From Candidatus Kaiserbacteria bacterium (GTDB lineage: Bacteria > Patescibacteriota > Minisyncoccia > Phycocordibacterales > Phycocordibacteraceae), in contig JAPLWI010000008.1 in NCBI GenBank assembly GCA_026396675.1, positions 42,883 through 106,882 on the forward strand: 64,000 bases of DNA, read 5' to 3'. A program made the position numbers and the translations under genes. Shown here piece after piece: positions 1-64,000 of this stretch. Each line of letters opens with the position of its first letter. The first letter of the stretch is position 1. The notes under the pieces are model-generated. The model saw nothing but the letters and a program-made list of their open reading frames with translations, had not been told where the DNA came from and did not search any database.

Positions 1-1030
<1,030 letters not shown>

Positions 1031-1050
1031 TTAGGTTTAAGGGATAAGGT

Positions 1051-1356
1051 TTAAGCGATAAGTAAAATTTCTGACTCAGAAACTATGTAGTATTCAATGT
1101 CATTCACTTTTATCGGCTCGTCCCATGGCTTCTTAAAAAAGACCGTGCCGCCCGTCTTCACCTCAACCGGAATGCGCTTCCCTTCATCATTTCGTCGGCC
1201 TGGACCAACTGCAATGACTTCCCCTTTTAAAAGCTTCTCCTTATTTACTGCCTCGGGAATGATAATCCCGGACGCGAGTCGCTTCTCGCCTTCTTTTTCA
1301 GACGGCTGAACTACAATGCGGTCGCCAAGCGGCTGAAGTGGAAATTTCTTTGCCAT
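1051..1356 (-). CDS. groS: co-chaperonin GroES (101 aa)
   Basis: The ORF translation MAKKFPLQPLGDRIVVQPSEKEGEKRLASGIIIPEAVNKEKLLKGEVIAVGPG... matches the GroES family and sits in groES-groEL order. Confidence 0.9.
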   Translation of the reverse strand: MAKKFPLQPLGDRIVVQPSEKEGEKRLASGIIIPEAVNKEKLLKGEVIAVGPGRRNDEGKRIPVEVKTGGTVFFKKPWDEPIKVNDIEYYIVSESEILLIA

Positions 1357-1397
1357 ATACCTTTATATAAATGAATAATCGCGCACGGGTAGAAGGA

Positions 1398-1426
1398 GTA
1401 TAGAGAAACTCTTGTGGTATAGCAAC
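1398..1426 (-). promoter_or_regulatory. putative sigma70-type promoter for groES-groEL (minus strand TTGCTA-N17-TATACT)
   Basis: On the minus strand, TTGCTA (plus 1421-1426) is followed by a 17-nt spacer and TATACT (plus 1398-1403), about 40 nt upstream of the groES ATG. No CIRCE (TTAGCACTC-N9-GAGTGCTAA) is present. Confidence 0.45.
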
Positions 1427-1427
1427 T

Positions 1428-1457
1428 TGACAAAGACAGTACTGTCTTGCTATATTG
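1428..1457 (+). promoter_or_regulatory. sigma70-type promoter TTGACA-N18-TATATT with a perfect 16-bp palindrome AAGACAGTACTGTCTT in the spacer (candidate operator)
   Basis: TTGACA is at 1428-1433 and TATATT at 1452-1457. The palindrome occupies 1434-1449. It sits back to back with the groES promoter. Confidence 0.5.
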
Positions 1458-1505
1458 GTTTCAGAAGTACGAAGTTAAATAAAAGAAGAAATTGGAGGTG
1501 CTATA

Positions 1506-1882
1506 TGTTTGGTATCGTCTTGGGTTTGGTTGTTTTCTTTGTTTTTGGAGGTGCCGCGTGGTACTTCCTCGTTAGTAATGCGAAGGTTTTTGGCGCAGGC
1601 GTTGGTGTTATTGCTCTGGGTGCTCTTGCATTGACAGTCTTTAGCATTTCCCCAAACGAATTAGGGTACGGGCATGTACCCCAAAGTGCAGAAGAGTACA
1701 CGAAACGACTTGATGCAGGGGTAGTTTACAGGGCTCTTTCGTCCCACACCGTTGGAGTTGATCGTATCACCCTTATAAGTAGGACTGGTACATCAAAGTT
1801 CTACGCAATCAGGGTGAAGGATACGGGGCCGCTTCCAGAGAAATTCACTCTGGTTAACGGCAACCCTGTAGCTCTGCAGTAG
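1506..1882 (+). CDS. small membrane protein (125 aa from the ATG at 1506; the ORF track starts at 1412)
   Basis: A Shine-Dalgarno GGAGGTG is 8 nt upstream of the ATG at 1506. It has an N-terminal TM helix (IVLGLVVFFVFGGAAWYFLV) and an LGYGHVPQ motif shared with the next gene. Confidence 0.5.
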
Positions 1883-1905
1883 TAGGTCAATTGCACAAAG
1901 AACAA

Positions 1906-1931
1906 CCCCCGCGAGGAATCGCGGGGGTTTT
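1906..1931 (+). terminator. rho-independent terminator CCCCCGCGA-GGAA-TCGCGGGGG + TTTT
   Basis: A perfect 9-bp GC stem with a tetraloop and a T-run, directly after the stop codon at 1882. Confidence 0.75.
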
Positions 1932-1950
1932 GCTATCTAACTCACAACGC

Positions 1951-1979
1951 TTGACAAAAATATGGCGGTATGCTAGGAT
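1951..1979 (+). promoter_or_regulatory. sigma70-type promoter TTGACA-N17-TAGGAT
   Basis: TTGACA is at 1951-1956, followed by a 17-nt spacer and TAGGAT at 1974-1979. It lies upstream of the SD-bearing small ORF at 2035. Confidence 0.45.
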
Positions 1980-2034
1980 GGTCGAAGATGACCTTTACGG
2001 TCTTAATATAAATCAGTCGGAAAAGGGAGGAAGT

Positions 2035-2232
2035 ATGGATGGATTTGAAACATCTATTCGTTTCTTGATTGTTCTTGTTTTATTCTTTTATCTTGCTTTT
2101 GGCATCGTGCCGAGAGCGCTTGGGTATAGAAATGTACCCAACAAAATTGAAAAAATGGTTTGTGGGGAGACCACCAAAAGTACTGTTGTTTGGTACTATG
2201 GTTTTGACCCTGAAAAGGAGAAAGGTAATTAA
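2035..2232 (+). CDS. small membrane protein (65 aa), paralog of the 1506 gene
   Basis: SD AGGGAGG is upstream of the ATG at 2035. The protein MDGFETSIRFLIVLVLFFYLAFGIVPRALGYRNVPN... has one TM helix and an LGYRNVPN motif resembling LGYGHVPQ of the upstream paralog. The 113-aa track ORF from 1891 reads through the terminator and is unlikely. Confidence 0.45.
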   Translation: MDGFETSIRFLIVLVLFFYLAFGIVPRALGYRNVPNKIEKMVCGETTKSTVVWYYGFDPEKEKGN

Positions 2233-2276
2233 CCCCGCGAGGAAGCCCTGCTTCCGAGCGGGGTTTCTCTTTTTTT
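2233..2276 (+). terminator. rho-independent terminator (CCCCGCGAGGAAG ... CTTCCGAGCGGGG + TTTCTCTTTTTTT)
   Basis: An imperfect 13-bp stem followed by a long T-tract. Its 5' arm AACCCCGCGAGGAA is nearly identical to the terminator at 1906. Confidence 0.7.
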
Positions 2277-2390
2277 ACCCGCACACCCAATTCGGCATCA
2301 TTCCTCTGGAATGCCTGCGGCCATGCCGAGTTGGGTGTTCGGGTATACACAGTTGCGCTCGCTTCCCTGTTCATGGTATTCTCTCCTGTA

Positions 2391-2633
2391 CAGATGGAGG
2401 CACTCGTATCGGCATTGCCGTACGCGGAAATTATCCTCTCGATCCTCCTCATTGTCGGCATCGTGCTCCAACAGCGCGGCGCGACCTTGGGTGGGGCTTT
2501 CGGAGGTGATAATTTCGCATCGACATTCTACAAGCGCAGGGGCGCTGAAAAATTTCTATTCAATGCGACAATCGGAATCGCCGTTCTCCTCGTACTAGCG
2601 GCGGTAGCGAACTTTCTTCTGGCGAATCCATGA
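2391..2633 (+). CDS. secG: preprotein translocase subunit SecG (start uncertain: 2391 or 2331)
   Basis: MEALVSALPYAEIILSILLIVGIVLQQRGATLGGAFGGDNFASTFYKRRG...IGIAVLLVLAAV follows the SecG pattern: N-terminal TM, LQQ+G, a Gly-rich ...FGG... segment, then a second TM. Confidence 0.6.
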   Translation, partial: QMEALVSALPYAEIILSILLIVGIVLQQRGATLGGAFGGDNFASTFYKRRGAEKFLFNATIGIAVLLVLAAVANFLLANP

Positions 2634-4384
2634 ACCCCATTAGAAATCTGATTTCTAATGGGGTGAATAAAGAATTGCGGGAACGACTTACGCGTATTCA
2701 GAACATTCCAGTTCTTGAACGTTTCAACGAACGCATTCGCGCTTTTTCTCCGAGCGATCGTATTATGTTTTATATTCTCGCGACCCTAGTCGGCATCGCC
2801 TCGCTTACAGGCCTTTATGCTCTTGAACAATCTCTCCTCAAACAAGTGCCCGCATACGGCGGAACGCTCGTTGAGGGCGAAGTAGGGAGTCCGCGATTTA
2901 TAAATCCACTTCTCGCTATCAGCGACGCCGACCGTGACCTTTCGGCACTCGCCTATGCCGGACTTATGGGCCTCTCTGGTTCTGGGAACCTAGTCCCAGT
3001 ACTCGCGAGCGACTATACTGTTTCAGCTGATGGAAAAGTGTATTCGTTTACCCTGCGTCCGAACGCTAAATTTTCAGACGGAGTGCCAGTTACAGCGCAG
3101 GATGTTGTCTTCACAATACAAAAAGCGCAGGATTCTGCACTAAAGAGTCCTGAATATGCGAACTGGTCGGGAATTATTGTTGAAGCTGTTGATTCGCATG
3201 TCGTGCGCTTCACTCTCCAAAAAGCGTATGCCCCTTTCCTAGGACTCACAACTTTAGGGATCCTACCTGCACACTTATGGCAGAACATATCAAACGAAGA
3301 ATTTGCATTCTCTACGCTCGAGACAAACCCAGTTGGAGCAGGGCCCTTCCGAGTAACGAGCGTTTCGCGTAATGCATCAGGACTCATACAGAGTGTATCG
3401 CTTACACAGAACTCTTTTTATGCGCTTGGACGACCGTATCTTGACGGCATTCGTTTTGACTTCTATTCACGAACAGAAGATCTCGTCGGTGCTCTTGCTG
3501 GCGGCGGTATAGAGAGCGCGTATGACATCCATTCAAATGGAACGACAGTAACCGCTCCGTATGCACGTGTCTTCGGCGTGTTCTGGAATCCAAGCGAAAA
3601 ACAAGTGTACGCTCGCGCGGAGGTTCGTAAGGCGCTCTCGCTCGCGCTCGACCGAAAAACAATTGCCGATACGGTGCTTGGCGGTTATGCGACAGCAATT
3701 ATGGGTCCTGTGCCACCAGGAAGAAAGGTGGAGCAGGTTCCAATTCCGCAATCGAGTAATCCGACGGAAACGGCTGCGGGAATACTTAAGGCAGCCGGAT
3801 GGACATATGACAGTTCTGCGCGCATTTGGAAAAATATAGGTGCAAAACAAACAATCGATAGTATTACAATACGAACTTCAAATGTTCCTGAATTAAAAAA
3901 TGTGGCGAGTGCTGTGAAAGCGGATTGGGAAAAACTCGGTATTCCAGTTACAATCGAGCTCTACGAGCCGGGCGATCTCTCACAAAATGTAATCCGTCCG
4001 CGTAAGTATGAAGCGCTTCTCTACGGTATGGTCATCGGCCGCGATCAAGACCTGTATGCTTTCTGGGATTCACAAGAGCGCAACGACCCTGGTTTGAATA
4101 TTGCGCTTTATGCGAACAAGACAATTGATAATCTCCTCGAAGATGCACGTAGTTCTACGAGCGAACAAGAACGAACTGCAGATCTTCAGAAAATCGAGAA
4201 TCTTGTCGCCGCAGATTACCCCGCCGCATTCTTGTATGCACCGAATTTCGTCTACGCAGTGCCGAATGATCTACAGGGTGTTGAATTGCCACAAATTATA
4301 ACGCCGTCCGATCGTTTCGCTTCAGTCGCATCGTGGTATCGCGTGACCGATAAAGTGTGGCCATTTTTAGTAAATAAAAAATAA
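2630..4384 (+). CDS. ABC transporter substrate-binding protein, family 5 (oligopeptide/dipeptide/nickel-type), 584 aa
   Basis: An N-terminal TM/signal anchor is followed by a fold typical of OppA/DppA family-5 solute-binding proteins (…YTVSADGKVYSFTLRPNAKFSDGVPVTAQDVVFTIQKAQD…). Confidence 0.65.
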   Translation: MNPIRNLISNGVNKELRERLTRIQNIPVLERFNERIRAFSPSDRIMFYILATLVGIASLTGLYALEQSLLKQVPAYGGTLVEGEVGSPRFINPLLAISDADRDLSALAYAGLMGLSGSGNLVPVLASDYTVSADGKVYSFTLRPNAKFSDGVPVTAQDVVFTIQKAQDSALKSPEYANWSGIIVEAVDSHVVRFTLQKAYAPFLGLTTLGILPAHLWQNISNEEFAFSTLETNPVGAGPFRVTSVSRNASGLIQSVSLTQNSFYALGRPYLDGIRFDFYSRTEDLVGALAGGGIESAYDIHSNGTTVTAPYARVFGVFWNPSEKQVYARAEVRKALSLALDRKTIADTVLGGYATAIMGPVPPGRKVEQVPIPQSSNPTETAAGILKAAGWTYDSSARIWKNIGAKQTIDSITIRTSNVPELKNVASAVKADWEKLGIPVTIELYEPGDLSQNVIRPRKYEALLYGMVIGRDQDLYAFWDSQERNDPGLNIALYANKTIDNLLEDARSSTSEQERTADLQKIENLVAADYPAAFLYAPNFVYAVPNDLQGVELPQIITPSDRFASVASWYRVTDKVWPFLVNKK

Positions 4385-4395
4385 TTAACTTCTTT

Positions 4396-6360
4396 ATGAA
4401 TTCAGCACCAGCCCCGGCACCGAGTCCGGCAAATCCGAGTCCTTCGCGCGATGAACATTCTTTCTCTCGTCCTTCTTCTCCGCGGCGTTTTGACAAAAGA
4501 GGAAGTCGTCCACTTGGACAACGCCCGCCCGTAAGTTCGCCTCGCCGAGGATTTAGCGAGGCGAGTAGGAAGGGGCCACGCCCAGGAGGCGCAACGCGTC
4601 GAATTCAACGAATTCTTCGTCGCCCATCGGCGAACCCGACACATCGGATTAAGAGCGCCGATTACTTCCCTTCTCAGCCGAGCGCGACAACGGTTCGCAT
4701 TATTCCGCTCGGCGGAGTAGAAGAAGTGGGGCGCAACATGATTGCCGTTGAGGTCGGTGCGACCGGCGACATTCTCGTTTTCGATGCAGGTTTTCAATTC
4801 GTTTCCGAAGATGTGTCTCCGGGCGTTGATTATATTCTCCCAAACACAAAGTATCTTGAGAAGAATGCCGAGCGAGTGAAGGGGGTCATCATTACGCACG
4901 GACACCTCGATCACATCGGCGGTATTCCTTTCACATTGCCGCGTTTCGGGAACCCTCCTGTATACACTCAGAATCTCACTTCAATAATGATTCAGAAACG
5001 GCAAGAGGAATATCCAGATATCCCGAAGCCAGAATTGATAATCGTTGAAATCGGCCAAACTGTAACTATCGGTAAGACGCGCGTAAAATTTTTCCCAGTT
5101 ACGCATTCAATTCCCGACTCCATGGGCGTGTCAATTGAAACGCCGCAAGGCAACGTGGTCATCACCGGTGACTTGAAACTTGAACACGATGACGGCATTC
5201 CTTCAGAACGCGAGGTAAAGACCTGGGGCGATATCGGCAAAGACAATAATATTTTCTTTATCGCCGATTCGACGAACGCCGAAAAAGACGGGTTCTCTAT
5301 TCCCGAGAAACGCGTCATTCAAACGTTGGAAGATATTGTGAAGACGGTTTCCGGACGCCTTATTATCGGCACTTTCGCTTCGCAATTTGAGCGCATGATT
5401 CATATCATAGAGATAGCGGAAAAATTGCATAAAAAAGTCGTTACTGAAGGTCGCTCCATCAAAACCAACCTTGAAATCGCAGAAAAAGTTGGGCTTTTGA
5501 AGATTAATAAAGATACTCTCATTCCCGCACAAGATATCGGGGACTATCCGCCAGATAAAATCGTCATTCTTTCAACCGGCGCACAGGGAGAAGAATTCGC
5601 CGCCTTGATGCGTATCGCAACCAAACAGCATAAATACATCATGCTTTCTGAACGCGACACGATTGTACTTTCATCATCGGTTATTCCGGGAAATGAGCTC
5701 AATGTGCAGAAATTGAAGGATAATCTCTACCGTCATGGCGTTACGCTTATCAATTATCGTTCGTCGGATGTTCACTCGACTGGCCATGGCAACACAGGCG
5801 AACTCGTGTGGATTAATAAACAGGTTCATCCGAAATTCTTTATGCCCTCTTACGGCTACCATTCAATGCTTCGTTGCCACGCGAAGGCCGTCGAGCAATC
5901 GGGATTCCCTCGAGAAAACATCGTCATTCCTGACAATGGCTTCGTCATCGACATTGAAGATGGTGAACGGATGAATGTACACAAGCAGAAAGTACCCTCC
6001 ACACCGATGGTTGTTGACGGATTCAATATCGGTGATATACAGGAAGTCGTAATTCGTGATCGCCAGTCACTCGCGAAGGATGGTATGTTCGTCATCATCG
6101 CGAGCGTCAATCTTAAGACCGGCAAATTGCGTAAGTCGCCTGATATTATCAGCCGCGGCTTTATTTATCTGCGCGAATCGCAGAATCTTCTAAACGAAGC
6201 GCGCATTCTCATCAAAAAAACAGTTGAGGATTCAACACGCAATATGAATCCGATTGATTTGGATTATGTAAAAAATAATCTGACTGATGTAATGGCGGGC
6301 TACCTCTTCAATCGCACCAACAAAGCCCCGATGGTGATTCCTGTCCTGATTGGGATGTAA
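4396..6360 (+). CDS. rnj: ribonuclease J (metallo-beta-lactamase / beta-CASP) with a ~100-aa Arg/Pro/Ser-rich N-terminal extension
   Basis: VRIIPLGGVEEVGRNMIAVE...GVIITHGHLDHIGGIPF (HxHxDH motif), followed by beta-CASP and C-terminal RNase J domains. Confidence 0.85.
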   Translation: MNSAPAPAPSPANPSPSRDEHSFSRPSSPRRFDKRGSRPLGQRPPVSSPRRGFSEASRKGPRPGGATRRIQRILRRPSANPTHRIKSADYFPSQPSATTVRIIPLGGVEEVGRNMIAVEVGATGDILVFDAGFQFVSEDVSPGVDYILPNTKYLEKNAERVKGVIITHGHLDHIGGIPFTLPRFGNPPVYTQNLTSIMIQKRQEEYPDIPKPELIIVEIGQTVTIGKTRVKFFPVTHSIPDSMGVSIETPQGNVVITGDLKLEHDDGIPSEREVKTWGDIGKDNNIFFIADSTNAEKDGFSIPEKRVIQTLEDIVKTVSGRLIIGTFASQFERMIHIIEIAEKLHKKVVTEGRSIKTNLEIAEKVGLLKINKDTLIPAQDIGDYPPDKIVILSTGAQGEEFAALMRIATKQHKYIMLSERDTIVLSSSVIPGNELNVQKLKDNLYRHGVTLINYRSSDVHSTGHGNTGELVWINKQVHPKFFMPSYGYHSMLRCHAKAVEQSGFPRENIVIPDNGFVIDIEDGERMNVHKQKVPSTPMVVDGFNIGDIQEVVIRDRQSLAKDGMFVIIASVNLKTGKLRKSPDIISRGFIYLRESQNLLNEARILIKKTVEDSTRNMNPIDLDYVKNNLTDVMAGYLFNRTNKAPMVIPVLIGM

Positions 6361-6443
6361 AAACAAAAGGACTCTCCTCCGCTCTGCAAATTTCTTTGCA
6401 AAGTTTCAGAGAGTTCAAATGTAAAAAGATCAAAAAGAATTAG

Positions 6444-7058
6444 TCAGCGGGAGACAACCTGATTATTGATATCCCACTTGAGCAGGCTCGCGACTGAATA
6501 GGCCTCAATAAACCAACCGTCATCGTCGGAGTCGGTGTTCCAGCGCGCGTACATAACCCAGTCAGCAACATAAAAGACATACAATTTGCTCTTGCCAGCG
6601 GTCTTTAGAAATTCAAAGACATGTGCGAGAGCGATTACAGCCGTGTCGCCGAGTTCTGCGAGAATTGAAACATCGCACGACCGTTCCTTCAATTTCTGAA
6701 TACGAAGCATCGCCGGGGCGATGCTCGTTTCCATCTTAATGAGAAGATTTTTCTTGAAGTTCGAACCGAGCCAGGCGATTTTTACACCATCGGTCGTCTT
6801 CCCTTCGCGGAATTTCTCTGCAGCAATAAATAAATCGGTGCCGGTGACTCCGACGGCGGCGATGTGTTCGAGAATTGATGCCTTCTCGTTTGTTTTTCTA
6901 TCCGCAGTCGCTAAATTCACAGTAAGAGCCGCAAGATCTGCAAGGAACTTCGGGTCAAGGTTGATCCGAGCCGCTACTACGCCTGCGCTATCACCGAGTG
7001 CAGCCCAGAATTTTTTGGTTGTCTCATGGGGCATTTTTGCCCACGGTATTCTTTCCAT
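6444..7058 (-). CDS. hypothetical protein (204 aa)
   Basis: A long ORF with good coding appearance. No family was recognised by eye. Confidence 0.4.
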   Translation of the reverse strand: MERIPWAKMPHETTKKFWAALGDSAGVVAARINLDPKFLADLAALTVNLATADRKTNEKASILEHIAAVGVTGTDLFIAAEKFREGKTTDGVKIAWLGSNFKKNLLIKMETSIAPAMLRIQKLKERSCDVSILAELGDTAVIALAHVFEFLKTAGKSKLYVFYVADWVMYARWNTDSDDDGWFIEAYSVASLLKWDINNQVVSR

Positions 7059-7164
7059 GACTACCTCCTTCTTAAAGATCTTATTTTACTTTCTGCCCGC
7101 ACCTTACGGCACTTCTCGTAATTCGTCAACTAATCTGCACGAGGTCGAACCTCGTGTAAGTTAG

Positions 7165-7860
7165 TCAAGCTGCCTTCGGCCCGCCTCGCCTTGACGGGCG
7201 AGTCGAGGCGGGCCAGCGGAGGGCGGCTGGTGGCCAGAGTTTCGTGAGAGGATGATTTGTGCAGTCGTGTGAGCGCGCTGGACAAACATATCGGCCATAC
7301 AGAACAAGGCCATTGTTCACATATTTCCAGTCATTTTTTGGAATGAGCATTTCCAAATCTTTCGAGATTTTTGTCGGGTTATTGTTGTCGGTAAGGTCAA
7401 AGCGTTTTGCAAAACGCATTACATGCGTGTCAGTGGCTATTCCCTCCCAAATATTGTATAGCTCGCCGAGGACGACATGGGCGGTTTTATAGCCGATGCC
7501 GGACAGTCCAATGAGCTCCGTTTCACTACGCGGCACAATGCTGTTATATTTCTCTTTGATTATTTTTGCCGCGCCGATAATTGCCTTTGCTTTATTTCGG
7601 AAAAATGGAATGGAAGAAATCTCTTTCATAAAAATCGCTGGGTTTGCTTCCGCAAAATCTTTCACTGTTTTATATTTCTTGAAAAGTTTTGCCGTACATT
7701 CATTTACTTTTTTATCTGTACATTGTGCCGAAAGAATAACTGCAACAACAAATTGAAACGGCGTTTGATATGTGAGTTCACTTTTTGGTTTTGGATAGGT
7801 TTTCTTCAAATAAGCAACGATTTTTTTCGCTCGATGCTCCCGTTCAATACTATTCGTCAT
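7165..7860 (-). CDS. nth: endonuclease III (Nth, HhH-GPD DNA glycosylase) with a degenerate Fe-S cluster loop
   Basis: The HhH-GPD core (…LIGLSGIGYKTAHVVLGELYN…ATDTHVMRF…) is present. The C-terminal CX6CX2CX5C motif reads C-PARSHD-C-TN-H-PLTKL-W, so ligands 3 and 4 are His and Trp. The ORF then runs about 20 codons into a GC-rich hairpin. Confidence 0.75.
   Translation of the reverse strand: MTNSIEREHRAKKIVAYLKKTYPKPKSELTYQTPFQFVVAVILSAQCTDKKVNECTAKLFKKYKTVKDFAEANPAIFMKEISSIPFFRNKAKAIIGAAKIIKEKYNSIVPRSETELIGLSGIGYKTAHVVLGELYNIWEGIATDTHVMRFAKRFDLTDNNNPTKISKDLEMLIPKNDWKYVNNGLVLYGRYVCPARSHDCTNHPLTKLWPPAALRWPASTRPSRRGGPKAA
7180..7216. other. GC-rich inverted repeat GGCCCGCCTCG ... CGAGGCGGGCC (11-bp stem plus a nested CTCGCC/GGCGAG stem) inside the 3' end of the nth ORF
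   Basis: The inverted repeat was read directly from the sequence. It is terminator-like, but it is embedded in the coding tail PPAALRWPASTRPSRRGGPKAA. Confidence 0.5.
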
Positions 7861-9020
7861 AGATTAAGCGTCTGTTCTTCGTGAGGAAAAGCGAAATTGA
7901 AGAAAATAACCAGTAGCGCGCCCATAGAAAAAGTAGTGAGAAGAATCACGATGAAAAGACCGATGAATGGAATGAGCGCAATGAGAGAAAATGCGAGCAT
8001 GCCGAGAACGCCATCATGCCACAATACTGTTTCGCGATGCGCGAAACGATTCGCGAACATACCGCCGAGAAGAATACCTGCATACATAAGCGACAGAAAC
8101 ACAATAAAAGCATATGCAATGAAGGCAAGGAGTGCGATACCAATACCGACGAAAGTAAGTGCGAGAACGATGAGTAAAATCGGTGTAGCTACAAGCATAG
8201 CAAAACCGAGCAGAAGAGTTAATAAGATACTGCGTACACGCCTTCTGCTGGCACGTTCGACTACTGCTTCTGCGAGGCGTGGGAAAAGACCGGCGAGTAG
8301 ACCGGCGAGAATAAGAACGCTCAAAATGCGCACAAAGAGAAAGAATCCGACGCTCGCGAGTGCAAGTGTTCGTGAAGTCCCAGCATCCGGCAGATATGAA
8401 ATGTTCGTATATGTGGTGCCACCGACTATAGTAGCGGATACCGGAATAGATGCCGCTTCGGGTGCTTCGTAAGATAATGCCCCCATAATTTTAGTTCCAG
8501 GTGCGATAGTGACTCGACCGCTCGCGACAATGTTTACATTATTTGCGAAGTCACCAGCAAGTGACACATTGTTTCCATAAATCGTAACCGGACCTGAAGC
8601 GCCGTTTGTGAGAGTGGTGTTCAAGGCAATGATAAAAACATTTCCACCTGCCCGTCCGGAATCATTCACGGAAATACCGAGAGCAACCAGATCGCCTGCA
8701 ATTGGTTTCTCAATTGCGATACTCCCACCGACGGCTCTAAAATCGCCCATTACCGGCGCGCGCGAATCAATGGAACCAGCGAAAAGAAGTTCGTCGCCGG
8801 TTACTGGCGCGGCAGAAACAATATTGCCGCCAACTGCCGATAGATCCCCTTTCACTGGCGCGGTAATCACAACAGAAATGCCGGCAGTATACGCATTGCC
8901 TGGCGAAGAACTAGCTGTGTTAAGCGAGCGTGCCGCTGAAAAAGATGCTGGAGCATTCGCCGCGAGAGCACTCGCTGGAATGAGGAACGAGATGAATAGA
9001 AAAAGAAAAAAACGATTCAT
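7857..9020 (-). CDS. secreted/membrane protein: signal peptide, bactofilin-like beta-helical repeats, C-terminal polytopic membrane domain (387 aa)
   Basis: The N-terminus MNRFFLFLFISFLIPASALAANA is a signal peptide. Repeated GDLSAVGGNIVSAAPVTGDELLFAGSIDSRAPVMGDFRAVGGSIAIEKPIAGDLVALGISV units follow, then about six hydrophobic helices. The gene overlaps nth by 4 nt. Confidence 0.5.
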   Translation of the reverse strand: MNRFFLFLFISFLIPASALAANAPASFSAARSLNTASSSPGNAYTAGISVVITAPVKGDLSAVGGNIVSAAPVTGDELLFAGSIDSRAPVMGDFRAVGGSIAIEKPIAGDLVALGISVNDSGRAGGNVFIIALNTTLTNGASGPVTIYGNNVSLAGDFANNVNIVASGRVTIAPGTKIMGALSYEAPEAASIPVSATIVGGTTYTNISYLPDAGTSRTLALASVGFFLFVRILSVLILAGLLAGLFPRLAEAVVERASRRRVRSILLTLLLGFAMLVATPILLIVLALTFVGIGIALLAFIAYAFIVFLSLMYAGILLGGMFANRFAHRETVLWHDGVLGMLAFSLIALIPFIGLFIVILLTTFSMGALLVIFFNFAFPHEEQTLNL

Positions 9021-9028
9021 AGAAATTA

Positions 9029-9481
9029 TTATGAGGGTGGACGGTAGAGAGAACTTTTTCGTAATGGTTCAATGAGACATGCAAAAATGAAAATACCGAT
9101 TGCCACACCAGCGGAAGCCAAGCAATAGACACAAAGTGCCTTTACAACAAAAAATTCAATGAAAGTAAGATAAAACGATATGGCGATACCGACAAGCGAG
9201 ACACCTTGAAGAATGCGCCGCAAAAGTCGATCAAAGATTACGAGCTCAAGCGCGGCAACAATAAACATGAAAGCGCAAAAAATGACGCCGTACTCGGCAA
9301 GCGACACGCCAAAAAATCGCGCATACTGACTTGCGGCAACGATGTTACAACCGGAAAGATTCTCAACATTACAGAGAAGCGGAGTATTGCTCGCCTCATG
9401 CTGAGCGAGATATATCGAGTCAGAGAGGCCGCAAAAAGCGAGAATTAGTATACAGACGACACCTGCACGCTTCATACCCAC
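9029..9481 (-). CDS. vitamin K epoxide reductase (VKOR)-family membrane thiol oxidoreductase (150 aa)
   Basis: Four or five TM helices, a loop Cys pair (LLCNVENLSGCN) and a membrane CVYC (CxxC) motif match the VKOR/DsbB-like architecture. Confidence 0.5.
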   Translation of the reverse strand: MGMKRAGVVCILILAFCGLSDSIYLAQHEASNTPLLCNVENLSGCNIVAASQYARFFGVSLAEYGVIFCAFMFIVAALELVIFDRLLRRILQGVSLVGIAISFYLTFIEFFVVKALCVYCLASAGVAIGIFIFACLIEPLRKSSLYRPPS

Positions 9482-9574
9482 AGAATACGCGTCTTGTTGG
9501 CTTGGTGCAATCTGCTTAATTCAGGTGCGCCAGTTTAATAAATGGGCTCCTTTTGTTTTTGCGAATTATTTTTT

Positions 9575-10231
9575 CTACAGTATATCCTTATATTTCTCCT
9601 TTCCAGCATCTACCCTCTTTTTTTGCTCATATTCTTCTTTCCTCTTTTCCTCTTCTTCTCCCTTTTTTCTTTCTTGCATCTCTTTATATTTTGGACTTTC
9701 TTCCCATTCTTTCTTTTTCTTTTCTTCTTCTTCCTCTCTTCTCTTCTCCTCTTCTTCTGCACGAATTTCTTTATCAGCTTCCTCTTCAAAAGAATTAAAA
9801 ATACCGCCGTCCTGAAGATTTGCTACATCTCGATATTTATTAAACAACTCAATAGCAAGTTCGTCATCGATTTGTTCCCCGTCAATTTCTCCATGTGCTT
9901 TATATTTTGACCAGTCGTGTTTTGCCTGTTGATCAAGTTCGATATAAATTTGATGTTCGCCTATCTTACCTTCCAACACTCCATTATTGCCAGTTTGAAA
10001 TTCTTCATCATAAAGTCTTTGTAAATCTTTTTTTGTTATATCTTTTTTGATATTACTTGCAATTCTCAAATCAAATTTACCTTCCTTTAAATCTCTAAAT
10101 AATTCTCTCCCGATATTTTCTATCGCCTTTTCTCTCATACTAGACATTTTTTCTTCTTTTTTGTTCATCATTCCCTTGGCTTCATTTAACTCTTTCGTAG
10201 ATGGGCGATATTGTTCTGGTGATTTTGTCAT
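9575..10231 (-). CDS. hypothetical protein with an extreme Glu/Lys-rich C-terminal tail (218 aa)
   Basis: The C-terminal tail reads …EEEADKEIRAEEEEKRREEEEEKKKKEWEESPKYKEMQERKKGEEEEKRKEEYEQKKR…. The coding strand is a ~200-nt purine tract, so the plus strand shows a pyrimidine tract. Confidence 0.45.
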   Translation of the reverse strand: MTKSPEQYRPSTKELNEAKGMMNKKEEKMSSMREKAIENIGRELFRDLKEGKFDLRIASNIKKDITKKDLQRLYDEEFQTGNNGVLEGKIGEHQIYIELDQQAKHDWSKYKAHGEIDGEQIDDELAIELFNKYRDVANLQDGGIFNSFEEEADKEIRAEEEEKRREEEEEKKKKEWEESPKYKEMQERKKGEEEEKRKEEYEQKKRVDAGKEKYKDIL

Positions 10232-10279
10232 ATGCTCGCAATTCTACCCCCCCCATTTTGCTGTCAATGAATTACTTGT

Positions 10280-11164
10280 TTAAAAACCACTGTCTTCAAT
10301 ATCGCGGAGTTGCTGATAGGGACGAATATTCTTGCACAAATCGCTTTGGGTTGTTGTGGCATCTCGTTTGCTCGTCGAGGCAACTACTGCGAGTGGCGGT
10401 GGAAGCCCATTTTTAGGACCTCCACGGAAATTCCAAGGAAACACAAAGCAAGCATGAAAGGATGAACTTGTTGCTGAGGCAGAAGTGCCTGTCTGCACAG
10501 GCAATCCTACAACACGCACGATACCGCCGCGAGCAATAGTAGTTAGATCTGGATTGCGAAGATCACTTCCGTCGATTTCCCACATATGCCCAGAAAAATC
10601 ACGGAGAGTGAAGGAAGCAAGGTCTGATGCAACATTTATAACTTCCCCTCCCAAAAGCCCCTTCTCCGGCGCGAGCCACCATGATTGTTGTTGAACGAGA
10701 ACAGGACGATAAAAAGGAGGGTGATCGCCGATTGCCTCATCAATTCTGCCGCCAAAACCAATCGCATACAGACCTGTACCGAGAGTGAGTGAAGTAAGTA
10801 CTGCCCCGAGAGCGATGATAGGAAGTGAATACCGATATCCGTGATTGGTTCGACGAATATTTATATATCCAATACAAATGAAAAGGGCGAGTGTTCCTAT
10901 CCAAACGAATGGTGCGGCGGCTAGAAAGAATGAGAAAAAGGTGGTGTGCGTCGCGGCTGAGAGACGCCAATCGACATTCGCGATTTCAAAGAATGTCGCT
11001 GAACAAGCTAGCGCGCCAAATGCCACAGCAAGCGCTCCTAATAGCCAGAAAAAATAATTTTTGATTACGAATTCCCAGCGCGGGCGTGGTACGAGATGTT
11101 CATTCTTGATGTAGTCGAACACTCGCTCTGCGATATGTGCTTTGTTGTGATTATTTGTGTTCAT
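10280..11164 (-). CDS. membrane protein, probable cognate anti-sigma factor (294 aa)
   Basis: Its start overlaps the stop of the ECF sigma gene by 4 nt. It has a short cytoplasmic N-terminus, three TM helices and a ~160-aa extracytoplasmic domain. No conserved anti-sigma motif was recognised. Confidence 0.4.
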   Translation of the reverse strand: MNTNNHNKAHIAERVFDYIKNEHLVPRPRWEFVIKNYFFWLLGALAVAFGALACSATFFEIANVDWRLSAATHTTFFSFFLAAAPFVWIGTLALFICIGYINIRRTNHGYRYSLPIIALGAVLTSLTLGTGLYAIGFGGRIDEAIGDHPPFYRPVLVQQQSWWLAPEKGLLGGEVINVASDLASFTLRDFSGHMWEIDGSDLRNPDLTTIARGGIVRVVGLPVQTGTSASATSSSFHACFVFPWNFRGGPKNGLPPPLAVVASTSKRDATTTQSDLCKNIRPYQQLRDIEDSGF

Positions 11165-11781
11165 GATGAAAAAGTTTTTGGAAGTGCATCCCGTAATGCA
11201 TGCTTGGCACGGTAGAGGAGTGTCGAGACCGTTCCCACCGGTACTTGTAAAATATCAGACATCTCCGCATAAGAGCGATTCTCGAAAAATCTTAATGTGA
11301 GAGCATCGCGATAGGATTGCGAGAGTGTTTCAAGTGCTTTCGTTAATTCCTTTTGCGAGAGACGCGTCTCTGCGAGGAGAGAAGTGTCCGCTGTCTCATC
11401 CTGCAATTCTGTAATAAGTGCTTCTCCTTCTTCGTTTAGGACAACCTGCGGTCGAGCGTGTTTCGCACGGAAGAAACTCATTGCTTCGTTATGCACTATG
11501 CGATACATCCACGAAGAGAATGCTAGCGTCGGATCAAAACTATTGAGATTTTTATATGCTTTAATGAAAGCATTCTGCAAAATATCTTCCCGATCCTCTA
11601 GAAGCCCGACACCTAGCCGCTCTAAGTACCGCATTAGCTTCGCTTCGTACCGTTTAATAAGAAACACGAATGCTTCCTTATCGAGGAGCGTGCGGCGAAC
11701 AATTTCCTCATCTGATGCATCATCACCCTGTCGAGGGTGCATTTCGAGTGTCATGACTCCATATCTTACTACGCTTTCCAC
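11161..11781 (-). CDS. ECF-type RNA polymerase sigma-70 factor (206 aa)
   Basis: Region 2 (ILQNAFIKAYKNLNSFDPTLAFSSWMYRIVHNEAMSFFR) and region 4 (SYAEMSDILQVPVGTVSTLLYRAKHALRD) signatures are both present. Confidence 0.75.
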   Translation of the reverse strand: MESVVRYGVMTLEMHPRQGDDASDEEIVRRTLLDKEAFVFLIKRYEAKLMRYLERLGVGLLEDREDILQNAFIKAYKNLNSFDPTLAFSSWMYRIVHNEAMSFFRAKHARPQVVLNEEGEALITELQDETADTSLLAETRLSQKELTKALETLSQSYRDALTLRFFENRSYAEMSDILQVPVGTVSTLLYRAKHALRDALPKTFSS

Positions 11782-11811
11782 TCTACAAACATTTCATGCG
11801 CCCAAGAAATT

Positions 11812-11820
11812 TGCTAGAAT
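11812..11820 (+). promoter_or_regulatory. extended -10 element TGCTAGAAT, 12 nt upstream of the DedA ATG (near-leaderless)
   Basis: Matches TGnTAnnnT. The same TGnTAGAAT motif recurs upstream of xerC. Confidence 0.4.
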
Positions 11821-11832
11821 AAAACGACTTAC

Positions 11833-12432
11833 ATGTTTCCATCACTTTTCCTTTCCCATTTTATTGGTGGCGCGGTTGGTGGCACGGCCGTTATTCTGGC
11901 ACTCACGATTATCCTCTGTGCATTTATTCTTGAAGATGCGACAACGGTTATTGTCGGAGTGCTTGTGGCAGATGGGATTATTTCTATCCCGCTCGCAATC
12001 GTTTCAATCTATATTGGGATAATAATCGGGGATGCCGTTCTTTATTCTGTCGGTTCTCTCGCGCGAACCCATCCGCGACTTGCTCATTATATTGATCATG
12101 ATTTTACGGCGCCATTTCGTTCGTGGCTTGAGAAGCGCTACGCGCTGACGATACTTTCCGGTCATTTTGTGCCGGGGCTGCGATTCACGACTTATATCGC
12201 AAGCGGTTTTTTCCGTTCCAAGCTCTCCACATACATTCTTATGGCAATTGTCGGGAGTTTGATTTGGGAAACGATTCTTTTTTCTGCAGCATTTTGGTTT
12301 GGTAGCTTTACCTCCGAATGGATTGGTACGGCTCGCTGGGGACTTGCACTTGTGTTCCTTCTCATTCCCTTCTTCATCGGCCGGTACAACTTACGTGCGT
12401 ATCAGGCGAAGAAAAACGGTGGCGAAGAGTAG
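11833..12432 (+). CDS. DedA / SNARE-associated (VTT domain) family membrane protein (199 aa)
   Basis: FILEDATTVIVGVLVADG and the following TM pattern resemble DedA-family proteins. Confidence 0.55.
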   Translation: MFPSLFLSHFIGGAVGGTAVILALTIILCAFILEDATTVIVGVLVADGIISIPLAIVSIYIGIIIGDAVLYSVGSLARTHPRLAHYIDHDFTAPFRSWLEKRYALTILSGHFVPGLRFTTYIASGFFRSKLSTYILMAIVGSLIWETILFSAAFWFGSFTSEWIGTARWGLALVFLLIPFFIGRYNLRAYQAKKNGGEE

Positions 12433-12508
12433 TGCGAATGAGTTTGACAGAACATCCAGCTGTGATACCCTGCACTTCAGAAAAATAAACGCTCATTGGA
12501 GGTGAGAA

Positions 12509-12958
12509 ATGAAATCGAGATTGAAATCTGAGTTAAAATGGCAAGCTTTGTGGATTATTGTTATAACACTTCTTTTTCAGGTAATAACGGTGGCGGCAAT
12601 ATATCTCTTCGCAACACCAACAAATTTGGACAAGATATTGATTATCGCTATTTTTGTGGGAGTCTTAATCTCAGTTGTATGTGCTATAGGCAGAACAGTG
12701 CCTCATATCCCAGTAATTTTGTGGATGTCGGCACTTTTGGTGGGAATTTACATTATCTCGTCATTGATAAAAAATGCTGACGTCCAGAACATACCGGGGA
12801 TTCTTGCTTCAGCAATACTTTCCGCGATGATCTGTTCTGTCTTAGATGCACGCAACCTGGTAGGTTGTAGAGATATTGGCAACTTGTTGTTGTTTTTTAT
12901 CATCTTAGTAGCACCGCAGATCTGCATAGCTATTATCGCGGCAATTCTCATTTTCTGA
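12509..12958 (+). CDS. hypothetical polytopic membrane protein (149 aa)
   Basis: SD GGAGGTGA is upstream. The protein has four or five hydrophobic helices and is followed by a terminator. Confidence 0.45.
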   Translation: MKSRLKSELKWQALWIIVITLLFQVITVAAIYLFATPTNLDKILIIAIFVGVLISVVCAIGRTVPHIPVILWMSALLVGIYIISSLIKNADVQNIPGILASAILSAMICSVLDARNLVGCRDIGNLLLFFIILVAPQICIAIIAAILIF

Positions 12959-12986
12959 TCTTTCGACCGCTCTCAAATCCCCAACC

Positions 12987-13017
12987 TCCCCCGTCTAAAA
13001 CGGGGGATTTTGTTTTT
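12987..13017 (+). terminator. rho-independent terminator TCCCCCGT-CTAAA-ACGGGGGA + TTTTGTTTTT
   Basis: An 8-bp stem followed by a T-tract, directly after the gene ending at 12958. Confidence 0.75.
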
Positions 13018-13034
13018 ATGAGTATACTGAACAC

Positions 13035-13952
13035 ATGAGACAAAAAATTATTCGTGCGGGAGTTGCACTCGTGCTGGTGGGAGCTGCCGGCGCCGCTGGA
13101 TATTCTCTCGGTAACGGAAATGTATCGGCACAAACAGCTAATATCTCTATTCCTGCACAGACCGTTGCAGCACCGGCGGCAAATTCTGTTCGTGTGATTT
13201 ATAGTTTGGACCAAAAACAAAATGATAAAGAAATCATCGCTCTTATTGACGCGGCGAAAAGCCACGTCTATTTCGCGATATATACATTTACTCTTCCAAG
13301 CATCGCCGATGCTCTTATTGAAGCGAAGAAACGCGGTATTGATGTGAAAGGGATCATAGATTCAGAGCAAAGCAGTAACAGCTACGGCGCGCCAATTACT
13401 GCAAAATTGCTTGCTGCAGGCATTCCGGTCGTGACCGAGAAACACACAACTGGCAACGGCATTATGCATATCAAAGCAATCGTTACCGACTCGGCATATG
13501 CAATCGGTAGTTATAATTGGACCAGTTCAGCGACAAATTTGAATGATGAAATCCTTGAAATTGGCACTGGTTCAGAACTTCGACAGACCTATGAAAACAT
13601 TTTGAAACGTTTACTTGACGCCTATAAAGGCAACGCGGCCGCGGGAGCGGCCGCGCCCGTTTCAATCGGAACTATCGACTACACTGAGGCAGGAGCACAC
13701 ATCGGCGCGCTTGCCTCCGTGCGCGGCATGCTTGTTGACGCCTACACATCAGCGAGTGGCACGGTCTTTTTGGACTTCTGCAAGAGTTATAAAACCTGCA
13801 CATTCTCCGGAGTCATCTTCGCCGACGATGTGAAGAAATTTGGCGACCTTTCTCGCTACAACGGAACGACCGTCACTCTCACCGGCAAAATTTCATCGTA
13901 TCAAGGCAAGGCCGAAATCATTCTCTCCGACCCGAGCCAGATTTCAAAATAG
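13035..13952 (+). CDS. secreted phospholipase-D-family (single HKD motif, Nuc-like) nuclease/phosphodiesterase (305 aa)
   Basis: A signal peptide MRQKIIRAGVALVLVGAAGAAG is followed by the HKD motif MHIKAIVTDSAYAIGSYNWTSSATNLNDE (HxKx4Dx6GSxN). Confidence 0.65.
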   Translation: MRQKIIRAGVALVLVGAAGAAGYSLGNGNVSAQTANISIPAQTVAAPAANSVRVIYSLDQKQNDKEIIALIDAAKSHVYFAIYTFTLPSIADALIEAKKRGIDVKGIIDSEQSSNSYGAPITAKLLAAGIPVVTEKHTTGNGIMHIKAIVTDSAYAIGSYNWTSSATNLNDEILEIGTGSELRQTYENILKRLLDAYKGNAAAGAAAPVSIGTIDYTEAGAHIGALASVRGMLVDAYTSASGTVFLDFCKSYKTCTFSGVIFADDVKKFGDLSRYNGTTVTLTGKISSYQGKAEIILSDPSQISK

Positions 13953-14002
13953 AAATAAGTTGCGCTCTCTTACCTTTTCATGCTATACTTGCGTTACTTC
14001 CA

Positions 14003-14497
14003 GTGATTACCGATCGAATTCGCATCAATAACGAAATACGCGCACAAGAACTGCGCGTCATTGGCGCGGAAGGAGAAAACCTTGGAGTTCTTCCACTTTC
14101 AGATGCACTCACGGCAGCAAAAACCGCCGGATTAGACCTTATCGAAATTTCGCCATCGGCTGTTCCGCCTGTTGCGAAGATTGCAGATTATGGTAAATTT
14201 GAGTACGAGCGAAGCAAAAAGGAAAAAGTCGCCAAGGCGAAGGTCAAGATATCTGAGACCAAGGACGTCCAGATTAAGGTCGGCACCGGAGAAAATGACA
14301 TGCTTCTGAAGGCGAAAAAGGCCGCTGAGTGGCTCGCCGAGGGACATCGGGTGCGCGCTGAACTTTTCCTTAAGGGCCGCTATAAGGGCATGGATGAGGC
14401 ATTTCTCAAGGATCGCCTAGAGAAGTTTCTTGTGCGCATTCCGTACGCGTACAAAGTTGCTGAACCAATTACAAAAAGCCCAAAAGGTTTTGCTTGA
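14003..14497 (+). CDS. infC: translation initiation factor IF-3 (GTG start)
   Basis: (M)ITDRIRINNEIRAQELRVIGAEGENLGVLPLSDALTAAKTAGLDLIEI... is the classic IF-3 signature. It is followed by rpmI-rplT. Confidence 0.9.
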   Translation: MITDRIRINNEIRAQELRVIGAEGENLGVLPLSDALTAAKTAGLDLIEISPSAVPPVAKIADYGKFEYERSKKEKVAKAKVKISETKDVQIKVGTGENDMLLKAKKAAEWLAEGHRVRAELFLKGRYKGMDEAFLKDRLEKFLVRIPYAYKVAEPITKSPKGFA

Positions 14498-14559
14498 GTT
14501 ATTGAACGCGATCTTGCTGTTCAACAGAAGCGCGAAAAAGAAAAACAAACACTTACCAC

Positions 14560-14745
14560 ATGAAAACAAATAAATCATACTCAAAAAGAATTCGCGTAAC
14601 GCGCACGGGTAAGCTTATGGTGCGCAAGCCGGGTCAAGATCATTTCAATGCAAAGCAGAGCGGATCACAGCGAAGCGCGAAACGGCGTTCAGTTTCAATC
14701 ACACTCTCAGCGCGAACGCGCCGCCGTTTTCTTCCCGGCTCTTAG
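14560..14745 (+). CDS. rpmI: 50S ribosomal protein L35
   Basis: MKTNKSYSKRIRVTRTGKLMVRKPGQDHFNAKQSGSQRSAKRR matches L35. Confidence 0.85.
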   Translation: MKTNKSYSKRIRVTRTGKLMVRKPGQDHFNAKQSGSQRSAKRRSVSITLSARTRRRFLPGS

Positions 14746-14794
14746 TATTTGCATTTCTACTTACTACTTTCTACAAACTACTAACTAATCTTGT

Positions 14795-15142
14795 ATGGCA
14801 CGAATCAAAGGAGGCGTCACGGCACAGAAACGTCGCAAAAATATCCTTAAGCGCGCGAAGGGTTACCGCGGTCTGCGCTCGAAGAAAGAACGCTACGCAC
14901 ACGAAGCCCTCATGCGTGCGGGCAAATATTCTTTCGCACACCGAAAGGATAAGAAGACCGACTTTCGCCAACTCTGGATTGTTCGTTTGAACGCCGCCGT
15001 TCGCGATAATGGCCACAAGTCCTACTCCACCTTCATCGCAAAATTAAAGAAAAATGGTTTCGCACTGGACCGCAAAGTCCTCGCGCAGTTCGCCTCCGAC
15101 CAGCCCGAAATCTTCGCTCGCATTTCAAAATTGGTCGTCTAA
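14795..15142 (+). CDS. rplT: 50S ribosomal protein L20
   Basis: MARIKGGVTAQKRRKNILKRAKGYRGLRSKKERYAHEALMRAGKY... matches L20. Confidence 0.9.
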   Translation: MARIKGGVTAQKRRKNILKRAKGYRGLRSKKERYAHEALMRAGKYSFAHRKDKKTDFRQLWIVRLNAAVRDNGHKSYSTFIAKLKKNGFALDRKVLAQFASDQPEIFARISKLVV

Positions 15143-15144
15143 AC

Positions 15145-15168
15145 AAAAACCGCCCTCGGGCGGTTTTT
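15145..15168. terminator. bidirectional rho-independent terminator AAAAA-CCGCC-CTCG-GGCGG-TTTTT
   Basis: Flanked by an A-run and a T-run. It lies between the convergent rplT gene (+) and the MBL-fold RNase gene (-). Confidence 0.8.
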
Positions 15169-16555
15169 AAATTCTATTTACAGAATTATTTTTGATCTCC
15201 CAGGTCTGCCCTATTTCGGGAACAATGGCGCGAGTACCGAGATAGTCGTGGATGCGTTGGGCGAGGAATCGCTCGGCAGATGGCTCGCCCATCGCGGTGA
15301 AAATTGTTTTTGTATATGGGAGCGACGCCTCAGCAAATTTCAATAATTCATCTCTATCAGCGTGGGCCGACCAACCCTCTAAAAGCTCTACTTTGGCCCT
15401 TATTTTCACATCATGCCCATTGAGACGTACACTCGGTGAACCTTCGGCTATACGCCTTCCAGGGCTCCCTGGGGCCTGATAACCGACTATAAAGAGCGTC
15501 GTGGAAGGGTCGGGGAGATACTTCTCCTCCCAGCGGCCGATGCGGCCGCCATGACTCATCCCAGCGCCGGCGATGATGATTTTCGTACTGGGGACAAGTT
15601 TATCTATTTCTTCTGACTGATCACGCGAAAGTGTCTTCTTCAAAAAGGGGAACTCGAAAATGCTCCCTTCCCTTTTCATCTCATCTTCGGTCTCCGGTTT
15701 AAAATACGTCGCGCCCCATTTTTCATACACCTGTGTGACATGAATCGCGAGTGGCGAGTCCAGAAAGACGGGAATCTTCGGCAGGTCACCCGCATCAAAA
15801 AAGTTCGAGAGTTCGTAGAGCATGAGCTGAGTGCGCTCTAATGAAAATGCTGGGATGAGAATGGTGCCACCTTTCGCAATTGCACGTTTAAGTGCCTCGG
15901 CCAAGACCTCGGCACGCCCCTGCTGTGGCGGATGAACTCTATCACCATAAGTGCTTTCCATCACAATGGCATCAGCGTCAGTAATTGGCTCCCAATCTGG
16001 CAAAAGCGGTGACGGCGAGTTGCTGATATCACCAGTGAGAGCAACTGCATTTCCTTCTTCGTCTTTGATTCGCACGCTTGCCGAGCCGAGAATGTGGCCT
16101 GTGTTGCGCAAATAAATTGAGAGTCCTGGCGCGGTCTCTTTTTCTGTGTGATATTCGAGCGTTTCGAAAAGAGAAAATGCAATTTCGACGTCTTCTTCGG
16201 TGTAGAGAGGTTCACGACCATGCCGCTTTGCTTCTTCGCTCAATATCCCTACCGAATCATGCAAGATAAGTTTGGAAAGATCAGCGGTCGGAGGCGTCAT
16301 GTAGATTTTCCCGCGGAAACCATCTCTTACTAGCTTCGGAATGCGGCCGCAGTGGTCAAGATGGGCATGTGTTAGAACGAGTGCATCAATTGTCGCAGCA
16401 TCATACGGAAACGCCTCGTGCATATGCGCTTCACTGAAGTCATTCCCCTGTTCAATGCCACAGTCGATAAGTATTTTACCTTTCCTCCCTTCGACTAAAA
16501 AATTTGAACCGGTTACTTTACCAGTACCACCATAAAAACTTAATCGCAATGACAT
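15167..16555 (-). CDS. metallo-beta-lactamase / beta-CASP family RNA-processing nuclease (CPSF-like), 462 aa
   Basis: LVLTHAHLDHCGRIP (HxHxDH) plus beta-CASP motifs and a C-terminal RNA-metabolising MBL domain. Confidence 0.75.
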   Translation of the reverse strand: MSLRLSFYGGTGKVTGSNFLVEGRKGKILIDCGIEQGNDFSEAHMHEAFPYDAATIDALVLTHAHLDHCGRIPKLVRDGFRGKIYMTPPTADLSKLILHDSVGILSEEAKRHGREPLYTEEDVEIAFSLFETLEYHTEKETAPGLSIYLRNTGHILGSASVRIKDEEGNAVALTGDISNSPSPLLPDWEPITDADAIVMESTYGDRVHPPQQGRAEVLAEALKRAIAKGGTILIPAFSLERTQLMLYELSNFFDAGDLPKIPVFLDSPLAIHVTQVYEKWGATYFKPETEDEMKREGSIFEFPFLKKTLSRDQSEEIDKLVPSTKIIIAGAGMSHGGRIGRWEEKYLPDPSTTLFIVGYQAPGSPGRRIAEGSPSVRLNGHDVKIRAKVELLEGWSAHADRDELLKFAEASLPYTKTIFTAMGEPSAERFLAQRIHDYLGTRAIVPEIGQTWEIKNNSVNRI

Positions 16556-16600
16556 AGATGAACTTTAGCATGCGACACAGCCCCTCGCTTTTGCTCGGGA

Positions 16601-16638
16601 CGCGAAAAAATCGCTCCTTGCGGAGCGATTTTTTCGCG
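16601..16638. other. perfect 17-bp inverted repeat CGCGAAAAAATCGCTCC-TTGC-GGAGCGATTTTTTCGCG (terminator-like hairpin)
   Basis: Read directly. It is located 46 nt upstream of the MBL gene start and about 190 nt downstream of the ndk stop. Confidence 0.5.
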
Positions 16639-16828
16639 GAGTCATTCCCTAGAGCAACTTTATCTTGCCAAGTGGGTGCTGCAACGACGGTTATCGGATT
16701 CCCAGCTTGCAGAGGGATTCACCAAACACGCCTCAATGCTTTGCTCCCGAAAAGACGGCAAGTTGCGTAAAAAAGGAAAGACTCCACTTATTAGTATATA
16801 CCCAGTGTCAAGAGGTCTGACTTTTACA

Positions 16829-17416
16829 TTAATAATCGCAATGACGCTTGTAGCTATACACTTTTTTGTCGCCGAACCAGTGTTTGATTTCGTGCGCGGC
16901 TTCTTCTGGTGTTTCGGAAGCATGAAGAATATTTGCGACAGCTCTCTTCTCGGCATTTGCGAGTACCGGAGAATCGTTGGAGAAATCGCCGCGGATAGTA
17001 CCCATATCTGCTTGATATGGGAGCGTTGGACCACAAATCTTGCGTACCATATCGACTGCGTGCGTGCCTTCGACAACCATCTTCACGAGCGGTGCCGAAG
17101 TCATATAATCGATAACCCATTGGCGCACATTAGGACCAATTTTTTCTGGGTCAGTTGTACCAAAATCCTCCATCGCATCGAAACCATATTTTTCATAGGT
17201 GCCGAGCGTCTTTTCGCCAAGGCGTCTAATCCAGACGGGATCTTTCGGATAGTGATTGTCCATTTCTTCAAATGTTGGCTGGAACATTTCAAGCGCAACG
17301 ATTTTCAAATCGCGTTGTTCAAAACGTTTGATGATTTCACCGATAAGGCCTTTTTTTACGCCGTCGGGTTTTACCATTACATATGTTCGTTCTTCTTTCG
17401 GATTTTTATTTGCCAT
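16829..17416 (-). CDS. ndk: nucleoside diphosphate kinase (long form, 195 aa)
   Basis: ERTYVMVKPDGVKKGLIGEIIKRFEQRDLKIVALEM... and the catalytic-His region NILHASETPEEAAHEIKHWF match NDK. Confidence 0.75.
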   Translation of the reverse strand: MANKNPKEERTYVMVKPDGVKKGLIGEIIKRFEQRDLKIVALEMFQPTFEEMDNHYPKDPVWIRRLGEKTLGTYEKYGFDAMEDFGTTDPEKIGPNVRQWVIDYMTSAPLVKMVVEGTHAVDMVRKICGPTLPYQADMGTIRGDFSNDSPVLANAEKRAVANILHASETPEEAAHEIKHWFGDKKVYSYKRHCDY

Positions 17417-17429
17417 AAATTAAAAAATT

Positions 17430-17481
17430 GGATTTACGAAGTCCCTAAATTCCTACTTGCATGTCAGGACTTCGTAAATCC
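17430..17481 (-). terminator. 15-bp perfect hairpin GGATTTACGAAGTCC-(22 nt)-GGACTTCGTAAATCC, followed on the minus strand by AATTTTTTAATTT
   Basis: It lies between the map stop codon and the ndk start on the minus strand, with a T-rich tail. It is a likely map terminator. Confidence 0.6.
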
Positions 17482-17490
17482 TAATATCGA

Positions 17491-18255
17491 TTATTCGGTA
17501 ATAATACGCGCTCCATCCTTTTCTATCAAGATAGTATGTTCAAAATGTGCCGAGCGAGAGCCATCTCTAGTACGAAATGTGTATCCATCAGGTGCAAGTG
17601 TGACCGCTGCTTTTCCTGCCGATGAAATCGGTTCTAGTGCGAGTACCATTCCCTCACGAAGCTCGGGGCCTTCTCCAGCGTGACCGAAATTTGGAATAAA
17701 TGGTTCTTCATGAACTTTTTTGCCAACGCCGTGTCCGCCGAGCGATTTCACCACCCTGAAACCTGCGTTTTTAATTTCTTCTTGAATCGCATACGAAATG
17801 TCGCCTATATGATTCCCAGGAATGGCCGCTGCGATTCCTGCTACAAGTGCCTGCTCAGTCGCACGAAGAAGTTTTTTTGATTCCTCGTTTATCGTTCCGA
17901 CCGGTACGGTAACAGCTGCATCAACAATTACGCCATTATGAATAAGCCCGAAATCTAAACCGACAATATCGCCTTCTTTCAATATTTTTTCCGATTCATT
18001 CGGAATGCCATGCACGATTTCGTCATTTATGGAAACGCAGAGAGTCGCCGGATACGACCGTGCCGCTCCTTCTGGCTTATAGCCCAAAAAGGACGGAGAA
18101 TCGCCGGCATCGCGAATCATCTGCTCAGCGAGATCATCGAGTTCTTCGGCTGTCACACCCGCGCGAACTTTAGCGCGAAGCGCATCCATTACACTAGCAA
18201 GGTGCTCCCCTGCTTCGATGAGATCCTCTCGCTCTTTTTCGTTCGTGATGATCAT
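17491..18255 (-). CDS. map: methionine aminopeptidase type I
   Basis: …IVHGIPNESEKILKEGDIVGLDFGLIHNGVIVDAAVTVPVG…GGHGVGKKVHEEP… carries the MetAP metal-ligand motifs. Confidence 0.9.
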   Translation of the reverse strand: MIITNEKEREDLIEAGEHLASVMDALRAKVRAGVTAEELDDLAEQMIRDAGDSPSFLGYKPEGAARSYPATLCVSINDEIVHGIPNESEKILKEGDIVGLDFGLIHNGVIVDAAVTVPVGTINEESKKLLRATEQALVAGIAAAIPGNHIGDISYAIQEEIKNAGFRVVKSLGGHGVGKKVHEEPFIPNFGHAGEGPELREGMVLALEPISSAGKAAVTLAPDGYTFRTRDGSRSAHFEHTILIEKDGARIITE

Positions 18256-18818
18256 TCTAGCGTCAGTGCCTTACGAATATCGGCAGCAATTTCTTCTCGT
18301 GTTCGTTCACCGTCTATCTCGATCAGTACACCCGTCTTGCGAAACATTTCAACTACTGGTTCAGTGTAGGATCGGTATTCTTTCAGTCGTTCATCAACGA
18401 CACTGTCATCCGCACGGTCCTGAATCCCCTTTCGAAGCGCGAGGCGGCGAGAAATTTCTTCATCAGATACTTTCAAATACAAAACGGAAAATGGTCGTCC
18501 GATCCACGCCAGTGATTCAATAACGAGTTCTGCCTCGGGGATCTTGCGAGCGAAACCATCGAGTATAACGCTGTCGTCGTTCGAGAGTGAAAAAATATTT
18601 TTCAGAAATAAATATGTCGGAAGCCAGTTCGGCAGAAGAAGTCCTGCATTCATTTCTGATTGCATCTTCCGCCCAACAGGAGTTGTTTCTACCGACATCT
18701 CTCGAAATTCATTACCGGCCGTGAATATCTTCCAGCTGGTCTTTTCCGAAAGCAACCGCGCCTGATCACCCTTCCCGCATCCCGGCTTCCCGATGAAAAA
18801 TATCGTATGTGTTTCCAT
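18252..18818 (-). CDS. adk: adenylate kinase (short form)
   Basis: The P-loop FIGKPGCGKGDQA is present, and the gene sits after secY as in spc operons. Confidence 0.8.
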   Translation of the reverse strand: METHTIFFIGKPGCGKGDQARLLSEKTSWKIFTAGNEFREMSVETTPVGRKMQSEMNAGLLLPNWLPTYLFLKNIFSLSNDDSVILDGFARKIPEAELVIESLAWIGRPFSVLYLKVSDEEISRRLALRKGIQDRADDSVVDERLKEYRSYTEPVVEMFRKTGVLIEIDGERTREEIAADIRKALTLE

Positions 18819-18836
18819 CCTTTTACTCTAACACTT

Positions 18837-20111
18837 TTAATATTCCCTTAACGAGACCTGTGCATCAATCTTCTGTGCGAGATCGAGCGCGACCTGCACC
18901 GCGATAAGAAGCGCGGTGCCTCCGAGAACTAGAGTTGTGACACCGGTAATCCCTTGAATAATCGACGGTGCTACCGCGATGAAACCGAGAAATACTGCTC
19001 CTGGGAAAGTGATGCGGTTTACGATGCTGCCGATATATTTCTCTGTCTCACGACCCGGTCGCACACCAGGAACGAATGCTCCGGTTTTTTGAAGATTCTC
19101 GGCAACACGATGCGGCTCGAAAGTAACCGCGGTATAAAAGTAAGTAAAGAGTACAACGAGACAAAAGTAAATTGAACCGTACTTCCACGGATTAGAAAGA
19201 AAGGCCGTATACCAGAATGCCGCTCCGGAAGCGAACGATATGTGCGCTGCAGAGAGCATTGAAAGCGCCATTTGCGGCACGAGCAGGAGCGAGAGCGCGA
19301 AAATAATTGGAATGACACCTGCCTGCAGAAGACGGATTGGAAGATAAGTCGCCGCACCTTGGGACATCGCCGCTCCTCTCACGGCTCGTGCATATGCAAT
19401 CGGTATTGAACGTTCGGCGTCGGACACCACCACAACCGCATAAATCATCGCGAGCGCGAGGATGAAAAATGCGAGATAGGTCGGGATGTTCGCTGCGGTT
19501 GCAGAGAAGATGGTTTCCGAGATACTTGATGGTACACGCGCTAAAATGCCCGCGAGAATAATTAGAGAAACACCATTCCCGATACCGAATTCGGTAACGA
19601 GCTCGCCAATCCACATAAGGAGCATTGAACCGGCAGCGACCAATGCGATGTTCGTGAGAAATGCCATTGTGCCCAAATGCATGATGACATTCTGGTTTTG
19701 GAGAAGAAACAAGAAACCGATTGATTGAAGTATGGCAATCGGAATCGTGAGGATACGGCTCCATTCTATAAACTTTGCACGACCCGCTTCCCCTTCTTCG
19801 GCATATGCCTGTTTAAGTTGCGGGAAAATGATAGTTCCTAACTGCATAATAATAGAAGCGGTGATGTATGGACCGACACCGAGCATCACGATTGAAAGTT
19901 GCGAAAGTCCACCACCAGAGAACATATTAAGAAGACCGAAAAATTGGTTGCTTGAAAAGAAAGATGCGAGTGCGGCACGGTCCACTCCTGGTATTGGTAC
20001 CGATGCTAGGAGTCGGAAGATCGCTAGCGCGCCAACGAGAAACAAAATACGAAAGCGTATTTCAGAATCGCCGAGAGCAAGTTTTATCTTACGAATGAAA
20101 GAATTAAGCAT
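18837..20111 (-). CDS. secY: preprotein translocase subunit SecY (start taken at MLNSFIRKIKL; the longest ORF extends to 20204)
   Basis: …LGVGPYITASIIMQLGTIIFPQLKQAYAEEGEAGRAKFIEWSRILTIPIAILQSIGF… and ten TM helices match SecY. Confidence 0.9.
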   Translation of the reverse strand: MLNSFIRKIKLALGDSEIRFRILFLVGALAIFRLLASVPIPGVDRAALASFFSSNQFFGLLNMFSGGGLSQLSIVMLGVGPYITASIIMQLGTIIFPQLKQAYAEEGEAGRAKFIEWSRILTIPIAILQSIGFLFLLQNQNVIMHLGTMAFLTNIALVAAGSMLLMWIGELVTEFGIGNGVSLIILAGILARVPSSISETIFSATAANIPTYLAFFILALAMIYAVVVVSDAERSIPIAYARAVRGAAMSQGAATYLPIRLLQAGVIPIIFALSLLLVPQMALSMLSAAHISFASGAAFWYTAFLSNPWKYGSIYFCLVVLFTYFYTAVTFEPHRVAENLQKTGAFVPGVRPGRETEKYIGSIVNRITFPGAVFLGFIAVAPSIIQGITGVTTLVLGGTALLIAVQVALDLAQKIDAQVSLREY

Positions 20112-20556
20112 GGTATGTGCCTGCTGCTGCGAGAAGTGCCTTGTGCGCACTGACGGAAATCGTGCACCCTCTGATAACAAACGCCTTTGTAAACGGCTCA
20201 GCACCGAGAATCTTCACGGCTGGAGCGCGTCCTTTTATTCGACGCACGAGTCCTTTCGCGAGAAGCGATGCCGGAGAAACCGTCTCACCAACAGTATACG
20301 CCGCTTCAATCGCCGCGATATTAACAGGAACGATTGCTGTATGGTTCGTCCGAATCGTTCTTGAGCGATTCTTGCCATGACCTCGAAGTTTCGGGATCTT
20401 TTTGATGAGGTCACGTGCTTCAGGACGAATTTTGTGCCCGGCGCGCGATGACTGACCCTTGTGGCCACGACCGCTTGTCTTGCCACGACGACCGCCGCGT
20501 CCGACAGGCGCTACTTTCTTATTTTTTGTGCGAGGTGAGAGTGAATTGAGTTGCAT
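20104..20556 (-). CDS. rplO: 50S ribosomal protein L15
   Basis: MQLNSLSPRTKNKKVAPVGRGGRRGKTSGRGHKGQSSRAG... matches L15. Confidence 0.9.
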   Translation of the reverse strand: MQLNSLSPRTKNKKVAPVGRGGRRGKTSGRGHKGQSSRAGHKIRPEARDLIKKIPKLRGHGKNRSRTIRTNHTAIVPVNIAAIEAAYTVGETVSPASLLAKGLVRRIKGRAPAVKILGAEPFTKAFVIRGCTISVSAHKALLAAAGTYHA

Positions 20557-20565
20557 AAAAAAATA

Positions 20566-21189
20566 TTATCCGCCAAAAGTATTCTTTCCTGTTTGTGCAC
20601 GAAGTTTTTTCAAAGCCGCGACTGTTGCACGTGCTATGGTGAGCTTATTTTTTGAACGAGAATGTATCTTGGTCACAACATCTGTGATTCCTGCGAGATC
20701 AAGCACTGTGCGCACTGCAGAACCGGCGACAAGACCGCGTCCTTTTGATGGGATTATTTCAACAGTGGAAGATGCATACTTCGCCATGGCTTGATGTGGT
20801 ATTGATCCTAACGCAGTGCGAGGAACAATGAAAAGATGCTTCTTCGCGTCACGAGTCGCCTTATCAATAGCGAGTGAAGTATCGGCTCCTTTGCCAAGAC
20901 CAACCCCAACACGACCTTTCCGATCGCCAATGACCACTGCCAAACTGAAATTAAATCGTCTCCCTCCTGCCATCACGCGCGCTACACGCCGGGCATTAAT
21001 AGTTACTTGGTCAAATTCACTGTGTTCACGTGAAGAACGGTCGCCACGACCGCCGCCGCGTGGTGCCCGACCACGAATGGATCCTCGACTGCGCGCGACC
21101 GGACCGCGCATTTCTTGCTCTGCTTCTACTACAACGGCTGTTGTTCCGTTCTCATCCTGTACAATCTCTGGTTCTTTTTTTGTTGTCAT
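20566..21189 (-). CDS. rpsE: 30S ribosomal protein S5 with an N-terminal extension
   Basis: …FDQVTINARRVARVMAGGRRFNFSLAVVIGDRKGRVGVGLGKGADTSLAIDKA… matches S5. No L30 gene lies between S5 and L15. Confidence 0.9.
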   Translation of the reverse strand: MTTKKEPEIVQDENGTTAVVVEAEQEMRGPVARSRGSIRGRAPRGGGRGDRSSREHSEFDQVTINARRVARVMAGGRRFNFSLAVVIGDRKGRVGVGLGKGADTSLAIDKATRDAKKHLFIVPRTALGSIPHQAMAKYASSTVEIIPSKGRGLVAGSAVRTVLDLAGITDVVTKIHSRSKNKLTIARATVAALKKLRAQTGKNTFGG

Positions 21190-21195
21190 AATTAT

Positions 21196-21546
21196 TTAAA
21201 AAGTGAGCCCGCCTTCGCGTGCCGCGTCGGAAAGCGTTTTTACCTGCCCACCATATCGATATCCAGCACGATCAAAAACGACTGAGCCAACACCAGCGGC
21301 CTTGGCTGCCTTCGCAATTGCAGAGCCGACAGCCTTCGCCTGAAGCGACTGTGGGCCTTTGAACTCGCGGCCGTGCGCAGCAGCAATCGTCTTACCAGCC
21401 GCATCGTCAATGAGCTGTGCGGAAACGAAACGATTGCTCCGATACACCGCGAGACGCGGACGTGTTGCTGTACCTTTAATGACAGCGCGCACGCGTATAT
21501 GACGACGCTTTCGGAGTTCACGATTTGTTGTTGGTTTGTGTTGCAT
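21196..21546 (-). CDS. rplR: 50S ribosomal protein L18
   Basis: …RPRLAVYRSNRFVSAQLIDDAAGKTIAAA…VVFDRAGYRYGGQVKTLSDAAREGGLTF matches L18. Confidence 0.9.
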   Translation of the reverse strand: MQHKPTTNRELRKRRHIRVRAVIKGTATRPRLAVYRSNRFVSAQLIDDAAGKTIAAAHGREFKGPQSLQAKAVGSAIAKAAKAAGVGSVVFDRAGYRYGGQVKTLSDAAREGGLTF

Positions 21547-21569
21547 ATATTTCGTGATTCGTATTGCCT

Positions 21570-22100
21570 TTATACGGCCTTCTTACCCTGCTTGCGGCGG
21601 ACAACTTCATCATCATAGCGAATGCCCTTCCCGAGATATGGTTCCGGCGGCTTTACGCGTCGAATGTCCGCCGCAAATTGTCCGACTGATTCTTTGTTTA
21701 TGCTTTCCAATTTTATGATATTTTTTTCCACCGTTACTGACACATCCTCCGGTATTTCAAGTGGGACTGTGTGAGAGAAACCGACCGTGAGGATAACCTT
21801 ATTTCCTTTTACCTCCACACGATAGCCGACGCCATTTAGGATAAGTTTTACCAAATAGGGCGTCTCGACACCTTGTACCATATTTTTCACATGCGAAGCG
21901 AAGGTACCGGTAAGTGCTTTGGCGAGTCGTGAATTATTTTTCGGCGACACCATAACACCTTCTTCTCCAACGACGATAGAGACAGAAGGATGCACGCGCT
22001 TAGTGAGAGTACCTTTTGAGCCCTTAACTGAAAGCATCCCGCCCGCAACTGAAACGGCGGTTTCCCCTACAGATATTGGTTTTTTTGCGAGACGGCTCAT
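21570..22100 (-). CDS. rplF: 50S ribosomal protein L6
   Basis: MSRLAKKPISVGETAVSVAGGMLSVKGSKGTLTK... matches L6. Confidence 0.9.
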   Translation of the reverse strand: MSRLAKKPISVGETAVSVAGGMLSVKGSKGTLTKRVHPSVSIVVGEEGVMVSPKNNSRLAKALTGTFASHVKNMVQGVETPYLVKLILNGVGYRVEVKGNKVILTVGFSHTVPLEIPEDVSVTVEKNIIKLESINKESVGQFAADIRRVKPPEPYLGKGIRYDDEVVRRKQGKKAV

Positions 22101-22115
22101 AGTAAAATTATCAAA

Positions 22116-22520
22116 CTACCAAATTTCAAAAAGCTCTTCGCCGCCGACGTGGTTCTTCCTTGCTTCAACATCAGAAACGATACCGATGGAAGAAGAAAGA
22201 ATACGAGCACCAGTGCCGCCTTTTACACGATGTGCGGTAGTGTGCGGAGCGTAAAGTCGTCGACCTGGTTTGCTTACGCGCTTAACTCCACGCAATTTTG
22301 CTTCTCCGCGCCCATCGTATGCGAGCGTTACGACAAACGACTTTTTAACGCTATCGTTTTCTTTTGTCTTTATTTCTACAGCGGTAATGAACCCGAGTTC
22401 TTTAAGTTTTTCCGCTATGGAGACGAGGTGCGTTGAATACGGCATTATTACATCGCGCTTGCCGATGCGCGCGGCGTTCTGAAGACGGATAATAAAGTCC
22501 CCGACGCGGTCAGTTATCAT
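22116..22520 (-). CDS. rpsH: 30S ribosomal protein S8 (start taken at MITDRV; the ORF track extends to 22634)
   Basis: MITDRVGDFIIRLQNAARIGKRDVIMPYSTHLVSIAEKLKELGFI... matches S8. Confidence 0.9.
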   Translation of the reverse strand: MITDRVGDFIIRLQNAARIGKRDVIMPYSTHLVSIAEKLKELGFITAVEIKTKENDSVKKSFVVTLAYDGRGEAKLRGVKRVSKPGRRLYAPHTTAHRVKGGTGARILSSSIGIVSDVEARKNHVGGEELFEIW

Positions 22521-22539
22521 AGATAGTGAGGAAATGAAT

Positions 22540-22809
22540 CTACCATGATGCTTTTTTAACGCCCGGGATTTTTCCTTCGCGCGCAAGCTCGCGGAATTGA
22601 ATTCGCGAAAGGCCGAACGCGCGCATATAACCACGAGAGCGGCCAGTAATCGCGCAACGATTCTTCAGCCGCACCGGCGAGGAATTTCTAGGGAGCTTTT
22701 GAAGACCTTCGGAATCACCAGCCAATTTCAAAGCAGCACGCTTGACCGCGTACTTCTTCACGAGTTTCGCCTTTTTTGCGTATCTCGCCAGCTGGGATTT
22801 CTTAGCCAT
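22540..22809 (-). CDS. rpsN: 30S ribosomal protein S14 (start taken at [10 protein letters not shown])
   Basis: [28 protein letters not shown]...[43 protein letters not shown] matches S14. Confidence 0.9.
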
Positions 22810-22911
22810 GAAAAATAAATAGCCCCGAAGAGCGTGCTGACACTGTAGCAAATAGCGTCTGCGCCGTCAAACTGATTGAAAACAGGATTTTATGGGTGAC
22901 CAAAAGGAAAT

Positions 22912-22943
22912 CCCGTATTCTGCCGGAAAGGCCAGAATACGGG
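22912..22943 (-). terminator. strong hairpin CCCGTATTCTG-CCGGAAAGGC-CAGAATACGGG downstream of the inserted 72-aa ORF
   Basis: A perfect 11-bp stem, extendable, just after the stop at 22952 on the minus strand. Confidence 0.5.
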
Positions 22944-22951
22944 ATAAAATG

Positions 22952-23167
22952 TTAAAAAGATTTCTCGTACAGCTTTTCAAGACGAGGAGACAATCTGTTC
23001 CGTGCCTTAGGATGTACTGAGCTGGAAGGCAATCCTTTCTCGAGAACCTTATTCAGATGCCTGCGCCATTTCTTGCCTTCCGGATTGTCCTCAGACATTT
23101 TGAACGCAGCCCTCGCGAGTATTTCTTCACCAAGCTTCGATAACGTTGATCCTAGAATTCTTTTCAT
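22952..23167 (-). CDS. small basic hypothetical protein (72 aa) inserted between rplE and rpsN
   Basis: A strong SD GGAAGGAG lies 8 nt upstream of the ATG. MKRILGSTLSKLGEEILARAAFKMSEDNPEGKKWRRHLNKVLEKGLPSSSVHPKARNRLSPRLEKLYEKSF. No family was recognised. Confidence 0.4.
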   Translation of the reverse strand: MKRILGSTLSKLGEEILARAAFKMSEDNPEGKKWRRHLNKVLEKGLPSSSVHPKARNRLSPRLEKLYEKSF

Positions 23168-23301
23168 TTCTCTCACTCCTTCCCTTTTTATTTTAAGACC
23201 TTTCTGGTTGATAGAGTATATAAAGATGACTGTTCTGTCAACAACGAAAACAAATTGTAAACGCCGCGGGTTAGCGCGGCGTTCAGATAATGAGCGACGA
23301 T

Positions 23302-23583
23302 TTACCTCCTCCGTAAAACCTTGGCAAAAATCCGTACTTCGTCTCCTGGTTCTACTGGCATATAGTTCCTGAGAGACCCTCTCTTTTTCGAAAGTTTCCT
23401 TTCAAATTTCCCGAAAAGACTGTTCGCCTTGGTTCTGGCGGCCTCCAAGTTGGGGGATTTAAACCTCTCGAAAAGAGAAAGGGACTTCGGCCTTGTGTCT
23501 TCGACACTGTCTAAACCCATACCAGATGGACGTACAAAGATTTCACGCCACTTCACATTCGCAATAACCATATATTCTTCCAT
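23302..23583 (-). CDS. small hypothetical protein (93 aa) inserted between rplE and rpsN
   Basis: A strong SD GGAGGT is upstream of the ATG. MEEYMVIANVKWREIFVRPSGMGLDSVEDTRPKSLSLFERF...EVRIFAKVLRRR. No family was recognised. Confidence 0.4.
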   Translation of the reverse strand: MEEYMVIANVKWREIFVRPSGMGLDSVEDTRPKSLSLFERFKSPNLEAARTKANSLFGKFERKLSKKRGSLRNYMPVEPGDEVRIFAKVLRRR

Positions 23584-23619
23584 CGTTTAACCTCCAACCA
23601 TTTTTTATGCTTCTGTGAG

Positions 23620-23639
23620 CTAATTTAGCACTAAATTAG
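23620..23639. promoter_or_regulatory. near-perfect 20-bp DNA palindrome CTAATTTAG-CA-CTAAATTAG overlapping the rplE stop codon
   Basis: Read directly. The 2-nt centre makes a tight RNA hairpin unlikely, so it more plausibly serves as a protein-binding site. Confidence 0.3.
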
Positions 23640-24178
23640 TCCTTGTCAACAATCAGCGGCACGCCAATATGGCGGAGGAATGCCTCAGCTTCGGACTTCG
23701 ATTTGGCTGTGGTAACGATTGTAACTGCAAAACCGAATACATCTTTCAGGTCTTCATCGGAGGTCTCTGGGAAAATAGTGTGCTCACGGATACCGATAGT
23801 GAGATTACCCATATCATCAATTGCTTTCGCAGAGAGTCCGCGGAAGTCGCGAGTGCGTGGAAACGCGATGTGAATAAGTTTGTCCAAAAAGTCGTACATC
23901 CGTGCGCCACGCATTGTTATCTGAAGACCAACAGTGTCGCCCTCACGCACTTTGAACGACGCAATGGAAAGGCGCGCAGAACGAGGGGATGGTTTCTGTC
24001 CAGTAATTTTCGCGAGTCGATCTTCGATGGTCTCCAGTTGTTTTTTGTCGCGCTTCTTGCCAACGCCCGAAGATACAATGACTTTCTGTATACGCGGACT
24101 CTGCATCGGGCTCGTGTAGCCGAATGTTTCTGCGAGTGCGAGATACGCTGTTTGCTGTTTTTGTTTGGTGATAGACAT
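23636..24178 (-). CDS. rplE: 50S ribosomal protein L5
   Basis: MSITKQKQQTAYLALAETFGYTSPMQSPRIQKVIVSSGVGK... matches L5. Confidence 0.9.
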   Translation of the reverse strand: MSITKQKQQTAYLALAETFGYTSPMQSPRIQKVIVSSGVGKKRDKKQLETIEDRLAKITGQKPSPRSARLSIASFKVREGDTVGLQITMRGARMYDFLDKLIHIAFPRTRDFRGLSAKAIDDMGNLTIGIREHTIFPETSDEDLKDVFGFAVTIVTTAKSKSEAEAFLRHIGVPLIVDKD

Positions 24179-24182
24179 ACCT

Positions 24183-24440
24183 CTATTTTACGCTAAAGAC
24201 GGACTCTTTCTTTACCGAGTCGGCGGAATCGACGCGTTTTACATTTGAAACATCGACTGGTCGCGGGCGTTCAATAATGCGACCGACCTTCCCCGCACTT
24301 CCCTTCAGATGACGCTTATAGATAGCAACGCCTTCAATGACAACTTTATTTTCGCGCGGCAGAGCACGCATGACGTTGCCAATAGCGCCTTTGTCCTTGC
24401 CTGAAATCACTTTTACTTTATCTCCTTTTTTAATTTTCAT
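24183..24440 (-). CDS. rplX: 50S ribosomal protein L24
   Basis: MKIKKGDKVKVISGKDKGAIGNVMRALPRENKVVIEGVAIYKRHLKG... shows the KOW motif. Confidence 0.85.
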   Translation of the reverse strand: MKIKKGDKVKVISGKDKGAIGNVMRALPRENKVVIEGVAIYKRHLKGSAGKVGRIIERPRPVDVSNVKRVDSADSVKKESVFSVK

Positions 24441-24476
24441 ATAAATTTCTTAATTTATCCCGAGTGTAACGAGGGA

Positions 24477-24854
24477 TTAAACTACTTCTTGCGCTAAGGA
24501 TATAATCGAATGCCAACCACGTTCAGAGAGCTCGCGCGGAACGGGGCCGAAAATGCGATTTCCTTTCGGGCCCATTTCTTTGCCTTGCTTCTCGATGAGT
24601 ACAACAGCATTCTCATCAAAACGAATGCTTGAACCGTCCTTGCGTCCCCATGGCTTAGTTTGGCGGACGACAACTGCGCGATAAATATCTTTTTTCTTCA
24701 CCGCCTTGCGCGGCTCGGCTGTCTGTACAGAAACGACAACAGTATCACCGATGCGTGCATACCTGCGATGCGAGCCGCCGAGCACCTTGAAAATCCGAGC
24801 GACCTTACCGCCGGAATTGTCTGCAATCGTTACGATGGATTGTGTCTGTAACAT
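24477..24854 (-). CDS. rplN: 50S ribosomal protein L14
   Basis: MLQTQSIVTIADNSGGKVARIFKVLGGSHRRYARIGDTVVVSV... matches L14. Confidence 0.9.
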   Translation of the reverse strand: MLQTQSIVTIADNSGGKVARIFKVLGGSHRRYARIGDTVVVSVQTAEPRKAVKKKDIYRAVVVRQTKPWGRKDGSSIRFDENAVVLIEKQGKEMGPKGNRIFGPVPRELSERGWHSIISLAQEVV

Positions 24855-24855
24855 A

Positions 24856-25197
24856 TTATTTCGTAGGGCGAGACGAGGTGACTCCTTGCTTCAAGGTGTC
24901 ACCTCGGCCTGCAATCTTGAAATGCTTCATTTTCGAAATTGGGCGAGTTGCCACAATGGTTACTGTGTCACCAATCTGTGCGATATTGCCCTGGTCGTGC
25001 ACGAGATAATTTTTTGACCGCACGAAATACTTTTTATATTTTGCGTTCTTCACAAAGCGATTAACACGGACAACGGCAGTATCTTTCGCCGCCGTTCTAA
25101 CGACAACTCCAGTAAATGATTGTGGACGAGCCGAAGGCACTGAGCTTGCCTGCGGTGAGCTTGTCGAACTCGTCGAATGTGTAGTGTTTTGTTCCAT
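24856..25197 (-). CDS. rpsQ: 30S ribosomal protein S17 with a Ser/Thr-rich N-terminal extension (start taken at MEQNTT; the ORF track extends to 25353)
   Basis: …FTGVVVRTAAKDTAVVRVNRFVKNAKYKKYFVRSKNYLVHDQGNIAQIGDTVTIVATRPISKMKHF… matches S17. Confidence 0.85.
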   Translation of the reverse strand: MEQNTTHSTSSTSSPQASSVPSARPQSFTGVVVRTAAKDTAVVRVNRFVKNAKYKKYFVRSKNYLVHDQGNIAQIGDTVTIVATRPISKMKHFKIAGRGDTLKQGVTSSRPTK

Positions 25198-25201
25198 ACA
25201 A

Positions 25202-25420
25202 TTATGCGGAGCGGGTCGCAGATCCTGAGCTGAGCGAACGGGCGGACTGTTCAGTGAGTATGCGCGCAATTTCTGCGCGAAATTTCTTCGGGGAGTTGCT
25301 GTCCTTTGGACGTGCACCGGCCGCCGCAAATCGCTCGGTACGCAGGAGCGCACGCGTGTCAGCGAGAAGTTTAGAAAGCTCTTGTTCTGTCTTTGTCGTC
25401 ATTGATTCCCTTTTTGTCAT
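25202..25420 (-). CDS. rpmC: 50S ribosomal protein L29
   Basis: …EQELSKLLADTRALLRTERFAAAGARPKDSNSPKKFRAEIARILT… matches L29. Confidence 0.8.
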   Translation of the reverse strand: MTKRESMTTKTEQELSKLLADTRALLRTERFAAAGARPKDSNSPKKFRAEIARILTEQSARSLSSGSATRSA

Positions 25421-25440
25421 AAAAATTGTAGAAAAGCAAA

Positions 25441-25863
25441 TTATTGATGCATAACGATTGCCGTTTTAACTGGAAGTTTCATTCCGGCCTGTCGTAGATG
25501 CGCACGAGCGATTGTTTCAGGCACGCCGTCATACTCAAAGAGTATGCGCCCTGGGCGAACTTCAAAGACATAGTGCTTTGGATCGCCCTTACCTTTACCC
25601 ATGCCGACTTCCGCTGGCTTAGCAGTTACTGGACGATCTGGGAAAATGCGGATCCAGAGCTTGCCTGTCTTCGCGGTTGCGCGCGTAAGCACTTTACGTG
25701 CTGCTTCAATCTGATTGCTCGTAACTCGCGCACTCGAGAGCGCTTTCATCCCGATAGAACCGAAAACAACCGTTGTGCCGCGGGTATCTGGACGAGACAA
25801 GCGCTTCTTGCTTTTACGTCCGGTCTGCCATTTACGATGTTTTACTTTTTTGGGAAATAACAT
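25441..25863 (-). CDS. rplP: 50S ribosomal protein L16 (start taken at [11 protein letters not shown])
   Basis: [42 protein letters not shown]... matches L16. Confidence 0.9.
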
Positions 25864-25873
25864 ATGCAAAATA

Positions 25874-26572
25874 TTAGCGAGCTACAGACACGGCACTCCG
25901 TCGGCTGGTGGATTTATCCTGATACACATTACCGCGATAGATCCACACTTTTACTCCGATAACTCCGTATGGTAAATGCGCTTCTTCATTTGCAAAATTA
26001 ATATCCGCACGGAATGTTTGAAGTGGGATACGGCCTTTCTTCACTTCTTCCTTTCGGCTCATTTCTGCACCGCCAAGGCGGCCTGAGATTGTAACTCTCA
26101 CACCTTCAACTTCGCGCGACGCCATAACCTTCTCTACTGTCTGCTTCAACACGCGACGAAACGGCATTCTTTTTTCAAGCCCTTCGACAACCATATAAGC
26201 GACAACAGAGGCATCCGTTTCCGGTTGGCGCAATTCTATGATATCGAACTTTAGTGCGCGACGATCGAGAGGAGCTACCGTACGAATCACGTCAGAAAGT
26301 TCCTTGCGCAACTTTACTGCATTCTCGCCAGAACGACCTATAACGAGTCCTGGGCGCGCTGTCGCAAGGATAACGCGAAGTGTGCTCGCTGATCGTTCGA
26401 TTTCGATGCCGCTTGTGTATGTACCGCGCAAACGTTTTGTGAGAAATCGACGAATTGTTTCGTCAACTTTGATATTTTCTCGGTAACTCTTCGCGTCACG
26501 GGCGAACCAACGGCTCTTCCAATCACGGATGATGCCGAGACGATGTGCGTAAGGATGGACAGTGTGGGTCAT
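25874..26572 (-). CDS. rpsC: 30S ribosomal protein S3
   Basis: MTHTVHPYAHRLGIIRDWKSRWFARDAKSYRENIKVDETIRRFL... matches S3 (KH domain). Confidence 0.9.
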   Translation of the reverse strand: MTHTVHPYAHRLGIIRDWKSRWFARDAKSYRENIKVDETIRRFLTKRLRGTYTSGIEIERSASTLRVILATARPGLVIGRSGENAVKLRKELSDVIRTVAPLDRRALKFDIIELRQPETDASVVAYMVVEGLEKRMPFRRVLKQTVEKVMASREVEGVRVTISGRLGGAEMSRKEEVKKGRIPLQTFRADINFANEEAHLPYGVIGVKVWIYRGNVYQDKSTSRRSAVSVAR

Positions 26573-26579
26573 AAAAAGA

Positions 26580-26924
26580 TTAGGAGAGTGTTACTTTCAC
26601 ATGACTCTTCCGGTGGCGAATAGCCGACGCGCGACCGAATGCGCGAGGCATAAATCGCTTTGTCATTCCGGCGCTATCAACTGTTATATCTTTAATGATG
26701 AGCCCATCAAATTTTTCTCCCTTTTTGCCGGAGATGGATCCTCCATTGACAGACGCATTTGCCGCCGCGCTTTTGATGAGTTTCGCAATTGGTTCTGCCG
26801 CGCGTTTCGGAAGGAATTGAAGCACAGCAAGTGCATCAGGAACTGACTTCCCTTTTACGAGGTCAGTCACGAGGCGAACCTTGCGCGGTGTCTGGTTATG
26901 GGTCTTGAGTGTTGCGCTTGCCAT
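26580..26924 (-). CDS. rplV: 50S ribosomal protein L22 (start taken at MASATLK; the ORF track extends to 26942)
   Basis: MASATLKTHNQTPRKVRLVTDLVKGKSVPDALAVLQFLPKRAAEPIAKLIKSAAANA... matches L22. Confidence 0.85.
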   Translation of the reverse strand: MASATLKTHNQTPRKVRLVTDLVKGKSVPDALAVLQFLPKRAAEPIAKLIKSAAANASVNGGSISGKKGEKFDGLIIKDITVDSAGMTKRFMPRAFGRASAIRHRKSHVKVTLS

Positions 26925-26925
26925 A

Positions 26926-27267
26926 TTATTTCTTGCCGGCAACAGGCGCTTTCGCGGCCTTAGCGGAAGCGATTTCCGCTTCCTGTTTCTTCTGTTCCAT
27001 CTCTTTCTGCATCTTACCGCCGTGACGGACGAACTTCTTGGTCGGCGAAAATTCGCCGAGACGATGACCGACCATTTCTTCAGTTACTAAAACATCAATA
27101 TGCTGTCTGCCATTATGTACACCAAAAGTAAAACCAATCATATCAGGGCTTATCTGACTTCGACGCGCCCACGTCTTAATAACCCCGGCCGATGACGGTT
27201 TCTTATCAACAAGTTTCTTCAGGAGTTTTGCATCCACGAAGGGTCCTTTTTTAATTGATCTGCTCAT
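26926..27267 (-). CDS. rpsS: 30S ribosomal protein S19 with a Lys/Ala-rich C-terminal extension
   Basis: [23 protein letters not shown]...[35 protein letters not shown]... matches S19. Confidence 0.9.
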
Positions 27268-27338
27268 GCAATGAAAAATCCGCTACGCGCGGTAGTTAGA
27301 CGATACAGGAATAGTCATACGCCGTCAAATTAACGTAA

Positions 27339-28187
27339 TTATCCCTTTCGTTTCTTGCCGACCTTGCGGCGCGAGACGATGAAGACGTTAGAGTACTTCT
27401 TCGGCGTGCGCGTCTTCTGCCCCTTGCCCGACGGCTTGCCCCACGCGGTCTTCTCGCGCTTCAAACCGCGGCCTTGCTTGCCTTCGCCGCCGCCGTGCGG
27501 ATGATCAACTGGGTTCATCGCAGTACCACGAACGGTAGGACGAATGCCCATCCAACGACTCCGACCTGCCTTACCTATAACGACAAGATTATATTCCTCA
27601 TTGCCAACCGCACCGATAGACGCCCAACAGAGATCGGATACCTTGCGAATTTCGGTTGATGGAAGTTTTATCTGTGCATAGCCGGCATCATGCGCGACTA
27701 CTTCAGCAAAGTTGCCAGCGCTTCGGACAAGCACGGCGCCCGCATTCAGAGAGAGTTCAATATTGTAAACAAATGTACCGACAGGAATTTTCCCAAGCGG
27801 CATTCTATTACCGACGATAATCGACACATTTTCACCAACAACAAACGAACTCCCGACCTTCATTTCTTTCGGCAAAATTACGTAGCGTCGTTCACCATCA
27901 CGATAAAGCGCGAGCCCGATAAAGGCGCTACGAAATGGATCGTATTCAACTGTTTCAATTTTCGCGGGAATATCTTTTTTGTTATATGAGAAATCAATGG
28001 TGCGAAAGTTACGTTTATGTCCCCCGCCCTGGTGGCGAGTGGTAATGCGCCCGAACGCGTTCCGTCCGCCCTTGCTTCTGTTCGCCTTCATCAAGGGCTT
28101 GTGCGGCGCATCGCCCGAGAGAAGTTCTCGGTATGGCAGAGTGGTCATAAAACGGCGGCTCTTTGTGGTTGGTTTGTACGTTTTCAT
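27339..28187 (-). CDS. rplB: 50S ribosomal protein L2
   Basis: …GRNAFGRITTRHQGGGHKRNFRTIDF…MNPVDHPHGGGEGK… matches L2. Confidence 0.9.
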   Translation of the reverse strand: MKTYKPTTKSRRFMTTLPYRELLSGDAPHKPLMKANRSKGGRNAFGRITTRHQGGGHKRNFRTIDFSYNKKDIPAKIETVEYDPFRSAFIGLALYRDGERRYVILPKEMKVGSSFVVGENVSIIVGNRMPLGKIPVGTFVYNIELSLNAGAVLVRSAGNFAEVVAHDAGYAQIKLPSTEIRKVSDLCWASIGAVGNEEYNLVVIGKAGRSRWMGIRPTVRGTAMNPVDHPHGGGEGKQGRGLKREKTAWGKPSGKGQKTRTPKKYSNVFIVSRRKVGKKRKG

Positions 28188-28189
28188 AA

Positions 28190-28564
28190 TTATGAGAATT
28201 GTATTGAATCACCAGCATTCAAGTAAACGTACGCCTTATGGCGCGCTGCGCGTGTACCGACTCCACGCTTGGTGCGCATTGCCTTTTTCTTCCCAGGCAA
28301 GTTTACGATACGGATTTTACGTGGCTCGACTTTGTAAATCTCTTTGATTGCGCCTGCAATCTCTGCTTTCGTCGCGCGCTTCGGCACTTCAAAAGTGTAA
28401 ATGCCTTTTTCGGTCACAATAAGCGACTTCTCTGAGAACCACGGGGCGCGAATAATTTCGTGTGCGATTCCATTGGACAATTTCATAGCACGCGCATGAT
28501 GCACGCGTACGGATTTTTCCTTTTTCGCTTTTACCTCTTTCTTTTTGTCGCCGAAAATAGCCAT
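28190..28564 (-). CDS. rplW: 50S ribosomal protein L23
   Basis: …IIRAPWFSEKSLIVTEKGIYTFEVPKRATKAEIAGAIKEIYKVEPRKIRIVNLPGKKK… matches L23. Confidence 0.9.
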   Translation of the reverse strand: MAIFGDKKKEVKAKKEKSVRVHHARAMKLSNGIAHEIIRAPWFSEKSLIVTEKGIYTFEVPKRATKAEIAGAIKEIYKVEPRKIRIVNLPGKKKAMRTKRGVGTRAARHKAYVYLNAGDSIQFS

Positions 28565-28570
28565 AATGAT

Positions 28571-29353
28571 TTATTTAGAATTCACGCGAGAGAGAATCGC
28601 CGCAAACGCCGCTTCTGGCTTTTCAATGACAAGATATTTGTGCGTCATCACCTCAAGAGGATTTAGATTGCGCACTTCCTCTGTCTTCAGGTTTCCGAAA
28701 TTACTGAAACTCTTTATCGTTGATGCGTCATATGCGGATAGAGCAATAAGCGCGGCATTTTTCTTTTTAAGAAGATATTTCGCATCGGCGCCTTTCGCGA
28801 GTGCGATGATTGCCGACTTAGCTACAGCAGTTGATGGTTTCGCAAAAGAAAATGTATCGACAAAAATAATTTCGCCATCCTTCGCCTTTCTTGAAAGTAC
28901 CGCGAGCAGTGCGCTGATTCGCATCTTGTGATTAATCTTTTCGCCATAGTCGCGTTCATTTCGCGGACCGAAAGTAACACCACCATGACGCCAGATTGGA
29001 GAACGGCTGGACCCAACGCGTGCCTGTCCGGTACCTTTTTGTTTCCATGGTTTCTTTCCTCCCCCAGAAACCTCGGAACGATCTTTCGTATGAGCGCGGT
29101 TTTGGCGCGCATTTGCTTGCATCGCCGTCGTCACTTGATGCACCAAATCAGCACGCCATGGAACATTAAATATTTTCTCAGGAAGTGCAATGCTTCCGAC
29201 TTTTTCTCCATTCATTGAGAAAATCGGTGCCTCGCTCACGTTCGGCATCTGCGCTTTCGCTTCGACTTTTTTTACGGCCGCAGGCACCGAGGTCTTCCGA
29301 GGTGCCGCAGGTCCCGATTTCTTTTGAGAGATGATTTTTTTAGTTAAAGTCAT
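28571..29353 (-). CDS. rplD: 50S ribosomal protein L4 with an N-terminal extension (start taken at MTLTKK; the ORF track extends to 29449)
   Basis: …GGGKKPWKQKGTGQARVGSSRSPIWRHGGVTFGPRNERDYGEKINHKMR… matches L4. Confidence 0.9.
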   Translation of the reverse strand: MTLTKKIISQKKSGPAAPRKTSVPAAVKKVEAKAQMPNVSEAPIFSMNGEKVGSIALPEKIFNVPWRADLVHQVTTAMQANARQNRAHTKDRSEVSGGGKKPWKQKGTGQARVGSSRSPIWRHGGVTFGPRNERDYGEKINHKMRISALLAVLSRKAKDGEIIFVDTFSFAKPSTAVAKSAIIALAKGADAKYLLKKKNAALIALSAYDASTIKSFSNFGNLKTEEVRNLNPLEVMTHKYLVIEKPEAAFAAILSRVNSK

Positions 29354-29363
29354 AGTATTAAAA

Positions 29364-30029
29364 TTACTTAGATGCACCGTGCTTACGCGCAGGAACGGAC
29401 ACGACCTCAAGAAGTGTGCCGCGATGTCCCGGTACTGCACCAGAAACAATTATCTTTCCTGCCTTCACATCGACCGCAAGAATCTTCAAATTCTCGACCG
29501 TCACGCGATCGGCACCCATCCGACCGGCCATGCGAATGCCCTTGGCTACACGACCACCTGCACGGCCACCTGATCCGCCGATGGAGCCCGGCTCGCGCTC
29601 GGAGTGCTTCTGTCCGTGCGAGCGCGGACCGCCGTGGAAACCGTGACGCTTTACTCCACCGGCAAAACCTTTTCCTTTTGTGAGTCCTGAGACACGAACT
29701 ATATCGCCGACAGCGAAGATTGACGCGTCGATCGTACTCCCAACTTCGGTCGCATTGTTTCCCTCGACTGAAGTTCCAAATGGTACGGGGAATTCTCGAA
29801 TGGCTGAATAGCCCTTCCCGCCAGTGTGCCCAAGAACTGCCTTGCTGATATTTTTTGTTTTGCGTGTGCCGAAACCAATCTGAACTGCCGAGTATTTATC
29901 CTTGCCATCCTTCGTCTTCACTTGGGTAACGACGACCGGATCGGCAACGAGAATAGTCCCCGCGCGCGCGCGACCATCATCCGCGAAAACGCGGGTCATT
30001 CCTTCTTTTTTTGCGAGAATGAATTTCAT
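29364..30029 (-). CDS. rplC: 50S ribosomal protein L3
   Basis: MKFILAKKEGMTRVFADDGRARAGTILVADPVVVTQVKTKDGKDKYSAVQIGFG... matches L3. Confidence 0.9.
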   Translation of the reverse strand: MKFILAKKEGMTRVFADDGRARAGTILVADPVVVTQVKTKDGKDKYSAVQIGFGTRKTKNISKAVLGHTGGKGYSAIREFPVPFGTSVEGNNATEVGSTIDASIFAVGDIVRVSGLTKGKGFAGGVKRHGFHGGPRSHGQKHSEREPGSIGGSGGRAGGRVAKGIRMAGRMGADRVTVENLKILAVDVKAGKIIVSGAVPGHRGTLLEVVSVPARKHGASK

Positions 30030-30037
30030 TTTTTAAA

Positions 30038-30073
30038 GCAAATCGCCCCAGCAGATCGCGTGGGGCGATTTGC
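30038..30073 (-). promoter_or_regulatory. perfect 13-bp hairpin GCAAATCGCCCCA-(10 nt)-TGGGGCGATTTGC ending 8 nt upstream of the rplC start codon
   Basis: The minus-strand RNA would read hairpin-UUUAAAA-AUG(rplC). It is either a terminator for the inserted upstream gene or a leader attenuator / translational operator. Confidence 0.5.
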
Positions 30074-30141
30074 TGGAGGTCCCTCGTGGGACATAGCGAT
30101 TTAGGCACTCTACACGAAAGGATTAAAAGATGCAAGAAATT

Positions 30142-30864
30142 CTACTGGGCAAGTAATTTTTGCAAGTTTGTAATTCTTCCAACCATTCGTTCTTTGTCCG
30201 CGCCAGATAAATAGCTGGTATCAAAAGACACCAATTGGTCGCTAAGATTTTTCTTTTGATCTGAACTCATTGCGCTCACTTTCGACGATAGAGAATCAAG
30301 TGCTGTTAAGCGTACGTCAATTGCAATGGATTCATTACGTGCAATGGACATCATCTTATCCATGAACGATGCGACGTCAGTTTCTGCTTTCGCCATCACC
30401 ATAATCGCGTTCATGGCAACTGATTCCCTGCGAAAATCTTCTCCTGTTCTTTGTGTTCCTTCTGGAAGGGCTTTCGCGGCATGGATGTCGGAATCTGCGG
30501 ACTTGAGCGCTGCTTGAAAAGTCTGCTGATCTTTTATGAGTCCATACACGGTCGGAAGTATTACGAGCATCGAAACGAGAATGATTATTACCCCTGGGTT
30601 TTCTCTGCCAATTTTTCTAAGGACAGCGTGTATTATCCAACCGTAAACGAAGAACACTACAGGTAGAGTGAAGAGAGCAATTACATAAAATAGAAGTCCG
30701 TAGCTGAAAAAGTCACCAACAAACGGAATTACCCATGAGATAGGGTTCAACAGGAAGATCTTCGAACTTTCCCAAGCAGGAAAAGATACTATCCCTAAAG
30801 CAAAACCGGCCCAGCTTCCCAACATTTTAAACGGGTTGTATGATTTTTTTATTTCTTGTGGCAT
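30142..30864 (-). CDS. hypothetical polytopic membrane protein (240 aa) inserted between rpsJ and rplC
   Basis: Four TM helices are followed by a soluble C-terminal domain. No family was recognised. Confidence 0.45.
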   Translation of the reverse strand: MPQEIKKSYNPFKMLGSWAGFALGIVSFPAWESSKIFLLNPISWVIPFVGDFFSYGLLFYVIALFTLPVVFFVYGWIIHAVLRKIGRENPGVIIILVSMLVILPTVYGLIKDQQTFQAALKSADSDIHAAKALPEGTQRTGEDFRRESVAMNAIMVMAKAETDVASFMDKMMSIARNESIAIDVRLTALDSLSSKVSAMSSDQKKNLSDQLVSFDTSYLSGADKERMVGRITNLQKLLAQ

Positions 30865-30886
30865 GAATTCAAGATTAGCATGAAAA

Positions 30887-30939
30887 ATCCCGCCTTGAAG
30901 GCGGGATTTTTCGTAAGTTAGGACACTCGGTGTCCTAAC
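30887..30939. terminator. tandem hairpins: AAAA-ATCCCGCC-TTGAA-GGCGGGAT-TTTT (bidirectional terminator) then GTTAGGACAC-TCG-GTGTCCTAAC
   Basis: They lie directly downstream of rpsJ on the minus strand and separate tuf-rpsJ from the inserted membrane gene and rplC. Confidence 0.7.
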
Positions 30940-31006
30940 TTTTAAACCATTCCCTCGATTGACTCGGGATTAGTTAAAACCATAGTCGCGCGGACACTCC
31001 TTGGTT

Positions 31007-31441
31007 TTATACCATCTTTACATCAATCGTGACGCCGGAGGGGAGATTGAGGTTCGTGAGGGCTTCAACAACCTTTGACGATGGGTTCATGATGTCGATA
31101 AGGCGCTTGTGGATGCGCATCTCGAATTGCTCGCGTGCGTCCTTATGAACGAAGGTTGAGCGATTTACCGTCCAACGCTTAATCTCAGTCGGAAGCGGTA
31201 CTGGGCCAACGACCACCGCATCAAAGCGTGCAGCAGTGTCCATAATTTGCTTCACCGAAAGGTCAAGAATCTTGTGTTCATACGCACAGACGCGAATGCG
31301 CAGTTTATGTTCCGCAACGATAGTTGCAACGGCTTCTTTTTTCTTTCTCGGAGCCGCGACTTTCTTACTCTCCGTAACTTTTGAGGGAGAAGGTTTCGTT
31401 TTTGGCTTTGCTTTTGGCTTTGTGGCTGTCGCTTTAGGCAT
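31007..31441 (-). CDS. rpsJ: 30S ribosomal protein S10 with a ~40-aa Lys/Pro-rich N-terminal extension
   Basis: …HKLRIRVCAYEHKILDLSVKQIMDTAARFDAVVVGPVPLPTEIKRWTVNRSTFVHKDAREQFEMRIHKRLIDIM… matches S10. Confidence 0.9.
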   Translation of the reverse strand: MPKATATKPKAKPKTKPSPSKVTESKKVAAPRKKKEAVATIVAEHKLRIRVCAYEHKILDLSVKQIMDTAARFDAVVVGPVPLPTEIKRWTVNRSTFVHKDAREQFEMRIHKRLIDIMNPSSKVVEALTNLNLPSGVTIDVKMV

Positions 31442-31448
31442 GTTTGGA

Positions 31449-32648
31449 TTACGCAGTAATCTTCGTTACCACGCCTGCGCCGACGGTTTTGCCGCCTTCG
31501 CGAATAGCGAAGTGCTGCTGTTCCTCAAGTGCTACTGGAGCAACTAGTTTCACTTTGAAAGTGACTGTGTCGCCCGGCATAACCATTTCCTTCCCTTCCG
31601 GAAGAGTGACCTCGCCTGTTACGTCCGTTGTGCGGATGTAGAACTGTGGCTTGTAGCCGGAGAAGAACGGCGTGTGTCGGCCTCCTTCATCTTTGCCCAA
31701 GATGTAGACCTCGGCGTCAAAGTCAGTGTGTGGGGTAACCGAGCCAACCTTCGCTAGAACTTGACCGCGATGCACGTCTTCTTTCTTCGTACCGCGCAAG
31801 AGAATGCCTGCGTTGTCGCCTGCGGTCCCTTCTTGAAGCTGTTTATTGAACATTTCAATACCGGTAACAGTTGTCTTTGCAGTTGCTTTAATACCGACAA
31901 TTTCAACTTCCTCACCAACTTTTATGGTGCCGCGTTCGATGCGACCAGTAACTACTGTGCCGCGACCTTCAATAGAGAAGATGTCTTCAATAGGCATAAG
32001 GAACGGCTTCGTTGTTTCGCGTTCCGGAAGATCAAAATAAGTATCCATCGTGTCAACGAGATTTTTGATATCTGCCGCCCATTTATCCGTCAAATCCTTA
32101 GAGTCAAGCGCTTTGAGCGCTGAACCACGGATAATTGGAGTGTTTACTCCATCATAATTCTGCTTCGTGAGAAGTTCGCGGACTTCCTCTTCAACGAGAT
32201 CGATAAGATCGGCTTCCTGAACCATGTCTACCTTGTTGAGGAAGACAATGAGCTTCTTGAGACCCACCTGCTTCGCAAGAAGAATGTGCTCACGCGTCTG
32301 CGGCATCACGCCGTCAGTCGCGGCGACCACGAGAACTGCACCGTCCATCTGAGCGGCACCCGTAATCATGTTCTTGATGTAGTCAGCGTGTCCTGGTGCG
32401 TCGATGTGCGCGTAGTGACGATTCGGTGTTTCATATTCCGAATGGTGGAGAGCGATGGTAATACCACGCGCCTTTTCCTCAGGTGCGCTGTCAATTTTAT
32501 CAACTCCTTCAACACGGGCGCTATAGCCCTGATCCTTCAACATTGAAAGGATATGCAGGATACTTGCGGTCAAAGTTGTTTTCCCATGGTCAACGTGACC
32601 GATGGTGCCGACATTCATGTGCGGCTTACTGCGATTAAATTCTGCCAT
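31449..32648 (-). CDS. tuf: elongation factor Tu
   Basis: [30 protein letters not shown]...[31 protein letters not shown]... matches EF-Tu. Confidence 0.95.
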
Positions 32649-32866
32649 AATCGGATAAATTAAATTAATAATTCACGAATTAAATCCGACGCCCGCCTTG
32701 CAGAAGCAACGGCGAGGCAGGCGAGTCGGAAACAAACACTCTCCGGCTCATCAAACAGATTCGCCAGCTGGCGAAAGACAAGCCAAAGAGCGACGCCACA
32801 ATGCGTTATGGGCACTATACGAGAGCATCTGCATAAATGCAAGGTGTTCTGTCGTGGATAAACAGT

Positions 32867-32894
32867 AAAGCCCGCGATATGCATCGCGGGCTTT
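32867..32894. terminator. hairpin AAAGCCCGCGAT-ATGC-ATCGCGGGCTTT (12-bp stem)
   Basis: It lies between the small ORF ending at 32903 and the tuf upstream region. Confidence 0.5.
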
Positions 32895-32902
32895 GGTTGT
32901 GT

Positions 32903-33208
32903 TTATTTCCCTCCTTTTCTCCACACCCCCTTTAACATCACCCCGAGACCGATGAAAACGACCCCGAGTAACAATGCGGCCTTGAAGAGCGGTTCTAATG
33001 CATAGAACAACTCATTAAGTGCCGCACCGAGCTTCTGAGGAAACGCGAGCCCGTAAAAAAACGTAAATCCGCCAAGTGTCGCCAATAACCGTCTCGGTGT
33101 CCCGAGAAAAAATCTCACAAATGCTATATGACACCCCCTTATATTTTTTGAATTTTGACAGATCCAAACGTCTGCGTACAATATAGCGCACTTGTCCAAT
33201 TTTGTCAA
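32903..33208 (-). CDS. small hypothetical membrane protein (101 aa); gene model uncertain
   Basis: Two predicted TM helices. It overlaps an alternative-frame ORF (33015..33314). Confidence 0.25.
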   Translation of the reverse strand: MTKLDKCAILYADVWICQNSKNIRGCHIAFVRFFLGTPRRLLATLGGFTFFYGLAFPQKLGAALNELFYALEPLFKAALLLGVVFIGLGVMLKGVWRKGGK

Positions 33209-33285
33209 GCGCAGTTATTTTCGCGAGGCGATAATGTCCGCAGCAATATTGTTCGGGGCTGTGATAGGAAATGTAAAAACTATAG

Positions 33286-33690
33286 CTAAACAGCGTAAGT
33301 AGTTCGTGCTGCAAAAAAGTCAGACACAGAGAGTATGCTTCTCATTCTTGCTGCTTGATATGTAATGAATAACACAGGCAAAGTAAATAACATGCTTCTA
33401 ATCGGATACACGATGAAGGAAAGAGCAAGGCCTACTCCTCTTGGGTTTCTTTTAATAAAAGATTTCGCATTTTCAATTGCAAATCCATAAATCTTTTTGT
33501 TTTTTCCTATACGAACTAAAACTCCGTCTTCGACAGGAACATAGAAACTGCCCTTTGGAAAAGATTCCCCCATGAGAACCATGTCTGCCCTACGATTATA
33601 GGAAACTGACCATGCATCACTCTTAATCCGCCTATCCAAATTAGGATTAGCTAGCATTATTTCCTTTAGTTCATTTAGGTTTTGTTCCAT
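33286..33690 (-). CDS. DUF2283-like small protein (putative antitoxin-like partner), with an atypical hydrophobic C-terminal extension
   Basis: SVSYNRRADMVLMGESFPKGSFYVPVEDGVLVRIGKNKKIYGFAIENAKSF matches the DUF2283 pattern (Y-D/N-x-x-AD … D … G-[IV]-x-G-[IF]-E-I-x-x-A). It overlaps the upstream ORF by 16 nt. Confidence 0.45.
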   Translation of the reverse strand: MEQNLNELKEIMLANPNLDRRIKSDAWSVSYNRRADMVLMGESFPKGSFYVPVEDGVLVRIGKNKKIYGFAIENAKSFIKRNPRGVGLALSFIVYPIRSMLFTLPVLFITYQAARMRSILSVSDFFAARTTYAV

Positions 33691-34070
33691 ATAGTTTCTT
33701 CTCCTTCTGGGAAAAATGCCGTGAAATAAGCAGTCAACACTCTTATCTTACCATACCATGTATGTTCTAGCACAACCTTCATATGTTGATTCGAGTAATC
33801 TTTATCTCCAGAAAACCAAGCATAATAACACTTTCTTTTATCCTCATTCCTATCTTGACGCACTTCATTTGGGTTTTCAATTGCTTCCCTTACCGTCTTA
33901 AAATGTGTCTCTATTTCTAAATGTCCAGTGTGATTCTTCTTTCCATCTCTCACCGCTAAATAGTCCTCTTCAAACCATACTACTGGTTCGTGATTCATTC
34001 CCTCAACAAATCTATGCAATATCTTCCACGAAAGCATGCTTTGAAAATAGCACGCTACTACTTTTTTCAA
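33675..34070 (-). CDS. small hypothetical protein (131 aa), possible DUF4258-type toxin-like partner of the DUF2283 gene
   Basis: Its gene order and overlap with the DUF2283-like ORF are typical of such pairs. Weak His/Tyr-containing motifs (…HTGHLEIETHF…KIRVLTAYF) are present. The family assignment is tentative. Confidence 0.35.
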   Translation of the reverse strand: MKKVVACYFQSMLSWKILHRFVEGMNHEPVVWFEEDYLAVRDGKKNHTGHLEIETHFKTVREAIENPNEVRQDRNEDKRKCYYAWFSGDKDYSNQHMKVVLEHTWYGKIRVLTAYFTAFFPEGEETIWNKT

Positions 34071-34099
34071 AAGACAGTCTTGTGCTCAATTGTTTATTT

Positions 34100-36247
34100 T
34101 TACTTCCTGCTCGCGATGATATCAGTGGCAATGTTATTGGGAACCGTGTCATAGTGATCGAATTCCATCGTCATCGAGCCGCGGCCTTCGGTCATTGAAC
34201 GAAGAGTGGTTGTGTAGCCGAACATTTCGGAGAGCGGGACTTTTGCCTTCACCACCTTATTTAAGCCGCGTTCTTCCATTCCCTCAATCTGGCCGCGCTT
34301 CCCAGAGAGATTGCCTGTGATGTCGCCCATGAATTGTTCCGGTACGATAACTTCAACGCGCATAATCGGTTCCAGAATAACCGCTTTCGCTTTGCTAGCC
34401 GCTTCTTGGAACGCCATTGACGCCGCAATCTTGAATGCGATTTCGGACGAGTCCACATCGTGATATGAACCGTCATAAAGGTCTACTGAAATATCAACCA
34501 TCGGGAAGCCAGCGAGGAATCCGCGCGACATTGCTTCGCGGAGACCCTTCTCCACTGCTGGAATATATTCCTGCGGAACGACACCGCCTTTGATGTTGTT
34601 AATAAATTCAAAATGATCTTCGCGTGTGATGTTCTTCGGCATCTTCGCGCCTTCCACGAGCGGCTCCATCTTCTTCATCTTTATCTTTACGTGGCCATAC
34701 TGACCGCGACCTCCTGTTTGTTTAATGTACTTCCCTTCAGCATCTGCAGAGCCGAGAATTGTTTCGCGGTATGCCACCTGTGGCTTACCCACATCAGCGA
34801 CGACATTGAATTCGCGCTTCATTCGTTCCACAAGAATTTCCAAATGCAATTCGCCCATACCAGAAATAATGGTCTCACCGGTCTCATCGTCGGTTTTGAT
34901 TCGGAATGTCGGATCTTCATCAGAAAGTTTGCGGAGTGCGATGCCCATTTTTTCCTGATCCGCTTTCGTTTTCGGTTCAATGCGAAGTGATACAACCGGC
35001 TCAGGGAATTTAATTTGTTCAAGTATGATTGGATTTGCTTCGTCGCAGAGAGTGTGCGATGTCTTCGTATCTTTAAGACCCACAGCGGCGGCTATTTCTC
35101 CAGCAAAGACCTTTTCAACCTCTTCGCGCTTATCGGCCTGAAGTCGCACGATGCGGCCGACGCGCTCTTTCGTTCCTGTCGTTGAATTATAGACATAAGA
35201 GCCGGCTGAAAGTGTACCGGAATATACACGGAAGAAAGTTAACGCACCGACGAATGGATCTGTTTGGAGTTTGAACGCAAGTGCACAGAACGGCTCGTCG
35301 TCCGACGCGTGGCGCTCAACCGGATCGCCTGTCTTTGGATTTGTGCCAGTCGCTGGCGGTAGTTCGAATGGTGATGGTAGATAATCAACAACAGCGTCAA
35401 GAACAAGTTGTACGCCTTTATTTTTCAGAGCGCTCCCACAGTAAACCGGAAAGACCTCATTTGCGACGACCGCCTTATGTAAAATCGCTTTTAATTCTTC
35501 AAGCGGTGGTTCTTTCCCTTCCAAATACGCGTTCATTGCAGAATCGTTTTGCTCAACAATGCGTTCAATGAGTTCGGCGCGATATTTTTTCGCATCTTCA
35601 AGAAGGTTCGCTGGAATTTCTACTTCAACCACTTCTTCGCCCATATTCCCAGTAAAATGATAGGCCTTCATCGTCAGTAAATCCACAGAGCCCTCGTGTG
35701 CCGTTTCTTCACCGATAGGAATCTGCATGCGAATGGCCTTCGGCGAGAGCCGATCAAGAATACTCGCATAAGAATTTTCAAAAGACGCGCCAGTGCGGTC
35801 AAGCTTATTGATGAAACAAATGCGCGGCACCTGAGCCTCGTCTGCATAGCGCCAGTTGGTCTCGGACTGCGGTTCAACGCCGGCGACACCATCAAAAACG
35901 ACGATGGCTCCATCAAGCACGCGCATTGAACGCTTCACTTCTGCAGTGAAATCAATATGCCCCGGAGTATCAATAATATTGAAACGAGATTTTTTTGAAG
36001 TGTCCTTTTTATCCTTCTCGCTGGTCTTAGTCCAGAAACAGGTAATGGCGGCAGATGTAATCGTGATGCCACGTTCGCGTTCCTGTTCCATCCAGTCGGT
36101 CGTTGTTTCTCCCTCGTGTACTTCGCCGATTTTATGCTGACTGCCCGTATAGAAAAGAATTCGTTCGCTTACAGTCGTCTTCCCCGCGTCAATGTGAGCG
36201 ATAATGCCGAAGTTGCGCACGCGTTCTAGTGGATAATCACGATTCAT
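34100..36247 (-). CDS. fusA: elongation factor G (start taken at [25 protein letters not shown]; the longest ORF extends to 36418)
   Basis: The G-domain motifs [17 protein letters not shown] and NKLD are present, followed by domains II-V. Confidence 0.95.
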
Positions 36248-36254
36248 ACAATTC

Positions 36255-36349
36255 TTCCAATCTACTACCAAGCGAACCGAATAACAAATATATGTCGCAT
36301 ATATTTGTTTGAGGTAAGCGCATGGAGGAAGCCGTTCATACGGCTTACC
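36255..36349 (-). promoter_or_regulatory. conserved ~95-bp module, copy B: hairpin overlapping the rpsG stop, a perfect 12-3-12 palindrome AACAAATATATG-CGA-CATATATTTGTT, and a TTGTTA-N17-TAGATT promoter 11 nt upstream of the fusA ATG
   Basis: Minus-strand read: GTGGTAAGCCGTATGAACGGCTTCCTCCATGCGCTTACCTCAAACAAATATATGCGACATATATTTGTTATTCGGTTCGCTTGGTAGTAGATTGG. It is about 80% identical to copy A at 50885-50978. Confidence 0.55.
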
Positions 36350-36809
36350 ACGCAAAATGTGCGAAGGCCTTGTTTGCTTCTGCCATGCGATGCATTTCGT
36401 CTTTCTTTTTAATCGCATCGCCTTCGTTTTTGGCGGCCAACACGAGTTCGGCGGCGAGTTTTTCAGCCATCGGCTTTCCCTTTTTTGAACGAGCGGCGTT
36501 TATGAGCCAACGAAATGAAAGTGCGAGACGACGCGTCTGCGGCACCTCACGCGGAACTTGATAATTCGCCCCACCGACACGACGCGAACGCACTTCCATC
36601 AATGGCGACACATTGCGCAACGCCGCTTCAAAGGTTTCTAGAGGATTCGCGCCGTCCTTCTCTATCACCGCGAGTGCGTCATAAACAATTGCGCGCGCTG
36701 TATCCTTTTTCCCATTCCACATCACCGCATTGATAAAACGTGTGAGCGTCTCCGAACCGTATTTCAGGTCCGGGCGCCAAGTTCTTTTATGTTTTAGAGG
36801 ACGACGCAT
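36345..36809 (-). CDS. rpsG: 30S ribosomal protein S7 (start taken at MRRPLKHK)
   Basis: …[67 protein letters not shown]… matches S7. Confidence 0.9.
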
Positions 36810-36810
36810 A

Positions 36811-37218
36811 TTATTTCGGGCGTTTCGCGCCATAACGTGAACGACCGCGACGACGCTTTTCAACGCCGCTTGTGTCTAGTTTGCCGCGGACAATTGTGTA
36901 TTGCACGCCGATATCTTTTACGCGGCCACCACGAAGCAGAACGACCGAGTGCTCTTGGAGATTATGTCCCATTCCTGGGATGTAGGCGGTCACTTCCATA
37001 CCATTGGTGAGACGAACGCGGGCGATCTTACGGATGGCGGAGTTCGGTTTTCGCGGGGTCTTCGTGGTTACCTTCGTGCACACTCCTCGCTTGAAGGGAG
37101 AAGGATAATAGGTCGGACGATTTGAAAGCGTATTAAAACCGCGGGCGAGCGCAAGCACGCCTGTCTTTGACGGTTTGTTCTTGCGCCCTTTTCTGGAAAG
37201 TTGATTGATCGTTGACAT
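36811..37218 (-). CDS. rpsL: 30S ribosomal protein S12 (start taken at [13 protein letters not shown])
   Basis: …[58 protein letters not shown]… matches S12. It carries a small insertion ([12 protein letters not shown]). Confidence 0.9.
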
Positions 37219-37246
37219 TAAAATAAGACCCGCGAGGGTCAACGAC

Positions 37247-37275
37247 AATATAAAGGAATTGCGAGAAGAAAGCAA
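37247..37275 (-). promoter_or_regulatory. putative rpsL promoter TTGCTT-N17-TATATT (minus strand) with a short GACCC/GGGTC leader hairpin
   Basis: Read on the minus strand: TTGCTTtcttctcgcaattccttTATATT, followed by a 28-nt leader to the ATG. Confidence 0.4.
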
Positions 37276-37285
37276 CTGTGCACTC

Positions 37286-38110
37286 CTACTTCTCGTCAAT
37301 TGGTTCGCGATATGGGTCAACTGAATAAGGTCTTGAAGAAACAGGGGACAGCGGCTGAACGGGAGGAGTTGATTTCGGTTGAACTGTCGGGGGCAATATT
37401 ACTCCAGGAAGATTCGGTGGTGGAGGGGCAGTTCGTGCGGGGACAGAAAGTTTCGGCGTTGTGTTGAATTCGATATGTGGTTCTTCGCGGTCTTCTAGAA
37501 GTTTTTCGTTTGTTATCGGCTGTGGTGTAGATACGACAGGGCGCGGTTGCATTGAACTAGGTGGTGGCAATTTATTTTCCAAATGAAAATATTTCTTTGC
37601 CTCGCCAGAGCCCTGCGCGGAGGCGGGTGGCGTTTGCGGTGGAGTATAAGCCGGAACTGGCGCGTGTATTTGCGGTGGTCGCGGAATTGCAGTCGGCGTC
37701 GCACTCCACGAGCGCGGCGGCGCAGGAGGTAAATTAGAAGGTGGAGTTGGTATTTTGAGCGGTTGTTGTTTGAGTATTTCAGCTCCTTTACGCATTTCTT
37801 CTTGAAGAGGTATGAAAATCTGAGTGTTTACATCTTGAATTATGTTATTGATAGTTTGTTGACTTATATTCGCCTCTTCCACGAGCGCTTGAGTGAATTC
37901 TGCTGGATTCTCAATACCCATTAAGAGCAACATTATTTCTCGCTCAAGAATGCTCGCTTGATCAACATGGAGCGCATATTTAGTCATCAAGTTTTTCGCA
38001 ACTTCTGAATATTTTCCTTGCGCGAGATACTGCCGAATCGGCGGCGGCAATGTTTGCATCACCTCTTTGATGCTTTTTTCTAAATCCGGTTCTTGTTGTT
38101 GTGGTTCCAT
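37286..38110 (-). CDS. proline/glutamine-rich hypothetical protein (274 aa)
   Basis: A folded N-terminal ~100 aa is followed by a long Pro-rich low-complexity region ([42 protein letters not shown]…). Confidence 0.45.
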
Positions 38111-38116
38111 AGTGAA

Positions 38117-40309
38117 TTACTTTTTATCTCCTTCCTCTTTTGACTTTGCTTTTGCTTCTTCAACCTTCTTTTCAAAATTCTTCATGTAATCGCTCATACC
38201 GCCAGTTGCGTTTTCTTTCTTTTCCTCTTTACCTCCGGATTCCTTTTCTTCAGATTTTTCAAGAAGTTCTTGAATTTTATTAAAACCATACTTGTCAGCT
38301 TTCTTTCCTTTCCTTTTAATAATTTCCTTTGCTGCGTCTGTATTAGCTGCGAGGTTGATATATTTGTTAAAGAACGATTCTTGATCAAGACCGAGTTGTA
38401 GATTCTTTGCGTATTTTGCTTGAGCACCCACATTCGACTTCGCAATCTTCATCTCATTTTCTTTTGCTTCTTTTGCTTCTTCTGCTTTTGTCTTTACTGT
38501 CGCTTTTTCCTGAAGAGTTTTTTGTGCCTGCTGTAATTTCAGCTCTGCATCTCTAACGCCGAATTGGCTAGTGGTAAGATTTTTCCGCGCAACTTCAAGT
38601 TTTTGCCCAGTATCTCGTGTGACACCTCCAGGAGAGAATTGACGTTCTTGTTCTTCTTCCTTTTCAAGTCGACCGACCTCTGCTTCTTGTTTATGAAGTT
38701 CCTGTACAGCAGCTGTGCCTTCTTCACGCGCCGAATCCATTTGAGTTGATGCTGTATTATGTTCTTCTTGCGCTTTCTTTAGATTTTTTTCTGTCAGCGC
38801 AACACTTTCCTTCTCTTTCCCAGTAAGCCCTCGTCCTGTAAGTTCTGCTGCATAACTAGTTCTCTTCCCTATTCTTTCTTTTAGCTCAGCTCGATATCCA
38901 CCTTTTTGCGCCTGGCCTGCATTAATGCCACCGCCGGGGAAATTTTTTAGTGCTCCCGTACCACGAACATCAAAGCTTCCTTTAGCAGCACGATCAAGAC
39001 CTTTTACGACTCCTGTTCCTAGAAGGGGTATACTCGCAAACCGCGTATTGCGCAGACCTCTAGCGGCTTTATTAGCGCCCCACCCAACCGTAGAGCGCAT
39101 ACCAAAAGCAGTTGCGCCAAACGAAAGTTTTCCTGCGGTTTTTGATGCCCAGTCAGCACCGATGGCGCCCAATTTTTTTGAAAAGACAACAACAGAGAGA
39201 AGCAATCCCATTGCGACAAGGAAAGAAAGTAAGAGACCAGCAAAACCAGTGATACCTCCAGGAATAAAGATACTGTCCCATCCTGTATTTTTATCTACGC
39301 CAAATCCAGTAAGGAACTGCACATCGGTAATGACAGCGAGCGCTATATAGAGCAAAAGAAGCAAAATCGGAGCAGTAATAGTTTGTTCAATAAGCATATC
39401 TTTCCACTGCTTCGCTATGCCGGAGAGTTTAGGTATCGCATAACCAGCGAAACCGATTGGCGCGATAATAATAACGAAAATCAGTATGACGAATCGTGAA
39501 ATGAGTATGAATGAGAGCGAAAACATCACGAATGCCGTGACGAGAAAAAGTAAGATACCCATAAAACCGATAAACCACGGATTAGCGCCACTGAAAATTG
39601 CCGTATTTGTAACCGCTTTACCATAGATGGACTGAAGCCCCAACTGCCCCATAATCTTGCTCGAGATACCATTGCTCGTAGCATTTTTTATGTTATCAAA
39701 ATTTAAATCTTGTGCTCCAGCTGGATTGCCGCCGTTGATCTGCGTATAAAATTGCGTTGCAAAAAGATTCCCTGTATCAACCACCGCTTCAGAGATGAAA
39801 AGTGAAAAATTGAGAAAGACGGCGGATATGAGTAATGTTGGAAGCATCTTGGTTCCCCATCCGAATTTTTCTGTATTCAGAATAGTTGAAATACCGACGG
39901 CGAGAAAACCGAATATGAGAATAATATTGCCAATATCGCGCAATATCCTCCAAACAACACCGACAGCTGTGAGATTGTTCACATATTTCCCCATCGTAAC
40001 GACGGTGTAGTACACTGCGTTATCCAGCGTAATCGCTGCAACTCCAACGAGCCAGGCAAATAGACCCATAATCCTAACCATCACGCCGTCGTAGGCGGAA
40101 TCCATACTTTGATTGAATTGAGTTGGATTTTGCGCGCCAGCGGCTGGTGTTGCCGCAGTTTTTGGTGTTGCTGGATTTTGAGTACTAGGAGAATCGAAAG
40201 CCGCAGCATCTCCTGCCGACTCATATTGAGCGTGCGCGGCGGGTGCAACGCCCGCCGCGCCCGTAACAAGTGCGAGTGAGATGAGAGAAATGGAAAGAAA
40301 TCGTCGCAT
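38117..40309 (-). CDS. polytopic membrane protein with signal peptide, ~7 TM helices and a ~340-aa charged coiled-coil cytoplasmic tail; VirB6/TrbL-like topology
   Basis: The signal peptide MRRFLSISLISLALVTGAAGVAPAAHA-Q is followed by a TM block (…IILIFGFLAVGISTIL…FVILIFVIIIAPIGFAGYAI…LLLSFLVAMGLLLSVVVF) and a KE-rich C-terminus. The ORF track starts 57 nt further upstream, at 40366. Confidence 0.45.
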   Translation of the reverse strand: MRRFLSISLISLALVTGAAGVAPAAHAQYESAGDAAAFDSPSTQNPATPKTAATPAAGAQNPTQFNQSMDSAYDGVMVRIMGLFAWLVGVAAITLDNAVYYTVVTMGKYVNNLTAVGVVWRILRDIGNIILIFGFLAVGISTILNTEKFGWGTKMLPTLLISAVFLNFSLFISEAVVDTGNLFATQFYTQINGGNPAGAQDLNFDNIKNATSNGISSKIMGQLGLQSIYGKAVTNTAIFSGANPWFIGFMGILLFLVTAFVMFSLSFILISRFVILIFVIIIAPIGFAGYAIPKLSGIAKQWKDMLIEQTITAPILLLLLYIALAVITDVQFLTGFGVDKNTGWDSIFIPGGITGFAGLLLSFLVAMGLLLSVVVFSKKLGAIGADWASKTAGKLSFGATAFGMRSTVGWGANKAARGLRNTRFASIPLLGTGVVKGLDRAAKGSFDVRGTGALKNFPGGGINAGQAQKGGYRAELKERIGKRTSYAAELTGRGLTGKEKESVALTEKNLKKAQEEHNTASTQMDSAREEGTAAVQELHKQEAEVGRLEKEEEQERQFSPGGVTRDTGQKLEVARKNLTTSQFGVRDAELKLQQAQKTLQEKATVKTKAEEAKEAKENEMKIAKSNVGAQAKYAKNLQLGLDQESFFNKYINLAANTDAAKEIIKRKGKKADKYGFNKIQELLEKSEEKESGGKEEKKENATGGMSDYMKNFEKKVEEAKAKSKEEGDKK

Positions 40310-40314
40310 ATAAA

Positions 40315-42042
40315 TTACCAGTAAGAACCACCGGACTCGTTGGAAGGAACGACCGGAATATCGCACGATGCCTTCAGTGAATTTGCATTCGCGCTGATGA
40401 GATTCATTTTGTCTAAAAGAGAACCGCCAGAAACAGTAAGTGATCCGGAAGGATTTGCAGATGCCGTTCCGAATGCCTGCGAATCCTGCAAAACGCTCGC
40501 GATATCGGAGCCAGTCGGCGACATCGTTTGAAGCGTTTGCATATCGGCTGCATAAATGTCGCCAGACGCCGCATCAGTAATGGAATTTTGTTCACTTTGT
40601 ACTTTTTGCGCCATAGCATTAGCGGTCGCGATGGTTGCGAATGCCGCCGCTATTTGATCAAGTACTGGCTTAATCTCGGTTGTAAGTGCCGTACGCGAAG
40701 CGGTTGCTTGTGCGTTACTGGCGCTTATGAATGGCGTTAAAATTTCTCCGGCCGAAGCATTCCCAGAGTAAGTTACGTTCAATAAGTCGTGTGCGGCAAC
40801 CGCCTGCGATGAACAGTAGCTCGCGAGCGTCGCTGCGCTAGTTGATGCTGTATTGGCTGCAGTGCTGATGGTATTCCACGCCGATTGATATTGAGAAATG
40901 CGACTTGCCATATCAGAGCCAATCGGAAGTGTTGCAGCATTTTGCGCTACGACGCTAGACGGCGTAGTGCCTAAGAATCCTGATGACTGATATTGCGAAA
41001 ACAAGGAGTTCCTATTTGACGAAGAAGTATTCCCAATACCGAGAAGACCGCCAGACGTACCGCCGCCGCCGAAAACGCTAAACGTAAGACCTGCCGTTTT
41101 TATGACCGCACCGATATTTCCTAAGATGCTGTTGATTTCAGAAGCCGTGCTCCCCATCTTGACGAGCTTGTCCTGGTCGGTGCCGAGGGCTTTATCCAGA
41201 GATGATTTTATGATCGAGCCGGGCGTTTGAATCTTGCCAGGCGAACCGTCTTTGTTTGTACAAGGATCACCAGAGCTGGAAGTGGAGCTGCCGCCGCACC
41301 ATGATTCAAAGCCCTGTCCCCAATTAAGCTCTGTGATGCGAGTGGACTGCGCGCCGCTGACAACAGAAGCGAGCTCGTTCTGCGAATTTTGATAGAGAGT
41401 GTAAGGATTATTCTGATTCTGTGTAGTGAGTGCAAACCATTCTTTTACGCCGCCTTGCGACCAATCGCCAGCGAGAAACTTATTAACATTCGGCGACGAT
41501 TTGGCGAGTGTGCATTGATTGGCGGCGAAGAATCCTGCCATACTCGTATTCTGAAGATAATTTGTGGTAAGAGAGGAAGTAATTGAGGCGGCGAAAGGTG
41601 AGTTGAGACCTTTTAGTCGCGCAAAAAAAGCGAGTGCCTGCGTGTCGCCGACTGTTTGGAGTGTCCCCGGCAAATTTGTCACAAACTGTGCTTTGCCAGA
41701 GCCGTTAGTATTTCCATTTACGAATCCAACTACACTCGCGGTAATTGACTTCAGTAAATTTCCTGACAACGCGAATGCAAGCGGCTGAAGCACGTAGGAG
41801 TTGACCTGTTGTGCGACGGTCGCGGCGGCGATGACGGGAGCTGCAATGGCCGTAATGGTATTCTTAACGGCGCTGATGGTGCTCTCTAATGTGGTTTTAA
41901 TATTTGTATATAAATTTGGTCCAATTTCTTCTACTGCTTCCTGCGCACGAACTTGTTGCGGTGCAATTAGAAAAACAGAAGGTGCAACAAGTGTAATAGT
42001 GAGGAGTATTGCAAGTGCCGATATTGAAAAGTGCGATTTCAT
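40315..42042 (-). CDS. secreted low-complexity (Ser/Thr/Ala/Asn/Gly-rich) protein, 575 aa
   Basis: The signal peptide is MKSHFSISALAILLTITLVAPSVFLIAPQQVRA. The composition is biased, with no recognisable enzymatic motif. It overlaps the upstream gene by 4 nt. Confidence 0.45.
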   Translation of the reverse strand: MKSHFSISALAILLTITLVAPSVFLIAPQQVRAQEAVEEIGPNLYTNIKTTLESTISAVKNTITAIAAPVIAAATVAQQVNSYVLQPLAFALSGNLLKSITASVVGFVNGNTNGSGKAQFVTNLPGTLQTVGDTQALAFFARLKGLNSPFAASITSSLTTNYLQNTSMAGFFAANQCTLAKSSPNVNKFLAGDWSQGGVKEWFALTTQNQNNPYTLYQNSQNELASVVSGAQSTRITELNWGQGFESWCGGSSTSSSGDPCTNKDGSPGKIQTPGSIIKSSLDKALGTDQDKLVKMGSTASEINSILGNIGAVIKTAGLTFSVFGGGGTSGGLLGIGNTSSSNRNSLFSQYQSSGFLGTTPSSVVAQNAATLPIGSDMASRISQYQSAWNTISTAANTASTSAATLASYCSSQAVAAHDLLNVTYSGNASAGEILTPFISASNAQATASRTALTTEIKPVLDQIAAAFATIATANAMAQKVQSEQNSITDAASGDIYAADMQTLQTMSPTGSDIASVLQDSQAFGTASANPSGSLTVSGGSLLDKMNLISANANSLKASCDIPVVPSNESGGSYW

Positions 42043-43064
42043 GATTTTTGTTTTGCCGTCATATCACTTATGAGATTTACGAGAGAGGCGCCAGGAGTAT
42101 CTTTTGTGAGAGAAATGCCGGCATTTGCGTATATTTCTCCAATATTTATAAACGCATTTCTGAGTGCGAGTACCGCCTGCGGATACTGGTTTAGTGCGAG
42201 GATAGTTGCCAAAGGATCGTCGTTCACGCGCGTGAAGTCGGTTGTTATTTCACCAATGCGCATCATCGCATTGATAAGTGCGAGGTCGGCGGTGGCGAGT
42301 TCTTTCGGCACAGGAAGAACCGCGAGTCCGGCAGCGCTATTCCGATATGCTTTCGCTATCGAAGCGATATGAGGAAGTGTGGTGGCGTCATTATTCTGAA
42401 CTGCCGATGTAAGATAATTGATTTCACTGGTTGTCGCGTTGCTAGTATTCTTCAAAAGTACAGCTTCTGCGCTTACCGCAAACGCTTTAAGTGTGTCTGT
42501 GCCGGAACCAGAAACTGTGAGGTCTTCTACTGTTTTAAAATCGGGTGCGGCGGCAATGGCTGACGAGAAAGAGTTTAATGCTTCATTTGAAATGGCTGAG
42601 ATATCGCTCTCAGAAAGTTCCTTGCCGCCGTTGGCACTCTTTGCCGAAAGATAGAGAGTAATGAAATTTTTTGCGAAAGCGGCAGTGAGAGTATCGTCGG
42701 CTGGAGCCGGCGGAAGCGAGCTGCCTACGATCGCGGACGTGTCTGGTGAAGAAGTGGCGACTTTTATATCAGCGATTGCTTTTGGTACGATAAGCCCTTT
42801 CGTAACTGCCTCACCGTCGGTCATTCCGAGATGAAGAGAATCAGCATTGTTCGGATTCGTTCCGTATAGCGCCTCTTCCCAGTTAGGAAGACCATCGTTG
42901 TCAGAATCCTTCGTCGCGATTGCTTTTAAGAGTGCCGTTTCGGCCGAGGCCTCGGCCACAGGAGGCGATGTAATGCCGCGTGCGAGCACGAATGCGCCGA
43001 TAATAAGCGCTACCGAAAAGAGCGTTGCGGCCGGAACACGCCAATGTTCGAGAATCCTTCCCAT
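42039..43064 (-). CDS. secreted protein with a thrombospondin-type-3-like Ca-binding motif DSDNDGLPNWEE (start taken at MGRILEHW; the ORF track extends to 43205)
   Basis: It has a signal-anchor (AATLFSVALIIGAFVLARG) and a DxDxDG motif. It is the first gene of a three-gene minus-strand operon. Confidence 0.45.
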   Translation of the reverse strand: MGRILEHWRVPAATLFSVALIIGAFVLARGITSPPVAEASAETALLKAIATKDSDNDGLPNWEEALYGTNPNNADSLHLGMTDGEAVTKGLIVPKAIADIKVATSSPDTSAIVGSSLPPAPADDTLTAAFAKNFITLYLSAKSANGGKELSESDISAISNEALNSFSSAIAAAPDFKTVEDLTVSGSGTDTLKAFAVSAEAVLLKNTSNATTSEINYLTSAVQNNDATTLPHIASIAKAYRNSAAGLAVLPVPKELATADLALINAMMRIGEITTDFTRVNDDPLATILALNQYPQAVLALRNAFINIGEIYANAGISLTKDTPGASLVNLISDMTAKQKS

Positions 43065-43129
43065 GGTACTTCCATTTAGTATAACAGTCGTGGAAAGAGA
43101 GTGGGTACGGAATTGGTATAAATAGTGTA

Positions 43130-43879
43130 TTAGACCTTGCTCAAAGTAAGCCAATCGGAAAGCGGCACGTCTTCTGCACGTGCTTTTTCTGGAATATTGC
43201 CGCACGGAAGTCCAGCATCTTCTAAATTGCTTCGTACAAATTTACGCTTATGTGCAAATCCGGCGTGAATGAGCTTGAAAAATTGCTGTTCCGATTCTTG
43301 TGAATAAAAATTCATGCGTGAAATATCGCGAATAGTTAGTACAGCCGAATCAACTTTCGGCGCGGGTTTGAATGCCCCGCGTGGAACTGTGAATTCATAT
43401 TTTGGTGTGCCGTATGCTTTTACCGAAAGCGATAAAATGCTTTCCTTCTTATCTCGGGCGATTCTCTCTGCCACCTCTTTTTGCACTAGAAGTGTCATTG
43501 CGCTCGGCTGGTTTTCTGATTCAAGAAACATTCTAAAAATCTCTCCGGTGAGATAATACGGAATGTTCGCAACGAGAGTGTAACATTTGGGGAATGTAGA
43601 AATATCAAAAGTACGAATATCGCCATGAATGAGTTCTAATCGTCCTGAAGCAATTTCATTTGCAAAATCAATTTGCAGTTTTTCAAAAAGTTCTTTGTCC
43701 GCTTCAATCGCGATAACTTTGCCCGCCCGCTGCAGCAGCGGGCGGGTGAGCATTCCAGTACCAGGACCAATTTCGAGTACTGTCGCGCCCGACGCTATCT
43801 TTGCGGTGTCCGCAATGCGCTTCGCAATGTGCGCATGCATCAAGAAATTTTGCCCGAGCGATTTTTTTGCGTATGTCAT
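43130..43879 (-). CDS. rsmA: 16S rRNA (adenine1518/1519-N6)-dimethyltransferase
   Basis: KKSLGQNFLMHAHIAKRIADTAKIASGATVLEIGPGTGMLTRPLL… and the following region, which contains NIPY, match KsgA. Confidence 0.9.
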   Translation of the reverse strand: MTYAKKSLGQNFLMHAHIAKRIADTAKIASGATVLEIGPGTGMLTRPLLQRAGKVIAIEADKELFEKLQIDFANEIASGRLELIHGDIRTFDISTFPKCYTLVANIPYYLTGEIFRMFLESENQPSAMTLLVQKEVAERIARDKKESILSLSVKAYGTPKYEFTVPRGAFKPAPKVDSAVLTIRDISRMNFYSQESEQQFFKLIHAGFAHKRKFVRSNLEDAGLPCGNIPEKARAEDVPLSDWLTLSKV

Positions 43880-45837
43880 AGAATAACCGTCTCTTTTTCA
43901 TCTTCATCATAAAGCATAAGCGACGAATCAATATCAGCGAGAAAAGAAGATGGCTCTGTCAGAAAATCATTTCCATAAATTTTACGAACGCGCGCCAAGG
44001 TGAGAAAAAGTCGTTCTTTCGCGCGCGTCATCGCGACATAAAAGAGCCGCCGCTCTTCTTCTTCATCTCTATCTTTGTTTCCCATCCCACTGTGCGGGAA
44101 TAACCCCTCTTCCATACCGCTGATAAAAACCGTGTTGAATTCGAGACCCTTTGCCGCGTGCACAGTCATCAAGGTGACTCCTGCCCTCAAGGAGTCACCT
44201 CGCTGCGAGGTGTCACCTTGATGAAGATCCATCTCGTCCTGGTCGCTTGCGAGAGCGGTTTCAGCAAGAAATAAAGCAATGCTTTCTTTACCTTTAACTG
44301 CGTCATGCCGCGTAGCGACTGAGGCGAGCTCTTCAACATTTTCAAATCGTTCTCTATCCTCCTCGCTTCCTTCGTCAGAAAGCGCCAGGTGCATGCCGCT
44401 CTTTTCAATCACCATTTTTACAAATTCAGAAGGGGTGAGCGATTCGGCGGCGAGTGAAAGTTCTGTAATAACACGTTCAAACTTTTCAACTTTTTCGAGT
44501 TCGCCTGCGCGCAGTTGTGCGCGCTGCCCCGCCGCGAGTTTCCCGAGCGTTATGTGACCAATCCCGCGTGGCGGCGAAGTCACCGCGCGAATTTTATCAA
44601 CTTCGCGCGATGGATCTAGTGCGAGTCGTATCCACGCGAGCACATCTTTCACTTCTTTACGTGCGAAAAAATGCGTGCCGAGTAATCTGTATGGTACTCC
44701 TGCATTAAGAAGACCTTCTTCTAATGCCCGCGATTGGAAATTAGTTCGGAAAAGTATCGCAATCTCTTCGGGCTTAATGCCACTTTGCATTAATTCACGA
44801 ACTTTCGCAGCAATCCAGCGCGCTTCATCTTCGGCAGAACGCGTCATATGAATCACGATGGGTTCACCTGTAGGGCGTTCTGTTTTTGAAAATTTTTCTT
44901 TGCGATTTTTATTTTTCTCAATAACAGCGTTCGCCGCATTAACTAAATTTTTTGTTGAACGATAATTTTGTTCCAAAATAATTGTCTGTGCCTTTGGATA
45001 GGTCTTATCAAACTCCAGTAGATTTTCAATAGTCGCGCCGCGCCATGTATAAATTGTTTGATCTATATCGCCGACAACGAAAAGATTTTTGTGTTTTGCC
45101 GCTAGTATATTCGCGAGACGCCCTTGGAGCGCATTTGTGTCCTGATATTCGTCAATATGAATATAACGCCAGCGATTCTGCGCCAATTCGCGAACATCGG
45201 CGTGTGTTTCAAGCAACCGTACCGGAAGAGCGATAAGATCATCAAAATCAAACGCCTTTTCTTCTTTCAGAGTGTTTTCATATCTGCGCCATGCTTCTGC
45301 AGTAATGCGATTGCCGAAACCTGATCGCGCGTGCTTCTCATAAAATTCATCGACCGTTATTCCCTCCCCTTTCGCGCGTGAAATACGTCCGAGTATGGCT
45401 CGCGGAGAAAATTCTTTTGCTCCAACATCGAGCGCTTTCAATGCTTTCGCAATTGCCTTTTCCGAATCGTTGCGGTCGTACACACTGAAAAAACGCGGGA
45501 CTTTAATTACATTTCCATAATTTTCTAAAAGCTCACGACCAAGGCCATGAAAGGTTGCGATAAAAGGCAATGACGACTTTTCTTCTGTTCCAAGCATATG
45601 CTGGACTCGTTGTCGCATCTCGCGAGCGGCTTTATTGGTGAAAGTCACCGCGAGAATCTGGTCGGCCAGTACTCCCTCGCGGATAAGGTGATAAATGCGC
45701 GTCGTGAGCACACGCGTTTTCCCGCTACCGGCACCAGCGAGCACGGAAATTGGGCCATCGGTCGCCAACACCGCGCGTTTTTGTTCCTCATTTAATCCTT
45801 CAAGGTATTTCACTATCGGACTATACCGCAAAATCAC
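43876..45837 (-). CDS. pcrA: ATP-dependent DNA helicase, UvrD/PcrA family
   Basis: LNEEQKRAVLATDGPISVLAGAGSGKTRVLTTRIYHLI… and helicase motifs I-VI are present. Confidence 0.9.
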   Translation of the reverse strand: MILRYSPIVKYLEGLNEEQKRAVLATDGPISVLAGAGSGKTRVLTTRIYHLIREGVLADQILAVTFTNKAAREMRQRVQHMLGTEEKSSLPFIATFHGLGRELLENYGNVIKVPRFFSVYDRNDSEKAIAKALKALDVGAKEFSPRAILGRISRAKGEGITVDEFYEKHARSGFGNRITAEAWRRYENTLKEEKAFDFDDLIALPVRLLETHADVRELAQNRWRYIHIDEYQDTNALQGRLANILAAKHKNLFVVGDIDQTIYTWRGATIENLLEFDKTYPKAQTIILEQNYRSTKNLVNAANAVIEKNKNRKEKFSKTERPTGEPIVIHMTRSAEDEARWIAAKVRELMQSGIKPEEIAILFRTNFQSRALEEGLLNAGVPYRLLGTHFFARKEVKDVLAWIRLALDPSREVDKIRAVTSPPRGIGHITLGKLAAGQRAQLRAGELEKVEKFERVITELSLAAESLTPSEFVKMVIEKSGMHLALSDEGSEEDRERFENVEELASVATRHDAVKGKESIALFLAETALASDQDEMDLHQGDTSQRGDSLRAGVTLMTVHAAKGLEFNTVFISGMEEGLFPHSGMGNKDRDEEEERRLFYVAMTRAKERLFLTLARVRKIYGNDFLTEPSSFLADIDSSLMLYDEDEKETVIL

Positions 45838-46215
45838 TCTCCACAGACGTCTGATAAGTCGGTTGACTCACGGTTCTCACTAGTTATACTTCTGGTATCG
45901 CTGATTAGATTGTATGAAAGAAATGGCTTATGTCTTGTATATAAGCCATTTTTGTATGCGCTGACCCACCGTCTTCTCTAAGTTTCCATTAATTTCAACC
46001 AAAAAATTCTCATATTAGGATTCGCGGGTTTAACGGCCACTGCGGCATTCTTACCGAATCATGCAGACGCCTTTTGGCCTTTTTCTACGAACGCAAGTGC
46101 GGCAGCGAATGTTTTTATACCCACTTCTTCAACGCCGACGCTCCATGCCGCAATAAATTTTGACCCGAATCCGAATAAGGGTTTCGGCGACATTGTTCAA
46201 ACAAGTGACAACGCA

Positions 46216-47043
46216 ATGATTGCTTACACCGGTCCGTCGGGTACGATTGCCGATGTTGCGAGTTCTACGCCATCTGACCGTATTTCAATCTATGTCGTGC
46301 GCCCGGGCGATACTCTTTCAGATATCGCGGATATGTTCGACGTCTCGATAAATACCATTATTTGGGCTAATAATCTCTCTGGAGTAAAAGATGCTCATCC
46401 GGGCGATACACTCATAATTCTTCCGATTTCTGGCATTAAACGCACTATTGTAAAAGGTGACACATTTAAATCACTTGCAAAAAAATATGGCGCTGATGCA
46501 AAGGAAATCGCGCAATTCAATGGCCTTGATTTGTCAGAACCGCTCGCGATTGGTTCAACGATTATTATCCCTGGCGGAGAGGTCGCACCTGTGGCGCCAA
46601 AAAGTTCATCGCGTCGCGTAGCAAGTGAGCCGTATATTGGCGGAAGCGGCAGCGCACAGACCGGTTACTATAGTAATCCTGTGCCTGGTGCTCTTATCAC
46701 GCAGAGAGTTCATGGTTGGAATGCTGTAGATCTCGGGGCCGCGCGTGGCACGCCGATTCATGCTGCCGCTGATGGCACTATTATCATCGCGCGCAGTAAT
46801 GGCGGTTGGAATGGTGGTTACGGTAATTATGTCGTCATCACGCACGAGAATGGCACTCAAACACTGTATGGCCACATGACGCACGCAATTGTTTCGTCTG
46901 GGCAGTCGGTTTCATCCGGTCAGGTTATTGGCTATGTCGGGTCAACTGGCGAATCCACTGGACCGCACCTCCACTTTGAAGTCCGTGGTGCAACTAATCC
47001 ATTCCGCAATTGCCGAGTCGGCAGCGTTTGTTCTCCTCAATAG
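46216..47043 (+). CDS. LysM (x2) + M23 family metallopeptidase (cell-wall hydrolase); the true start is probably upstream and non-canonical
   Basis: Two LysM motifs (YVVRPGDTLSDIADMFDVSINTIIWANNL; VKGDTFKSLAKKYGADAKEIAQFNGL) and an M23 core (…VDLGAARGTPIHAAADGTIIIARSNGGWNGGYGNYVVITHENGTQTLYGHMTH…) are present. An in-frame upstream region encodes a signal-peptide-like segment. Confidence 0.8.
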   Translation: MIAYTGPSGTIADVASSTPSDRISIYVVRPGDTLSDIADMFDVSINTIIWANNLSGVKDAHPGDTLIILPISGIKRTIVKGDTFKSLAKKYGADAKEIAQFNGLDLSEPLAIGSTIIIPGGEVAPVAPKSSSRRVASEPYIGGSGSAQTGYYSNPVPGALITQRVHGWNAVDLGAARGTPIHAAADGTIIIARSNGGWNGGYGNYVVITHENGTQTLYGHMTHAIVSSGQSVSSGQVIGYVGSTGESTGPHLHFEVRGATNPFRNCRVGSVCSPQ

Positions 47044-47062
47044 ATTTTCGGCATAGAAACAA

Positions 47063-47095
47063 ATCCCCGCGGTGCCTTCGGCGCCCCGCGGGGAT
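47063..47095. terminator. bidirectional terminator ATCCCCGCGG-(12 nt)-CCGCGGGGAT
   Basis: A 10-bp GC stem between the convergent M23 peptidase (+) and comM (-) genes. Confidence 0.7.
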
Positions 47096-47098
47096 CTG

Positions 47099-48661
47099 TT
47101 ATTCAAACCCGAATAGGCCGCGTGGACGATACTGGAGCGCTTCGTGGACAAAAGCTGGCGTGACCACATCGACGTCGGCGAGGTCGGCAATAGTACGCGC
47201 GACGCGCATAGTGCGATGGAAACTGCGTGGTGAGAGATGTAATCGTGCGGCTGCATTCATGAGTGTTTCTTTTGCGAGTGGCGTGAAGCCGCTTTTTTCA
47301 TCAAGTTGTCTGCCAGTTAATGCCGCATTCGTAGCGCCTCGTTTCCCTGTGCGCTTTTCGGCTCGCGTGCGGGCGGCAACAACGCGCTCGCGGACTCGCG
47401 CTGATGCCTCGCCGGTTGAAAGTTTCGATAAGGTGTCGTGTGGCACAAGCGGCACTTCAATCCAAAGATCAAGACGATCAACAATAGGTCTAGAAATGCG
47501 GCGCGCTTGTTTCATCGCCGCCCGTATCGCCACGCGAGTATCGTCGGAGAGTGTGTTTGCCGGATTCATCGCCGCGACAATCATACAGTCAGCCGGAAAA
47601 GTGACGGTTGCTCGCGCCCGAGAAACAGTCACAATGCGATCCTCAAGCGGCTGTCGCAATGCTTCAAGTGTTCGTGAATCAAATTCTGGAAATTCGTCCA
47701 AAAATAGAACGCCCTTATGCGCGAGCGTTACTTCACCCGCTTTCGGAAATGTGCCACCACCTACAATCGCAACGTGCGAGATTGAGTGGTGTGGTGCGCG
47801 GAACGGCGGCCAGTAGACGGCTTCGCCATCTTGTAAAAGTCCCGCGGTCGAATGTATCGCGGTTACTTCAAGCATCTCGTCGTCGGTCAATGGTGGGAGA
47901 ATCCCCGCGAGCGCACGAGCGAGCATCGTCTTCCCAGTTCCTGGTGGACCGTAGAAAACAATATTGTGGCGACCAGCGGCAGCAATTTCAAGTGCACGTT
48001 TGGCACTTTCCTGCCCTTTCACGTCAGCGAGATCGAGCGCAGGCGGCGGCACAAGCGCGAGGCGATCGCGTACGAGGCGCGGTAATATTTTTTCTCCATT
48101 CAAATGCTGTAGAAGTTTTGCAAGTGATTCTGGTGCATACACAGCGACGCCATCGGCAAGAAGCGCTTCGCGAACATTCCCCGGTGGAACAAAAATTGTT
48201 TTAATACCGTGCCGTTTGGCGGCAAGTACTTGTGGAAGAACTCCTCGTACGCTCCTCAGTGTTCCATCGAGTGCGAGTTCTCCGATGAAAAGTATGTCCT
48301 CATGAAATGGTTCTAGATCGCCAGCGGCGATGAGATATGCGAGAGCAAGAGCGAGGTCGTAGTGTGAGCCCTCTTTTTTCAAATCCGCCGGTGAGAGCGA
48401 TAGAACAATGCGTTTATTCTGTTGCTTCGGCGGCTTGTAGCCGGAATGTCGTATCGCGGCGCTGACTCGGTCACGCGCTTCGTCAACTGCCTTATCAGCG
48501 AGACCAACGACTGAGAAATTATGTAGCCCACGTGTGAGGTCGGCTTCAACAACAATCATTTCCGCACCTGATCCGACCGGTTGTGCGGCAAGTGTCTTGG
48601 CATAACCATGCTTTGGAAGTGAAGAGGGCGTTGCAACTTGTGGTGAGCTTGTCGAATCCAT
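47099..48661 (-). CDS. comM: Mg-chelatase-like AAA+ protein YifB/ComM
   Basis: …[25 protein letters not shown]…[11 protein letters not shown]… plus the N-terminal Lon-like domain match the ComM family. Confidence 0.9.
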
Positions 48662-49008
48662 TATAAATGTTCGGTGCAGGTTGTGGCGGCAGGATCGGCC
48701 TCGAGACGTGCTTCTTCTATTTTTTCACCACACACTTCGCACTTTCCATAGGTTCCTTTTTCAATTCGTAAAAGCGCGGCGAGAATAGTATCGTAGTGTG
48801 CTTCGAGATCTGCTAGGATGGCCGCGTCGTTTTCGCGATTAACGATGATGTCCGCCTGGTCAACAATATCTGACTCAACATTTTCTTCGAGTGGTGCCGG
48901 TTCCCAATCATTTGGAACGAGAGGATTTCTGCGACCGATAGTTCCCATCGCTGACTCCAATCTTATTTTTTCTTCTTCCAATTTTTTTCTAAAATGTTCG
49001 GTTTTCAT
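48661..49008 (-). CDS. DksA/TraR-family zinc-finger protein (115 aa)
   Basis: A coiled-coil N-terminus is followed by a C-terminal [25 protein letters not shown] finger (C-C-C-H rather than C4). Confidence 0.6.
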
Positions 49009-49020
49009 GCAGGAATACTA

Positions 49021-50274
49021 TCACCGTTGCGCTTTCGCATTCGCAAGGCGATTTAAAATTTCAGTAAATGCTGACGGCGTGCGCGCGATGATGAGCGTCG
49101 CTTGATTCCAGTAGCCGTAGAGAAGGACACTCCGGCCAGCTGCATCGCGATAGATGCGCACATCATGATTACCGATGACTTCATCGCGGAAACTGGCGAT
49201 GGCTGTTGGAGTAGTTGTTGACGCAACTTTTTGCGTTGTTGTCGCGGTTGTTGCTTTCGTTTTAACTTTTGGTGTAGTTGTTGCTGTTGTCGTCGCTACT
49301 GCTGACGACGTTGTTGTGCTTACGATTGGGACAACGTATGGCGGAAAGAGCTCCGTAAGATCTCGTGGCATTGATGATTCCCATGAGAGCATTCCGGAGA
49401 ATGTCTCGCCGTATGAAGCGACAGAAAGAATAAAAAATGGGCTTTGGCCTGTCCCGAGAGTGTTTGAGGGATTGCCTCCAACATTCACGACGCCAGCCAT
49501 ACTGCCGTCAGTTTTCAGATTACGTATAAGAACATCGGGCGCTGGCGTTTGGAGCGCAGAAAAGACATTGTCTCCAGAAGTCATATAGAGAAATCGAATA
49601 GAGCCAGAAGCGATGAGACGGTTTACTGATTGTTCGATTGCTTGTATTAAAGCGGTACCGACGCCGGAGATTTCTTGGCGATCATCTACAGCAATTGGCG
49701 CTGATACTGCCGGCGTAAAAATAACCGGTGCGATTGCAGCCAAATGTTTTGTGTATGTGATATACACACCAACTCCACCAGCGACAATAAGTACAGCTCC
49801 GGCAATCGTGTACAACATATTGCTACGCGAATGCCTCACCGATTCGGGCGTTTCTATTTTCTCGGGTAGCGCGTCCTGCTCAGCTGCTAAAACTGTCACT
49901 GGTGAAGCGTGTTCTTCTTTCATCCGATCCGAGAAATCGCTCTCATAGGTCTTGATTGGTGACTCTCCATCGGCGACTTTTGGTGGAAGAGGAATCGGTT
50001 TCTCTTCTTCTGGTTCTGGTAATGGAGGAGATAACGGTTCATCTCTGGATAATGGAACGGATAGCGGAGATGCAGAAACATGTCCCTCGTTCGATGAAGG
50101 AATTGGTCCGCCGGTCGGCAGAGGTGTAACGGGCGATGCTTCAATTAATCGTTCTGGTGGAGTTGGTGGCGGTTTTGATTCTGAAAGAGGAACGAGATCG
50201 GGCATGCCGCCTTTTTTCAGCATCTCCATATCGCCAGCAAAAGTGCGAATATATTTTTTCGGTTGCGTGTCCAT
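49021..50274 (-). CDS. hypothetical bitopic membrane protein: Pro-rich cytoplasmic N-terminus, single TM, Thr-rich linker, extracellular domain (417 aa)
   Basis: The TM helix is LYTIAGAVLIVAGGVGVYITY. The Thr-rich tract is TTTSSAVATTTATTTPKVKTKATTATTTQKVASTTTPT. Confidence 0.45.
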   Translation of the reverse strand: MDTQPKKYIRTFAGDMEMLKKGGMPDLVPLSESKPPPTPPERLIEASPVTPLPTGGPIPSSNEGHVSASPLSVPLSRDEPLSPPLPEPEEEKPIPLPPKVADGESPIKTYESDFSDRMKEEHASPVTVLAAEQDALPEKIETPESVRHSRSNMLYTIAGAVLIVAGGVGVYITYTKHLAAIAPVIFTPAVSAPIAVDDRQEISGVGTALIQAIEQSVNRLIASGSIRFLYMTSGDNVFSALQTPAPDVLIRNLKTDGSMAGVVNVGGNPSNTLGTGQSPFFILSVASYGETFSGMLSWESSMPRDLTELFPPYVVPIVSTTTSSAVATTTATTTPKVKTKATTATTTQKVASTTTPTAIASFRDEVIGNHDVRIYRDAAGRSVLLYGYWNQATLIIARTPSAFTEILNRLANAKAQR

Positions 50275-50315
50275 TCACTACCTATAGTAGCGTACCTTAG
50301 ACCAGTGAAAATGAG

Positions 50316-50831
50316 TTATCCTCGTGAAGTGATTGTGAATTTCTTCGGATCATCACACATGTCTGTAAATGCGTGCGCCGCTTCTTTGAGTTTGCTCGAT
50401 GAGGATTTTCCGAAAGAGATTACCTCAACCTGACATCCCTCATTCATATCCAAATACTGGATAAGAGGAACGAAATCACCGTCGCCAGTGGCGAGCACAA
50501 CCGTGTCGAGTTTTGGAGCGAGCTTGACTGCATCAATTGCTAAGCCAACATCCCAGTCGGCCTTCTTGGCGCCATCAGCGAATACCTGAAGGTCTTTCAT
50601 CTTTGTTTCTATGCCCATTTTAGTGAGCGCTTCAAAAAAACTCTTTTCTTCGCCGCTTTCTGTTGAAATCACGTAGGCGATTGCGCGCACCAGAATACGG
50701 CCGCCAACCGCTTCTTCAAGGATTTTATTGAAATTCACGCGCGCCTTGTAGAGATGTTTAGCACTATGATAAAGATTTTGCGTGTCAATGAATACGCCCA
50801 CACGCTGGGCTGGATGTTTGATAACTGCCAT
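50316..50831 (-). CDS. NYN-domain (LabA-like, PIN-like) protein, 171 aa
   Basis: VGVFIDTQNLYHSAKHL… and the acidic cluster …VVLATGDGDFVPL… are typical of NYN/LabA nucleases. Confidence 0.65.
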   Translation of the reverse strand: MAVIKHPAQRVGVFIDTQNLYHSAKHLYKARVNFNKILEEAVGGRILVRAIAYVISTESGEEKSFFEALTKMGIETKMKDLQVFADGAKKADWDVGLAIDAVKLAPKLDTVVLATGDGDFVPLIQYLDMNEGCQVEVISFGKSSSSKLKEAAHAFTDMCDDPKKFTITSRG

Positions 50832-50884
50832 AAAAAATAAATATTATGAAAATAAAATAATAAAAAGGAACTGGTATTCCCTAC

Positions 50885-50978
50885 TCATACTACTACCAAG
50901 TGAGCCGAATAACAAAAACATTCTTATGTATTTGTTTGAGGCAAGCGCAGGTAGAAAGCTTGGCTTTGCAAGCTTACC
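50885..50978 (-). promoter_or_regulatory. conserved ~95-bp module, copy A: hairpin directly after the rpsO stop, palindrome AACAAATACAT-AAGA-ATGTTTTTGTT, and a TTGTTA-N17-TAGTAT promoter upstream of the NYN gene
   Basis: Minus-strand read: GTGGTAAGCTTGCAAAGCCAAGCTTTCTACCTGCGCTTGCCTCAAACAAATACATAAGAATGTTTTTGTTATTCGGCTCACTTGGTAGTAGTATGAG. The hairpins covary with copy B (GCCG/CGGC versus CTTG/CAAG; TATATG/CATATA versus TACAT/ATGT). Confidence 0.55.
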
Positions 50979-50991
50979 ACTTATAGAAAAA

Positions 50992-51258
50992 CTATTTCTT
51001 CAAACCAAGCTTTTTGATAACGGCGTTGTAGCGACGTTTATCATTTGATTCAAGGTAGCGAAGATGTGAACGGCGATCGGCAACCATTTGGAGAAGCCCG
51101 CGACGAGAATGGATATCTTTCGGGTTTTTCTTCAAATGCTTGGCGAGTTCGTCAATTTGTTTGGAAAGAAGCGCGACCTGAACATCCGGCGAGCCGGTGT
51201 CAGCATCGTGCCGAGCAATATTCTTAATAACTACGGCTTTTTTCTTCGTGGTAAGCAT
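50992..51258 (-). CDS. rpsO: 30S ribosomal protein S15
   Basis: …IARHDADTGSPDVQVALLSKQIDELAKHLKKNPKDIHSRRGLLQMVADRRSHLRYL… matches S15. Confidence 0.9.
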   Translation of the reverse strand: MLTTKKKAVVIKNIARHDADTGSPDVQVALLSKQIDELAKHLKKNPKDIHSRRGLLQMVADRRSHLRYLESNDKRRYNAVIKKLGLKK

Positions 51259-51275
51259 GTGCGTTTACCTTACCA

Positions 51276-51299
51276 CGGCTTGTGAAATTGTGCAAGCCG
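51276..51299 (-). promoter_or_regulatory. hairpin CGGCTTG-(10 nt)-CAAGCCG in the rpsO 5' leader (candidate S15 autoregulatory element)
   Basis: A 7-bp stem lies 17 nt upstream of the rpsO ATG on the minus strand. S15 autoregulation through 5'-UTR structure is known in other bacteria. Confidence 0.3.
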
Positions 51300-51345
51300 A
51301 AGGTGCCGACCGTATTCGGGAGGCATAATGTCGCACAATATTCGG

Positions 51346-51354
51346 TGTTAGAAT
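51346..51354 (+). promoter_or_regulatory. extended -10 element TGTTAGAAT ending 6 nt before the xerC ATG (leaderless transcript likely)
   Basis: It shares the same TGnTAGAAT form as the DedA promoter. Confidence 0.4.
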
Positions 51355-51360
51355 AGAAGA

Positions 51361-52260
51361 ATGGAAGCAGAACCTGCAAAACGACAATTTTTGGAATACA
51401 TAGAGATTGAACGCGGGCGCGCGGTGAAAACAATTGAAAATTATGACCAGTATCTTACGCGCTACTTCATGCAGATGAACATAAAGAGTGTCGGTGATAT
51501 CAGTGAGCAGAATATCCGCGAATTCCGTCTCTGGTTAAATCGCCAGCCCGGCACTGGCAACGGTTCGATGAAACGCCGCACGCAGAATTACTATATGATC
51601 GCGCTCCGCGCGTTCTTAAAGTTTCTGCGTAAACGAGGAATTGAATGTATCTCGCCAGAACGCATAGAACTAGCCAAACTCCCTGAGCGGGAGCTCGATC
51701 TTATCTCACCCGCTGAACTTCAGCGGCTTCTCGCGTCGGCAGACGGCGCCGAAGAACGCGGTCTCCGCGATAAAGCGATACTTGAACTTTTTTTCTCCAC
51801 AGGTCTTCGTGTTTCGGAACTCTGTGCGCTTGATTGTGACCTTGATCTCACCCAAGATTCTTTTTCTGTGCGCGGCAAGGGCGAAAAAGTGCGAGTCGTC
51901 TTCCTCTCCCCCGCTGCTAAGAGTGCTGTCGCCGCATATCTCAAAGCGCGAAAGGATATGGCGGAGGCGCTTTTTGTAAATATTAGAAGCGATAAAGCGA
52001 TTCCGACTCGTCTAACACCACGCTCGGTAGAGCGCATCATAAAAAAATATGCAATGAAAGCCGGCATCACAAAAAAAATGACCCCGCACGTCCTCCGCCA
52101 CGTCTTCGCCACCGATTTACTCAACAACGGCGCCGACATTCGTTCCGTCCAACAACTCCTCGGCCACGCTTCAATCAACACAACGCAGATTTACACGCAC
52201 ATAACGGACTCTCATTTGCGAGAAATCCACAAAAAATATCACAATAAAAACAGTAGTTGA
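51361..52260 (+). CDS. xerC: tyrosine recombinase XerC/XerD family
   Basis: The N-terminal SAM-like domain is followed by a catalytic domain with …HVLRHVFATDLLNNGADIRSVQQLLGHASINTTQIYTHITDSHL… (R..H..R..Y catalytic residues). Confidence 0.85.
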   Translation: MEAEPAKRQFLEYIEIERGRAVKTIENYDQYLTRYFMQMNIKSVGDISEQNIREFRLWLNRQPGTGNGSMKRRTQNYYMIALRAFLKFLRKRGIECISPERIELAKLPERELDLISPAELQRLLASADGAEERGLRDKAILELFFSTGLRVSELCALDCDLDLTQDSFSVRGKGEKVRVVFLSPAAKSAVAAYLKARKDMAEALFVNIRSDKAIPTRLTPRSVERIIKKYAMKAGITKKMTPHVLRHVFATDLLNNGADIRSVQQLLGHASINTTQIYTHITDSHLREIHKKYHNKNSS

Positions 52261-52262
52261 TT

Positions 52263-53291
52263 CTATTTTCCGACCCTTTCAACCATAAACTTTACCGCAT
52301 CATCCATATTTATCGGTTGAATTTCTATGTGCGGATATTTTTCTTTAAACACTCTAAATATTTCATCAGAAAAAGCTTGCCCGATCATGGGCACATTATC
52401 AAAATCCAAAATTATGGAGTCAAATTTATCCAAACCATCAAGAATTCTTCGAGCTTGAGAACGGGATATATGTACACCATCTCCAGAAGTATAGAGTTTT
52501 ACCTTAATTTCAGTTTTGTTGAATGCAAAATCTGTGCCCACGCTGAATTCCCTGAAGAGGGCACTCAAGTGCCTGTTAGATTTTACATCGATTGTAAATA
52601 CGACTCTTGTTCCTCTTTTTAATGCAGGACGTTTTTTGTAGAACAGTTCGCGAGTTTTGTTATTAATCACTAGGATATATCCATAACTCTCAAGAGTGAA
52701 AACATCCCCTGCTTTGGATGTAAAGAAGATTCCTTGGCCGGAATGTGATTTTGGCATTGTTGTCGTCTTACCTTTCAGGAGATCCTGCATGGCTTCAATC
52801 TCTGTCCTCAACTTTTTTTCGCGCATAACATTTCTAAACACACCGATTCCAAAATCGTTAACAATAAAATTTAACTTGCGATTTTGAACCGACATCTCCA
52901 CTTCAATGTATTTAGACTTAGAGTGTTCAATAGCGTTATTCACCATTTCAGAGAATGAGTAGTTCAAGATGCTTTTGATGTTTTCTGGAAGCAGTCCAAT
53001 GGGAGGATATTGCGCCAGAATATCTGCATAGATTTCATGTTCCTGCAATTTATAATTCTTGATTCGCTTGCTTATTTTTGTAGGAAAAGATCCATTTTCA
53101 TTTACCGATTCGGACAAAAGATAGTAAGCCGCACTTGTCGATCCAACTTTAATAAGCTTGCCTTTCGCAACAAGATCGTTGATCAGCACTACTGCGTATT
53201 GCCTAGAAACCCTAAATAAAGCAACAACATCGCTACTTCTGAGCTTCTTTTTGATTCTTGCTATTTTTACTATCTCCAGTTCTCTATCCAT
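52263..53291 (-). CDS. wHTH + GHKL (HATPase_c) ATPase + C-terminal STAS-like (DUF4325-type) domain protein, 342 aa
   Basis: The N-terminal winged helix is …VVALFRVSRQYAVVLINDLVAKGKLIKVG…. The N-box is EMVNNAIEHS, the G1 box NDFGIGV and the G2 box SGQGIF. The C-terminal …SIILDFDNVPMIGQAFSDEIFRVF… is DUF4325/STAS-like. Confidence 0.5.
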   Translation of the reverse strand: MDRELEIVKIARIKKKLRSSDVVALFRVSRQYAVVLINDLVAKGKLIKVGSTSAAYYLLSESVNENGSFPTKISKRIKNYKLQEHEIYADILAQYPPIGLLPENIKSILNYSFSEMVNNAIEHSKSKYIEVEMSVQNRKLNFIVNDFGIGVFRNVMREKKLRTEIEAMQDLLKGKTTTMPKSHSGQGIFFTSKAGDVFTLESYGYILVINNKTRELFYKKRPALKRGTRVVFTIDVKSNRHLSALFREFSVGTDFAFNKTEIKVKLYTSGDGVHISRSQARRILDGLDKFDSIILDFDNVPMIGQAFSDEIFRVFKEKYPHIEIQPINMDDAVKFMVERVGK

Positions 53292-53347
53292 ACCACTATG
53301 ATATTCCAGTGTTTATTGGTTGTCAACCACTTTTAAATTCATTGTAA

Positions 53348-53434
53348 ACTGATTGTAAACAACTCTACACTCACATCACCGACGCGCACCTGCGCGAGGT
53401 GCATAAGAAATATCACTCAAACGGGAGTCAGTAA
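53348..53434 (+). pseudogene. relic of a tyrosine-recombinase 3' end (last ~24 codons, including the catalytic Tyr) from a second, diverged Xer-like gene
   Basis: Frame-2 translation reads TDCKQLYTHITDAHLREVHKKYHSNGSQ*, against the XerC C-terminus …TQIYTHITDSHLREIHKKYHNKNSS*. It is preceded by an in-frame stop at 53345 and the tandem repeat ATTGTAAAC-TG-ATTGTAAAC (53341-53360). No upstream remainder of the gene is present. Confidence 0.55.
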
Positions 53435-54369
53435 TGTTTTAAAGCCAATTTAATTTTCGGATTGTTATACCAGTCTTTATCTTCAAAATACGCATCTGGC
53501 CCATCCTTTATAATTTTTTCCGTTGCTTTCCTCCCATCCTCAATTCCACTTGAAAAAAGACTGTAGGCCATAAAGCGATTTTTTCTAACAATTGCCTCTA
53601 CCACATCTTTATCTTCCGCAAGATTTGAACGCTCTGCCAGATTTCTTAAGTAGCTATATCCACCAGAATCGTGATCATATTCGTCATTAATTGGCATAGA
53701 ATTTATTATTTCAAGCACTATGTTTTTAGAATAAACCTTGCCTCTATCATATGCCAACAGAGGAGATAAGGCACCAGGATTGCCCATTCCTTTCACATAG
53801 CGCAAAATCATTGCGTCATTATTCAGAAAATCAATTGCCTTATCATCACGCATAGTTTGAAACATAAGGTTATAATCCCCTGCCTTTCCTCCTAATTTTT
53901 TAAACCGAGCAATATAATCATCCATCTTCTCTTCCGGAGACTTTTCGCCTTGTTCCTTGTTTTCTGCTACTACTGGTTCTTCCTTATCAACCGTCATTGA
54001 CTCAGTTTTTTCCATTGCTGGAGGTTGCACATTCCCACCCTTAAGCTTTTCCAAAATTTCTGCTGCTTCTTTTTGGGACTTTTCTGCGTCCAATTTCGCC
54101 TGCTCGGCAAGTGCCGCTTCCCTGCCTGCTTTTTCTTCTGCGGCTTTTGCTTCGTCAATCCCTTTATTGATTTCCAATGCTTCTTCTTGAGCATTGCCCA
54201 TCATTTCAACTTTTGCCGTTTCCATACTTTTTGCCTCTTGTGCTAGTTCTGCAACCTTTCCATAATCCCCTGCCGCAACAGCATCGGTAAGTTCCTGTTT
54301 CTTTTGTGCAATACCTGCTTCATTTTCATCAAAGACCTCTCGCGAGCTTGTTGGATTTTCGTTGGACAT
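53428..54369 (-). CDS. hypothetical protein: N-terminal Ala/Glu/Lys-rich coiled coil plus a C-terminal globular domain (314 aa from MSNENPTSS)
   Basis: No recognisable family. The ORF track starts 63 nt upstream, at 54432. Confidence 0.4.
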   Translation of the reverse strand: MSNENPTSSREVFDENEAGIAQKKQELTDAVAAGDYGKVAELAQEAKSMETAKVEMMGNAQEEALEINKGIDEAKAAEEKAGREAALAEQAKLDAEKSQKEAAEILEKLKGGNVQPPAMEKTESMTVDKEEPVVAENKEQGEKSPEEKMDDYIARFKKLGGKAGDYNLMFQTMRDDKAIDFLNNDAMILRYVKGMGNPGALSPLLAYDRGKVYSKNIVLEIINSMPINDEYDHDSGGYSYLRNLAERSNLAEDKDVVEAIVRKNRFMAYSLFSSGIEDGRKATEKIIKDGPDAYFEDKDWYNNPKIKLALKHY

Positions 54370-54450
54370 AAGTTTGTTATTTAATCCCTTGAGAATACCA
54401 ATGGGGGGGCAAAACGCAATGTGGTTCTGCACTGCCGATCAAATTGGGTT

Positions 54451-54735
54451 TTATTCGCCGAACAGTTCTGGGTGCGTACCAATTTCAGAGATAGTAACAA
54501 TCCCCGCTTCATCATTGCGTTTGTATATCAATAACAAGTTAAATCCCAAGTGACACTCTCTAAAACTCGCGAATTCCCCATGAAGTTGGTGGTCTTTAAA
54601 CCTCTCTGGAAGCGGATTCCCTTGCTCAAGACAATTAAGGACTGAATTGAAAACAGAAGAATTGAATGTGCCAGAATACCTTAATTTCTTTAAACGCCTT
54701 CGCGCCGAGATAGAAAGCGATACAGAATAGATCAT
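54451..54735 (-). CDS. yafQ: type II toxin, RelE/YafQ family mRNA interferase
   Basis: …KDHQLHGEFASFRECHLGFNLLLIYKRNDEAGIVTISEIGTHPELF follows the YafQ pattern (H.L.G…rEcHi…LLiY…vtl.ri.gtHselF). It overlaps the upstream dinJ-like gene by 4 nt. Confidence 0.75.
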   Translation of the reverse strand: MIYSVSLSISARRRLKKLRYSGTFNSSVFNSVLNCLEQGNPLPERFKDHQLHGEFASFRECHLGFNLLLIYKRNDEAGIVTISEIGTHPELFGE

Positions 54736-55016
54736 TGGAAGAATTCTTTCATTATCTCCTTCGCGGTATATCGTTTACCATGCTTCTCCGCGTATTCCGT
54801 TTCGCGAATAACGCGTGCTTCAAACTCGGGCGTGAAGCCATTTATTGTGCGTGGCGTAAACGGCATCGCCTTGTCTTGGACAACGCGAGAAAGGTACATA
54901 TTGATACCGGTCGAGAGATCGAATCCCATCTGCTTGAATACGCGCTGTGCGGCGAGTTTCGTCGCTTTGTCGGTCCGCACGTTCACCACTGCTTTTGCGA
55001 TTGTTTTGGTAGCCAT
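54732..55016 (-). CDS. dinJ: type II antitoxin, RelB/DinJ family, with a C-terminal extension (start taken at MATKTIAK)
   Basis: MATKTIAKAVVNVRTDKATKLAAQRVFKQMGFDLSTGINMYLSRVVQDKAMPF matches DinJ-family antitoxins. An extra ~40 aa follows. Confidence 0.7.
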   Translation of the reverse strand: MATKTIAKAVVNVRTDKATKLAAQRVFKQMGFDLSTGINMYLSRVVQDKAMPFTPRTINGFTPEFEARVIRETEYAEKHGKRYTAKEIMKEFFQ

Positions 55017-55024
55017 ACGGATAG

Positions 55025-55090
55025 TATACACATTGTATATACAAATGCAATCATACCTGTGCATAAGAAATAAAATGATTAAGGTATACA
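55025..55090. promoter_or_regulatory. operator-like TATACA / TGTATA half-site cluster in the dinJ-yafQ / xth divergent promoter region
   Basis: TATACA-CAT-TGTATA lies at 55025-55039, with a further TATACA at 55085-55090. The arrangement is typical of an autoregulated TA operator. Confidence 0.45.
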
Positions 55091-55099
55091 ATAGTTTCT

Positions 55100-55867
55100 A
55101 TGAAAATCGTCTCGTGGAATGTGAATGGATTGCGCTCGCTCGCAAAAAATGGCTATTGGGAAGCATTTTTGAAAGGCACGAAGCCGGACATATTCTGCCT
55201 TCAAGAGACGAAAGCGAGTCCTGAACAAGTGCCGGATGAGTTGCGCGAAGTTGCCGGATTTTCTTCTTTCTTCTCATCTTCGCAAACAAAAAAGGGTTAT
55301 AGCGGCGTCGCGCTTTATTCAAAAATCGAACCATTGTCCGTTATTTACGGTATGGGAATAAAAGAATTTGATCATGAAGGTCGGATTATCGGCGCAGAAT
55401 ACGAAGATTTTTGGCTCTTGAACGTCTACTTCCCTAATGGCGGAATGGGTCCTCATCGTCTCGACTACAAAATGCGTTTTTACGATGCCTTTCTTTCATT
55501 TGCAGAAAAATTACGGAAGAAAAAGCCAGTTATTTTTTGCGGCGATATCAATACCGCTCATGAAGAAATCGACCTTGCGAGACCAAAAGAAAATGAGGGG
55601 AATACTGGCTTTTTGCCTCAAGAACGTGCCTGGATCGATGAGGTTGTGAACGCCGGATATGTTGATTCATTTCGACATTCCAACCCACATCGGACAGGGG
55701 CATACACATGGTGGGATATGAAGTTTCGCGCTCGCGATAGAAATGCCGGATGGCGTTTTGATTACTTTTTTGTTGCAAATGAATTTTTAAAACGAATTAA
55801 AAAAGCGGAAATTCATAGCGAGATTTACGGCTCAGACCACTGCCCTATTTCCATCACTGTGTCATAA
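55100..55867 (+). CDS. xth: exodeoxyribonuclease III (AP endonuclease, EEP family)
   Basis: MKIVSWNVNGLRS…IFCLQETK…FCGDINTAHEEIDL…WWDMKFRARDRNAGWRFDYFFV…SDHCPISI matches ExoIII. Confidence 0.9.
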   Translation: MKIVSWNVNGLRSLAKNGYWEAFLKGTKPDIFCLQETKASPEQVPDELREVAGFSSFFSSSQTKKGYSGVALYSKIEPLSVIYGMGIKEFDHEGRIIGAEYEDFWLLNVYFPNGGMGPHRLDYKMRFYDAFLSFAEKLRKKKPVIFCGDINTAHEEIDLARPKENEGNTGFLPQERAWIDEVVNAGYVDSFRHSNPHRTGAYTWWDMKFRARDRNAGWRFDYFFVANEFLKRIKKAEIHSEIYGSDHCPISITVS

Positions 55868-56100
55868 AGGACATTTGTAAAAGTTATCCACAGGGTGTCC
55901 TTTACATTGTCCTTTATCGTCGCTATTCTTCACAAAGGAAGGAGAAGGTGGTTCATTACTTCGGTAAGGTGTCGCCTTCGCAGTTGATCTTTTATAGCTC
56001 TTTCGCTGTCCGTGTTTTCTTTCTGGCTCCTGCCTACGCTCGCGACGATTCGCACATACAAGCCCTTCGGCACGGTGTTCCACATGGAACGCATGGCTAG

Positions 56101-56134
56101 CACAAAACAAAGCCGCCCGACCCTTTTCTCGGGC
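56101..56134 (-). terminator. rho-independent terminator GCCCGA-CCCTTTTC-TCGGGC followed by GGCTTTGTTTTGTG on the minus strand
   Basis: It lies about 100 nt downstream of the cca stop on the minus strand. Confidence 0.55.
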
Positions 56135-56234
56135 TGGAAGCACCATTCACTTACGCCCCTGCTCCTTTTTTGCTTCTGGCCACCTTCTTGGTTAGGCGGT
56201 TTTTTGTTTCGCGTGAGACAGATTTCACACTTAA

Positions 56235-57698
56235 CTAGCTCACTCCATGCTTTTTCATTATATGCTTTATTTCCTCATTTTCTTCAGCTTCCTTACGCTC
56301 TTCCCCTGCCTTTCCGAGCCTTTGTAACTCATTTTCAGGCATTTCAAGTAGTTCGTCAGTTCGCTTATCGAGATATTCCTCTGTATTTAAATCGGCGTTA
56401 TCAAGAACTTCTTCGAGAAGGGCATTTAATAAATAGCCGATCTTCGGCCCCGGTTTCTCGTGGAACTTTTCCATTATGCGATTTCCATCCGTTTTGAGCC
56501 TAGAAACAGAAATTGGATCATGGAGGGCTTGTTCTACCAATGCCTTATACTTACGAAACCGAAATGGTTGCTCTTTTGGTCGACCCATCCCGATACGGTC
56601 GCACATTCTAAGATTAAGCAGATCCCAGATATTCTCCTCGCCGACGTTGGTTATCATACGACGCACTGCTGATAGAGTAATTTGATCGGGATCCGAAAAA
56701 AACATGTGCCAGCGGACCAATTTTACGACCTTATCAATTGTTTCGCGTGGGAAGCGTAGATTTTCAAGGATTTTCTTTGTTTCGCGTGAACCAACAACTT
56801 CATGGCCATGGAAGCTCCAATCATCTTTTTCATCTGAATGACGGCGCGTTTCTGTCTTTGATATATCATGGAATAGGGCAGCGAGACGAATTTCCAAATT
56901 AAAATTTTTATCCGCCGCATGCTGTAAGGAACGAACAAGATGTTCAAAAACATCGTAACTATGTGCTTGATTCTGTCCTATACCAAAAGAATCGGCTAGT
57001 TTCGGAATTATGAATTCAAGGATACCAAGCCGTTGCGCCAGAATAAGAGCATTCATCGGCTGACTTGATTCTAATATTCTTACAAATTCGTCTCGAATCC
57101 TTTCACATGAAACATGGCCTAAATGCTTGCTATTTTCGCTTATCGCCATTGCTGTATCACCATCTATTCCAAAATTTAACTCGGCAACAAAGCGAACGGC
57201 GCGTAAGAGACGCAAAGCATCCTCTTCAAAACGTTCACTCGGATTCCCGACTGCGCGAACTATTTTGTCCTTTATGTCCTTTTGACCTTCATAGGGATCT
57301 ATAATTTGTCCTTTTGATTCATCGAGGGCGATGGCGTTGATCGTGAAGTCCCTCCGAGCGAGATCTTCAAGAAGGGAAGTGCCGAATTCAACTTTATCCG
57401 GCCTACGTTTATCGGAATATTTGGATTCAATACGGTAAGGAGTGACTTCAACAATAGCCAGTCGTTCGTCTTCAGAATTCGTCTTTACTCCAACCGTCCC
57501 GTAGTCATTTTCATAAAAGGAGTCGGGGAATACTGCCTGGATTTGTTCTGGCGTTGCGTTGGTAGTAATATCCCAGTCCTTTGGTTCCTTTCCGACAAGG
57601 AGATCGCGAACGCACCCGCCAACAAGATATGCCTCGAATCCGGCATTTCGCAGTTTCGCGGAGACGGTCGAAATTTCTTTTGGGATGCGATACGACAT
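56235..57698 (-). CDS. cca: CCA-adding enzyme / tRNA nucleotidyltransferase with HD domain
   Basis: GGCVRDLLVGKEPKDWDITT… is the polymerase-beta nucleotidyltransferase head. The C-terminal HD domain reads …RLAALFHDISK…. Confidence 0.85.
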   Translation of the reverse strand: MSYRIPKEISTVSAKLRNAGFEAYLVGGCVRDLLVGKEPKDWDITTNATPEQIQAVFPDSFYENDYGTVGVKTNSEDERLAIVEVTPYRIESKYSDKRRPDKVEFGTSLLEDLARRDFTINAIALDESKGQIIDPYEGQKDIKDKIVRAVGNPSERFEEDALRLLRAVRFVAELNFGIDGDTAMAISENSKHLGHVSCERIRDEFVRILESSQPMNALILAQRLGILEFIIPKLADSFGIGQNQAHSYDVFEHLVRSLQHAADKNFNLEIRLAALFHDISKTETRRHSDEKDDWSFHGHEVVGSRETKKILENLRFPRETIDKVVKLVRWHMFFSDPDQITLSAVRRMITNVGEENIWDLLNLRMCDRIGMGRPKEQPFRFRKYKALVEQALHDPISVSRLKTDGNRIMEKFHEKPGPKIGYLLNALLEEVLDNADLNTEEYLDKRTDELLEMPENELQRLGKAGEERKEAEENEEIKHIMKKHGVS

Positions 57699-57758
57699 AA
57701 ATGCATCGTAGCATAACGCATCTGGTTTTTTACTGCCCGTGCCGTAGTATGGAGATAC

Positions 57759-57830
57759 GCCCCGATGGTGAAATGGATATCACGACTGACTTCGGATCAG
57801 TTATTCTGGGTTCGAATCCTGGTCGGGGCA
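57759..57830 (+). tRNA. tRNA-Arg (anticodon TCG)
   Basis: The acceptor stem is GCCCCGA/TCGGGGC and the D-stem GTGA/TCAC. The anticodon arm ACTGA-CTTCGGA-TCAGT gives anticodon UCG. The T-arm is CTGGG-TTCGAAT-CCTGG, with discriminator A and no encoded CCA. Confidence 0.8.
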
Positions 57831-57876
57831 CAAACTGGTAAACAGATGGAAGTGCGTGGTACTATGTCGCCTAGAA

Positions 57877-57950
57877 GCGGGCATGGTTCAGTGGTAGAAC
57901 GCGTCCTTGCCAAGGACGAGACGGGAGTCCGATTCTCCCTGCCCGCACCA
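57877..57950 (+). tRNA. tRNA-Gly (anticodon GCC), CCA encoded
   Basis: Read as GCGGGCA-TG-GTTC-AGTGGTA-GAAC-G-CGTCC-TTGCCAA-GGACG-AGAC-GGGAG-TCCGATT-CTCCC-TGCCCGC-A-CCA. The T-loop has C at position 55. Confidence 0.75.
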
Positions 57951-58117
57951 CTTCGTCACTAGGAAACTCGGGACTACGCGGTGCACAGCACTAGAAAATG
58001 TGATTTCAAAACGACTTTTGCTCTGTGTATAACATGGGGGATACTGGGGATAAAGGACAGGGGACTTTTGGAGAAGTCCGTGAAATAATAAGCAAGTAAG
58101 CCGTATCTATAAAAGGC

Positions 58118-58513
58118 ATGAATATTTCTTCTTTCACACGAAAAGAGGTTGGGAATCTGGGCGAGAGTGTTGCCTGCGAGTATCTTAGACGACATGGTTT
58201 TAAGATCTTGGATCGCAATATCGCACGAAAAACAGGGGAGCTAGATGTCGTCGCGAAGAAAGAAGATACGCTTCATTTCGTTGAAGTGAAGACGATTCTT
58301 GCTGACGAATTTCCTCAAACAGAGAAGGTGAAAGATGATTACGATCCTTCATTAAACTTACACGAAGCGAAAGTGCGGAAAGTTGCAAGAACTGGCGAGT
58401 GGTATGTCCTTGAGAAAAAATGGGAGGGGGAGTGGCAGGTGGATGGCTGTCTCGTGTGGCTTCGCCGGAGAGACGGAATGGCGAGGGTTTCGTATTTGCC
58501 GCAAATCGTTTAA
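58118..58513 (+). CDS. yraN: YraN / UPF0102 family endonuclease
   Basis: …LGESVACEYLRRHGFKILDRNIARKTGELDVVAKKEDTLHFVEVKT… matches the UPF0102 signature. Confidence 0.75.
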   Translation: MNISSFTRKEVGNLGESVACEYLRRHGFKILDRNIARKTGELDVVAKKEDTLHFVEVKTILADEFPQTEKVKDDYDPSLNLHEAKVRKVARTGEWYVLEKKWEGEWQVDGCLVWLRRRDGMARVSYLPQIV

Positions 58514-58571
58514 GAATGGTAATGTGAAGCGAAGCGAAAACGGGCTGTGCCCGCCGTAGCTTTAGCGAAGG

Positions 58572-58642
58572 CGGGGCGTAGTATACCGGTAGTACGCTTG
58601 CTTTGGGAGCAAGAAGACCGAGTCCAATTCTCGGCGCCCCGA
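58572..58642 (+). tRNA. tRNA-Pro (anticodon TGG), slightly atypical T-loop
   Basis: The acceptor stem is CGGGGCG/CGCCCCG and the D-stem GTA/TAC. The anticodon arm CTTGC-TTTGGGA-GCAAG gives anticodon UGG. The T-arm is CCGAG-TCCAATT-CTCGG (C at position 55), with discriminator A. Confidence 0.6.
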
Positions 58643-58645
58643 CAA

Positions 58646-59758
58646 CTAAGGTAAATTCGCAGTTATGATCGATTCGAGTTCGGAAATTCGTGGAGCGAAG
58701 TCGGCGACAGCGGTTGCAGGTGATTCGGCGAGAAGAAGATCGAGTGCTTGGCCGGTCTCGCTCGCGTATTCGCCTCGGATATAAGAGGCAGTAATAGCAT
58801 CAAGAGAACGCGTGTCGGTCGTTCCGGTGATTGTGCTCGTTGTGATGGTTCCTACAAGATTCCTAAAAACGTCAGCGACGCCGCCGCCCGAGGAACCCTC
58901 TTGCGCTGCGGCGGAGCCACCGAGCGCAAGAACGTCAATTGTGTTCGTTCCGAAAGTGAGAACATCTTTCACCGAACCGAACACGATCGTAGGGAAGAGT
59001 CCATTCGTTATCTGGCTTGCTTCAAGAAATTGTGAGCCATACGAAGCGATAACAACAGGTGTGTCTTTGGGTGGCGTCGTTGAAAGCGTCATATACGGAA
59101 ATATGGAAGGAAGTTTGCTGTCGGTAGCGGATTTCGTAATAGCGAGAAAAGCGAAATCATATTCTCCGGTTCCGCTCGGCGTCGTTTTTGTTAAAACGGT
59201 CGGATTCGCCTTGAGCCACGCTGGCGAGATGTATGCAAGTGCAGCATTGTAACTATCGGTGGCTGGACTGCCAGAACGGATAGTGCAAGAAACGTCGCGA
59301 TCCGCGAGAAGAAAATATTGCGCGACATGCGCGTTGGTAAGGATGATTCCTTTTGGATCAATTATAACGCCGCTGCCTGAAATGGAGTGAATACCGCTTC
59401 TTGCAGGGGCGTAGCAGATGATGTTTACAAGTGCAGACCGTAATATCAACGCGGAAGTATCTAACGCCGCATTCAGAGCGGCAATCGATTCAGCAGTTGG
59501 CGGTGTTACGGCAACCGCCGCGGGAGTGGATGACGCCGGTATCTTTTTTGAAACGGAAGAATGTGTTTGCACTGAAGTGGTTGCTCCGACGCTTTTGGTC
59601 GAAGCCACGACCACTTCTGGCGTCGTTGGTGAAGCGATGGGAATAATGATAGGAATGCGCGAGACAGTTGTACTGCCTGAAAAGACAGAAATAAAAATGC
59701 CGAGCGCGAGAGCGGCTACAATGCCGAGATATGGCGAAAAGCGGGACACTATATACAC
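58646..59758 (-). CDS. membrane-anchored trypsin-like (S1 family) serine protease, 370 aa
   Basis: An N-terminal TM and a Thr/Ser/Pro/Ala linker precede …SGSGVIIDPKGIILTNAHV (His), the Asp region and …EGSSGGGVAD (Ser, GDSGG-like). Confidence 0.6.
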   Translation of the reverse strand: MYIVSRFSPYLGIVAALALGIFISVFSGSTTVSRIPIIIPIASPTTPEVVVASTKSVGATTSVQTHSSVSKKIPASSTPAAVAVTPPTAESIAALNAALDTSALILRSALVNIICYAPARSGIHSISGSGVIIDPKGIILTNAHVAQYFLLADRDVSCTIRSGSPATDSYNAALAYISPAWLKANPTVLTKTTPSGTGEYDFAFLAITKSATDSKLPSIFPYMTLSTTPPKDTPVVIASYGSQFLEASQITNGLFPTIVFGSVKDVLTFGTNTIDVLALGGSAAAQEGSSGGGVADVFRNLVGTITTSTITGTTDTRSLDAITASYIRGEYASETGQALDLLLAESPATAVADFAPRISELESIITANLP

Positions 59759-59840
59759 GTTAACTTAAAAAGTGCCCGAAATACAGCAACAGTGGATATC
59801 GAACTGGCGTATATATACTGTACAGATATATAATCTAAAG

Positions 59841-60524
59841 ATGCATACTCTGTCTATCCGAGAGAGAGCTCTGGCGTTAAGAAAGAGCGGTTTTTCTTAT
59901 ACATACATTTCATCTAAAACGGGGCTCTCAAAAAGTACTTTGAGTGGATGGCTCACGGAAATACCCTATACTCCCAACAAAGAAACAATAGCCGCATTCG
60001 GCAAAGCAAGAGCCGCAGCCAGTGCTCGTCGAGCTGAGTTGCGGCAAAAATCAATCCAAGAAATCAGAAAAACGGCGACCAAAGACATCGGGGAAGTAAG
60101 CAAAAGAGATCTTTTTGTGTTTGGGCTAGGTCTCTATTTGGGAGAAGGGTGCAAGTCAAATGGACAGGTTCGTGTAGTAAATTCAGATCCGAGTATCATC
60201 CAAGCTGCTATTACATGGTTCAAGATGCTCGGTGTAAGAAAAGACCAAATTAAGATTCGCTTGCATTTATATCCGGATAACAACATCCGGCAATGTTTGC
60301 AATTTTGGTCTCGTACTACTAGCATTCCATTATCCCAATTCCAAAAGCCCCAGATCGACAATCGTGTCGGTAAAAAAGCGAAAAAAATGCGTAAACTTCC
60401 TTTTGGTACCGTACAACTGGTTGTTCTGAGCAGGGGACGAAAGGAATATGGGGTTCTCTTCTTCCGGAAAATTCAACTCTGGAATGAAGTGGTTCTGTCG
60501 GAAATTAGAGCGGGCGTGGTCTAA
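59841..60524 (+). CDS. HTH + LAGLIDADG-like homing-endonuclease-family protein (start taken at MHTLSIRE; the ORF track starts at 59772)
   Basis: The N-terminal HTH is SGFSYTYISSKTGLSKSTLSGWL. A single LAGLIDADG-type motif LFVFGLGLYLGEG is present. The 3' end overlaps the tRNA-Gly(TCC) gene by 15 nt. Confidence 0.45.
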   Translation: MHTLSIRERALALRKSGFSYTYISSKTGLSKSTLSGWLTEIPYTPNKETIAAFGKARAAASARRAELRQKSIQEIRKTATKDIGEVSKRDLFVFGLGLYLGEGCKSNGQVRVVNSDPSIIQAAITWFKMLGVRKDQIKIRLHLYPDNNIRQCLQFWSRTTSIPLSQFQKPQIDNRVGKKAKKMRKLPFGTVQLVVLSRGRKEYGVLFFRKIQLWNEVVLSEIRAGVV

Positions 60525-60581
60525 CGGCTATGACGGCTGCCTTCCAAGCAGTCAGCGCGGGTTCGACTCCCGCCGCCCGCA
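60510..60581 (+). tRNA. tRNA-Gly (anticodon TCC)
   Basis: The acceptor stem is GCGGGCG/CGCCCGC and the D-stem GTC/GAC. The anticodon arm GCTGC-CTTCCAA-GCAGT gives anticodon UCC. The T-arm is GCGGG-TTCGACT-CCCGC, with discriminator A. Confidence 0.75.
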
Positions 60582-60652
60582 CAAATTGATTTTTTATAAA
60601 GAAAGAGTATTCTTCCGCCAGAAGTTCAAATTGAAAGAAAGGAGGCAACAAA

Positions 60653-60904
60653 ATGGACGATGATAGAATCATAGAAATGAAGGTGGTTAAAGTTAAAGAC
60701 GGCGATTTTGCTGGTTCAGAAATGCTTATTAAGCCTATTGCCGTAGGAAAGGTGGTTCGTGACTTATCTAACGTATTCTATAGCAATAGTATCCCTCCGC
60801 CGCCGAAGGAGGAATTAGTTAAATTGGTAGAAATGGCAGTCGATCAACAGAATCGGTGTTCCGATGATGTAGCAACATTCTGCGGTATGAAAAAAGATGG
60901 ATAG
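60653..60904 (+). CDS. small hypothetical protein (83 aa)
   Basis: A strong SD GGAGG is upstream. MDDDRIIEMKVVKVKDGDFAGSEMLIKPIAVGKVVRDLSNVFYSNSIPPPPKEELVKLVEMAVDQQNRCSDDVATFCGMKKDG. Confidence 0.4.
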   Translation: MDDDRIIEMKVVKVKDGDFAGSEMLIKPIAVGKVVRDLSNVFYSNSIPPPPKEELVKLVEMAVDQQNRCSDDVATFCGMKKDG

Positions 60905-60977
60905 ATTCTGACTGATTGTCGGATGAGGCGCGGGATCCAATCCTGCGCCTTTTTTGATTCGGGAGTACCATATCCTT

Positions 60978-62123
60978 ATGGAGCCACTTGCCGCACAAAT
61001 ACGACCCGTAAAGATAGAAGATGTCGTTGGTCAGGAACACCTTGTGGGAGAAGGAAAGCCCTTGCGCGTTGCGGTAGAGAAGAAACACAAATTTTCTTTT
61101 ATTCTCTGGGGACCGCCCGGGACAGGAAAGACGACCATCGCGCGCATTTACGCGCGCGCGCTTGATGCGGAACTTTTTGAACTCTCAGCGGTCTCTGCCG
61201 GGAAGGACGACATTCGTAAAATCATAGAGAAAAAAGTTGAGAGACAAAAAGTTTTATTTTTGGATGAGATTCATCGATTTAATAAAGCGCAACAGGATTT
61301 TCTTTTGCCCTATGTTGAAAGCGGAGAATTAACGCTTGTCGGCGCGACGACCGAAAATCCATCGTTTGAAATTATTGCGCCGCTTCTCTCGCGTTGCCGC
61401 GTCTTCGTGCTTGAACCACTCTCTGAAGAAGCTCTGCGAATAATAGTGAAGAGTACGAAATTAAAAATAAACAAAGACGCCTTCGACTGGCTCTTGGGCT
61501 ACGCGAGCGGAGACGCGCGCAAGGCGCTTGGAATGATAGAGGGCGCGCAGAGTTTATATGGGAAAATAACAGCCGATACGTTAAACAGGGCGCTAGAATC
61601 GCCGCACCTGCGCTACGACAAAAAAGGCGAAGAACATTACGACACCATTAGTGCATTTATTAAAAGCATGCGCGCTTCGCAACCAGATGCCGCGCTGTAT
61701 TATCTCGCACGAATGGTTGAGGCAGGAGAGGACCCGCTTTTTATTGCACGGCGAATGGTTATATTTGCTTCAGAAGATGTAGGCCTCGCGCAACCGACAG
61801 CGTTAGTTGTCGCAAATGCAGTTTTCCGTGCATGCGAAACCATTGGCTATCCAGAATGTTCCATCAATCTCGCACATGGCGTCGCCTATCTCGCGCAAGC
61901 GAAGAAAAATCGCTCTGCTTATGATGCGTTACGAGCCGCGCAAAAAGATGTTCGCGATTATGGCAATCTACCTATACCGAAAAAGATTCGAAATCCGGAG
62001 ACAAAATTGATGAAAGAACTTGATTATGGGAAAGGGTACGAAAAGTACGATACTGAAAGTTATTTACCAGATAAATTGAAGAAAAAGAAATATCTGATAC
62101 CATCTACAAATGAGAAAGTGTGA
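60978..62123 (+). CDS. rarA: replication-associated recombination protein A (AAA+ ATPase, MgsA/RarA/WRNIP family)
   Basis: …[46 protein letters not shown]…VLFLDEIHRFNKAQQD… matches RarA. Confidence 0.9.
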   Translation: MEPLAAQIRPVKIEDVVGQEHLVGEGKPLRVAVEKKHKFSFILWGPPGTGKTTIARIYARALDAELFELSAVSAGKDDIRKIIEKKVERQKVLFLDEIHRFNKAQQDFLLPYVESGELTLVGATTENPSFEIIAPLLSRCRVFVLEPLSEEALRIIVKSTKLKINKDAFDWLLGYASGDARKALGMIEGAQSLYGKITADTLNRALESPHLRYDKKGEEHYDTISAFIKSMRASQPDAALYYLARMVEAGEDPLFIARRMVIFASEDVGLAQPTALVVANAVFRACETIGYPECSINLAHGVAYLAQAKKNRSAYDALRAAQKDVRDYGNLPIPKKIRNPETKLMKELDYGKGYEKYDTESYLPDKLKKKKYLIPSTNEKV

Positions 62124-63612
62124 TGACTTTTTTGAGCATTTGAAGAAACAGGACCTTGCTGTGACCTACGATGAGGTGCGGCTGAAAACAGGGCTTTCAA
62201 AGGTAATGCCAAGTGACGTGTCGCTCGGTAGCTTTTTTTCGCGAAATGTCCCGCTTAAAATCCCAATTGTGAGCGCCGCGATGGACACAGTGACCGAGAG
62301 CAAAATGGCGATTGCTCTGGCAAAACTCGGCGGCATTGGTGTCATTCATAGGAATCTCACGCCAAAACAACAGAGTGAAGAAGCTCAACGAGTGAAATTT
62401 CATTTGTCGGGTATTATCGCAAAACCAATAACTGTTCTTGAGCGTATGACAATGGGTGAAGTGGAAACAATGCGTAAGGAACGCAATTTTTCTTTTTACA
62501 GTTTCCCTGTCATTAATTCGAATGGGAAGTTGGTCGGATTATTGACTGAAAACGATTTTGATTTTTGCGGGGACTTCTCTCAACCAGTGTCGAAAATTAT
62601 GACGCGTGCGCTTACTGTCGCTTCTCCAAGCATTTCTATGAATGGCGCATATGACAGGATGAAGAAGGAAAAGAAGAAAGTGCTCCCGCTTATAAATAGT
62701 GATGGAACACTTGCAGGACTTTACCTCTTTACCGACTTGAAGCGAATACTTTTGGGACAGTCAAAAATGTATAATGTGGACAAAAATGGACGGCTACGAG
62801 TCGCTGCGGCGATCGGCACCGGCGAAGAAGAAATGGAACGACTGCAGGAAATCGCAGATTATGTAGATGCTGTGGTTATTGATACAGCACACGGTGATTC
62901 TGATCCTGTTTTCCGAATGTTGAAAGCCATCAAGAAAAAATATGACTTAGACGTCGTAGCTGGGAATATCTCTGAGGGCGATTCGGCCAGGCGGCTCGTG
63001 AAGGCCGGTGTGGACGGAATCAAGGTAGGCCAAGGCCCTGGATCAATTTGTACGACGCGTATTGTCGCTGGTATTGGCTGCCCGCAAGTAACGGCAATCT
63101 ATTCAGTATCAAAAGCAATTGAGGGTACTAACATTCCTGTTTGTGCTGACGGTGGTATCGAAAACTCAGGCAGTATCCCGATCGCAATCGGTGCCGGAGC
63201 TCATTCTGTTATGTTGGGGAAATTATTAGCTGGTACGACAGAAGCACCGGGAGAAGTTGATTTCCAATTTGGTAGTCCGATGAAATATTATCGCGGGATG
63301 GGGTCATTGTCTGCGCTAGAATCAAGCCGCGCTTCACGCGAACGTTATCGGCAAAGTGATGGAGGAGGGAACACGCTTGTACCAGAAGGAGTTGAAGCGG
63401 CCGTTCCGTATACCGGAGATCTTTCAACAATAATGCATCAATATATCGGAGGGCTTCAGAAGGGAATGGGATATGTGGGAGCGGCGACTATCCCAGAGCT
63501 CCGGAAGAAAGCTGATTTCTGGCGTATTACAAGCACTGGTATGAAAGAATCGCACCCTCATGGCGTACGTATTATGCGTGACGCGCCAAATTATAAAAGG
63601 GATAGTGATTAA
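62110..63612 (+). CDS. guaB: inosine-5'-monophosphate dehydrogenase with CBS pair
   Basis: …GGIGVIHRNL…, the CBS tandem, …GIKVGQGPGSICTTRIVAGIGCPQVTAI… (catalytic Cys) and …GGNTLVPEGVEAAV… are present. Confidence 0.9.
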   Translation: MRKCDDFFEHLKKQDLAVTYDEVRLKTGLSKVMPSDVSLGSFFSRNVPLKIPIVSAAMDTVTESKMAIALAKLGGIGVIHRNLTPKQQSEEAQRVKFHLSGIIAKPITVLERMTMGEVETMRKERNFSFYSFPVINSNGKLVGLLTENDFDFCGDFSQPVSKIMTRALTVASPSISMNGAYDRMKKEKKKVLPLINSDGTLAGLYLFTDLKRILLGQSKMYNVDKNGRLRVAAAIGTGEEEMERLQEIADYVDAVVIDTAHGDSDPVFRMLKAIKKKYDLDVVAGNISEGDSARRLVKAGVDGIKVGQGPGSICTTRIVAGIGCPQVTAIYSVSKAIEGTNIPVCADGGIENSGSIPIAIGAGAHSVMLGKLLAGTTEAPGEVDFQFGSPMKYYRGMGSLSALESSRASRERYRQSDGGGNTLVPEGVEAAVPYTGDLSTIMHQYIGGLQKGMGYVGAATIPELRKKADFWRITSTGMKESHPHGVRIMRDAPNYKRDSD

Positions 63613-63615
63613 AAA

Positions 63616-63647
63616 ACGCGAGCCGCCAGAGGCGGCTCGCGTTTTTT
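63616..63647. terminator. bidirectional rho-independent terminator ACGCGAGCCGCC-AGA-GGCGGCTCGCGT flanked by AAAAAA / TTTTTT
   Basis: A perfect 12-bp stem between the convergent guaB (+) and hup (-) genes. Confidence 0.85.
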
Positions 63648-63656
63648 ATTTCTCTC

Positions 63657-63929
63657 TTATTTCACCGCATCCTTAAGCGCCTTTGCAGGGCGGAACTTCG
63701 CTGTGCGGGATGCCGCGATGCGAATCGTCTCGCCAGTGCGAGGATTGCGACCCTCGCGTGCTGGACGTGCCTTCGTCGCGAAGATGCCAAGACCTGCGAT
63801 TGACACTTCGTCGCCTGCCTTAAGGCCGGAAACGATAGAACTAATGACGGTCTCAACCGCGCGTTCAGCATCGGCTTTTGTAGATCCGAGAACTCCGTGC
63901 ACCTTGTCAATGATATCTGCTTTATTCAT
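63657..63929 (-). CDS. hup: DNA-binding protein HU
   Basis: MNKADIIDKVHGVLGSTKADAERAVETVISSIVSGLKAGDEVSIAGLGIFATKARPAREGRNPRTGETIRI… matches HU/IHF-family. Confidence 0.9.
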   Translation of the reverse strand: MNKADIIDKVHGVLGSTKADAERAVETVISSIVSGLKAGDEVSIAGLGIFATKARPAREGRNPRTGETIRIAASRTAKFRPAKALKDAVK

Positions 63930-64000
63930 GAGTATCTGCTAATTGCTAATCCCACGGCCTAAGCAGGGTGGGCATAGGGGGAAGTATAGGAAATGCGCCA

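Follow-up and report, generated by a model that had tools for sequence, protein, structure and literature searches.

LAGLIDADG enzymes have usually evolved by duplication and fusion, and some intron-encoded LAGLIDADG proteins assist splicing as maturases. WhiA comprises two degenerate LAGLIDADG domains and a C-terminal helix-turn-helix (HTH), has lost the catalytic acids and is universal in its lineages. SegB of phage T4 is a free-standing GIY-YIG homing endonuclease encoded in the phage tRNA gene cluster. SegB is discussed in PMC13096335. In Patescibacteria, LAGLIDADG homing endonucleases have been described in rRNA insertions, and homing endonuclease genes occur in group I introns of tRNA genes (PMC11270868, PMC13011429). 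Neither of the latter two papers mentions a family located in tRNA 5' flanks, and no description of the family reported here was found in full-text literature searches. Here, we analysed a gene that runs into tRNA-Gly(UCC) in a Candidatus Kaiserbacteria contig; the window is the whole stretch of 64,000 nucleotides to which all positions refer unless a locus is named.

The gene, its product and the overlap with tRNA-Gly(UCC)

The longest open reading frame at the locus covers 59772–60524 (+) in the ORF listing. Since all 30 aligned homologues begin at the methionine of 59841 (MH..SIRE...), we took the ATG at this position as the true start. The features of the locus are as follows.

56235–57698, − strand: gene for the CCA-adding enzyme, heading the tRNA cluster of the window
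57759–57831: tRNA-Arg(tcg), upstream
57832–57876, + strand: 45 nt separating tRNA-Arg(tcg) from tRNA-Gly(gcc), a spacer that is the empty site of a Gly(GCC)-specific paralogue
57877–57950: tRNA-Gly(gcc), upstream
58572–58643: tRNA-Pro(tgg), upstream
59790–60509, + strand: segment of about 720 nt present in filled alleles only, from comparison with empty alleles; left boundary approximate
59798–59804, + strand: ATCGAAC motif close to where the inserted segment begins on the left, shared by every filled allele of the Kaiserbacteria type
59829–59834, + strand: TATAAT −10 box, 6 nt before the ATG
59841–60524, + strand: putative HTH-LAGLIDADG endonuclease gene, 227 aa plus stop, from the ORF listing and the homologue alignment
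59847–59999, + strand: N-terminal HTH (aa 3–53) of the homeodomain/transposase-like HTH_23 type, from Pfam and the AF2 helices
60096–60521, + strand: single LAGLIDADG domain (aa 86–227), in which about 45 additional aa separate strands three and four
60111–60149, + strand: LAGLIDADG motif (aa 91–103), to which Glu102 and Lys105 are assigned
60510–60582, + strand: tRNA-Gly(UCC), from ARAGORN and Rfam

The Rfam tRNA model placed tRNA-Gly(UCC) at 60510–60581 (66.4 bits). With its TAA stop codon at 60522–60524, the ORF therefore ends 15 nt inside the tRNA gene, just as the initial annotation had proposed. Its last four codons and stop are the first 15 nt of the tRNA, so that the final residues A-G-V-V translate the acceptor stem GCGGGCGTGGTC; the C-terminal tails of the homologues (AGVV, ADVV, AGLV, KRD, MRA) are likewise translated acceptor stem. 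The tRNA-Arg, tRNA-Gly and tRNA-Pro genes reported upstream were also recovered, at a distance of 1.9–2.75 kb. An Rfam search at E≤1 over 57500–61200 found only tRNAs and no intron ribozyme or other RNA, and the tRNA is uninterrupted, indicating that the gene is free-standing. The protein is 100% identical to P0001, which is annotated as 'hypothetical protein' in a Candidatus Kaiserbacteria MAG. Among the Kaiserbacteria orthologues, dN/dS amounts to 0.05–0.10, and the gene is thus under purifying selection, with values as low as those of housekeeping genes.

The product had been described from the sequence as a protein of about 230 residues with an N-terminal HTH and a single LAGLIDADG motif, and this architecture was recovered in full. 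Searched alone against Pfam, NCBIfam and PHROGs, the window protein gave nothing beyond sub-threshold HTH matches; in a Pfam scan of 23 diverse family members, 20 matched HTH_23 (best E=5.5e-8). All three of the checks suggested in the initial annotation supported it. None of the proposed Pfam families PF00961, PF03161 and PF14528 matched the window protein at E≤10, and PF14528 was touched by only 2 of the 23 diverse members (E=0.067), whereas a profile of 31 orthologues matched the second LAGLIDADG domain of I-DmoI at E=3e-5. The motif at residues 91–103 is LFVFGLGLYLGEG, and alignment of GLGLYLGEGxK to GLYVAEGDK of I-DmoI equates Glu102 with E117 and Lys105 with K120. The motif, whose absence from homologues had been named as grounds for rejection, is retained across all clades: Y99, E102 (78/78) and G103 (78/78) are invariant among 78 family members, and K105 occurs in 75 of the 78.

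The AlphaFold (AF2) model (pLDDT 83) consists of a three-helix HTH (helices at residues 6–15, 20–27 and 31–38), a 29-residue helix and an alpha/beta domain. It displays the alpha-beta-beta-alpha-beta-beta-alpha core fold of the LAGLIDADG superfamily, and the LAGLIDADG motif carries the terminal conserved acidic metal ligand (E102). PADLOC returned only a weak 'HEase' match for the gene and no assignment to a defence system. Together, these features describe a divergent putative LAGLIDADG enzyme that has kept its active-site signature and gained an HTH. The family lacks a curated model in both Pfam and NCBIfam and forms a divergent LAGLIDADG branch beyond the reach of the Pfam LAGLIDADG models.

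Several further observations concern the surroundings of the gene. The tRNA-Gly(tcc) of the window lacks an encoded 3' CCA, which some relatives encode; the gene for the CCA-adding enzyme lies in the same cluster. The gap between tRNA-Gly(tcc) and MgsA/RarA (60583–60953) differs in length between relatives (15 nt to about 2 kb) without relation to the endonuclease gene, and an 83-aa ORF within it (60653–60904) has no Pfam or PADLOC match. Judged from their translations, two small overlapping ORFs of 94 and 119 aa (54451–55091, −) resemble a toxin-antitoxin pair, and a 255-aa ORF (55100–55867, +) resembles exonuclease III.

Filled and empty alleles among relatives

Metagenome contigs were selected by a 39-nt stretch of the Kaiserbacteria tRNA-Gly(UCC), yielding 32 contigs. 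They share a common order of the CCA-adding enzyme, tRNA-Arg, tRNA-Gly(gcc), UPF0102 (YraN), tRNA-Pro, a trypsin-like protease (−), the position of the gene, tRNA-Gly(tcc) and MgsA/RarA. Among the 30 contigs that were classed, 9 carry the gene and 21 do not, with the same tRNA and the same synteny; the presence/absence polymorphism that the initial annotation had suggested looking for is therefore real. The gene is intact in all nine filled contigs. In the 21 empty alleles, the start codon of the protease is separated from tRNA +1 by 22–114 nt, leaving no gene remnants in the empty spacers. Both sequence variants of the tRNA occur in filled as well as in empty alleles, and the two kinds of allele differ only upstream of +1.

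When the adjacent protease was used as a host marker for a single-gene NJ tree, contigs with and without the gene were intermingled, and the window clustered with the empty alleles L081, L085, L100 and L101. The host markers of L005 are 77–91% identical to those of the Kaiserbacteria group, but its gene is only 55–58% identical, compared to 75–88% among the group's own genes, which suggests a separate acquisition. Apart from this discordance, the single-gene NJ trees of the gene and of the host are broadly congruent. Loss alone would account for much of the patchiness; L005, the single clear discordance, argues for gain.

Neither the window nor the filled and empty alleles that we read revealed a direct repeat or a duplicated tRNA 5' end upstream of the gene, and no clear pseudo-palindromic target was seen at the empty junction beyond the anticodon stem-loop. 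Co-conversion of the tRNA with the gene was dropped as a line of evidence, since all four tRNAs of the cluster vary erratically (by 0–19 nt) among relatives. When the tRNA cluster of the window (57759–58643 and 60510–60582) was compared to L002–L005, L082, L099 and L101, the nearest relative changed from tRNA to tRNA. This pattern suggests that individual tRNA genes may frequently recombine or be replaced. In L096, L110 and L111, a different insertion of 82 nt is situated directly 5' of tRNA-Gly(tcc), between the conserved promoter motif and tRNA +1, and hence at the same spot as the endonuclease gene.

A second site of this kind is the spacer between tRNA-Arg and tRNA-Gly(gcc). It is filled by a family gene in L006, L013, L014 and L105 and is empty, at 41–50 nt, in the window, L004, L005 and L011; the site is also empty in L015. 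Alignment of the filled L014 with its empty relative L015 showed that, on its right side, the insertion borders on tRNA +1. In L010 and L024, a paralogue lies directly 5' of tRNA-Gly(gcc), and no tRNA-Arg was detected upstream. The spacer measures 1.0–1.2 kb in L003 (619–1636), L017 (1067–2267) and L084 (about 1.2 kb); no family member was found in these three even with the family HMM, and the occupant is a different one.

Promoter signals differ between filled and empty alleles. Most of the ten empty sites inspected have a conserved extended −10 box, TGGTATTCT, located 9–17 nt before tRNA +1 within the common sequence AAAAATGGTATTCTCGCACTAY that is directly followed by GCGG; a few are shifted or carry extra sequence. 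Kaiserbacteria-type filled sites lack this box and instead read ATCGAAC, then TATATAAT-N6-ATG, followed by the ORF into the tRNA. The ATCGAAC motif may be a −35-like element or an operator. Motifs of the form [TC]CG[AT]AC or TTG[AT]AC lie 35–50 nt (within 70 nt) upstream of 46 of 71 family genes, compared to 16 of 251 control ORFs. The arrangement TATAAT-N6-ATG is identical in L001–L004, L024, L084, L087, L088 and L091, and a TAnnnT hexamer 5–8 nt before the start was found in 35 of 42 genes of the Gly-UCC clade versus about 30% of other ORFs. Such spacing predicts a leaderless mRNA. On the + strand, a consensus scanner detected neither a full sigma-70 −35/−10 pair nor an intrinsic terminator.

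Where the ORF stops 10–59 nt short of the tRNA, a TGnTATAAT-like box is located in between or overlaps the stop codon, for example gctATGGTATAAtt in L053, L054 and L065 or gctATGATATAAtt in L074; in these lineages the tRNA appears to retain its own promoter. No good −10 box is left when the ORF extends 15 nt into the tRNA, as in the window (TGGTTCTGT). Transcription of the tRNA therefore probably passes through the gene here, with RNase P freeing the tRNA by a cleavage that would remove the stop codon of the gene as well.

Family-wide linkage to tRNA genes

Scanning a single genome of each GTDB species with a protein pattern yielded 80 family loci across Patescibacteria; as these loci were retrieved by protein motifs, they provide no estimate of prevalence. 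In 68 full-length loci and one truncated locus, a tRNA on the same strand begins close by, the position of the stop codon relative to its start ranging from −81 to +59 nt. Common classes of ORF/tRNA overlap are −15 (14 loci and the window), −10 (9 loci) and −1/0 (5 loci). The rest comprise six copies with frameshifts or stops, in which the matches still extend to the tRNA, two truncations at contig ends and four tRNAs on the opposite strand. Decayed copies (6/80) are as expected in the life cycle of a homing endonuclease gene.

A family HMM was then run over every ORF of all collected sequence and identified 109 ORF pieces, 93 of them at a same-strand tRNA and 5 at an opposite-strand tRNA; each of the remaining 11 is either the upstream half of a split copy or a copy cut at a contig end. 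Thus, a tRNA gene is abutted in all 98 relatives that are not interrupted by contig ends. Since the juxtaposition of ORF and tRNA is seen again in essentially every relative examined, it is not due to chance. In a minority (L050, L060, L062, L071, L115 at 1497–3227 and L116 at 483–2213), the tRNA at the 3' end of the gene is on the opposite strand, and in L115 and L116 the ORF reads through an antisense tRNA-Gln.

The clades of an NJ tree of 78 proteins correspond exactly to the downstream tRNA, namely Gly-UCC, Gly-GCC, Ile-UAU and Met-CAU, with singletons at Lys-CUU, Gln-UUG, Ala-GGC and Ile-GAU. L076 is a frameshifted copy at Arg-UCG. Several genomes possess two copies, each at its own tRNA; L040 and L069, for example, come from one MAG. 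The Ile-UAU-linked members L051, L053, L054 and L057 occur in MAGs labelled 'uncultured Gammaproteobacteria', which are either mislabelled bins or a sign of a wider host range. A full HMMER scan of 1.84 billion representatives of clusters at 50% identity retrieved 2,723 clusters at E≤1e-10 and 4,874 at E≤1e-3. No viral relatives were found in IMG/VR within the reach of a pattern search, and no vector is evident.

Distant relatives with two HTH-LAGLIDADG units, both of which keep the Glu (YWCEG), are encoded by the cultured species Actinomadura atramentaria and A. parmotrematis (WP_019629257, WP_220163469). These genes are located directly 5' of tRNA-Gln(UUG) and ahead of glmU-prs, and tRNA linkage therefore reaches outside Patescibacteria.

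L113, 3001–4683: two-unit gene of Actinomadura, with tRNA-Gln at 4727–4801
L114, 3001–4599: two-unit gene of Actinomadura, with tRNA-Gln at 4680–4751

What is novel is the context: the 5' flanks of tRNA genes are the place of the entire family, and clades are specific for isoacceptors.

Proposed homing at tRNA 5' flanks, its alternatives and known systems

We favour the reading that the gene is an active, free-standing putative homing endonuclease gene that has specialised in the 5' flanks of tRNA genes, each clade being adapted to a single one of them, and assign it a probability of about 0.6. The initial annotation had left the choice between a homing site and a domesticated DNA-binding protein; mobile homing fits better than a domesticated regulator, given presence/absence among relatives, the invariant Glu and the family-wide linkage to tRNAs. 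The strongest alternative, a domesticated WhiA-like LAGLIDADG/HTH protein that regulates, protects or helps express the adjoining tRNA gene, for example through an autoregulated shared promoter tuning one isoacceptor, would agree well with the very low dN/dS and the mostly host-congruent tree. We nevertheless consider it unlikely: the gene is dispensable, being absent from 21 of 30 close relatives that share the tRNA, in which an ordinary promoter takes its place; decayed copies exist; and of the two catalytic residues, both lost in WhiA, the Glu never varies here and the Lys hardly does. In addition, one LAGLIDADG domain and an N-terminal HTH stand against two domains and a C-terminal HTH in WhiA.

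The probable shared transcript of the overlapping or abutting ORF and tRNA also brings to mind a protein that binds the long mRNA-tRNA precursor and helps its own tRNA to fold or to be processed at the 5' end. Such a role has an established precedent in LAGLIDADG maturases, and recognition of RNA would yield isoacceptor specificity. However, many lineages have a separate tRNA promoter after or inside the end of the ORF and so would not need a long precursor, the same tRNA is also processed in relatives that lack the gene, the HTH at the N-terminus is of a DNA type, and the catalytic acid that maturases commonly lose is invariant here, all of which makes this role very improbable. Patescibacterial genomes are compact with frequent overlapping genes, and the adjacency might in principle be a by-product of compaction and conserved synteny around an ordinary HTH regulator unrelated to the tRNA. 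As adjacency is found at eight tRNA species, in varied neighbourhoods and in phyla including that of Actinomadura, and as insertion or deletion occurs exactly at tRNA +1, this explanation is barely credible.

If the gene is a homing endonuclease gene, its product may dimerise via the LAGLIDADG helix, like the single-domain I-CreI, with two HTH domains extending the contact. The enzyme would recognise and cut the unoccupied allele, i.e. the tRNA promoter together with the 5' part of the tRNA gene, and repair from the occupied allele would then copy the gene in. The occupied allele would escape cleavage through the insertion, which takes the place of the left half of the site; the tRNA itself is the same in filled and empty alleles. 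The cost to the host could be kept low by co-orientation of the gene with the tRNA and by its own TATAAT promoter (leaderless mRNA). Either the gene would share a transcript with the tRNA, from which RNase P trims it off as a long 5' leader, or the tRNA promoter would be embedded in its last codons. With the stop codon inside the tRNA, RNase P cleavage would leave a non-stop mRNA, which may hold nuclease levels low. Based on the low dN/dS and the largely host-congruent protein tree, long vertical residence and a role beneficial to the host are possible. More speculatively, and in our view rather doubtfully, the elements might cause neighbouring tRNA genes to be replaced horizontally. Cuts at tRNA genes that are repaired from foreign alleles would make them a gene drive for a tRNA allele and its promoter, hard to lose once the tRNA's own promoter has been replaced. 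Such a drive would explain the erratic tRNA mosaic among close Kaiserbacteria as well as long persistence under purifying selection.

If homing at tRNA 5' flanks holds true, the flank or leader would join self-splicing introns and inteins as a third 'phenotypically silent' niche of homing endonuclease genes, one in which normal 5' processing of the tRNA or the architecture of its promoter absorbs the insertion. It would also provide a functional hypothesis for about 2,700–4,900 clusters labelled 'hypothetical', 'XRE regulator' or 'transposase'. Annotation pipelines may mishandle the systematic ORF/tRNA overlaps. Natural HTH-LAGLIDADG putative nucleases whose targets can be guessed from the adjoining tRNA are relevant to meganuclease engineering, and the hypothesis is testable in culture because Actinomadura species have a two-domain relative at tRNA-Gln.

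Enzymes of the I-DmoI/I-CreI type are intron-encoded, whereas the gene in the window lies outside any intron or intein and its product, a putative nuclease by sequence, adds the N-terminal HTH, the 29-residue helix and the core insertion of about 45 aa. The hallmarks of WhiA (two degenerate domains, a C-terminal HTH, lost acids and universal vertical conservation) are not those of the window family, which has one domain, an N-terminal HTH, an invariant Glu and a patchy distribution. The gene of T4 SegB and the gene in the window, which encodes a putative nuclease, are both free-standing beside highly conserved tRNA genes, both are present or absent between relatives, and the target is presumed to lie in or beside the neighbouring conserved gene. 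In contrast to the GIY-YIG enzyme of a phage, however, the window family is of the LAGLIDADG type and resides in cellular chromosomes, with no viral counterparts in the IMG/VR pattern search, and it is strictly positioned (immediately 5', on the same strand, often overlapping the tRNA), with clade-to-isoacceptor specificity across thousands of proteins. With the rRNA and tRNA intron elements of Patescibacteria it shares the phylum and the targeting of highly conserved RNA genes, and for the rRNA cases the enzyme superfamily. Those elements interrupt the RNA gene as self-splicing or excised insertions, whereas the gene in the window occupies the 5' flank of an uninterrupted tRNA. The near-constant position of the family before one particular tRNA gene and its gain or loss between close relatives point to a selfish homing element in a previously undescribed location.
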